A stretch of 64,000 nucleotides of DNA, taken from the NCBI GenBank assembly GCA_977016875.1, contig CDRNST010000060.1:620001-684000 (forward strand), written 5' to 3'. Under the pieces are notes generated by a model. It made no database searches. It was not told the DNA's origin and saw nothing but the letters and a program-made list of their open reading frames with translations. Below, piece by piece: positions 1 to 64,000 of the stretch (positions within the stretch are counted from its first letter, which is position 1; the number at the start of each line of letters is the position of its first letter). The stretch is from Pavona decussata. Its lineage: Eukaryota. The position numbers and the translations under genes are program-made.

Positions 1-290
1 GCCATACAATCAACAGTATAACAGGAAATTACTGCTCGAGTCCTTCCGTTTTTATGGCCGCTGTTTTAAACGATTTTATCCACCGATTGAAATTCTAGAA
101 GCACCTCATGCAGCATATGTAAACAGCGCCACAGGAAAATACCATTCAGAAGCAATCATTTAAATGGCCTGAATTTAGGATTTCATCTACCGATTCAAAA
201 GTTAGAACCAGCTTGTACAACATAATAAACAGCATGACAGGAAAGTACTCTTCGATCATCCAAACTTAAAAGCATAAACCACAGTTCATA
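1..290 (+). repeat. Degenerate ~100-bp dispersed tandem repeat family (copy 1)
   Basis: Motif string aatggc/tcacactttaggatttcatc..cagattcaaaagttagaaccac..ttgtaca.cataataaacagca..acaggaaagtactgctc recurs here and at 39260-39840, 44050-44450 and 48200-49180. Confidence 0.75.
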
Positions 291-2710
291 AATTGTTGAC
301 GTGAGGTTACAACTTAATTAACCCCCCAAATCGCGATAATCAAAATTCAGTTAGGTAAAGAGGGATGGCCAAATTGTCACTAAAACGTGTCCAAACAAGC
401 AATTATAGTTTTCCACACAAAGGGAATGCGGTGAAATTAGTTTGTGACAAAGTGATTTACCATTTATCTTGTATAACGAAGGGATATTTTAATCAGCACC
501 ATTATCTTTAAAGAGCAAGTAATTGTCCAGACACTTTGTACTCCATACTCGCTGTAGAAAGCGGTGACGATGTTTCTTTACGATTTTCATCGACTGGACG
601 ATCTTTCTTGACTGTTTCAATGCTCGCGTTTTTTATCAGGTTAATGACCTTCTTTTTTTTTTTTTTTTTTGGTTTTTATTGCTGCGTTCCGATGACTTCT
701 GGTTCTCCAGAATATAAACTGTTTGTTCAACTCCAATCCCATGTGTGGGCTTACTTCGATTTTCGAAATTGGCTTAATTTAAGCCTCCATTTCCTGCCAT
801 AGGGAACAATTACTACTGAAGACTGTTACCATATGTGGTGGGCACGCGATCTCAAACTGTCACACTCAACATTAATTTTAAAGATTTCTTCCAAAGGCTC
901 GAAGTTAGAATTGCCCCTTTACACAACTAAAACTTGATAAATTATTTGATTCTGGGCGGGCATGAAAAGGTTACTGCCATCGTGTGCCACACGGGCGCGA
1001 AGACGATATGTACGAAAAAGTTTAATCCAATTATTTTTTACCTTTTCGACAGGCTCCTTCTAGTCTGTTGAGGTTTATCTGCTGCGTGATGATGAGTTCT
1101 AAAACTTGTGGGATAAGTTTTAAACAACAATCGGAACAATAGCAGGAGAACATTAAACGCCTTAACGCCTTAACTCTTGATCGACCCATTCTTGAATTGT
1201 GGTTTGGTGCTGAACTGTGGTCTATTTTTAATTTGGATATATTATCTTACAGCGCGACCCCTGAATCGAAATCTGTTGGGTAGCCCACTCCTATAATAGA
1301 CGTATTGTTCTGTAATTTTTTTCCACGCTGGAAATTTCCAAGTTTAGACGAACAATGGTAGAAGGAGTTCAAGATTAGAGAGGTGAGACAGCCCGACCTC
1401 CAGTAGGGGGCAACTCCTCGGATTCTACGGGGAGGGGGCGTGCTAAAACCTAAACCGTTCTTTTGACCAATGATATTGAATTTTAAATCCTATTTTATAA
1501 CTTATCCCCAAACCGGCTTCCTCTTTTCAGACCGTATGTCAAAATCAATATCCTTTCCAGACAATATCGGCTCAGATACCCAGCAACTTGGAACTCACAG
1601 ATTTCTATGGGCAATGCGCCGTTCCCTCGGGAAAAAGGGACAGCGTGGGTCGTGCATTAGAGACAGATTTGGCCATCGGTCTCTTCAGTGGCGTGAGAAC
1701 AGTATATATTTTAAGTTATATTTAAAATAACATTTTATCCCATATCCCTTTATAACTTCGGCTGGAGATTTCCGGCTATTACTGTGGCGACGATATGACT
1801 CTAACGATTCCAAATTGTTATGTTTTTGTTTCTGTTTTAACTGTTTATTTTTTAAAATAACAACTCCACACGCCTTTGGAGCTAGAGTCAAACCTGGAGT
1901 CACGGTATGTGTTTCCCAAAAAAAATAAAAATCAATTAATTGAATACAAATATAACAAATGAAAGCTTTTTGGGTTTCAGTGGATGAAATGGATACCGGG
2001 CGCTGTCGAAGTTCTTTCTGTTGATGTACTTAGTGACTAAGTGTAACGGTACAAGTTAAGGCGTTTCTTTGTCTTGAAGCTGTTGATACAATCCTCAAGT
2101 GTGATCTTTTAAAGAAGCTGTAAGGCTTCTGAGCAGATCTGAGCAGTACTTGTTCTGTCTGTGGATGAGTCGCAAGCGTCACCGGTTTCTATATCATTGT
2201 TCTGTTTCGACAATTTGGTTGATTTTGTACTTCGGTCATGAGATAGTTACTACAATTGTGCGTAGTTTCTGTGGAAGGTTTTAATCCATTGTCAACATAT
2301 CATCCATAATTATTTAAAATATATAAAAATAGTTATTGAAAAATCCTTTCCAATAATAATCTTGATTAACAACGTGACTAAACCTTTTATCTCGATGAGA
2401 AAGGAATGCTTAAGTAAACTGATTCGCCCGAAAGACGATAAAAACTGTGTTTTACAAATTTAAAGGTCAACCCTGGTGAAACTGAAATATTTAGTAAAAC
2501 TGGTAAGGAATCCTTAGTGTGTGCGTGTTTTATTTTTTTTATCCTTTTTCTTTTATTTTTTACGTTGTTGTATTAAACCGCAAATGGAAACAAATAAACA
2601 GCTGTGTAAATAATCAAGTTCAGAATATAAAACTCAGGGTCAAAGGCTGGCAATTGCTTCTTGAAGCGGGCGCTCTTTTTAATATTTCGTGGAAATTTAC
2701 GCCACACGCG

Positions 2711-2761
2711 TAGTCTCCTTCGCAGCCGTTATTGGGGTCGTCACGGCTGCGAAGGAGACTA
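2711..2761. mobile_element. 51-bp foldback mini-MITE with 9-bp target-site duplication
   Basis: TIR tagtctccttcgcagccgt / acggctgcgaaggagacta; ccacacgcg on both sides (2702-2710, 2762-2770). Confidence 0.8.
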
Positions 2762-4057
2762 CCACACGCGTGGCTGCCACGAGATTCAAAGTTCGATCAA
2801 ATGTCTTCACTTTATTCTCACAATTAATTAGGTATCAAAAGTGTATCTTTTTCATTGGATTTGAGTAAACCGATTCCGGTGAAAGAGTACAATTTAGATT
2901 TAAGGCTTTTGCATTTATCAATATCCTCGCAAAGTGAACATGGCAGTTTGCTGGTCGACTCGTTCACCTTGTTCGCGGACCCGCGTAATTGGATTTCCAC
3001 CACACGCGTGACTGTCTCGAGACAGCTGACTTTGCGTGTTACGCGCAAGCCGTCGGGCATATCTGGATTAACTAAGATTTCTCGGCCTGTTTGACAGATT
3101 AGAAAACGAGAAGATGGAAATGTAAACATTAGGATTTGGGATCATTTAACTAACCAGCATGGCAGACAATCACGGAATGCTCAATTACCTCACGAGATTC
3201 TTCAACTGACGAACTTTTTAAGCTGGGCAGTTTAACAATAAAATTCAACCAGTTGCTCGGTATTACAATCCAAATGGATATCGCAGTTGCACATGCTGTG
3301 GTCATGGTTAACGGCGACATTTTGTCTTGATTCCTGTAATACTGTTTTCCTGCTGAATTGGCACGACCTCTTGCCTACATAAACACTAGAATGGTAATTG
3401 AGTGATCTTAACTCTGATACAGGTAACAATTTTTCTTGCTACTTGTCTCGCTAAAAGGATGTCTGGCGCTCCGAGTTGCACGGACACATCGGTTGTATTA
3501 CTCGTTTGATAAGAATTTTTTAAACATTTTTGGCGAAAAACATTTGCGTTGGTTGTATTAGCTTAGTTTGAAATGTGTCACAAAATGATTTGCAACACCC
3601 GAGTCACACATCCTTTTTGTCGTTCAGCTTAAAGAAATTTCAACTTCAAAAAAGAAAAAAAATGCAACTCTTTGTACAACTTAAAAAAAAAAACTACAAA
3701 AATTCAATTGCGTAAAAGGGGGGATTTTACACGTGAAAAAGATGCTCGTTACTTGCAGCAATTTGGGGAGAGACAACTGCAAAGAAAATTGTTATAGGTA
3801 AATGAAATCGTTCTCCGGGAAAAGGTTAATTTAATACCTCGCTGCGTATTTGTGGCAAATTCTTTTTCTTGTGCTACTAGTTATTGAAGCTTGTGCAAAG
3901 TTCAATGATTACACGTAAAAAATACTCCAAATATGAAAATATGAAACGGCCCTTGCACATCCTCAAGTGTAGTCTGCAAAACATCTTACAACTAAACTAT
4001 GGAGAACAAGCCTGCGCGTGCGCAGACCATGCTATTATGCATCGGAAAAGCTGAAGG

Positions 4058-4128
4058 TTGGCTCGTCACGCAATCTTGGGGAGGAAAGATTGCGTGACGA
4101 GCCAAAGGGCCGCGTGCGAGGGAGGCTA
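4058..4128. mobile_element. Partial MITE with internal hairpin, related TAG..CTA-ended family
   Basis: ttggctcgtcacgcaatctt-loop-aagattgcgtgacgagccaa hairpin ending in gggaggcta; related element ccctcccacgcag...ctgcgtgggaggcta at about 6851-6919. Confidence 0.55.
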
Positions 4129-7100
4129 GAAATAGGGAGGCAGTAATGAAAAGAGACGACTGCGGAGAGCAAACAGAGGGAAGTGCTTTACTCCTTGGAT
4201 ACAGGGACTCTCGTGTTCTGTTCTCCAGCTAACTGGCTGATCAAAGGTGCTGGTGGAGAGTAGAGCGGAGGCGCTTGGTAACGTCGCACTTTGGTTGGGA
4301 AAATCGCATGCATCGTTTGTTTGAGGCTAGTGGGTTGAAACCTGCAACGAAGAAAGATACTTGAATGCACTTTGTCTGTCTCTCTCTCTGGTCATTATAC
4401 TACACCTGACACGGATGTATATACTAGTTATGCAATGCTTTCGAGGAGTATACCGTGAAATATCCCACGAGTGACTTGATTTTTCTTAGTATGCACACGA
4501 GCCTTTGCCTGGCGAGCGGGATAATTCACGGTATACCACAAGAAAGCACTGCATAACTAATTTATCCCATGCCACTATTTGAATTAACTTTCCTGTTCGA
4601 CGTCTGGTTCCAGGAATTCAAAATTAAGGTCAAAACTGGGGTATTATTCTTCCATGTTTTAGTTGTTGACAGTAATTTTTTCTGAATGAAAATTTTGACC
4701 TGTCGCAGGCTCTTCAATCGATCTTTCGGCGGGAAAATTTGTAGGCGGCGAGGAACGCCGGGATTTTTTTGTGGAATACTACCCGTTGCATACCGCAGAA
4801 TATGCAACGGTTTTCTAGCTCTCTGATTGGCTGTATTCAGTATTCTCTATTGCATGGGATAAAAATGAGTACTGTGATATACTGCTGGGGGTAGACCCAC
4901 GATAGACAAGCACAACAATTAGAACATGCCGTCAAGAGGGAGAGGTAGTCCTAGTTACTCAATGCTACAGAAATCGGATTAAGCACCGCTGCCTTGAGCA
5001 GCACCCAAGACCAAGAATGACTCTGCCTTGTATTACTGCCAAGCAAGCCCAAGGAAAAAACAGGGAAAATGACGGTCTATTTTTGTAAAATACTTGAAAA
5101 CAAACAGTAAAACAGTACTGGCAGCTTGAAGTCCACACACTCAAACGATAGAGGCACATTAATTGATTCAGTGGAGGCTTGACTGCAATGCCTCTAAATC
5201 GCTCTGAATGGATCAGCGCCTTCGTACCAAATTGACTGACCGTAGCAATGTCTCCAGTTACTCTCCAAGAGACACAAACTCGCTGTTCCTCTTTCGAGTA
5301 CGAATTTTGCGAAAAATGGTTTTAGTTACTCTGGGTCATTTCTTTAGAATAACCTTTCCGTTGAGCTGCGCTGCGGAAGGCAAACCCCGTTGGAGCCTTC
5401 ATGGCTGGCTACAAACAAATCTTCCGGTGATTTACAAGGCACTTATGTAAAGCGGGCTTGAAGGATGACCGTGTCGAAACAAAGTTTTTTATCTGATTAA
5501 AGAAGGGACGCAATTTTCGGCGTCAGCCGTAGGAGAAAATCACCCCTTAGGCTAAGAATTGTCTAATCGTGTTGCGTTATTTACGCATGAATCACCCAAG
5601 CTGTCGACAAGTTAAGGAGGCCACAGGGAGCCCATGCTGGCTGTCGGCATTATTACAACTAGCGTGTGTGTTTATTTTCACAGAAAGGAATTATATGAGG
5701 ATTATCCACGCGATTTTAAGTGTGCATGTCTCAAAAGATCATGAAGAGCACTGCATATTTGAAGAAGAAAAAAAGCAAAACTAAATCAATCAGTTGGTCA
5801 AAAATGAGGCTAGGAAAACTCGTAAATTTGGGCTCTGAGAGGCTTCCAGTTTTTGATAAAGGCTAAAAAAGTATTTTCGGAGTCCTGGCTAAAACTCGTG
5901 GAGATATCGTGCAGTAAAACAGTGATTGTTTTGAAGAACAAGAAATTCAAGCTTCATTGTGTAGACTCATGCAAAGATAATGGAAGCCGGCCAACTGAAT
6001 CTAGAAAAATCTTTAAAATTTTGATAAAGCTGGCTGATGGCAACTGAATTTTCCCGCGGTTCAGATTCCCGCCACACAAACGATTATGATAATTTAAAGC
6101 TTGTTGTATTTTCTAGTAGAAAAAGTTACAAGGTTCAGTAAATACTGAGTTGGTGTGATGTGTAATGGACTTTATTACGGAACTAAATAAATGCAGATGA
6201 AGAATCTATTCATCATCAGTTGAAACTAAGAACTTTAAGAGACAACTTGATTAAAACCAGTAAGGAATTTTGGCGTGTGGCACTGAGGCTCTTGATCCAC
6301 TGACCGTCACGCTCAGCTAATGAGACAGACACCATCTTAAGAATTTGGGAGAATAGCAAAGAAATAAATCCAAGATCAGTCAGGGATCCTTTAGTTAGAT
6401 AAACTGCTTATATTTCACTGGCTAGGTCTGATAACTTCACTCCCAATGCGATATGTATTTGTTAAACAAGCCAGTCTGCATGTACATAATAGTTATACCC
6501 TGGATGAGTCTTCTCCTGGGATGAAAATTCTTTTTGTTTAAATGAGTGAGTGGCTTCATCCCGAGGTTTCAGAACGAAGTCATTTCAACCGAGAAGAACT
6601 TCACCCCGCCCGAAATTCGTCAAAAGGATACTAAATAGTGTCCAATGAAGACGAGAATTTACACAATTTTAAACAGGTTAAATATAATTTTGTTGTTCTT
6701 TGGCCTGAAGTGTTGTTTCCCGATGCATATTATTGCAGTTGGAAATAGAACATTGTTTTCGTTGAAGTTTTATCCCGGTGGGAGAATAGTATTGTTTTAC
6801 ATGAATTTTCAGCTATTTTTCACCCCAGGATGATCCCGCGCGGTGCTCAATACCCTCCCACGCAGGGTTCGTATTACTTTTGATCTCTTTACCACCAAAA
6901 CGACTGCGTGGGAGGCTAGATACTGATCAAAGACAGGTAAACTCAAGCAGGAACGAACAAATTTTACCGCGGAATCATGTAAACACTAAAAGAGAAAAAA
7001 AACAGACACCGAGACTGATGAAACTCATCTCGGGATTAACCCAGCTTGTCACGGGACGAGTTCACTCTCTGAACATGGCTCCTAGTCCCGTGGAATCGCG

Positions 7101-7929
7101 AAGTGGCAAACCTGTATGCATGCGGCGTAGCTGGCATTTATTTGGCCCGATTTCTCTAAACTACACTGTTTAAAAATAACGTCTTATTTGCCTGAGGCTC
7201 GGCCGGGACTGAACGTTCTTAGATTTTTAGTGATTGCAGCCTGAAAATGTTCTTTTGTGTTTCATGGTAAAGTATTTCGATAAATCGCTGTTATCATTAA
7301 TTAAATAATGCAATTCCAGATTTTTGATTGGCTCAGCGGGCATGGAATAACAGTCGTTACACACCATGCCAGGAAATAGCAGCCATCACGTGGTTTCCTG
7401 GTCTTTCTTGCAGGATGGCATCATAGTTGATTTTTAATAAGTTCCACTCGTGCTTGTTGGATTTGGGACGATTATAGTCAACTTGGTGCTACGCGTCTCG
7501 TTGGCACAACATCATCTCATATCCAACGCACACTCGTGATACATAATTGTTAAATGTATTCAAGTATTTTAGGTTTAATTGGACGATGCACATCATTGAT
7601 ATGATTTACCCTTTGAAAACAAGTGGGAAGCATAAACACGCCCATACCAAATCACGCCACCCCTCGGACAAGCACCCATTTGGTCACAAATACAAACCCC
7701 TCAGAAGTGAAAAGAAACAACAAATGAGCGACTATCCAGTTATCTAAGCAACTTGTCTGGGGCGCCCTGCACCGTTTGCAACGTCTTACATGGTTGGTCG
7801 AGAAGACAAAAGAACGAACAACAGAACAATGCTCCCAAATCTTAAAAAAACAAAACAATGCAGCTGCAGGTTATCAGGGTCCAGTGAATATTGAGCTTTT
7901 GAAAGGTACAGGTCGTCTTTCATCCGCAC

Positions 7930-8038
7930 TTCAAATATATGGATTTCATATATTTAACTCCACGATCTCTTCACCTCTGCGGGTATGTTACGAATTCACA
8001 ATATTACCAGTTCTCAGTGGGCTTGATAGCTCAGATGG

Positions 8039-8082
<44 letters not shown>

Positions 8083-8180
8083 AATCAAACCTTCAGGCCT
8101 TCTTTTCGCAGCTGCGGTGGGCTCTCAATAATTAATTCTTTCAGCATCCGTAGTTCAAATATATGAGTATCATAGTTCAC
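7930..8180 (+). mobile_element. tRNA-derived repeat (SINE-like), not a functional tRNA
   Basis: A-box tagctcagatggtagagc and B-box gggttcgaatccc at about 8025-8085, but non-canonical anticodon arm and no acceptor stem. Confidence 0.65.
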
Positions 8181-9797
8181 GCCAATAAAACGAAATTAGA
8201 AAATTGCTTGCATGTGATAAAGAAGGACGAATTTACTCCACTCATTCGAATGACGATACTTCAGGAATTTAAGTCAGGGCCACCTTAAATTATATGACCA
8301 AGCCTTTTGACTCAAGGAGCAACTGAAGAGTAGAAACTCGCCTTTAAGTGCAAAGATGGATGAGAACTAAAGTGTACTTTTGTTCCTCAATTTATTCCAA
8401 ATGTTTAAGTCCTGTAGACTCTGTAGCGTGTTGTGCTCGAAGAGTGATCCTCATCTTAATTCTCCATACATTTTGAAGCAGGCGAGTAGCAGCGAGATCA
8501 TTGAAACTCCTAACCTTTAAGATTAGTACCTTGTTGTTGCACCAAAGGTTTAAAATTCACATTCAAAGAAACATCTGAAACGCATTTGGGAGACTCAAGA
8601 CGCTGAGCTTTCCAGATTTGGTAATCATTGACCAGCCTCAAGCACATTCATAGTCATTTTTATTTTATCTGTTCAATAATTTCTCTTGTGAATTTACAAA
8701 TTATTTCCTAAAATAAATAATTCAATATAAAAATATTCTTGGGATTCAATAAATATATCCGAGTCCAATCACTTAATAAATATAATAAATTACAACTGAA
8801 ACATTTTAAAGGCCTTAAGCCTGTGGAAATTCAAAGATTTCAAACTTGGCTTGGGTCAATAAAGAGCTAGAGTCCTCGAGAATCGACCGAGTCTCTCTCT
8901 CCCTCACGCATGCGCTTCCATTGATTCCGATAAGGCAGATACCTTAAAGTTCTCAAAATTTACATAAAATTTAATGGGGGTCCTGACAACTCTAGCTCTT
9001 CCTGACAGATAAATATCTTACTGTTCATCTCTTTCAACTCTAGAAAACTTTTCTTCTTAATGGCGTTCTAACCAAGACAAGGGTTAAACAAGGGCACACT
9101 TGCTTTTTGCGATGACCCCATCAAATCTAAACCGGTTTAAAAATAAAAATCTCGTTCACATGGGGTCTCTTTAGCTCTCGCTCACTGTAGCGAGACCCGA
9201 TAAACGAAGTCGAAAAATAAAAAATATTATGCTTGCAAACTAGACAAAATAATACAACTCAATTCCTTGGCTTAATTACTGCAAGCGTGCAAAAGTTATC
9301 TTTACCGTATAAAAAGTATCTCTTAAATAATTATATAACAAAATCGGCAAACATTAAAAATATACTACTAGGGATTTAAATAAGCAATTTTACAGTTATG
9401 TGAAATAAATAGCTGTCCAAACGATTTCCAATTTTTTTCTTCCACGAAAGATACTTGACTTTTCGAATATCGAATACTCAGTATAAATTAAATATACTCA
9501 AATAGGCTATCCTTGCATTTTCAATATAAATACCATACAATAAAATCTCACTTTAACGAGATAATTCTCGCCTTTTTTCAGTTCAACGCGAATTGAAAAA
9601 CTGTTTCGTTTGACGAAGTCACTTGAATCTATCATTCACGTAGACATCGCAATGGATCGCCTCAATATGATATTAGACAATATTATATATCTTGCTAGTA
9701 TAATGTGTCTTTTATAAACAATAAATATTCATTCAGTAATAAATATTTTAAATAATGATGCCATGAATTCCATAAATCAACCTAAAGATCTCCTGTG

Positions 9798-12700
9798 TCA
9801 GTTCATGTCTATAAATTGCACGGATCTCTGTCCTAAGTTTGTCTTCCTCGCCGACTTGGTCCGTCCATCTCTTGTGATTCCCAGGTACCAATTGACATTC
9901 AACATTGATCTAAACGTTGTGTATCCTTTGGTAGATATATCTTGATGGAATACACATCCGCTGTCTGCTCTGGCCTGGTTGGATGGCTGCAAGATCAATA
10001 CAAGAGTTATTTAATATCAGGGTATTTCAGCCAAGTGGTCTAATCTTATCACACATAATGTCTGTTTGGGAGATGTTGCACCGCTGTCTATTAATGGTCG
10101 TGGGAATAATTCGCTGGGAGTATTCGCTGCCCATTCTATTTTCAGCAGAGGCTTGGTGTGCGGAAATCATGCCCAAATCTTTCCAGTCGATTTATTCTTT
10201 TATTCCTGAAAAACGCCCATTTTTTCCAGTGGAAAAACAACCTATAAATTACCATTATTTCCACGTCATAGATACCGCCGAACGCCCCCCAAAAACCTAT
10301 ATCAGGATATATATAGTTAAAAGTGCCTTTTTTATGACCAGAGCAGAAGGCCTTGGACCCATAAAATATCAATATTTTTAAATACATTTTTTGATTAATT
10401 AGTCCTACCTTACAATTGCAAATCAGACAACGTAATCTACAAAATCGATTGCCCTTCAAGCAACAGGGATAGCTATTTTGGATTCTTAATTTTTAAAGCT
10501 CTTATGCCCAGGAGTTATGAAATTTGTCCCTATTATTCCCGTAATTCTTCTGATAAAATTCTGATTCTATCTGATTTTCGGCTTCTCAAGAACTCTCGAA
10601 TAATCTTTCAAGCCGTGCGAAGCTACAGCCAACAAGCTGGGTGGTTTCAAATAGTAATATGAATTTGACTTTGGCAACCCTTCATGGATGTCAGAATACA
10701 TTAGAAACTCTGCGACATTTTCTGGTAGTCGGATATAAAGTAGGACCTTGTGCAGGTTCGCGACCTCTTCGAGGAAACGGGGATTCGAGACAACAAAGAC
10801 GGTATTAAATTACAAACTTTTCAATGACCTAGTATAATGAATGTACGTAAAATATCGAACAACTTTGCCATTTCTTACAAATCCACTAAGTGTTATTTCT
10901 TAGCTTCTCGTGGACAACGGGGCTAAATTTCTAAAAACGTTGCAGTGGTAATTCCGGCATGTGTGAAACAAAAACCCTACCGTGTTTACAAGACTTTGTA
11001 ATACAACATTTAGAGTTGAAAAATGGCAAGAGGCGAGGGATTCATCTACATCTAATCTTAACTAAGTCGGTAAAAATCCTGATCAGATATCACACCAAGT
11101 ATTAACAAAAAATCTGTACATATTAAAAACCCCATGGGCATCCATTCCCGGGATAAAATTTGACTCGGGGGAATGACAAATACCGTCCGATATAAAGGGT
11201 GTTTCGAGATAGCTGTCCGGCTGGGGGACTTAGGAAAATGGAGCGCTTGAATAAGCGAGGTTCGAGATGTGGTTCCACGGTATGATAGTAAGACCACCCA
11301 GCCTAGGAAACAGAAAGAGAGACATTCGCTTATCAACGACGAATCTAGACTCTCTTATTAGTGCGACATCGTCTAAGACTGGATCATACGCGTTGCTTTA
11401 ATTGCTTGTGACAAGCTAGAAAAGGTGTGCAAATGGGAGCTCATTTTACCTGGGATTTCAATAACGTAGACGAATGATCTCAGACAGATTCAATTATCTT
11501 GGGCTCAAATCAAACGCGACTAAATTCGACCTACGTCTCAGGCCTTTTGTCCTCAGATTTTCACTGACTCCCTTATCTGACGCTCTATCGATGTTAAGTA
11601 CTTCGCCAGACGATCAGATATGATCTTAATGGTTTTAAGTGATTGTTTCTCGATTTCTTTATCACTGTATCAGGTAGGCCACTTAACATTTTGGGTAATG
11701 TGCTCTAAACTGCTTGCTTCGGTGGTGTTAAAACTTAAATTGCTCGCTAAGTACTGGCAAGAAGCTGATTTCGTCTCGGTATACCTTCCACTTTGACAGC
11801 TGCATCTAATCGCGTAGATGATAATCCTCGAGTCGTCTTTTGAGTCTTTGGATGAAATCCTGAACTGCCAGAATTTATTACACTGTGCATTCAAACGCAA
11901 GCTCAGCACTTAGCTCTACTTTCATGTCGTTAATTTTCTGCAACTATGGCTTTGTTGGAATCTGTGGGTGAAGTTGCATAACACCCTCAACTCTTAACTT
12001 TTCACAAAACCTACTGTGTGAATTTTTTTTTTCTGTCGTAACAAGGTTGGTCCATGGATAGCTTCAAATAAAAGCTACTATGCATTACCTTGCCGTAGTA
12101 CCTAGAGTTTATCATGCTGTACAAAGTGGTTCAAATGTTTAGGGGTGTGGATGATGCCGGTTGTTAAATGAAACTGGGCTACCGAGAAACGGTTTTCAAT
12201 TTTTCTCCGAGAAATGTTCTGAACATTTTGACACTTGGCATCACAAATTGAACCTTGAGGGCAAAGCTGGGTGTCATTTGTCTCTTCCTTCCTTTTTACA
12301 AATGATTACATCACGTTTTCAATGCCCACGTCTTCACCTCATTTCCGCACACTGTGTACTTTGAAAATACCAGCCCAATACCTTTTTTTTCCACCTAGTT
12401 GTAATATTTTGGATCTCATAAACGATCTTTCTCTGTTAATTTGTGATTCTACTACCACATGTCTGAATCTCATGGAATGCTTTTGTGTGTGTCTGTCTCG
12501 ATGATGGCGCATCACTCACCCCCTATACTCGACAGGGTGACACGACGCACCCGTCTGCGGTTGAAGATTTTCTTCGGAATAATAGTTCTTTGACTAACTT
12601 TACCGCATTCTTTCTGGTCTAAATGAAAACTTTCCTAAAGAAAACACGAGCCTGAGAAAAAAATCACTGTTGCGCACATCCGAGACGATTGTAGCATCAC

Positions 12701-15700
12701 TCCAAGTACACCAAATACGTACATCCGTGACAAGTAACACATTTGCATTTCTTTGTGCGGTTATTGTAACCTTCACGACTAGGTAATGGTTGTTTAATTC
12801 GACATTACATGAACAAGACAGGTTATTTTTTGCTATCGCAGCGCAGTAACTAAATAAAGCCTTACCAAGCGATATTCATGCCGCAAGGCTAGTGCAGGAC
12901 TCTTGCAGCCACGAACAAGTGGTAGAAAGTGTTTCGTGAGTACTTCCCTCCATATTGACTCTTTAACCCGGGCATTGTTCATTGTTTGGCGTTGTTTATT
13001 CTCAAGAAACGCTTCAAAACTGAGCCAAGCCACGACAATAAAACAGCGCCAATCCACTACCCCACCGTGCCAAGCCTCGGGGGGTGTTATTAAAGGTTCA
13101 TTATATACAGTAACCGGGAACAGTATAACAAGATCTAATGAATCTTGCGGTTTGCTGCACCGCTGTCTAGCTCCCCTGTAGGCAATTCTTGAGAAACATG
13201 CCCTTTCTCTTTTGCAAACACATTGCAGAGCTATGACTTGTGTTTTGAGATCATACATAAGAGATCAGAGCAAATTTCTCTAAATATTACAGACTTTACG
13301 CTACAGTGTAATCAGTGTGTATTCTTTGAAACCTTCACTGCTCATGAAATAAATTGATAGCCTGCGAATAAAGTCGACTATGATTTCCTTGCATTTGGAG
13401 AGGATCGAAACGCCGAAACGGTAATGATCGACAGCGGCCTTATTCGCAAGCTACTTTCTAATTTAGCAAAAAACAAAGAGAATTATCGCTTACCCGAGCG
13501 ACAACCGTTCCACGGTAATCGACACAGATATAGTAGCTACCATCGTATGATTTCAATATAACTTGCCCTGGAGAGCCTACTGATTCCAGCTTGATCTTAA
13601 CTGCAAAACAAAGGATAATATCGTTACAAGTGGGCATAGCGAATCCGTGTGCAATCACGCGTCCAACAACTTACCGTCACGCTCCGATGTCTAGAACTTC
13701 GAGGAAACTGAAAGGTCAAGGAACTTAGTGAAGGGAAGGAAAGAAAAGGAAAGGAGTGTCATCTAGTTTTAGGGGCACTTGTTTCTGATCTGTCTGAATA
13801 ATGTAACTTTGGCTTTACATTGCGCTGGTATATATATATATACATGGTGACTTGTCATGATGCTCACGCCAGGAGCACGCAAAACGACATACAGGAGTAT
13901 ACTATATCAATCAAGACTTTTCCCACAAGTACTTTAGAACAACTTGAAGTTTGCTCCACTTAAAGGTCTGCAGTTTAATATATTCCTGGGATTTGAGCGC
14001 TGATAGATCACAGCCAACCCTCAAATCCACGTCGGCAATGTCACGGCTATCGTGAACTTTCAAATCGCCGCGGAATTTACACGGATAGTTTGAAGTCACC
14101 GCTAAACATCTGCCGCACAAAGTAGGTCTCCCTGTGTAAACTAGCCTTGTAGCTACAAGGCAGGACAAAGCCACCGATGTAAATAAAGTCGACAACATGA
14201 GCGAACCTCGCGTTGTCCCTCAACGTGGATTAAAGTGCGAAAACAGCTGATCACTCACCGTTTGGATCATGTTTGTCTCCAGATCCATCAACTTTGCCGT
14301 TTTTCACACGCACAAACTTGGCACTGTTCTTTGAGTACAATCTCTTGTACCTCTGAATAGTAACAATGTGATTATGTACTACATGGCTTGGGTTTATTCC
14401 ACTGTTTTCCAATGCCTGGGTGTCCTATATAAAACACAAAGACGTTTAGTATAATTATCTCTGGCAGACCTACCAAGTAGCTAGTCAAACGCGCGGTCTT
14501 GCTTCGCTTTGAGCTGTGGTTTCGGTAAACCTGGGGGTAATTTGCGTAGGATATACAAGTTTGTTTTCTTGTCGTTTAGCAATTGCCGCCCTCGAAAAAC
14601 ACTGAGGCCTAATGTCAACACTCCGTGGGCTACGCGCGCCACGCGCGCAGCGGTAACTGAACAAATTAAGCGTGGGTGTTAGGCGGACGCGCGAGCCTCA
14701 ATTAACACAGGCAAGCCTGACAGTTGAGTCGTGATTTGCCAAGAAAAACAAGTGTTTTCCCAAATATCGAGAGAGTCAGTTGATACGTACGTTCAACCCG
14801 GATACAAGCGCCATTGTTTTTCGAGATGATTATTGACCTAGGAAATTAATCCAGTTCAGGCATAACCGGTGAATTCCTCGCGAACAAATTGTCAATTGAC
14901 TTAAGTGGCACGATTGATATTTTCTTAGAGTGGTTCATAAGCGCGTCCAAGATCAAATGCGATAAAAATCACAAATTCATCCTAAATAAAATACGGAGAA
15001 AAAAAATTGCCTCATACGAAAGTTTCGCTCGCCAGCATTCACTTGAGTGGTCATTCCGTGGGATTTCATGCACAGACGCAAAAGTTGAACCACTTTAAGC
15101 GCCTCGAATTGCGGTTGTCAGAGTGATAAGGTTAAGAGAGTAACATAATTTAGCATAATATACATTTGTGCGATATTGCTTGAGTGACGTAAATTCTTCG
15201 AGCAAAATGGACTTGAATGACACTATGCTCGGGTTTTAACAAATGGAATTAAAAAACAAAAAAGTTCCGACAACAGTTTCGAACTAAAAAAAGACGTTCT
15301 ATAAACGTGTGAAATTCAACGCTTGAACAACTAAGGTTAAAATAAGAGCTGGCAAACGAGACCTCGCTTTGAGATGCACCATTGTTTAGTTTTAAAGAAC
15401 CTTTACAATATATAACCGAACGTGAACAACTTTGAAATGAAGAACACAAAAACGTACATTGTCACTTACCCCAGAAAAGTTTAATGGCTTTCTCGTGGGA
15501 GAAGCAAGACATCTGCGGATTAGAAGCGGAACATGATTAAAATTGCTGGAAGTTTGAATTGTGGAGACTTCAGTTTGACTTGGAGTCTCGATGAGGAAAA
15601 TTTCAATTCTGCATGCAAGGCAAAAAATTATAATAACAACAATAATAAGTACTCACGTTGAAAGGTACAGAACATAAATAATCGGCCATATTTGAGTCGC

Positions 15701-15703
15701 CAT
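9798..15703 (-). CDS. FGF8: Secreted fibroblast growth factor, FGF8/17/18-like, 5 coding exons, 183 aa
   Basis: Exons 15703-15657, 15512-15470, 14424-14259, 13600-13494, 9986-9798, all GT-AG, 552 nt, open frame: MATQIWPIIYVLYLSTCLA-SPTRKPLNFSG-DTQ...RYKRLYSKNSAKFVRVKNGKVDGSGDKHDPN-VKIKLESVGSPGQVILKSYDGSYYICVDYRGTVVAR-PSNQARADSGCVFHQDISTKGYTTFRSMLNVNWYLGITRDGRTKSARKTNLGQRSVQFIDMN. FGF core motifs (LYS, YICV..G, CVF, WYLG..G, QF) and a signal peptide. Subfamily is inferred from motifs and exon structure. Confidence 0.9.
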
Positions 15704-15819
15704 CTTGAGGTTGCTGAGTATGTGCAGCTTTATAAGTTTATAAACGTTGGGAGGAATTTTAGGTCCTCGCTGGTGACCTTACTGATGTGTTATGATAAGG
15801 CGTCTCAGTTATCAGCCTC

Positions 15820-15828
15820 CTTATATAC
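15820..15828 (-). promoter_or_regulatory. TATA box of FGF gene
   Basis: gTATATAAgg on the minus strand about 120 nt upstream of the ATG at 15703. Confidence 0.55.
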
Positions 15829-18800
15829 AGCCGTGTTTACCACTGGGCGCGCGCGAAACTGCTAAGTGCCTTCTGTAACAGGCATCATCAAGTACCGTAC
15901 ATTCTTAGCATTCCGAATTGCCGCCGACCACAGAGCGACACGAGGATATTGCTTTTACGAACAACCGAGCACTGAGTTATCTTTCACGAGGGGAGTACCC
16001 TACCCGGAAAGCGCCGTAACCGGATATGGCACCCCGACCCCCGCCTTCAAATCCGAGGGAGTTTTCTTCTCAAGCTTGCAGGAAAGCGAGGAAATTGACG
16101 AAAAGAGTAGGTGTAGCACAGCTTATCTGTTGTACATCAGTACATGCCAAACGTTTTACCAAATTGAGTTTATGTAATTCAACGGAAATCAGTGCTTCAG
16201 TAGGCTTTTACTGTCGAACGCAATCAAGATATACAAAGAAACGACAACGTAAATGCCTCAATGGCTTTTTATATTAACCGTATGTTTCTTTAAGCGGCTT
16301 TCAGAAATTTTCCGGTTAGATAGCTTGTCTTGCGCGAAATGTGACGCAAAGGGAAGGTCTGTAATGGCTATTTTGAATCCAAAGGAAGAACCTCTGTCGC
16401 CATTAAAGCAATTATTTACAAATTAGGTTTGACCTTTTTAATCGGTGCTCATCAAAATACACTGTCACGTAAATATACTTCCAAAATTAACATTAATGTA
16501 CGCCCAGTTTTAGATTTAGCTTTTTCTTTTTAGTAAGGGCAGACACCTTCACAACGACAGAGTTTTGTACATACATAGGAACAAATTCATTCGCTTTTCA
16601 GGCAATTTACAATTCAAATTATATTCGTGTAAATATAACCAGCTAAGTTACAGCTATTTGTGAGTAGGTATTAATAAAAAAAGAAAGTGATATCAGAGAG
16701 GTAAGTTTAAAAAATAGTTGAGTTAAAATGTAGAATTAAATTGCAACAAAGTTTGTCCTGATTTTCTTTAGACACTGGAACAGATTGGATTTGTGTCAAC
16801 TCTAGTTGAAAATAAAAGGTATGCAAAACACAACAAGACAAACAGCTATTCCCTTGTTATTAACTCTACAATTGTCTTTCCAACAATGTAAGGGATTAAT
16901 AGCTTGACAGAAAAAGCCAAAAGCTTCCTTTAGGAAAGGCGTAGTTCGAAAATTTATCTCGTAACGTAATGAAAAATAATAAAAAAACAGACGTAAAAAG
17001 TTAGTTTTTGTAACAATCGTTGGGCGGGGTTTTCCCAAGCATTGTATACAGTAGCAAAAAGTTAAAACCTCCGGGCCCAGAGACGTGTTTGAAAAATTTC
17101 TCTTGTAACGTAATTAAAATTAAATAATGAAACAGTAATTTAAAAAAGAAGTTTTAAAGTGAACTCCTGTAGCTTCTGTCGGTAAAGCAGAGGCGGGGTT
17201 TGCCCCGAGGTTTCAGTATCAGTAATGCGCTGTTGATATTTTGTGGTTTTAAAAAAACTACGTAGAACAAAACTACAAATAAAGCGGACACAAATATCGC
17301 GTATCGTTTTCAGTCATATATATCGAGTCCTGTAAGCTTCGTCGGGTGATTTTGGAAACTCTTGTAAACCTTCTGCCAGGGCGGGTGATATTCAAAAAAA
17401 CTAATCATAGTCCGGGATGTTTGTCCAGGTTTAGTAAGTTAGCCTGAAATGACGTTAATATGAGGAATAATTTTAAAGCACTTCAGTAGGAAAAATGTGA
17501 CTGCAACGAAGCTCGTGGAATTTCTGGCGGTAGCTTTGGTATAAGATTGAAAAGAGAACGGTAAATTTTTATCAGTGCGAGGATTCCAGTATTTAGTCTT
17601 AGTAATGCAGTTGCCAAACCACACAATAGCACAGATAAGGGCAAATAAATACACATATTACATCATTGGATAAATAGTTGTTCATTAAAATATTGGAAGT
17701 TGGTGACGCTTGAAGTTTTCTCTTCATTCTCTTGCGGTGATCACTGATGTATGTCCCTGATCAAAATATCGAAGTTTTTTTTAACCCATGAATTGATGCT
17801 TTAGTCATTAGCGATTCAAATTGAGACAGTTTGCGATAATATCCTTGGTTGTCACTTTGTTACGGGCTCGTGCAATATTTCTCCATATTGCACGATGTAT
17901 ATCACCAGGCACGTGTGACGTGGCCTGTTCCATCATGTTCATTGTTGTTAGTCGATAAAATATAAGTGATTATGAAGGTATAAATTAAAACCGCAGACAC
18001 AGAGCTCATTCCTGCTATAAATCATTTTAAAATATTAGAACCGTTGAGTTTTTGGTCAAGAAAAAACATCAGATAATGACGATAATTAGTTGATGGAAAA
18101 AGATAAGCATTTTAGGTCGCCCCCAAGGAAAAGCTAATCGCATGACTCTCTGTAAGTTAATAAGCTTCCGGAAATTGGCCATGCTATACGCATGAACAAT
18201 CATAAAAAATACAAAAATTGCAACAAGTATAGATCTTAATTCCGGGTGGAAAAATCGTTCTAACGAGTAAAGCTAAGTTCGTGGTGACCACTAGTGTATT
18301 TTCAAAGAAGTGGTACGTGTGTTTGTTCGTACGTATGAGCGTGAAAATCGACGTTAAGCAATGGTTTCTTCAAATTCTTTCCTAATTTAGCAGAGAACAA
18401 CAGGTTGAATTGAGAGGATGACAAACTTAACCGCGGCTTACGTAGTTCAGCGAGATCTGTGCCAAACTGGAGTCGGATATTCTGTTAGTTTGGAGACAGA
18501 ATGGCTAGGCAAACAACTTCTTAGTGACAGCTCGATGCGGCCGGAACTGCTCATCCTTTTTGTATAAATAGTGAAGCTCTTGCCGCAAATCACTGGCGCG
18601 GTCAAAGGAAATACTGGAGATATTGTGGTTAGGTAAATTCACAGGCTACAAATGGTCATTAGGTAGCCGTGAACAATACCGGCAAAGAGACAAAAATATT
18701 CAGTGCAAAAACTTGATGGACAGAGGTGAAGGAGATTACAACTGCGAAGCAAAACGTGTTTTCATGTTGTCTTTCGCGTTTCAAAAACATACAATGATAT

Positions 18801-21724
18801 ACACCGTTGCTACTATTAATATTTTCAACTAATTAATTTTAGTGTGCTGAATCTAAGGCAGTTACTCTTTTTTTCCAAGTAAGAAGTGACCAGGAGATGA
18901 TAAAATTTCGTAGGTCAGTCTTTGGAAAAAGATTTTACAAGGGAATGCACGAAGGAGAGAGCCAAACAGCTTCGGCGATTGAAAAATCTCAGCCCGAATG
19001 TATATGCTGAATGTATGTGTTGGCATTCACTCCGTCAACCCTTGAATTGAACTCTAATTAACCTTGATGAGAGTTATGTAGACAGTACGTGTCTGATTTT
19101 GGTTTTAACAACTGAATGGATTTACGATTGTCAGTCAAGCTACTGTTAGTAGCCTTGAACTTCTCTTCAGTCAGCTTTTTTTTCTAAAGTTTCGACAGTT
19201 TTATTTGTTTATCCAAAACAAAACGTTCCGGAATTTGACTAAACTGCGCAAAGGGCAAACCTCTACAACCAGGAAAGGCCAAACATTTCAGTAATTACTC
19301 AAAATAACCTTCTTTTGAGCCATTATTAAGTCATTGTGTAATGCTCCAAGATATTTCAATCCTTTTAACAATATCATTCATGGCTAAAGACACTAAATAT
19401 CTTCAATTGCGATCAGTCTTTGAAGCAACAACAACAATAACTTTATTTGTGTCAAAGTACTTTAGTATACCAAGAAATAAAAATAAAGTTACGTGACCTC
19501 GTAGTGGCAGGTTTTAAGCCTAATTTTTGAAGGCATCATTTCTTTTCGACGCAGAAATATTTATTCTTCAATTTTGAAGCCATTTGGCCAAACTATCACA
19601 GTTTCTCAACATTGTTGCACAATTTTCAATTACTGAACAATCTATTAGTTAACATAATCAACATTATATGGCTTCTGAGTGGAATTTGGTTCGCCCCTCA
19701 TTTGTTTAGCTTGGTGGGATTTCACGAGCTTTTCCACAATTCACAACTTACAGCAATAATTATGTTATGTCCGCCACTGTGGCTTCGAAATGAACGATCC
19801 TTTAATTCTCTCCTCGTTTTTCCACCCTGATATCTATTGACGCAAGGTGTTTCAAGAGTAGCAAATGTCTTAAAACTTCGTCCACTCAGAATATTGCCGG
19901 AGGGCATTACGTGGCTTCAATGTGGAATCAGTTATTTCTTCCTCGTTCTTTAAGTCACGTGATCAAATTGCGCACATCAGTCCAGATTTCGCAATGCAAA
20001 CAGAAAGACGGATTCTAGGTGCGGTCATTAGTCATCACACTCGAGGATTATAACCACACACTCTACGAAAGAACCTTCTTGTACGTCAAGTCAAAACAAA
20101 CAGACTGAAGTACGACCAAACCACAAGATATCTCCCTTCCCCCCTCCCCTTCCTCAGGCTCAAAGCGCTATCTAAACTGACCAACCTCTATAACAAACAG
20201 TATTATAGTAAATTACCGGTCAATAGCTTTCGTTTTGATCGACCACATGTCAAGCTTTCGTCCACAGTTTGATCTCAGAACTTAAGAAGGGTTCCATTCC
20301 GACAATACTACACAAAGTGGCTCATAAACAATTGAGGGAACCTTATGATAACGACCAGCAACTAAGGCCAACTTGAAAAAAAGCCAAAGGTTTTACACCA
20401 TGACATGAATTCAAGTGGACAATCTAAATCAATTAACCCCTTCATCAATTAACAAGTTCAGGGTGAGAAGGGCACAATTTTCCTTGAAAACTATGCAGCT
20501 ACAGCTAGCGTGCACTACTAATGGATTTCACAAAAAGAAGACGTATGTACTCTGGCGGCTGATTCGTATGAACGTCTTATGGTTGCATGAACATACAGCA
20601 CGGAAAAACAGTGATATGCGTTCCAGCTAATTACTTATGGGAGAGCCCGAGATTATGTTCAAGCACTGCTATATTAATTGCCAAAGCTGAAGATTGCTGA
20701 CCTTGTGAATTTGGGTACAGTTCATAGTCGTTTTTGATTGGGTGGGGTGGTTGGACGGCTTAGAGGAAGGCCATTAGCTGAAGAGGTTTAGAAAACACTA
20801 GCCAACAAGAGTGGAGTGGTTTATAATAGAGTGGAATGTGATTCGCAGTACTTTTGCCGTTGGTAACTGAACTATTCATGTAATTGGTTGGCCTCGCGCC
20901 ACTTCCCAACCAATTAGAAGCCAAGGTCAAACCCATACTCAAGCATGCAAGTGGTTGCATGCGATTTCCCGCTTTTGGCTCTTCTAGATGAATTTACTTC
21001 GAGTTCTGATTGCTTCATTAGAGAGATTAAGGACATTAAGCAAAACGTTTACACCTATACGGCATGCAAACGGCAGAAATGACCACGTGACCATGTTTAC
21101 CCTATATTTGCCGCTCGCTGTTTTCGGTTTCTCAGTAAAACTGAGTAGTTTTGGGTTAGTATCAAAGGCCAGAATTATTTCGCACTATTCTCATCTTTGT
21201 ACTCATTTTTTCAAGAAAACATAAACGCGAATCTCACGTTTGTCGTTTGCCGTAAATTGTTGTTTGTGTCCGTTGTGACTGTCAGAAAAGATCGTTTTAC
21301 AGACAATAGAAAACCTCATTATGTTATTTTTGTATTTTTAACCACCGGCTTTTGAGGATGTCACTATTAAATTATTTTACTTAACAACGTTTTAAGTTGT
21401 CTCTCACATTGTCTTTCTCGCTTTGTAAACCGCAAAAAAATTATATTGTGTATAAAAAGCTCAGTTTGAATCAACCCACATGAAATAATGTCACGTGGTG
21501 GTTTGCCAACAACAGCTATAAAGCAACTAAAAACGTCTAGAGTTCTAGAACATTCTTTGGATCAATTAGGAGTAGTAAAAGATAAAGTAATACTCCTTGA
21601 GAGTTCCTGAATGCACTAATTGATCGGTTAATGAACTGGTAAGCTATTTTCGGGACACCGCCATTTCTGCGCCGAAAGACTTTTATATTCCTTAAGTGTT
21701 ATGAAAATCCATTCTTAACAAATT

Positions 21725-21965
21725 TAAATAAAAGAATAAATAAATTTGTAAATTTGTATAGCGCATAATTCCATGATGAGAAGATTAAATGCGCTTTACA
21801 GTATGAGGACACTCTCCAGATTGAATTGGAATTTGGAAATGTTGGTTTTCGGAGTACCCGGGGGAAAACCCCTCGGAGCAAGGACAAGAACCAACAACAA
21901 ACTTAACGAACCTGAGCCATTCTGGTGAGAGGCGAGTGCTCTCACCACTGCGCTATCCCTGCTCC
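21725..21965 (-). mobile_element. tRNA-headed SINE with LINE-like tail
   Basis: Minus strand: gagcagggatagcgcagtggtgagagcactcgcc head, ggtttttccccgggtactccg core, gcgctatacaaat plus AT-rich tail. Confidence 0.7.
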
Positions 21966-24759
21966 GGTTTCCTTATTTTGCGTGATTTCAACTGAATATC
22001 TCACCCTCCAAATGAATACCTATACAATTGGGACACTCACATCTTTCCTTAATCCTGACAAGTTAAGAGAAGTGTTCCTTGACTTAATCAGCACAGAAGT
22101 TTTAATTTGGTTTTCATATTTACTCTGGCCTCTGTCTGTTGTTTACAACTGACCAGTCCAACCTTTAATATAAATTATTTGTCATAAAAGCTAAAGATAT
22201 CTCAAATTTACACTGACAAAATGTAACTTAAAATTCGCATGAAAGTTAACACTGGCGTTAACAACAAAGTTAAGTGCTTTGAACTAATCCGTATGGGGAA
22301 AGCTCTAGCTCATCGCGAGCAACAAAACAAGATAGTTTGATCAGGTAAACGTCAGGGTTAACTTTAGGGAAACTTTCTGGAACCAGTATTGCTCATTATC
22401 TGTTAAGTCATTCCTTTCATTTAGAAAAGCGTTTACAAAGACACATCGTGTTTTAATTGAAGGGAGATAGAAGAACGAGGATGAAGGAAAACAAGATTGT
22501 ATATCTTAACATGTTTTACAGAGGATTCGCTACGAGTAGCGAGTATCAGAGCTCTCCTAATTCGCGCCAATAAATTGAAGAAAACAGAAAGTGAGCTTGT
22601 TTGTGTTATAAAATAGCCACTATGAACTTATTGCCCGGGTAAACAAGTTCATCTAAAATGACACGGTAGAAAATGACAGAACGTGACCTTCTCAGGCCGT
22701 GGCTTTTTAATCACGGTTCAGGAATAAACAGCGACTCAAATCTGGGCATAATTGTGGTTTTAAACACGCTTCTTTTGCAGATGGCTTAACTCACCCGGAT
22801 CTACGCGAACCTGTTTACACCTGTATTCGCTTTGAAAACTTAAAATATTAAATCCTGTTTATGACTTGTTTTCATAATCGGGAATGAGGCATGTGACGAC
22901 TCTCGTTATTTTTAAACTGTTCATTTGAAAGGACCTGTACTCAAGATGGTGAATTCTCTCGAGGAGCTAGAGGATTTACAGAGAAACCTTATAGACCACG
23001 CCCAGTTCACTCCAAATTTGTCAAGTCATGAAGTGCTTTGGACTTACTACCATTGTTATCTGTGTATGCGGTCGATGACGGAAAACAATTTTCATCGATC
23101 ACCACTACAACCTCATTAGGCAAATCACAATTTCTTTTACGATAATTCGTGGGCGTCAGATACTTCTATTTATGTTTTACACAGCTAATTAGTGCGCATA
23201 ATAGCACGTAGCTAGAACTATAAAAAGACAACCAAATCGCGAATAGAGCCATTCAATTCATCTGATGAAAGGCCTTATAATACCATTGACATAACTGGTT
23301 TATCGTAGACAAAGCTCGTTTCCACTTAATTACATAGTGTACACGGCCCAAAATAAAGCAGCGACCACTTATGATTGGCTGAAATTACCCGATTTCAATC
23401 GCCTTAGTAAATAATGCAAAAAGGACGTCTGTCAACATTGGTTTATTAGCCTTGATTTCCTGAGGCTTTGCCACTGCCCTTGCCAAAATAAATTGAAAAA
23501 GTGCACGATCAGGCATGAAATTCACAGCTACAAAAACAATGTCGGATTCTATTGGCTCAAATGTTTGGTTAATAAGACATTGAACTGATATCTATTAAAA
23601 AAACACTCGGTGTAAGAAAAGAAGGGGCAGATCACAAGGCTTTTTCTGTGGGCATTCCCCCACGAAGTTAAGCGGCCACTTACGATTGGACTTCATAATA
23701 CGATAATTGCCGGAACTCCATCGCGTTAGTAGTGATCTCATTACAACAATGGTTTTATTGAGCAAATTCTGTAGCCGACGATAGAATTTGAATACGACGA
23801 AACACGTTTTGCAAACTGCAAAATATCGTTCCTTATTTACAATGTTAAAAGTACGTTTACAGTGTTTTTTCAGTTAACTGTTCGGGGATTTACAACTTCC
23901 GGGGTACTTGTTTTACAACACTGTGCCTAAGCCAAGAAAAAAACAAAACTGAAATGAAACAAAAAAGAAAAAAACACGATAACACATGACACTTGTGGTT
24001 TGGCTTAAACCTTATTGGATTAATGAAAACATGTTTAGAACTTACATTAAAAAAACAATCGCAAGAGGAGAAGTTGTCATGAACAACACGCGTGGTTTCT
24101 CGAGAGGAGACACACTCGCGGGTTCCAGATGATTTTGGTTTTTTTCATTCATAAAGTCAAGATAAGTTATGAAGGTGGATTGGTCAAGTGGTTTGCATGT
24201 GATGTGGAGCGGTCTTTTAATCTAGCGTTCAGTGGTTTAGGCCCATTCTCTGTATGTATCCCCTCTACAAATAGATAACAGCGAGGAAACTTAACAATTC
24301 CAAGTTGCTTCCTGCTGAAGCTAAAGAAACTGGGGTTGACTAGCTTTCCTCCAGCTTCCCGTGGGCTGCCAATGCTAAGTCGATGTTCGTGAGAAACAAT
24401 AGTTCTTCAGTTGATTCTACCGGTGCGGAAGAGTTGATCATGCTGATATTAGTTGAATATAGGCTGTATAGAAGTTGTGTCAGATTGTGTTTTGTCGATC
24501 TTGTTCTCAAAACGAATCGTGCTGGAAAACTTGCAGACAAAATGTTATCCAGAAGTATTACCATGCTGGTTTGTTTTGTTACTTTTAATCTGTAGGTAAT
24601 CTAAGCACACTGAATGAGTCTTGCCAAGTTTTCTGTATTCATTGTCACAGTAGAGCGAGTTTTATAAAAAGGAGTAATCTTGCCACCACATTACACTGAA
24701 CCTATAAGTTAGAATAATTTTTGAATCTAGTCTACTGGCATCCTTTCTCCTTCAGTCAG

Positions 24760-27700
24760 ATATGAATAATATAACTCAAAGTTACGCAATACCGGAAGTA
24801 GTAATCCGTGTTTGTTTTCCTCTGGAAATTTCTTGGAAAGAAATTTAGTGTTATCAAATTATATCAATATCTATTTCTTGGAGTTGTAAAGCTTAGAGTG
24901 GGTTTCAAGCTAGTATAAACAGGATAACAAATACTAAAGTAATTAACAACTATATATACATTTTCTGTGACGTCTACGGTTGAAATCGTACGTAATAAAA
25001 AATAGATATCCCACGGTCATGATTTTATTTCACGATTTTTTTTATGGATTGTTTTCTGCAAGACACTGGTTAGAAAACTGCTTTGAAATAAGTAAGAATC
25101 TTATTCCGTTCTGTCTGTCCATCCATTTTGGCGACAAAACGTCTGAGAAAGTGGCGTGAAATTTCTTGTTTGTACTCATACTCGTTCGTTCCGTGTTGAG
25201 GAATATTAGTTCCTTGGATTTTTGACAACGTTTAAGGACTTGCCACTGGCACAGTCCACAGATTTTCAAACAAATACTCATCTTCTGCTCCGTATTCTCT
25301 ATTTAGACGACCCGTCTTATGAGCTCACCTTCGTTATAATCGGCATCTTCTCCAAAGGATTTGAAAAAAATATCACTTATTTTATTTATCACAAAACAAA
25401 ACAAAAATACATGGCTTCATTAAAGAAAGAAAGTGGCGAGGAAGCCTAAAAGAAAACCATGAGGTTTATAACATTAGGCTCCCTCAAAATAGTACACAAT
25501 AAATTTACAATAATACCATGCACTTTTGAAAGTATATAACTAAATACATAAGGGAATCACAAGGCCCCCAGTCATCCAGCTCCCATCGCACACATCTTTC
25601 TATCAGTTAACCTTAGATTTCTATACTATTTAAGTATTAACGTTTTCACTGAACATAGAACATGCAATTACGTGTACTATAATAAAAAGAAAAAAACAGC
25701 GAGGAGACGTAACATAAACTATAAAGCTTATTTGTGATTAGGCCTCCTCAAACTAGGTATGAGTTATATTATATTTATTTACATCGCGCCGAGATAATGA
25801 CTCAGCGTAAAGTCGATAGCAAAAAATTAACCAAAAGACACACTGGAAGAATCAATATTATTCATTGTTATTCGTAATATTAGTCATAAGAGATTTAGTA
25901 AAGCAACAAATAGAACTTGAGTTGACGATTTCATTATCAAGCGAGTTATAAAATTTGGGTTCTTGGGAAGAAGACGGAAAATTTCTGGAAGAAAGAAAGG
26001 GAATGGGAGTGTAACTATCAGCCAGGCAGCAACTATGAACCATTTTGTCGAAGCAAGTTGTGTTGGACAAATGTTTATTCATTTTATTTGGAATATGTTC
26101 TTCTGATGTTTAATTATTAGAGAAATGTCTGTAAAAGTATGTATTTTACGTAAATATCAAACTAACACTTCAAAATTTAATGAGTTTCCTTAGTGAGACC
26201 CCTGTCATCATTTGACAATTATTTAACATGTGCCCTCAGAGGCTTTACAGAGGAACTACATATCGATCTCTCTATCAAACATTTATATTTCATCATCTTC
26301 TCTTATAGTTATTCATAAATAATTCAACTGAAAGTTTCGGAAAGCTGGATGTTTAATCTATGCACACGGAAAATGTCACAGTTCCTTGAAAATTCATTTC
26401 AACGGAAGCTTGAAAATACCAATATCTCTCAAGAGCGTGTTGCATGCAATTTTTGCGGATAACCAAACATGAAATATGCGGTATGCCATTTGTTCGTATT
26501 ATTTCCTTCTAGATGACTTTACACTGGCCCCCCTTGAATAGCAATTGTTATCTGCGAGCCGATCGATGACCATGATAAGCTGTATACAGTATGATTGTAA
26601 AGTTGCAGCCGGTCCGCATGTTATAAACTGATCATGTCAGAAAGAAGAATTCTGATTGGTTCTCTTTGCGAAGTGTTAACGTGAGCGCTTACGAGCTTTG
26701 GATGAGGAAGAAATGATTTTCTTTCCGTAGAACCCCGCGGAACTTCTGCCAGAGTAGCAACTTTCGCGGAGTTCTTTTCTTTGTTTACTGTTGGACCGAG
26801 ACGAAATCGAGTTATAAACAAAGAAAAGAATGAGGAACAAGCCTGAGTAATGAGGTCTTGATAAATAAAGCGTTTCCCTGGTTAAAAAGTATATGTATAC
26901 AAATCAAATGTTTAAAAACCGTAAAGTTTGGGCTAAAACTTTAGCCTTCATCAGGGGGAAGTGAGAAGATCTTTTTTACAAAGAGCATGATGTTAAATTT
27001 CGACATATAAACACCATTTGAAAAGTTAACGTGTCCAAGCGGTCCAGACGAAATATTGGTATATATAAATCGACAAAAGACAAACGAAATCTTGGTACGG
27101 TTTCTTTCCTTCGAGAAAAATAGGGTAGTAATATGAAATACTGATTAACGAGTGATTGTACAGAATAGACTAACTGGAAGTATATATCGTAACCATTGGT
27201 AAGGCTAAAAATATTACCACAATTTTGTTGGTACTACTGCCACAGGTGTTCTCTTCGAAAAACCCCCAGAGGAGGTGCTGAGAGATCGTGTGCCATGCAG
27301 GAACAAAACGTTGTAACAAGGGAATTGTATTTATTGGTTATTGGGGGGAAAAAACATTGAAATTGAGGAAACGTTTATCACAGCGGTCTTAAAAAATTTA
27401 CTCAGCTAAAACTCTGAGAAAGCCGGATGCTCGTTCTTTGTTGTTCGGTAATTTGTTCGCACCCTTGACAAAGCAAATTTGGTGATACCATTATCTCTGA
27501 GAAACTGATTCACGGAAGCTCTATTAAAACTAGTTAGGCCACGTTTGTCAGCAAGAATTACTAACACTCTCCAAGTGTGAACCTGGAAAGATGAATAACT
27601 GTTTTATGAAGTGATTTGTGGTAAAAAGGAGTGTTCTATCAGGTAACGGTTAGACGTTTATAAAATGTTTCCTGTTGTTGCTGTTGTTGGCGGTGATCTT

Positions 27701-28720
27701 TTTGTTTAAATTTGGAAGAGAATACTTGTTTTTTTGTTTGCCATTTCGATCCTCACAGTTTCAGCGGAACTTCTGCGAAAGTGGCATGAACAATTTGATT
27801 TTTATTTTAACCTTGTTCGTTCCTTATATTGGGTAGAAATGATATCCTTCCTCATTTATCTACTTTTTTTCACGTTTATGGACTCCAGTGGCCTCAGCAT
27901 TTTCTCCCCTACTGATTTCTTGTAGTTAACAACACTGAGTTATGTAAAAATCATTTTTATTTATTTATAGCATAAGTTATCTAAAAATAAATGTATTGAA
28001 ACTTCAAGAACAGCGGAACAATCCACAGCCTTCCTTAAATCTGTCGAAAACTTTGTTTTTTCCCGTGAAAAATTCTTGGAAAAATTGTTGATGCCAACAT
28101 CGGAAGGTAACTAATTCCTGGGTTCCTACAACTTGGGGGTTGTTTTGATAAACAGAGTAACCAACACTGAATAGTCAAGTTTAAGTACAAACAAATAAAA
28201 CAGCTATTTTTACCACTTGGTGAATTGGTCTCTGGTGGAAAGGGGCATTCTAATTCTTTAGTGGACTACGTGCTAAAGGTGGTCGTTCAAGAATTTCTGC
28301 TTCCTAAAAAATAAGGAAGAGAAAATTAGTTACCCTCTTAACACCTGATATACAATTTTGGGGGAACTTCTGCGAGAGTGTGGAAGCTTGTGGACCTCAC
28401 GCAGTGGTTCTCGCGTTTAACATTAAGTCACATTCACGGGCTATTTAAAACTAGACCAATATTCCCCCCATTGTGATTTCAGATGAATCCGGTAACAACA
28501 TTTATCTCAAGTAGTTATTTGTCTATAAATAATTCAACTGAAACTTTTAAGAAAGACGGATGCTCGTTCTTTGTTTGTCGGAAACTGGTTTGTTTTCCTC
28601 TGAAATTTTCTCGGAAAAATAACGGAGGCTACTGATTCCTGGAAGTTTTAAGATTTTGAAGAAGCCAAACTAACAAAACTAATTTTATAAACCGGCTCAT
28701 AGTGGAAAGGGGCATTCACA
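24760..28720. repeat. Highly decayed tandem array (period about 0.5-0.6 kb)
   Basis: ggaacttctgc at 26739, 27766, 28363; ataaataattcaactgaaa at about 26315 and 28525; cggatgctcgttctttgtt at about 27424 and 28557; tttgttttcctctg.aa at about 24811 and 28589; gtggaaaggggcattc at about 28235 and 28702. Confidence 0.6.
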
Positions 28721-29917
28721 TTGGTTCCCGTAGAGGGCTATTTTGAAAATCACTTGCGTCTGTATTTTCTAGAAAAACGAGGGAGATTAAACTGTTTTCT
28801 GTAAAAAAAGAATCATTTTCCGATATATCTGGCCTACAATTTAGCAGAACTGCTGTAAAGAAACAAAGTTTATTGACCTCGGTGGTCTCCGTGTCGGTCA
28901 CGCCCAAGTAAACTCAACCAATATTTCCAGCACACTGACCTCACGTAGTTCAATAACATCATCTAAATATAAACCATTTGTATTTATTTATAATAAAGGG
29001 TTTATTCCGAGATACGTTAACAACACATCAACAAATTAAATTAGAAATATATGGAAAACGCAAAAATCAGCACTCGTGAGGACAGACCTTCATGTTTTAC
29101 TTCAGTGCTCATTTGTGCTAAGTCATTCAATAATTATCATGGTTATTTTTTCAATGACCACTGTACAAATGAAATCTTTAAAAACTTTGAATTCTCCGTT
29201 TTCAAGTCATAGCCAAAATTGCTTTATTGCGTTTGTTCCTTCACTCCGAATACTATAAGTGATATCAAACAATATTCAAGAAATTCAATAAGAAAGCTTT
29301 ATTACCAAAAGAAAATTTTAAAGTTTTAATTTACAACATAATATACTTATACAAAAATAGGTTAATTTACTCAGTATCACTAAAAAGTTAATCTAACCTC
29401 TTTCCAGGGTTGGAGGTCTTTTAAACGAAAGCTTAGCTTTATTTCAGCAACAAATCCAGTGAACAAAAGTTTTTAAAACATTCTTTATTTATATAAATGA
29501 TATCATTAGAAGCTAGTCACTATTGAAGCATAAAGGGTTAAGAATTTGAAAGGTGTTCTTATGGTAACGTCGTTTTTGTACCTACTGGGTATCCCTGGAT
29601 GGTGAAGTTTGCGTACAGCCATTCTAAAGCTTTAGTCTACTGAAAACACAAGGCCTTGGCAACACTATCTTGTCTTCCTTTAAACAAGATACAATGCTGA
29701 AACCGCTACTAGTATTTCCACTTTGAGTTTCGTAGTTTATAAAAAAACTCTCTTCCAGTAAAAGAACTGAATTATCGAGTACAATTAGCTGGCTTAAGAC
29801 TTCCAGAAGTTCTTTGTCCCGGAACTGCTGAATCTTTAAAGAAAAAAGGCTGTTTTACGGTCGAGAAGTTCTTTGCATTACAAATAACCACAAGCCGTCG
29901 TCCACTTATTTCTTTAT

Positions 29918-30986
29918 TTATTTAGATTTGCCGTTTTTATTTTTTCCAACTTTAGCTAAAGCATATATTTTGTAAGAAAGATCTCGACGTAATTTATCGA
30001 ACAACATCACCGTTGACCTTCTACGTAATCACAACTGAGTACCAAACAAGGACAAAATATTTGTCATAATCAAAAACATGATCAAACATGATCAAAATAT
30101 TGCCCATTTATCCCTTTTAATTTTCTAATATTTTAGGAATCTATTCGTCCATGACATCAATCACTGCCCTTTTGTGACGTTGTTTTCTAGTCGTATGTAA
30201 TATCATAAAAAGTATCTAATTTTTTCCACCCATTTCATTTTCTGTCCACACGAAACCCAACACGCTTCGAAAGTACAAACTTGCGAAAATGGTCTCCAGT
30301 CTCAGTACCTGGCTTTTGAAAATGCATCCGTGTCAACAAGGACAAAACAAAAACGTAAACTTGACCCTTTAACCCCCAAAATCAAAGAACAAATTCTCCT
30401 ATCTGGTCCCCATACTTTTCTTATAAAAGTACTGTGGAGAAGTTATTAAAATATCAAGTAAATTCACCTTATTTAGATTTGCCGTTTTTATTTTTTCCAA
30501 CTTTAGCTAAAGCATATATTTTGTAAGAAAGATCTCGACGTAATTTATCGAACAACATCACCGTTGACCTTCTACGCAATCACAACTTAGTACCAAGCAA
30601 GGACAAAAACACTTGTCATAATCAAAAACATGATCAAAATGTTGCCCATTTATCCCTTTTAATATTTCATTCTCTAATATTTTAGGAATCTATTCGTCTA
30701 TGACATCAATCACTGCCCTTGTGTGACGTTTTCTAATCGTATGTAATATCATAAAAAGTGTCTAATTTTTCCACCCATTTCATTTTCTGTCCACACGAAA
30801 CCAAATACGGGTCTCCAGTCTGAGTACCTGGCTTTTGAAATTGCATCCGTGTGAACAAGGAGAAAACGAAAACGAAAACTTAACCCTTTAACCCCTAATA
30901 TCAAAGAACAAATTCTCCTATCTTGTCCCCATATTTTTCTTATAAAAGTACTGGGGAGAAGTTATTAAAAGATCAAAATTCACCTT
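29918..30986 (+). repeat. Recent direct tandem duplication of about 550 bp
   Basis: 29918-30468 is nearly identical to 30469-30986; each unit ends in an (a)accctttaacccc MITE end also seen at 42463. Confidence 0.9.
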
Positions 30987-33900
30987 GGGTGATCATATCC
31001 TTAATTCTCATGGCCTCAGGCGTTGAATAAGCATGTATATTACAAGGAGAAATTTGATGTTGATCACTGTGGACAACAAAGCGTTAACGTTTGAAAATGA
31101 AAGGTCTTCGTGATACTTAAGGTTTTCTGGTTAAAGTTTTTAAAACTCGTGTAGTTTTTATATTCGTTTTCGTGTGAACAGACAAGATGATCTGTAAACC
31201 GTCGTGTGGACGCAGAACTTTAACAAAAAAGCAAACCCAGTTTCTGAAATAAAATTTTCTGAAAACGTTTTTCAAATGAAAGCTCGGGAATACTACTTTC
31301 CTGTAGTAATTTTTACGTTGAAGTTTAAACACAAAGGAAAGCTATTGAGCGTCGTCTCCTGGTGCTTGGTAAAGGGGCAGTGTCATCTATTTTAGCGTCA
31401 CCTTGAAATACCCACAAAAATATATTTGTATCGATGGAAATGTTGAAATAATGGTCAAGTTTTGTTAACAATAACCCTACTAGTGCACAGAAACTGCGAT
31501 TAATTATCTTCGGCTGCATATGGCTAGGATGGAAATGGATTGTAACATGAAAAAATTGGGAAGTTCGTATAGTGTTCAAGTGGGAAGAAAATCGCTAAAA
31601 CGGACCATGGTTCTATATTCCTTGGACAAATCACTTAACTCTTTCTTCCCGGTGCTCTAACAACGATTTTATGACCTTTCATGGTAGAGAAAAAGTACTT
31701 TGTCAAATTTTGACGAAATTAGAGCAAACTGAATATCTGTGACAGTAACCCCTTAAAACAGTTGAAAAAAATCTAAAAGAACTTTGAGCGGCGTTGCCCA
31801 CGAACGTACTAAGGATTAACAATATTGTTTGCTTTGTAATACAAACTAAGAACGTCATACAAAATGATTTATTCAGACAGTATTGGACTGTGTAGCAAAG
31901 TTAATTCACCGCTCCAGTTGAATCGGTATTTATATTCGAAAGACTAAATTAGAATCGACAGGAAATTGCTAAAATAGAAAGGTAATATGGATTCGGCTCA
32001 GAGACATCACCGAAAAAGAAAGGCACAGTTTTTCTAAAAAAGACCGAGGAGTCTGCGGAATATTTAAAGTGGATTGGTTTTAATGCGGTTCGCGGTATTC
32101 GCGCAAAGCGGACGCGTTTGTAACTGACTCTAAAGTCAACTGAGCAGACGACATTGTTTGTTTTTCTATTCTGAGTTAATTTGTTAGTAGAGAAAAAGCC
32201 ACTAATTATGCTCAAGCTTGTTGTACTTAGCGGCAAACAAAGTTTATCGACCTACCTTTGTTTCGTTCTTTTGTCGCACAATACTGCGCCGAGTTTTCCG
32301 CCGGAATTGGCCAAGATGTTCTTTTGTGGTTTTTACCGAAACTTTTCCGTCTTGTAAGGTGAGAAGATTACACAATTCCGCCACTAATTTCTGTGGGAAA
32401 AAGGAGAAAAGAAACGTGACAAACTCGACGGTTTTTTTTTTTTATTTAAAAGAGGTATTTTTGTCTGAGTGTTAATGGCCTTATGTGAAGCGGTGGACAA
32501 CAAAGCGAACTTCGACTTGTTTAGCTTAACAGTCGACCACGTGTCTTGAACTAGGCTTTGTTGTCTACCTTTATGATCTGAAGGCTAAAATGCGTTAACA
32601 ACGCAACACAAAAATGCAGCAAAGGGGGTCAGGACTCAAAAGAACGGAAAGAATTTCCCTTTACACAATTTGACATTTGCTTCAAAATTTTCGTCAGAAT
32701 TTTAATCATTTTAGGCAAGCCCACATGGAAATATTGATTCTTCTTTCTGATTGGTGGAATTTTCGAGACGAAATCATCATATGACGATACAGTTATTGTT
32801 CATAATTATCACTAGCCTCTTCACCTACGTTCCTGATGTACTAGCTATACTATGTTTGGTCGTGTTGATATTGTCATGACATGTAAAATGTTGATAATTC
32901 TACTCCTACTTTGGATAAAGAGAGTTAGGTTTAAATACCAAAATAGGCAAAACCGGAATCAATGAACTCTGATCGCAAACAAAAAAGAGAGTTTCTACAG
33001 TAACGATAAATTTGTCGACGTCTACCTAATTGGGATATTACAGCTAATCATGGGAAAAACGTTTAGCAAACCCACTGGAAATCTGAAATATAGCACGTGT
33101 ATTCTAAAAGTAACCGAAGTAACGTAATCTGCTAGTTTTCTTTACTCAATAAAATATTTCATTTTCTCCATGAATCCCGCACACGATTCCTTAAGCGCCT
33201 TTCAGTTCTGAGGTCAGTGTTGAGTTGTTCTCGCATTAGAGTAAGATTGACAAAGGAAAGAAGGGGCTAAATTTATTACGCTGTTCTAAGGCTTGTCTGT
33301 CGGCTAAGTGTCTACAAACGGTATTGTTTAGCAGCTTGTATTGTGAATAACCCGATACATGGTCCTGGAGTAACAATGATGTCTGAACCATTGTAATAAT
33401 GACGGTCTGAATTGCATAAGCAAAAACTCATTCGTCAGCCATCGGTCACAAAACTCCTTCTTACAAATTACACTCCTTTATAAGAACGTCTAATTTGGAG
33501 GTTGAGGTTGAACATTATTTTTTATTTATTTATTTATTTTACAGTTTTTAAGCGTTTTGAAGTTAAGTTATCTGTCATGTTGTTTCTATAAATCAATTCG
33601 TACTTGACCAGGAACCTTCAAAAAGCCTTATTTGCCGTAACGTGGTACGTGTATCAAGTTGCTTGCGAGGCCTTATTTAGTGTTGTGTACAAGAGAACGT
33701 GCCAACTAACTCTCAACAAATTTGGCTTTACGAAAAGTGTTCAACACAGAGGGGTGTTTGTAACGTGACAAAAAAAAATTGATACTGCTCGTTTAATGGT
33801 CAAATAAGACATTCTTCACTGACTCTCCCTGTACTTAGTATGTTCGACTTCTTGAAATTTTGGTTTGTCTCCCTCTCAATGTTGTTGTAAATAGGTCCTT

Positions 33901-34021
33901 ACAAAAAAGCGTAATTTTCTTGATATTTAACCAAGAGACCTTGCCATGCAAAGTAATTTAACTTTTAATTAAAAGGTATTTAAATTGTTCACTTTGCTAA
34001 GTATTGAAGATTATTTTTTTC

Positions 34022-34527
34022 AGTCTCGTGTTCCCAATTGTATAGTGTCTGGGTCGAAGACGTAATTTCGCTTGGTAGGTGAAATAAACTGATAATATTG
34101 TTAACACTGCGTAGCGTCTTGTTCAGGTGATACAAAAGGTTTTGATATTCTTTAACGCGATTAAGTTCGGTTTTTGTTCACCGACCTTTCGGCAGTGCTG
34201 CCTTCTTCAGGGTGGCATGCCACCCTGGAGAAGGCTGCACTGCCAAAACGTCGGTGAACAAAAACCGAACTTAATAGCGTTAAAGGTGAAATAAACTCAC
34301 CGGCAATTAATATATTTAATCTAGGAGGTCGAAACAGTGTAACGTCTCCCGTTAAGTAAATTATGAAGTTTATTAATACATCCGTTTTTTCCAGGCTAAC
34401 CGTATTAACTTCTAATTTACGTAATCAGGAAAAGTTACACTGGTTTGACCTACTGGATTAGATATATTAATTGCAGACGAAATTACGTTTGCCACCCAGA
34501 CAGTGTAACAATTGGCAACACGAGACT
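34022..34527. mobile_element. MITE with ~50-bp TIRs containing a nested 136-bp palindrome
   Basis: agtctcgtgttcccaattgt...gacgtaatttcg (34022-34070) is inverted at 34477-34527; inner palindrome at 34150-34285. Confidence 0.7.
34150..34285. repeat. Near-perfect 136-bp palindrome of two head-to-head minimal hammerhead-like motifs
   Basis: Centre ggcA|Tgcc at 34217/34218; arm consensus cacc-CTGAAGA-aggcag ca ctgcc-GAAA-cgtc-ggtg. Confidence 0.8.
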
Positions 34528-34760
34528 TTTAAATAAGACAGAAGATGTTAAGTAACAACAACCTTGGACACGACAAAATCATTCTGACATCACAAAAGTA
34601 CGGTGACTAACCTGAAATTAATTGTTTTTATTTAATTACTAATTGAGCAAAGTTAGATCTTATGTCCTAATCAGACAAGTAGACAGCATTGTAATAACAC
34701 CAGACATAAAGAGAATAAAGGTGTTTAGAATTTACAATAGCACAGGACTAACAACACAGG

Positions 34761-34767
34761 TATATAA
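34761..34767 (+). promoter_or_regulatory. TATA box of Pinhead-like A
   Basis: TATATAA followed about 30 nt later by Inr-like tcattc/tcagt; ATG at 34838. Confidence 0.6.
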
Positions 34768-34837
34768 CGCAACTTCAACTCAACCGACTCAACCTCATTC
34801 AGTCAGTTAGTCAGCCATTTGGAAGAGAACTCTCAAA

Positions 34838-37800
34838 ATGACACGGCTGTTTCAGATTATATTTATATGCCTTGTGACTTGCAAAGTTGGGAGCACACTA
34901 GATCTAGAGAGGCTAAATCAAGGTTTGTACATATTTTCTTTCCCGTTTTTTCCCACAGCGCATCACGCCCACAGTTTTTTGAAAGAGTGGATTACTTACA
35001 AAGTGATGATAACTTTATCCAGCGGATAAATGGCTATCCAGAGGATCAAATGTATTACTCAGGTCCCGGTTGTTTAAAGAGCGGATAACTTTGATGGATA
35101 AGTCGCTATCCAGTGGATAAAATGTACCCCTGTGAATGGATTTTATCCCGGCTGGAGAGCAATTTATCCAATAGATAAAGGTATCCGCTCTTTGAGCAAC
35201 TGGATCCAGGAGTACATAATTTTATCTACTGGAAAGCGATTTATCCCCTGAATAACTGACGTAATCCACTCTTTGAACAACCGGGGCAGCTGCTGTGGAA
35301 ACTAAGACCCTGTTCTTTGACCACTTTGGTTGATGTTTCCCAACAGAATACTAGTTTGAAGCCGATTTGTGGCTGAAATAATGTGTGTTATTGGTTCGAT
35401 CCTGATTGCCACGGCTGTTCACAACTGAACAACCCGCAAATGATTTTTCCCAATAGAAGATGAAAACTCAACCAACCACAAACAGAACACAATTTAAGTG
35501 CCACTATGTTTCGCAAGGTCTGAACGAAGTATCAAACCGTTTCCGTTTATCAGTGCATGTGTAGTATGCGTTAATCGAATCAGGTTTTTGTGTTCTTTTG
35601 GGAGTAAACTCTTTCGTTTGGTTCAAGTTGAACAGCATCGAACCTAGCCTGGTTCAGTGAATCTGCTGAATGTTATTTTCCGACGAATGAAAAAAGGGTT
35701 TGAAAAGTGCTTTTACTATTCACGGGACATGAGGTTGAAGGCGTTGACTATCACGCAGGAATTCATAATGAGGGGGATAGGGGAGGAAAAGTCAGAGGAA
35801 AAGCCTAACACTCAGGGCCCGGTTGTTCGAGAGCCGATTAACGTTAATCCACGATTAAAAGTTAACCGAGGTTTTCTGCTCCTTCGTCAAAATTTTAAGC
35901 TAGTGGTAAAGAAAAGTCAACGTCAAAACTGAGGGACAAAAATCTCTTTGAAAAATCTTTTATTGTTGTGTAATTAAACTCGAACCAAAGTTGTCGTTAA
36001 TACAGGATTAGCTTAATCGGGCTTTGAACAACTGGGCCCTGGGCCGGTTTGTTCGAAAGCCGATTAACGCTAATCCACGATTAAAAGTTTATCGAGGCTT
36101 TCATCGTCGCTCGTTAAAATGGGTTTAAAGGCTACTTTCAAACTAAAAATAAAGAAAAGTCTTGGTCAAAACTGAGGGCCGAAAATCTTTTGGAAGAATC
36201 TTTGTTGATTAGCAATTATACTCGAGTCAAAATTTGCCTTAATCCAGGATTAGCTTAATCGGGCTTTGAACAATTGGGCCCATGTTTAACTAATCGTCAC
36301 TTTTTCAGCCGGTTTGTCACTACTGCATGACTATCAAATCCGCCATCTTAGTTTGAACTTTACCTGTCGTAAATCTAAACGCATTTTTCAAAGATTTATC
36401 ATTATTATGTTATCATTTGGAAACGTGTCTACTGGTGAACTCTTCATACTGTGTTTGTCAGCAAAACGGATAACAATTAATTCATTCATTCTTCGGGTAC
36501 AACAGAGATAGAATTCACCGAGTCCTCGATTTCCTGTTGAGTGTCCCTTGCAATAGTATCCATGTAGTTAGCGTGCCTTCTTCCCCTGTTTGGATATAGC
36601 AGTCTCCAACAGACAACGTTTGAGAAGACTTTGTCCGTGGCACGAAAACAACGGCCGGCAAAGCGTACTCTACGTTGTGCAACAATGATGGCCATATAGA
36701 AAGAATGTCTCATAGATCTGTGCCTTAGTTCGATGGTTCCACCAGGAGATGCTCTGTACTCTCATAAGAAGAGGTCTGGTGTAGGTAGCATCCACCCGAT
36801 TTTGTACCTCTTTTTTTCATGGTCCACTTTCTGCACCATAAAAAAGGATGCTTTCCACACAAGCCCTGAAGTAAGCCAATTTAGTGGACTTTGAGATGCA
36901 AGATTGCCAGATATAATGCAGCTTGTTACAGGCATTCCATACTTGTCCCTTGCGTGATATGAAGTCCTTCTTGCTCTCTGTAGCAAACGAGCCGAACTAC
37001 TTAAAATCAATGACCACCTTGAGCTAATTGGGCTACCGTCTTCGGAGCAGATAGGTTGATGTTGTCATCCATGTACTCAGTCTTCTTTGAATTGAGAAAG
37101 AGGCCAACCCTGGCAGCAGCATCCTTTAAAGATAGTCGTAATCATACCCTATGGGGTCCCCCCTATAAAGGGTCGCACACTTGACTCTAATACGATGCTA
37201 CTCTTGACAGTAAGGGTCCAAAAGAATCGCTTCGCCCTAATCAGCATTTGCTAAAATAACGTACTGATTGCACTTCTTCTGTATCCAGGTAGCCGATTGC
37301 CGACACTGCCCGACAGCGCCATTGGCCTGTGGCTCCAACAGCAAAAAATGGTGAAGAGGGTATGTCACAGGTATACCACGGAAAAAGTACACACAGGTAA
37401 GTACTGCGAGTGATAAACAAAAGGATGTGGGCTATGATAACAAGTTAATACGTAAGATGTGTAAGTGTTGCAAGAAAACTGTGGTGCGAGACTAGACTGT
37501 CTTAGACAAAACTGATTGTAAGACTGGCGCTGTGGCAAAAGGCAATGCTACTTAGGCCAATGTTTCTACCAGTACAACTCCTGCAGGCAGAAGCACCAGT
37601 GCAGTTTATTTGTGCATTGTGATCCTCTGCATTCAAACGTTTTGAGCCTGTCAGTAGCAAAACGTTATAAGACTCTGAAGTCGTCCCATGTCTCGGACCA
37701 ATTGGAAGAGTAGCAAAACCCCTGAGTGATAATCACAAAATGCTTTTTTTTTTTTTAAGGAACTTAAATTCAGTTTTTAAGCGGTATCAAAGGACTTAAA

Positions 37801-40800
37801 ATGGTTCATGTTAACTGTGTTACTGTTAACTGAAACAGATATTCAAGCTAAGTGAATCAGCTATAGTTTCACATAGTATCACTGTAATGATCTGTTATAT
37901 CAAAGGAAGAAAGCAAGTAAACGTGTAAAAGCAAGGTATAACGTACTATGTGAAAATATGGTTCACCGGCGAGGATTCAAACCCCGGTCTCCTGCATTCA
38001 CTGGGCAGAGGTGATAACAGCTACACAACTAACAAGCGAACCCACAGTAGAAGCGGACGGAATAGCCATACTAACTCTTATTACATCACTGAGATCACGG
38101 CATCGCTCACTCAGCACTGGAAGTCTGATTTCACTTTGGATCGACTTATCACTCGCGTGATTTGTTCTCTCGCGCGGTGATCATGCGTTACGCTTCGTGA
38201 TTGTAGCACGCGCAAACTGTGAACCGTTAGATAAGCGTCTGCTTATTTGTCACTTTTTAAACCGACGAAGGCCGAAGATTTTCGGCCGAAACGTCTTGCT
38301 AATTTTTTTTTTTATAAACGTTTGGTTTTTAACGTTTCTAGAAGTCAGAGTCATACACCTTTTAGATTACATTATGTCCATTCCGGACTGCAATTTCAGT
38401 ATCTTTAACAGAAACCTGAATATGAATACTGTTAATTCACGGGTTAGATCATAGATGAGGACGTTTTCTACGGTTTTGCCGTGTCGTAATTGCTAACGTT
38501 CCTTAACAAAGTTCAGACAGAAATAAACTACAACGCAAATTGCCTTTGTCTTAAATTTGTTCACGCTACGAACTGGCATTGAAACGAAGGTTGTCTTCGC
38601 GGAGCTCACGCGCGCGTCACCCTCATGAATATTCACACGCGAGTCACCCTCGTGACATCCGCGTTCCACGTTTGGGAGGAAATATACCGAGTTGGCTGTG
38701 CGCATGGAACATTTAAAGGTAAATTTTAATCGCGAGAAAATCTATTAACGCGGTAGTTACTGTATACGGTGTTCGACACGAGTTTGGTTAGAAATACGAC
38801 GATAGCTTCCTTTGTCACAGTTACAAAATGATTGTCAACAGAAACAGTATTCTTTTTCACCTTGACCGTTTTACGCGAACCGAATACGTTAATCTATATT
38901 GACAAAAAAAAGAAAAACACTTCATTGATCCCAGCGGAACAAAAAGCTTCTTATCAAGTGTTTTGATTCGTAAGGACGAAGCTTAGAAGTTATTTTCATG
39001 TTCAAAGTGTTTGAATGATATTGTCAGAGTTTTATCTCACTTGAAATAAAGGATAAACACTCATAATCTCCCGTCCCCTCTTAGAACTGATGTCTCACTC
39101 TTTCGGGTGCCAATTCGAGATTTTATGACCTAGAAATTGGTGTTAATTTTCGTTAAATTCTTACTCTAAGATTACGAAGGTTCTGTTACCCACTCTGGTA
39201 CAAGAAATACCGTAAGTCATAATCGGAAAAAGTCAAAATTTATATGAATTTTATGAAAAACAAACAGTACCACAGGAAGTTCACTAAGTTTCCATAACTT
39301 TCAATTGAATACCTACACTTTAGAAACTCCTTGCACAACACAATTAACTTCACCACAGACAGTGAAAGCACTACTCAAGAAAACTTTCACATGATTAATA
39401 GCCACGCACTCGGAAGCTAAGACCATATTGTAGAGTATAATAGACAGCACGACACGTGAAGTCGGTAAATACATTTAACGGTCACACTTGTGGTTTTTAA
39501 CCACCACAACTTTCTACAACAAAATAAACACCACCACAGGAAAGTATAAACGCCCAACAATTGGCAACAATTCAGGATTTTATCCACAGAATCAAAAGTA
39601 GAACCACGTCACAGAGCATGATAAACAATACAAAACGAAAGGATACCTATAGCTTTCCTTTGAATGAAAACCTTTTCTTTTTTGGCTTTTTTCCAGACTC
39701 AAAAGTTAGAAACATCTTACACAGCATATATCACCTTATAAAGCGCAACCAAAACAGTAAGAAAGAGCAGACAAACAGACTCAAAAGTTCGAACCACCGT
39801 AGCATAATAAACAGCATCAAAACGGGAAAAGTTGTTTTAAGGATCTTTTCCACATACTCAGACGAAACTTCAACAACGCGTTAAATGGCTTGAGGTTTGT
39901 CTCTGGAAGGAAATGGTGGAGAATCACGAGATCGCATGACGTTCTTTGCGGGAAAAGAAGCCCCTGACTTGATCTGACAAACAGGCTCTAATATCAACCA
40001 TATTTGCGTATATTGAGATCAAGGACGCGAAAATCATAACAGGAATACGGAAGGAGCTTAACGAGAGGATAATAAGGCAATACTGCAAATCCACAAGGGT
40101 TTCTGCACACCAAAAACGAAATAGTGCGTGATGCAACTGGAATAAAAGTTAAGTAGACACTAGAAGCATTGGCTTTCTTAAGTGTTTTCAAAATTCTTGA
40201 AGGTTGTTGATCCACGTGGAAACCGCAGAAAAGTAAGAGAGATTAGATTAGGTTGGGGGGAGGGGGAAGGGAGCGAGACCCCACGCACGCTTTCGCGCGA
40301 TCTCCTCGTGTTTTCGACCGATCCTTCTCGCGCTTCGCGCTCGATTTGTCACCCAGTATTTCCACTTTCAGCGCCTTTCTCACAGAATTGAATAGAATAG
40401 AATATTCTTTATTTAAACATGGTAAAATCCATTAGGAGTATAAAAATTAAAAATAATCTAACTATCCTAAAGAAAATTCAAAACCTAACTACAACTAATC
40501 TAACTAAAACCTCTTCTTCGTGAATGCCGTGTATACTCTAACATTAAAAATGAACAGTGACTAATCTTTTAAATTGACTTAGAGATTTAGCTTCTCTCAC
40601 ATCACAGGGCAGGCTGTTCCAGAGAACTGCTCCGTGTTGTCCGTGTTAGTATACCATTTTCCTTAGAGATTATCCAAGTTATTTCAAGTGTGTGCATTTT
40701 TTCAACAGTTCTCAAGATTTTAAATTTACTAGAATGAGACACTTATTGCATTCACAGGAACTGGACGAAAAATTCATTTGGCAGACTGTATAACACGTCT

Positions 40801-52240: not shown

Positions 52241-53217
52241 GGATAAAACAAATACAAAATCTTTCTTCAATGCACTTCACATAGAAAATCATTACCAGCA
52301 CTTTGCTGGTGAAATGCAACCAATTTTCAAGTTTTCTGCGAATAGAATAAATAACAGAAATATTTCTGCACAGCCCCCTATATTAATTGTACAGCACCTC
52401 TTACACAAACAGCTAGAGAGCATGAATTGAGCTTGAATTGGAGAATGTGTTTAAGAAATATGCACACATTATATTTACTTGGTCATAAGTTACATTAATG
52501 TATACAGGCTGTGCAGAAATCTTGCCTAAATAACTAATCTACTCCAAGCATATGAACTTGTTTTTGTTTTAATACACTGAAATAAGCTCACTGCTCTTTG
52601 TGTAAATAAAGACCAAGTTCGCGCCCTGCAGTACTATACAGCAACAAAGAATAAGAGTATCTCGTTGAGTCAGTGTATAAAACAAGACAGTTATAAGACA
52701 TGCATGTAAGCCTATATGTTTGAGAAACCAATGATCGTTCGTTTCACCTGCGTAAATAACGTTTTATCTGAATGTAAATCGACTAGCTCAGCCTTTAATT
52801 TAGAACTGAGTCAATGTTTACATGTACTAGCCATAAAGTAAGCTTACTTGTGAGAAGATTGAAGCTTGTCTGAGATTTAGCGGACAAACGAGATATGTAA
52901 AGTAACTGAAAGTAAGCTAACGTGATATTGTACGTGTAATAATAAAAACTTACCTGAAAATCAAGCCACTTTCTTTTTCTGCCCGTCCGCCGTAGTCTGG
53001 ATTGCAAGATGGCGGTATGTTCTCAAATAATGTGCCAGGCGCACATTTTTCCCGCGCTTTTTGGAGGATCAGATGACGGCTGCGCGCGGGCTGTGGCGAG
53101 CGTAAGACAAATAAAACAAGTTTGTCTGGTCGCCAGGCATTCTACATTAAATTTTAAGAAGTCTGTGATAGACAATTTTGTTCTTTCTTAACATATTATT
53201 AGGCGCTGCACAGTATT

Positions 53218-53330
53218 TAAGTGGTTTGCAACCAATCCCTGCAGATCCAAAAAGGATGACAAAATCCAACATGGCTGCCACACCATTCCCTTTTGGATCT
53301 CTAGCTAGGGATTGATTGCAAACCACCTAT
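53218..53330. mobile_element. Small foldback element
   Basis: gtggtttgcaaccaatccct ... agggattgattgcaaaccac inverted ends. Confidence 0.6.
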
Positions 53331-54634
53331 TGATTTTAGTGAAACCACCCACTGGCCATCTTTAAATTCGGAGTGAGAAATACTGACATGCAAGACCAGG
53401 TCAATACAGTTATTTTCAAGTGCTTTTATTTAGAAGTGTGACTAAAATAGTATTTAGTGTTCCAGTGCAAGTGTACAAATTAGCAATCTTCTTGATCAAG
53501 GAACTTTCCAATGCGATTCCAAACAGCACTCTTCAGAGTTGATAGCTTGCGCAACAGTCGTTCCATTTCCGACGGGCGCAGGAGGTTCAATGCTTGGAAC
53601 GCCAAACCCAATTTTTTGTTTGTTTGTTGTTGTTGTTTTTGCTCCCTCTCTCCTGAAGCTTTCGTTCGTTTCTCGCACTCGCTTGGTAAGGAAACGGCTC
53701 AATCTCGTACCCAGATCTCCCACGGTGAGGCGGAAGAGAGATCTCACATTTTTACATTTCCAAACCTGCAGTGAGATCTGCGTACGAGATTGGAATCGAC
53801 TGTTACGCAGGCTACAGAGTTGAAGCAACTTCACCCTCATTTACTCAGCGGCTAAACAACTGAGTTTGATCTATAAACAAGGATGTATGAAGATACTTGC
53901 TTAGCTAAAAGCTGAAGTCGCTTACTAGAATGGAAGTTCCAAGAGAATCAACCGCGTTAAAGGTGAATACTATGGTCGCTTACCATTCATCATGTCTGGC
54001 ATATGGCACCCAGGCTTAAAACAGGCATGCTCTACAAGAAATAGGTAAACAGGAAAGATCTTGTTGGGGGTGGGGATCGGATAACTTTTCCTCCCGGTCA
54101 TGCGTTTGTCAAGTGCTCAGTATTGAGACACCAAATTGAGAATGAGTTGTCCTGAGGTTGGGCTGCCTGTGGTCCGGCGTTCGGATTAAGTGTTGCCGTC
54201 GTGGCTTCAAATACATACCCGTGTGTTTCCAGACCTTCACTACCAAGTTGCTAGCTTATCAGAACACCTAACCCACCCCAGTATAACGGGCTACGAGCCT
54301 CCGGCTAAGTCAACCCTATCCCTAGTTGATTTAGTTTTAAAACTGTTTTTCCCGCGGTGAAAAGGTATGACGTGTGGCAATTTGATTGTCATTGCTCTTC
54401 TCTGATTGGTTATTTGGACTGGCGGCGTTTCAGAGGTCCCCTGAGAGCCGTTCTAAGAAAAAATCTTCCCAGAAAAGGGTTGACTGCAAGGCTTAGTACG
54501 AGGGATAGAGTCTTCTAGTCATGGGCTCCCCGCACCAATGTTTTCTTATACTAACTAACCAGTCTAAACACAAATTGTAATCTACTATTTAGCCTATGAT
54601 AAGTTAACAACTGTGAACTGAATAAAATGTTAGG

Positions 54635-54921
54635 ACGGTTTTCAATTGAGTGTCGAAAGTAATTACCGGTTTGCTTTGGTTTTGCATTACAACGTTCTGT
54701 GATTGGTTAAGGCAAAACTCGCGCCACTTTCTCAACCAATAAGATGTTAAACCAAAACCAATCGTGCCTCGTTCGCACGCGTTTTCCCGCGCTTGACGCC
54801 GGTTACATGGATTTCAGTGCTTTGAATTCTGATTGGTTCATTGCGCTGTTTGCGTCTGTTGTGATTGGCCAGAGTAATTACTTTGGTTACGGTTTTACGA
54901 CACTCGATTGAAAACCGCTCT
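54635..54921. mobile_element. MITE, same family as 44733-44990
   Basis: cggttttcaattgagtgtcg ... cgacactcgattgaaaaccgctcta. Confidence 0.75.
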
Positions 54922-55084
54922 AATTAATCTGATAAATAGAAAAGAAGAGAAAAGAGTTGCTAAAGTGGCCGTCGTATTAAAATGAGAGTAAAGATTAATC
55001 TCCTCGGTGCGGACCGCCAGACGTAATAAATGGTAATTTGGTGCTTCACTTTGTGAGAATTTTTGATTATGTGTAACTATATAA

Positions 55085-58000
55085 TCAGTAACATTTGCAG
55101 TGTTTTACGACGTCAATAGACTTCGGAGCACCAGCAGCGGCAAAAAGCACTCGTGCCTCAAAGGACCTGGGACGACACTTTCCACCAGTCTCCCCCGACT
55201 GTGACGACAGCATGCACACTTTGGGAGGGAGCGTAGAGCCTGGGCGCCATAGAGGATTAACCACCCTTTAAAAATAAGCAATTTATGAATTAGGCATAGT
55301 CGGAAAGGGCCATTTCCAAAAGAAATCAAACAAAATAACAACAATAAGGACAATGGACATACATCAGTGTTGTGGGAAGTACGGGGCGCGTCTCAACCGC
55401 GGTTAAGCGGAAATGAAGGAATTTTTATTGCCTCAGGCAATAAAAATTCCTTCATTTCCGCCGCTCTGTCTTCGCTTCGCGCATACGCTCTATTTCCCTC
55501 TTCCCTCCTCTTTTCTAGCACCTGTCACGTGAGTCACACTGGATGTTGATTTTAATTATTCACGCTTATCTATTTTTCCTTACCTGTGAAGGCAATGTCC
55601 TTTGTTCGCTTTGGAACATTCTCCAACACAGCGTCCAATGTCAACAACCTATGGATACAAAAAAAAATTTTCTTTTTCCCTCAGTGTTGAATTGTAATTT
55701 ATTAGTTGTCGTTTTGCTAGGATTTATTGAGAAAGGACAATAACAAATCCTCAAACATAATTTCCTATCCAATAATCAACAGTGCTATTCACCAAAGAAT
55801 CAAAACTAATCCGATTTTTTTAATCAATCAGGAACAAAATAAAAACTTATCATGATTTGCTCTGCGCGTCAGGCCTGCGTTTGGTACCCGCTGTCCTTCG
55901 TCTGGTTCTGATTGGTTCATTTGATCTGATTACAATTTTTTAGATGGCGCAATTTATATGCAACGCTATTTAACTTTCTAAAAGTACTTCTTTCCTAGCT
56001 TAAATAATTAAGCTGAAAGACAGTTCGAAAGATTCGTTTGCAGGGATCGGAATAAATCATCATGTTTACAGGTCTAAAGGGGAAAGGAAAGGTTTTAAAA
56101 GTTGAACTCACCTCTTGTAGCGTTACATTTCTTTTTGCCTTTTCATCAAATATGGTGGTAGTAAAGACCTGGCGGAAGGATGCTCGATAACAGCTTCGAG
56201 CACAGCCGCATTTTAAGATCTTTTTCACGCAGTTAGCTCCTACGAAATCACAGGAAGAATAAGTTGAAAATTTACTAAAACCTATTAACGACGGTACCTA
56301 CTAATACCGAAGTATTTTTGCGCGGTTTGGCGCGGGTGACCATGCGGGAAAAGCAGATCTTAGCAAGGGCTGTTGAAATCCAAAAAGAAATTTGGGGGTC
56401 ACCACGCATGTTTTAGAGATAATTAAGCAACAATTGTTCTAAAAAGCAGTAAAATACAAAGCAATGTATGATGTTTTTCTTTCAAAATTGAAGCTTTATT
56501 ATCTCTGAAAAATGCATGGTTACCTTCAATTTCCTTTTTGGATACCAAAAGCACTTGCTAAGTTCTGCCTTCTTCGCATAGTTTTAAACCGCAACTGTAA
56601 CTTACAACGCAATGCTCTGGTCAGCATTGTGTTGCACGTTTTAGAGAAAAAGTACCTTGTGTAAAAGCGCCTTCAGCTTTCGTAGTGTAGATACATCTAC
56701 TAATCTAATGACTAGTAAATCGCGTGTTTTAGAAAGACGCGTTATTGTCACAGCGCCTCTCTCCATCCAGGCGTGCATCGCTTGGGCTCAAGACAACTCT
56801 TAATTGATTGTATGAAGCTCTACTCTCACAAATAACGTCGCGGACAGATGTTTGCGAGCCTGGCAAGTGGGAGTTATTCCTTCTAATACCTTCCCTGGCA
56901 GACAGGGGTGATCTCTGCTAGCCGCAGTATGAGAAGTCAGACGTTCTGCCATTATATCACTTACCATTTGGACCTCTAACATTTACAACTTTCGTGTCAA
57001 TGGCCTGGCATGTTTTCTTTCCTAAAAAAATAAAGATATTGCATCAGCAAGTTAAGGAGTTAATAACCAGGGAGACTGCTCAACCAAACCTCGAAAAAAT
57101 TTCAACTAGAAAGCGACAGCCGGAAACACGTCTGCGTTCGCAGGTTAGGTAGACTGATGATCGAGTGATAACGGTGGAGAAAAGGAAAGCAGCGAGAATA
57201 AAAGAAATACATATTGTTGCCCAATATTTTGGTTTGAAATACAAACTTCAGGGCTACCGTACCACTTGTGTTTAAACCAAATTCTCACACTTAGATTATC
57301 ACACGTCACTCAAAACTGGATTTCGCTACCTATTTACTGATCAGCAGTAAAAGCCACTACGACAATTATGTGGAGTCTGGGAGCATTCACGGAGTGCTAT
57401 GATTTCTGGGATCGTTTGGCAAAGAGGAACAAACCTCGGAAACCACCCTCTCGATGTACGTTTCTTTGGGTTGACTTCCGGTAATCTAGGTCCTGGAACG
57501 TTTGTCTTTTTCAAAACTACGTTCATTTCACAACTGATCATGATTTCCGACACCATTTGTAGAAGTCCTACGTTTGCCTAAACGACCTCATAATCACTCA
57601 CCCGTGGATCTGAATTCAAGCCTAGGGTGCCATTCTGGAGTGGAGCGAATCTTGGAACATGAGTTTTTGATTTATTTGAAATTCGAAAGTTGTATCCCTA
57701 TTTTCAGCGAGATTTTTAAGGGACAACTTGTCATTACGCATACATATGAAGTTTTACAACAGATTTGTTGCTTGCTCCATGTTGGAAATTCTTTAAGACA
57801 TACTGATAGTGCTGTACGTATGCCTGTCGTACTTCTTACCCTTGTTGCACGAGCCAACACAACGACCGACATCAACTGCTTTTTCGTATCTGGATCCCCA
57901 GTGGAATACCCGGATATTGGTCTCCCTGTGACAGAAGCGGCGCGGGTCGAGACAGCGACAGCCTAGAGCGCTAATGACCTCCATCTGTCCGTCTAACGAA

Positions 58001-60014
58001 ACCAATTTCTCGACTGAACTTTCATGAGCCACGCACATATGTGGGAAATTGCAAGGCTACGCAGATGGAATACAAATAATACGCTATCTACTTGTCTCTA
58101 TCAGTCCCTTTATCTCATTTGTTTTGCACGTTAAAGGAAGGTGGGTAACTCGAAAACCGCAAGGTTCATTTATCCCCCTCACTCGCCTTTCAGTTTACAC
58201 ACATCTCGCCCCCTATATTGTAGTTTGCAGTAGCTATTGTGTATTAAGTGTCAAGAGAGTATATTTTAATGAGTCTAATAAAATCCACTTGTTGTTACAA
58301 AACAGGCGGATCATAATTTTCTGCTGGCAAGCCAGTGGAGTCGTCGTGGTAAACAAGTGGCCTCCGAATTTTAATTTTTAACAAAATTTGTCAGAATTTA
58401 AGAAATGTTCACCTCATGTGCCTGACTTTCCCTAGGGCTGCACCTGACTCAAACCTAACCTTTAAAACACAATTAACCAAGACCAGTATATATGGATTTT
58501 CCTTGCACGAACCGAGAACCAGTTTATTTTACTTTAATACTTCGTTTGCCTCTGAAGGCAGAGGAAAACGAGGCGAACTCGCAAACTCAAAAAGGTCAAA
58601 CGAGGGGCGATAATTCGAGTGACAACTAAATACGGTAGACAGTAGTTACCAGACCGCGCCGTTCGGAATCTGCTGATACTGGAACAGATCTGATACGACA
58701 GGTGTTGATGTTTCTCTCAACAGACTGCAAGTCCACTCCTAAAGAAAAGATATTGGGAGAATAATAAGTTTATTTTTATGATGAAGGGCTATAAAAGAAG
58801 TCAAGAAAACAAGTTATACGGTTCTTTCATTTATTGTGTTAACGACAGCACTAATTCAGAAGATTCTCGGCGGAGAATTTACGACCAATTTACGAAGATT
58901 GTCCGAATACCGTCCGAACGTTTTCATTCATTTGACGACATTCGAGGAAGATCCGAAGTTTTCTTCAACGAGCCTTATGTTCATTACTTGCATGCTTTTG
59001 GTGTAGATTCTAGTTCAATAACTAAAATGGGGATTTCCAGGTTTGACTGTGCAAGAGATGGTTTTCTTGCTAAAACTGAATGGTGATTAAAATTTGGTAG
59101 ACGATTTCGCAAAATCTAAACCATTCCATCGATTCCTCAAAATCGGCGAAGATTAGTTCTTGCAAAGTACAGGCCTGTCGACATTTTTGATAAACAAGAG
59201 ATAATATTTTTTCAGTGCGCAAAATTCAGCGAGATTAAGGTCACCTGTTAGCTGTGGTAGTTCCTTATTATCTTTGAAATAGGGCATGCCTTGAAAAATA
59301 CAGTGTTGTAATCGTTCTCTCCTGGTATCCATTCGAATTTCGTTTTTGTTCTTTTAGATAAGAACCTATTCAAATATGTGAAATTAAAAGTTATTTAGAA
59401 ATTACCTTGTCCGTAACGTCGTTCCTCACTCATTAGCTCACAAATGCTTGTTCTCTTCTTGGAGTGAGAGTCGCCATTACTAAACTGCCAGCTGAAGGAA
59501 TCTTAAGAAGACAGCAATGAAAAAACAAAATGACATTAAAAGATGAAATTAAACATAGGCTTTTTGCAAACTTATCAGCTATGTTTTAATCTTTTTCTGC
59601 GTAGTGTATATTTTATTTTCAGCCGTTTAAACCTTCAACTATTTGTCATGAGGAAAATCAGTTACAATCAAACCACGATTTGATTGTGATTTGCCGCTTT
59701 CGACATTCCTCATAAAAATCAGCGTTCTCCTCTTTAATAACAGGCTCTAAGCCTAACTGAAATATGCTAACGTCAAAGTTAATCGTCGGTACTACAACAG
59801 GTCTTATACAGATTTTTTTTTATAATCAGAAAATATGAAATAATAATGAAAAATTTAAGATAGACAAACCTTTTTCTTTTGGGCTTTTTGCCTGTGATGC
59901 CTCAGTTGGACCGTTCCTGTCAATCTTTGAACGACCCTCTACAAGGATAACTAGCATCACAAATATCAGAAACGAGAACGGAATAATCGTTTTATGATTC
60001 GGATGTGTCATCAT
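55085..60014 (-). CDS. Secreted triple cystine-knot protein, Pinhead-like paralogue B, 8 exons, 325 aa
   Basis: Exons 60014-59870, 59501-59406, 58738-58650, 58056-57840, 57021-56965, 56239-56112, 55648-55584, 55265-55085 (978 nt, GT-AG, phases 1,1,0,1,1,0,2, identical to A). Signal peptide ...IIPFSFLIFVMLVILVEG. Motifs GCRC, DVGRCVGSC, GPNGANC, KCGC, DIGRCVGEC, CRP, HCKCY*. Confidence 0.85.
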
Positions 60015-60334
60015 CTTTTAAAACGTGAAGTTAAAATGTTTTCCAAACCACTGCGCTAGAGTGCTCCACCCTTTTACTATGCCGGCTCGCGACTGTGTAA
60101 AGTTCTCATTTATGGATGAATGACATCTCATTAAATAACAAAAGACTGTCGGAGGGGATAACTTATTGGATCACAGGGTTAGACGCTTTTGTTCTCAATG
60201 ACCCTCCTTTGTCATTAGCAACACGTGTAGCATATGAACTAATCTGTGATCCGAGATAGTGGGGGGAGAATGAGAGAGGACCTGATCTAAGATATAACCA
60301 GCAATATAGGTTGTTTCGTTTATACACTGATTGG

Positions 60335-60341
60335 TTATATA
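60335..60341 (-). promoter_or_regulatory. Candidate TATA box of Pinhead-like B
   Basis: TATATAA on the minus strand about 320 nt upstream of the ATG. Confidence 0.35.
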
Positions 60342-60590
60342 AAGGAAAAAGCCTTGGCTTATCACTTGAGATGTGACTTTTTTGCGACACGTTTTTAAAG
60401 CATGGGAGGAACAAATTACCATCTGATTTAATACTCTTGCTGAAGAATTTGAGATAAAGTTCTCAATCTAAGTGTCAATAGAAAGGATTTGCGGGGATCA
60501 CGCTGTGTTCGAATTCCTCCCGGTGCAATCGAATGGACAAATATTCTATTTAAAAAGCTCTCATATCCTCGCCACGGTTTCTTAGGATAT

Positions 60591-62541
60591 ACAAGATGCC
60601 TGCTATACTGGCATTACGCGAGATGCCGTGGCTGATTCATTTATTCCAACTGTGTGCTTCGCCGATTTACAAAACCATCCTTGCTAATGGAATAGTTTGA
60701 GTCACGAAGATCGCGTTACGTTGTTTCCCTTGTGTTACGCTACTCAGGGTTTCAAGGGAAATTGCGGGAATTCCATTGCGATAACGTAAGCTTCTCAATG
60801 ACCTCTTTTCTGTCTGCAATTGTGGTCTAAGACTGTCAAAGGAAGCACGATTCCTTCGCTAGGAACTCTCCAATTTCCACCGTTTTAGATGTCGAGTGCT
60901 TCTTAGAAGTTCTTCTTTCGATTTACCGCTTCAAAATCGTGAAATTTCCGTTTGAAAACGGCACACTTGAGTCCAGAACATGTTTACAATATGGCGCCAC
61001 AATTTAATCAAGCTTTAATGGATAAATCAAATGATGCGTTGACGTCACACAGGTAGGGGTGAGTGGGTCCCCTCCCTCGCGATAGAAGCGACAAGAATGG
61101 ATTTTGATTGGCCTGCTGTTGTTGAAGACAATCAGAACAATGCATCCCGAGTAGGAGAGGGGAGAGTTTAATGAATAAACAAGATGCCTGCTATACTGGC
61201 ATTACGCGTGATGCTGGGGCTGATTCATTTATTCCAACTGTATGCTTCGCCGATTGATAAAACTATCCTTGCTAATGGAATAGTTTGAGTCACGACGATC
61301 GCGTTACGTTGTTTCCCTTGTGTTACACGACTCAGACTATCAGCGGAAATGTGTGAAATTCCATTACGATAACGTAAGCTTCTCAATGACCTCTTTTCAG
61401 TCTCGCGTCGTGGTCTAAGACTGTCAAACGAAGCACGATTTCTTCGCCAGGAACTCACCAATTTCCACCGTTTTAAATGTCGGGTGCTTCTTAGAAGTTA
61501 TTCTTTCGATTTACCGCTTCAAAATGGTGGAATTTCCGTTTGAAAACGGCACACTTGAGTCCAGAACATGTTAACAATATGGCGCCACAATTTAATGTCT
61601 TTAATAAATATATCAAATGATGCGTTGACGTCACACAGGTAGGGGTGAGTGGGTCCCCTCCCTCGCGATATAAGCGACAAGAATGGATTTTGATTGGCCT
61701 GCTGTTGTTGAAGACAATCAGAACAATACATCTCGAGTAGGAGAGGGGAGAGTTTAATGAATAAATTAATGTACCGATTTGTGACCACGAGGAAGAAAAA
61801 AAAACAAGATGCCTGCTATACTGGCATTACGCGTGATGCTGGGGCTGATTCATTTATTCCAACTGTATGTTTCGCAGATTTATAAAACAATCCTTGCTAA
61901 TGGAATAGTTTGAGTCACGAAGATCGCGTTACGTTGTTTCCCTTGCGTTATGCTTCTCAGGATTTCAAGGGAAATTGCGGGAATTCCATTGCGATAACGT
62001 AAGCTGCTCAATGACCTCTTTTCTGTCTGCAATCGTGGTCTAAGACTGTCAAAGAGAGCACGATTCCTTCGCCATGAACTCTCCAATTTCCACCGTTTTA
62101 GATGTCGAGTGCTTCTTAGAAGTTATTCTTTCGATTTACCGCTTCGAAATGGTGAAATTTCCGTTTGAAAACGGCACACTTGAGTCCACAACATGTTAAC
62201 AATACGGCGCCAAAAATTTAATCTGTTTTTTAATAAATATATCAAATGATGCGTTGACGTCACACAGGTAGGGGTGAGTGGGTCCCCTCCCTCGCGATAT
62301 AAGCGACAAGAATGGATTTTGATTGGCCTGCTGTTGTTGAAGACAATCAGAACAATACATCCCGAGTAGGAGAGGGGAGGGTTTAATGAATAAATTAATA
62401 TACAGATTTGTGGCTACGAGGAAAAAGAAATCGTCCCGTTTTTAGACACGGTATGCCCCCTCAGGGCATCCCGCGTAAAAAAAAAAGAAATCGACCCGTT
62501 TTTAGACACGGTATGCCCCCTCAGGGCATCCCGCGTAAAAA
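60591..62541. mobile_element. Three tandem ~590-625-bp copies of a non-autonomous Helentron-like element, with a duplicated 60-bp terminus
   Basis: Units start acaagatgcctgctatactggcat at 60591, 61179, 61804 (terminal hairpin followed by subterminal IR ttacgcg.gatgc); the far end atgccccctcagggcatcccgcgtaaaaa occurs twice (62424-62541). Confidence 0.75.
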
Positions 62542-64000
62542 GGGTGCATTTCTGCATCGATCTGCATGTTGAATGATTTTTTTAACAGGAAGTGTGATTC
62601 TGAACAGAATGAAAATGGAAGCTGTTTTTGGGGGGAGAAAATAATGTTTTCACGTCGTTGTTTTCTATAAAAAGCTGTATAATACTTTTCGGGGGAAAAA
62701 ACTTATTTTCTCGGGTGTATAGATATCGGTGCAGCAATGGCCGTTAAAACGACTGACGAAGAAGAGACTGGGATTGATCAAAGAGTACGCTGAGCAATAA
62801 GGTGATATCTCGGGCGCAGATTCCAGAAAGACGGGTGAAAAAATATGGCGTCTGTTTATACGATTGCTTGGAAACTGACGGTTTTTTACGTTTTTGTCGT
62901 TCATCGTGGTAAGTACTTAATTAAAAATTTTCCAAACTAGTTTATTTCAGTTTTTGGTACTACGTTACCTATTTTTTTTTGGAAAAAATAAGAGTATTTG
63001 AAGGCTAACTCGTTGAGGACGCTTTGTGGTACGTAGATGAAAATAAACAATAAGCTTAATCTATCTGCAAAACTTCAACTGCAGTTTTGTAAAAAATGCG
63101 TTAATAAACCTAAATGGCCAACAGTTTTTAGGTTAATTCATATCGATACATCTCCAGCTTTAACCTTTTCTTTTTTTGCCGCTAGTGCTCAGCGATTCTA
63201 CTTTTAAATGCCTCAATCGAATACATTACTCAAAAAATTGTAAGGTTATATGAAAGGAACTGAGCTGTATTTTACGTAATAAATTAAAAAAAAAATTGTG
63301 AAAAAATATCAACAGTACTGGTGGATCTCTCGCCACTCAAAAGAAGGTTTGCTACGGGAGATCGGCCACTCAAAAGTGTTATTCCGTTATGTAGTGCATA
63401 GTCATGCATGTAGTGCTAGAATGTAAGTCGTATTTTGTAATTGTCTGAAATCATAGACCTTATCACGGTTTCGGAAGCCATCTTGATGGGTAGGCAAACA
63501 CGTCCTGAAATAACAGTGTTTGTATGGAAATCCGATGTCAAATAATTTTCATAAAACATCGCTTCTGAAAAATTCATGAATTGGAAACGTTAGGCACTAG
63601 GCAAAGAATTTTACAGAAAATAACTGAGGAATGTAGCTGTATTAGAAAGCATGTAGTTGCGTTTTGACATTTCCATACATTTGTCTGTATAGCGAACGGC
63701 TGTGAACTGCCGTTAAAAATAGTTCACAGGAAGAAAATACAGGGAAATGTATGGAAAGTTCAAAACACGACTGGATGCTTTCTGGCGCAGCTACATCCCT
63801 CCAATTTGTTTTCTTAACAGCAGAAAAAAAGCACACACAGACAGAGCGATGTTCTCTGACTAAATTGAAGGCCGCGTGCAAAAATTCAGGCACTTTTGAG
63901 GGAAACTAAAAATTGACTTAAAATTCAACATAGCTGTAAGAAGACGTGTATGCACTTAGCCCTTCAATTTGTTTGATTTTTGTTTATTTCCGTTTGTCTC

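Follow-up and report, generated by a model that had tools for sequence, protein, structure and literature searches.

What are two converging genes for secreted cystine-knot proteins doing on either side of a TGF-beta ligand gene in a stony coral, and do their products act on the ligand that they enclose? The locus, which lies in a window of 64,000 nucleotides from Pavona decussata, recalls the tandem pair of Pinhead and Admp known in Ciona, zebrafish, Xenopus and amphioxus (Imai et al. 2012, Yan et al. 2019, Itoh et al. 2021). In the literature, Pinhead is treated as an ADMP-specific regulator and its range is given as 'arthropods to vertebrates' (PMC6989304). We found no description of Pinhead in cnidarians in the literature.

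Results

Gene A is encoded on the plus strand, from an ATG at 34838 through eight exons to a stop ending at 45693 (coding sequence of 891 nt, 296 aa). Exon 1 (34838..34922; GT donor, phase 1) supplies the ATG and a hydrophobic, signal-like N-terminus and aligns with the N-terminus of P0145, the Oculina orthologue of A; exon 2 (37289..37396; AG/GTAAGT sites, phase 1) is 83% identical to P0145 and to the Desmophyllum protein P0138, its DNA being conserved in the Pocillopora locus L029; and exon 3 (40758..40843; splice sites present, phase 0) encodes a remnant of the first knot with one cysteine, aligning locally to residues ~75-105 of P0138 and P0145. The core cystine-knot module with its seven cysteines resides in exon 4 (42742..42964), which is 76% identical to P0138 and is matched at E=6e-18 by a bilaterian-only HMM, whose 24 source sequences are all named bilaterian Pinheads and include teleost pnhd. 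It is followed by exon 5 (43950..44012; alignment score 93 to P0138, HMM E=3e-4, DNA conserved in Oculina), exon 6 (44593..44702; CxC...CYR motif, 77-79% identity to coral orthologues, HMM E=1.4e-8) and exon 7 (45298..45362; IDVGRCVGxC motif, HMM E=1.6e-5, 83% DNA identity to Pocillopora). Exon 8 with the stop (45543..45693; phase-2 acceptor, 61% identity to P0138) starts at the position where, in the Oculina orthologue, a loop is predicted to contact the ligand (P0145 interface residues 245-266).

The ligand gene lies downstream on the same strand, from its ATG at 47743 to a stop ending at 50883, with two coding exons and 397 aa. Its exon 1 (47743..48121; GTAAGT donor read directly) holds the signal peptide and the N-terminal part of the propeptide (Pfam TGFb_propeptide, 27.2 bits) and shows 77.5% DNA identity to the Oculina ligand gene, while exon 2 (50069..50883; acceptor read) holds the remainder of the propeptide, a furin-type RRNRR site, a mature domain with nine cysteines (Pfam TGF_beta, 94.6 bits) and the stop. 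Gene B, on the minus strand, runs from an ATG at 60014 through eight exons to a stop at 55087-55085 (325 aa). Here, exon 1 (59870..60014; phase-1 donor) contains the ATG and a hydrophobic N-terminus that aligns with the N-terminus of P0135, the Oculina B protein, exon 2 (59406..59501) is 55% identical to P0135 with its DNA conserved in Oculina, and exon 3 (58650..58738; phase 0) aligns with P0135 and P0003. The core knot module, again with seven cysteines, is found in exon 4 (57840..58056; HMM E=4e-14, 71% identity to P0135, splice sites read directly), and the remaining exons are likewise conserved in P0135: exon 5 (56965..57021; 70% identity, phase 1), exon 6 (56112..56239; 57%, HMM E=2e-6), exon 7 (55584..55648; 76%, HMM E=3e-6) and exon 8 with the stop (55085..55265; 71%, HMM E=3.5e-4, 77% DNA identity to Oculina).

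The order along the window is A (+, 34838-45693), TGF-beta gene (+, 47743-50883) and B (-, 60014-55085), as described in the initial annotation, which had seen two eight-exon paralogues for secreted proteins converging on a TGF-beta ligand gene. Both models are complete, with all introns of A and B running GT..AG and both coding lengths divisible by three, and the gaps given there as 2.05 and 4.2 kb measure 2049 nt from the A stop to the ligand ATG and 4201 nt from the ligand stop to the B stop. The further description of A and B as three-knot proteins holds in part: several cystine-knot motifs (CxC...CxR...VDVGxCxGxC-type) can be placed in exons 4, 6-7 and 8 of both, but the N-terminal module keeps only two of the four cysteines of bilaterian Pinheads. 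Each protein is ~300 residues long, starts with a stretch that on inspection is hydrophobic, and carries 21 cysteines beyond it. The two genes are paralogues, being 36% identical in exon 4 and equal in their intron phases (1,1,0,1,1,0,2), and they form a clade (SH-aLRT 99) in which both subclades hold anemone and coral sequences. We infer that the duplication is older than the split between stony corals and sea anemones; B, which faces the ligand gene tail to tail, is the older paralogue. Transcribed repeats are abundant in introns and intergenic DNA of the locus.

Homology of A and B to Pinhead had likewise been proposed. An exon-4 profile retrieves proteins of ~300 aa across Metazoa, many of them with two to three internal matches, and the family profile A2 matches P0152 at 3e-56, whose cluster includes proteins named pnhd or Pinhead in NCBI/UniRef. 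The bilaterian-only HMM matches exons 4-7 of A and exons 4-8 of B collinearly (best 6e-18 and 4e-14, respectively), and the coral orthologues score 1e-47 to 1e-48 with it. The exon-intron structure resembles that of amphioxus Pinhead, which shares the intron phases over eight exons with A, B and Oculina A and B, and in which introns 2, 4, 5, 6 and 7 (five of seven) occupy identical or neighbouring alignment columns with equal phases. The proposal of homology is borne out, and by profile, internal repeats and gene structure A and B are true members of the Pinhead family. A search for Pfam families in P0145, P0135, P0031, P0152 and the corresponding window exons gave no match at E<=1 save a meaningless one at 0.47. 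Sequence membership in the DAN family (Gremlin/NBL1/SOST) was rejected for both proteins, as no Pfam DAN match was found and the similarity is one of fold only, with Z ~7.

The enclosed ligand had been called TGF-beta sensu stricto, and its domains, closest relatives and place in the tree agree with this. PF00688 and PF00019 both exceed their cut-offs, with RRNRR preceding the mature domain. The best solved relatives are the mature-domain chains of TGFB1-3, with ~135 bits compared to at most 72 for those of activins and BMPs, every named homologue is a TGFB1, and in the tree the coral ligand forms a clade with vertebrate TGFB1 at 100/100 support, which leaves 14 further ligands from this genome outside. 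Together with the nine cysteines of the mature domain, this identifies the ligand, judged by its sequence, as TGF-beta sensu stricto and not as an activin, BMP or GDF.

The same Pinhead-TGF-beta-Pinhead trio is present in the stony corals Oculina and Pocillopora and in the sea anemones Actinia and Actinostola. With these four genomes, the linkage expected elsewhere among anthozoans is confirmed for stony corals and sea anemones. Genome-wide, only three Pinhead-like loci occur in 602 Mb, and the Pfam TGF_beta matches number 34. Since two of these three loci flank one TGF-beta-family gene within 25 kb and four further hexacoral genomes show the same trio, the adjacency is not a matter of chance. 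Minimal RNA support in this genome, together with the transcribed repeats that fill introns and intergenic DNA, might nevertheless suggest an adjacency due to chance or to misassembly, or decaying pseudogenes in the case of A and B: exon 4 of A is met by one low-depth contig (42760-42963, continuing 41 nt past the donor) from run X5, itself only guessed to be RNA, and exon 1 of the ligand gene by no RNA contig in four runs. However, the frames of A and B are intact with canonical splice sites, the DNA conserved with Oculina and Pocillopora lies almost entirely within called exons and in the same order, and the trio is seen in four independently assembled genomes. Related corals moreover yield Logan contigs that resemble spliced transcripts and are too short for introns, with a complete ORF of 322 aa on 1479 nt (P0003) and long ORFs of 265 aa each on contigs of 1009 and 1169 nt (P0115 and P0116). 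We regard the artefact or pseudogene reading as extremely improbable and, on these four grounds, as effectively refuted.

In amphioxus, Styela and Tubulanus, Pinhead is located 1-8 kb upstream of a different, BMP-like ligand on the same strand; the BMP-like ligand beside bilaterian Pinhead is called admp (PMC6989304). The gene downstream of A is TGF-beta sensu stricto and not this neighbour, and in the tree the coral and bilaterian neighbour ligands are non-orthologous. The conservation of the trio in corals and sea anemones means that the layout of Pinhead beside a ligand also exists outside Bilateria, with another ligand; because the neighbours are non-orthologous, it may have arisen by convergence or through a translocation. 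Within 10 kb of the Pinhead-like genes of the sponges Corticium and Sycon we found no TGF-beta domain; given this and the non-orthologous ligands, the linkage can only tentatively be traced to the cnidarian-bilaterian ancestor.

The AF2 model of P0145 (pLDDT 88) is made up of tandem cystine-knot modules, overall most similar to DAN-family BMP antagonists; known proteins of this fold can be aligned to residues 128-202 and to 204-296, and they fill all of the best 35 VIA matches. The C-terminal module matches Gremlin-1 (Z 7.2), NBL1 (Z 7.1, rmsd 2.0 A over 58 residues), Norrin (6.3-6.5) and sclerostin (5.8) and the middle module aligns with TGF-beta2 and activin monomers (Z 5.5-6.2), all of these values being below the level of unambiguous matches. 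For the Oculina A protein with the Oculina TGF-beta dimer, an ipSAE of 0.61 was predicted versus 0.01 for the best control. In the calibration, which unlike the present job did not involve three chains, 51 of 78 solved complexes came up to this mark, as did 2 of 108 mismatched pairs. Contacts are shared to at least 80% among the three runs, with a partner pLDDT of at least 76. The A-type protein passed this check with the TGF-beta dimer, a pass that may echo memory of solved antagonist-ligand cystine-knot complexes and does not tell which family member binds, and the prediction supports binding of an A-type protein to the dimer.

The resemblance of the middle module to TGF-beta2 and activin monomers (Z 5.5-6.2) also bears on the possibility that Pinhead-like proteins are signalling ligands themselves, or covalent partners of the TGF-beta chain, and not antagonists. 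In zebrafish, Pinhead has been described as a BMP-like ligand that is secreted and has a ventralising effect (PMC6989304), and the odd cysteine count of mature A and B (21 each) would leave one cysteine free for an intermolecular bond. Conversely, the exon translations of both A and B lack a dibasic processing motif ahead of the terminal knot domain, the best structural matches are antagonists, and the Xenopus protein is reported to escape furin processing, to differ from BMPs in structure and to inhibit Admp (PMC8188501), so that a role as ligand or covalent partner appears quite improbable to us.

Discussion

The three genes form a conserved cassette of Hexacorallia, with A and B as Pinhead homologues. 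We favour, as rather probable, a model in which A and B bind or regulate the adjacent TGF-beta sensu stricto. Their products would act as extracellular partners of the ligand encoded beside them, as Pinhead does toward ADMP in chordates, and would probably mask the type I receptor site at the wrist of the mature TGF-beta dimer, by which Smad2/3-type signalling may be dampened or shaped. Through the 2-kb head-to-tail spacing, A and the ligand gene could in addition be coupled in cis in their transcription, as has been reported for Ciona Pinhead/Admp. A further-reaching version, possible but doubtful, would place a module of Pinhead and ligand in the cnidarian-bilaterian ancestor, with Pinhead as a cis-coupled upstream antagonist whose partner was later swapped, so that Hexacorallia have TGF-beta sensu stricto in this place and Bilateria ADMP, and would make the coral and anemone proteins dedicated antagonists of TGF-beta sensu stricto blocking its type I receptor site. 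If true, such proteins would be TGF-beta regulators of a class that vertebrates are not known to have.

An FGF gene lies upstream of the cassette on the opposite strand, and this block is common to the window, Pocillopora and Actinostola. Such conservation would be expected of a regulatory block, and the trio may accordingly have been kept for cis-regulation only, by shared or interleaved enhancers or by transcriptional interference, with proteins that do not touch and Pinhead-like proteins that act on other partners, e.g. a BMP-class ADMP-related ligand, or via an FGF-receptor-dependent route such as the one proposed for Xenopus Pinhead. The difference in ligand partner between cnidarians and bilaterians fits this as well, as do the cis repression in Ciona Pinhead/Admp and the action of Xenopus Pinhead with the FGF pathway, both as reported by works that PMC8188501 and PMC6989304 cite. 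However, chordate Pinhead binds the ligand encoded next door (PMC8188501), the nearest folds are those of ligand-binding antagonists, and the predicted complex exceeded its controls by a wide margin. We consider retention for cis-regulation alone to be rather unlikely and retain the model of A and B as partners of the enclosed ligand.

Compared with Pinhead-Admp, the coral locus shows the same family with eight exons and equal intron phases, a Pinhead upstream of a superfamily ligand on the same strand, and a secreted multi-cystine-knot protein with predicted binding to the adjacent ligand. It differs in its neighbour, which is TGF-beta sensu stricto (Smad2/3 class) instead of ADMP (BMP class), in having two converging paralogues that flank the ligand instead of one upstream gene, in the N-terminal knot without two of four cysteines, and in its cnidarian host. 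The DAN antagonists (Gremlin-1, NBL1/DAN, sclerostin) and Norrin, to which the C-terminal module is closest in structure, are secreted cystine-knot proteins too, and DAN members bind TGF-beta-family dimers directly; they carry one knot module per DAN protein, whereas a single Pinhead-like chain carries several, and sequence membership is not detectable.

The Pinhead family, which also occurs in sponges and has three genes in this coral, is older than the range of 'arthropods to vertebrates' implies; no ligand is linked to the third paralogue of this genome or to its Stylophora relative. The genomic partner of Pinhead that is conserved in hexacorals, TGF-beta sensu stricto, belongs to the other (Smad2/3) branch of ligands. 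This offers a natural experiment on whether the adjacency of genes follows the partnership of their proteins once a partner is exchanged, and Pinhead-Admp may be one case of a general antagonist-beside-ligand architecture. TGF-beta signalling is implicated in cnidarian immunity and symbiosis, and the cassette provides a concrete testable hypothesis for the control of TGF-beta itself in cnidarians.

The need for an extra antagonist is not obvious, since TGF-beta sensu stricto is normally latent through its own propeptide. The vertebrate latency machinery (LAP propeptide, LTBP/GARP) also keeps TGF-beta sensu stricto inactive outside the cell, by proteins unrelated to A and B. The RGD motif is absent from the coral propeptide, as it is from vertebrate TGFB2. 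The coral ligand retains the propeptide domain and cysteines near the signal peptide: exon 1 is 29% identical to residues 35-112 of fish TGFB1, with cysteines following the signal peptide.

Results

The genes were rebuilt by aligning database orthologues to the DNA exon by exon and selecting frame-keeping GT..AG sites in the window (G000:C60:620001-684000, part of a 602-Mb assembly and containing no N runs). The full-length orthologues P0145 and P0135 (A and B of Oculina), P0138 (A of Desmophyllum) and P0003 (a coral B-type relative) served as proxies for A and B, and the window itself was searched per exon. Gene A lies on the forward strand with exons at 34838-34922, 37289-37396, 40758-40843, 42742-42964, 43950-44012, 44593-44702, 45298-45362 and 45543-45693, yielding a coding sequence of 891 nt (296 aa) that equals the Oculina and Pocillopora orthologues in length. 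The ligand gene comes next in the same orientation, with coding exons 47743-48121 and 50069-50883 (397 aa), while gene B (325 aa) occupies the reverse strand at 60014-59870, 59501-59406, 58738-58650, 58056-57840, 57021-56965, 56239-56112, 55648-55584 and 55265-55085. The stop codon of A is separated from the ligand ATG by 2049 nt and the ligand stop from that of B by 4201 nt, so that all coordinates, exon counts, orientations and distances proposed in the initial annotation were recovered from the rebuilt exon models and the measured gaps.

Exon 4 of A and B shares 36% identity with all cysteines aligned, and the intron phases 1,1,0,1,1,0,2 are identical in both genes, which identifies them as paralogues. 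DNA similarity with the Oculina and Pocillopora loci falls almost wholly within the called exons and keeps their order, the pattern expected of real genes under constraint. A chance adjacency of the trio and a reading of A and B as pseudogenes were both considered and rejected. Counted past the signal-like N-terminus over the whole coding sequence, each protein contains 21 cysteines; with this odd number one cysteine would be unpaired and might make an intermolecular disulfide.

Several lines of evidence converge on the identity of the ligand. The Pfam models TGFb_propeptide and TGF_beta both exceed their cut-offs, and among all PDB sequences the TGFB3, TGFB1 and TGFB2 proproteins score highest at about 170 bits; for mature-domain-only chains, TGFB1-3 reach about 135 bits versus at most 72 bits for activin and BMP chains. 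All named homologues from a large protein collection are TGF-beta-1, with 35-44% identity mostly across the whole last exon. A maximum-likelihood tree of the mature domains places the ligand with vertebrate TGFB1 (100/100 support), in a clade that also takes in the ligands adjoining Pinhead-like genes in Oculina and Actinia; 14 other TGF-beta-family genes of the Pavona genome and the Pinhead-neighbour ligands of Styela and Tubulanus fall outside. The mature domain carries nine cysteines and is preceded by an RRNRR site. The gene is thus a true TGF-beta, as it had initially been labelled; its propeptide shows no RGD motif.

Since Pfam holds no model for the Pinhead family, fish Pinhead (teleost pnhd) included, membership of A and B was established with purpose-built profiles. 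A two-peptide profile of exon 4 of A and B, scored against 1.84 billion representative proteins, gave 111 matches, 23 of them with E<=1e-10, many to proteins of about 280-340 aa that were matched two or three times each; the hosts were sponges (Oscarella, Sycon, Corticium), corals, anemones, amphioxus, tunicates, arthropods and one nemertean. A 17-member full-length profile extends to frog proteins and to the teleost representative P0152 (3e-56), whose cluster members are named 'pnhd' or 'im:7138239' by NCBI and 'Pinhead' by UniRef. A word-indexed protein search with a cnidarian and sponge alignment returned three proteins only, the gain being one anemone sequence. Free of circularity is an HMM built solely from 24 named bilaterian members and run against the whole window, cut into 2937 six-frame pieces, where the only significant matches were exons of A and B, in model order. 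Exon 4 was matched at 6e-18 in A and 4e-14 in B, exon 5 at 3e-4 and 0.13, exon 6 at 1.4e-8 and 2e-6, and exon 7 at 1.6e-5 and 3e-6; exon 8 of B was found at 3.5e-4, and exon 8 of A gave a non-significant match that breaks the model order (E=0.39). Scored with this HMM, the coral orthologues reach 1e-47 to 1e-48.

Independently of the sequence profiles, this assignment agrees with the gene structure. With annotated proteins of each species mapped onto their own DNA, amphioxus Pinhead shows eight exons with the phases 1,1,0,1,1,0,2 of A and B, and introns 2, 4, 5, 6 and 7 of the coral genes occupy alignment columns identical or adjacent to those of amphioxus. The proposed homology to Pinhead is therefore upheld by the family profile, the bilaterian-only HMM and the amphioxus-like exon structure. 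The description of the proteins as carrying three cystine knots stands in part: they match the Pinhead family, but whereas the first module of bilaterian Pinhead has four cysteines (CC...C...C), A and B retain only two.

The trio is present in every hexacoral genome examined, four besides that of Pavona, so that the microsynteny suggested for corals and anemones was indeed found. In Oculina patagonica an A-type gene (296 aa, +) and the ligand (384 aa, +) face a B-type gene (329 aa, -), and the same order is seen in Pocillopora damicornis, where the B-matching gene encodes 258 aa on the reverse strand. In Actinia tenebrosa the A-type gene (316 aa) precedes the ligand (392 aa), and both face a 250-aa gene for the B-type protein P0016 on the same contig; in Actinostola sp. 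B-type exons that lack annotation lie on the reverse strand beyond the A-type gene and ligand (7e-39). The ligand mature domains of these four genomes are 65-83% identical to that of Pavona over 110-111 residues. In a quick-mode tree of the Pinhead family A groups with B (SH-aLRT 99), and each subclade contains anemone and coral sequences, indicating that the duplication took place before stony corals and sea anemones diverged. We regard the gene identities, the Pinhead homology and the conserved cassette as near certain.

An FGF gene (exons 13494-13616 and 14254-14364, reverse strand; Pfam FGF E=2e-3 and 1e-4) is located on the strand opposite to gene A, some 20 kb upstream of it. In Pocillopora (L029) and Actinostola (L028) an FGF gene occupies the equivalent position, and the conserved block may therefore be FGF / Pinhead-like / TGF-beta / Pinhead-like. 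Work cited in PMC8188501 and PMC6989304 ties Xenopus Pinhead to FGF-receptor signalling.

Transcript evidence was sought in four runs over 42700-48200, which mostly covered multi-copy repeats of introns and intergenic DNA. Run X5, presumed to be RNA, contains one low-depth contig of 245 nt on exon 4 of A (42760-42963) that continues for 41 nt past the donor; the extension is consistent with splicing but does not prove it. No contig of these four runs lies on ligand exon 1, and with a single low-depth exon-4 contig neither a junction nor read-through is seen. Logan contigs of related corals encode A- and B-type proteins (P0003, 322 aa in 1479 nt; P0115 and P0116, both 265 aa, in 1009 and 1169 nt) and, being too short to contain the introns, are most likely spliced transcripts.

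The Oculina A orthologue P0145, which is 66-83% identical to the window A exons over aligned stretches, was modelled with AlphaFold2 from an alignment of 59 sequences, giving a confident model (pLDDT 88, pTM 0.76) with long beta-hairpins. A Foldseek search of the whole model against the PDB gave no match at E<=0.001, and in an exhaustive VIA structural search the top 35 rows were cystine-knot proteins. Residues 204-296 matched Gremlin-1 (Z 7.2) and NBL1 (Z 7.1, rmsd 2.0 A over 58 residues), as well as thyrostimulin, Norrin, artemin, PDGF-B and sclerostin; residues 128-202 matched TGF-beta2 and activin. With middling Z scores but a uniform list, the search gives as nearest folds those of secreted antagonists that clamp TGF-beta-family dimers.

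Two copies of the Oculina mature TGF-beta domain combined with P0145 residues 25-296 reached an ipSAE of 0.61 versus 0.01 for the best control, in a test that is blind to which family member binds and that comprises three chains, unlike the calibration of the tool; 51 of 78 solved complexes attain this mark, as do 2 of 108 mismatched pairs. Contact agreement among three runs was at least 80%, with a partner pLDDT of at least 76. The predicted contacts pair P0145 residues 245-266, a loop at the exon 7/8 boundary, with the ligand helix of one monomer (47-63) and the fingers of the second (27-29, 89, 98-101), an area that by our reading is the 'wrist', to which the type I receptor binds. The prediction may reflect antagonist-ligand complexes that have already been solved. 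Binding of an A-type protein to the TGF-beta dimer, for which complex prediction had been put forward as a check, passes at this level and is supported by the model, short of proof.

Discussion

Pinhead is reported to precede admp directly 'from arthropods to vertebrates' (PMC6989304), and Xenopus Pinhead binds and inhibits Admp (PMC8188501). At three bilaterian loci the next gene downstream of Pinhead, in the same orientation, was found to encode TGFb_propeptide and TGF_beta domains, at distances of 8 kb in Branchiostoma, 2.8 kb in Styela and 3 kb in Tubulanus; the Glandiceps locus has no called neighbour genes. The three ligands are mutual closest relatives (Styela and Tubulanus mature domains 63% identical, first exons 45-55% across all three species) and BMP-like, outside TGF-beta sensu stricto; their assignment as ADMP rests on the literature, as the ligand tree contained no named ADMP reference. 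Since the hexacoral neighbour is a TGF-beta sensu stricto, the layout is shared with Bilateria and the partner is not. The tandem architecture is already known, but here it occurs in a non-bilaterian, with the Pinhead-like gene duplicated around the ligand and with a partner from the TGF-beta branch of the superfamily. In the full-text literature searched, beyond which lies the supplement of Imai et al. 2012, no paper on Pinhead in a cnidarian or beside TGF-beta was found, in keeping with the initial annotation, and the old zebrafish gene name 7138239 led to nothing relevant. A 2024 review on BMP signalling in Cnidaria and Bilateria mentions Pinhead solely as a chordate-centred ADMP regulator.

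We favour, with moderate confidence in the statement as a whole, a model where the A and B proteins would act extracellularly by binding the ligand encoded between them, probably as antagonists, and where the 2-kb head-to-tail spacing of A and ligand may add transcriptional coupling, by analogy with Ciona.

Only one further Pinhead-like locus exists in the Pavona genome, a divergent family gene at C334:3653133-3656584 (+) (paralogue C, L023), whose exon-4 equivalent matches the family profile at E=1.7e-16. No TGF-beta domain lies in its flank of a few kb, nor any genome-wide TGF_beta match within 450 kb. Likewise, no TGF-beta mature domain occurs within 10 kb of the type C locus of Stylophora (L026) or of the sponge loci of Sycon (L024) and Corticium (L025), which, with flanks of only 10 kb and a few kb for L023, is weak evidence. 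Relatives of L023 include Stylophora LOC111328534 (P0243), likewise without a linked ligand. As the BMP-like part of the ligand tree lacks resolution, no ADMP orthologue was identified in the Pavona genome; L008 (contig C274) is a candidate at most. The top TGF_beta match of the genome (128 bits) is L007 at G000:C60:783755-784057 (-), about 100 kb past the window, which by the look of its mature domain is probably BMP2/4-like. Contigs C270 (at least 10 copies, 218-555 kb) and C183 carry a big array of TGF-beta-like genes, divergent in sequence and all on one strand, whose open frames measure mostly about 200 aa (one of 241); the array has the appearance of an expansion specific to this lineage.

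A possible tandem paralogue of Pinhead (277 aa) in Tubulanus is the 278-aa gene that directly precedes it (L006:6869-7902, +) and has no Pfam match. A bird protein, P0147 (XP_071433937.1, Pithys albifrons, 314 aa), falls within the vertebrate Pinhead clade of the quick tree with a support of 100; in the literature pinhead sequences are unknown from birds or mammals.

Outside the exons, the only block conserved with Oculina is 32285-32396 (74% over 113 bp with L001:8470-8580), 2.5 kb upstream of the A ATG, a candidate for a 5' UTR exon or for a regulatory element. Within the 1.9-kb intron 3 of gene A, an ATG-initiated ORF of 211 aa (41336-41971, +) without Pfam match presumably resembles the C-terminal part of a retrotransposon protein and, if so derived, would mark an insertion. 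Multi-copy elements (43250-43620, 44172-44540, 44724-45090, 45644-46010 and 46380-47115) make up most of the A introns and the A-ligand spacer and are matched by thousands of RNA-library contigs at 93-99% identity; one such element is present in intron 6 of A (44731-44933) as well as just past the B 3' end (54607-54923). Starting 0.6 kb upstream of the B ATG, three tandem units of about 590-630 bp (60591-62430) are 84-96% identical, and two repeats of a 60-bp unit are found at 62422-62541.
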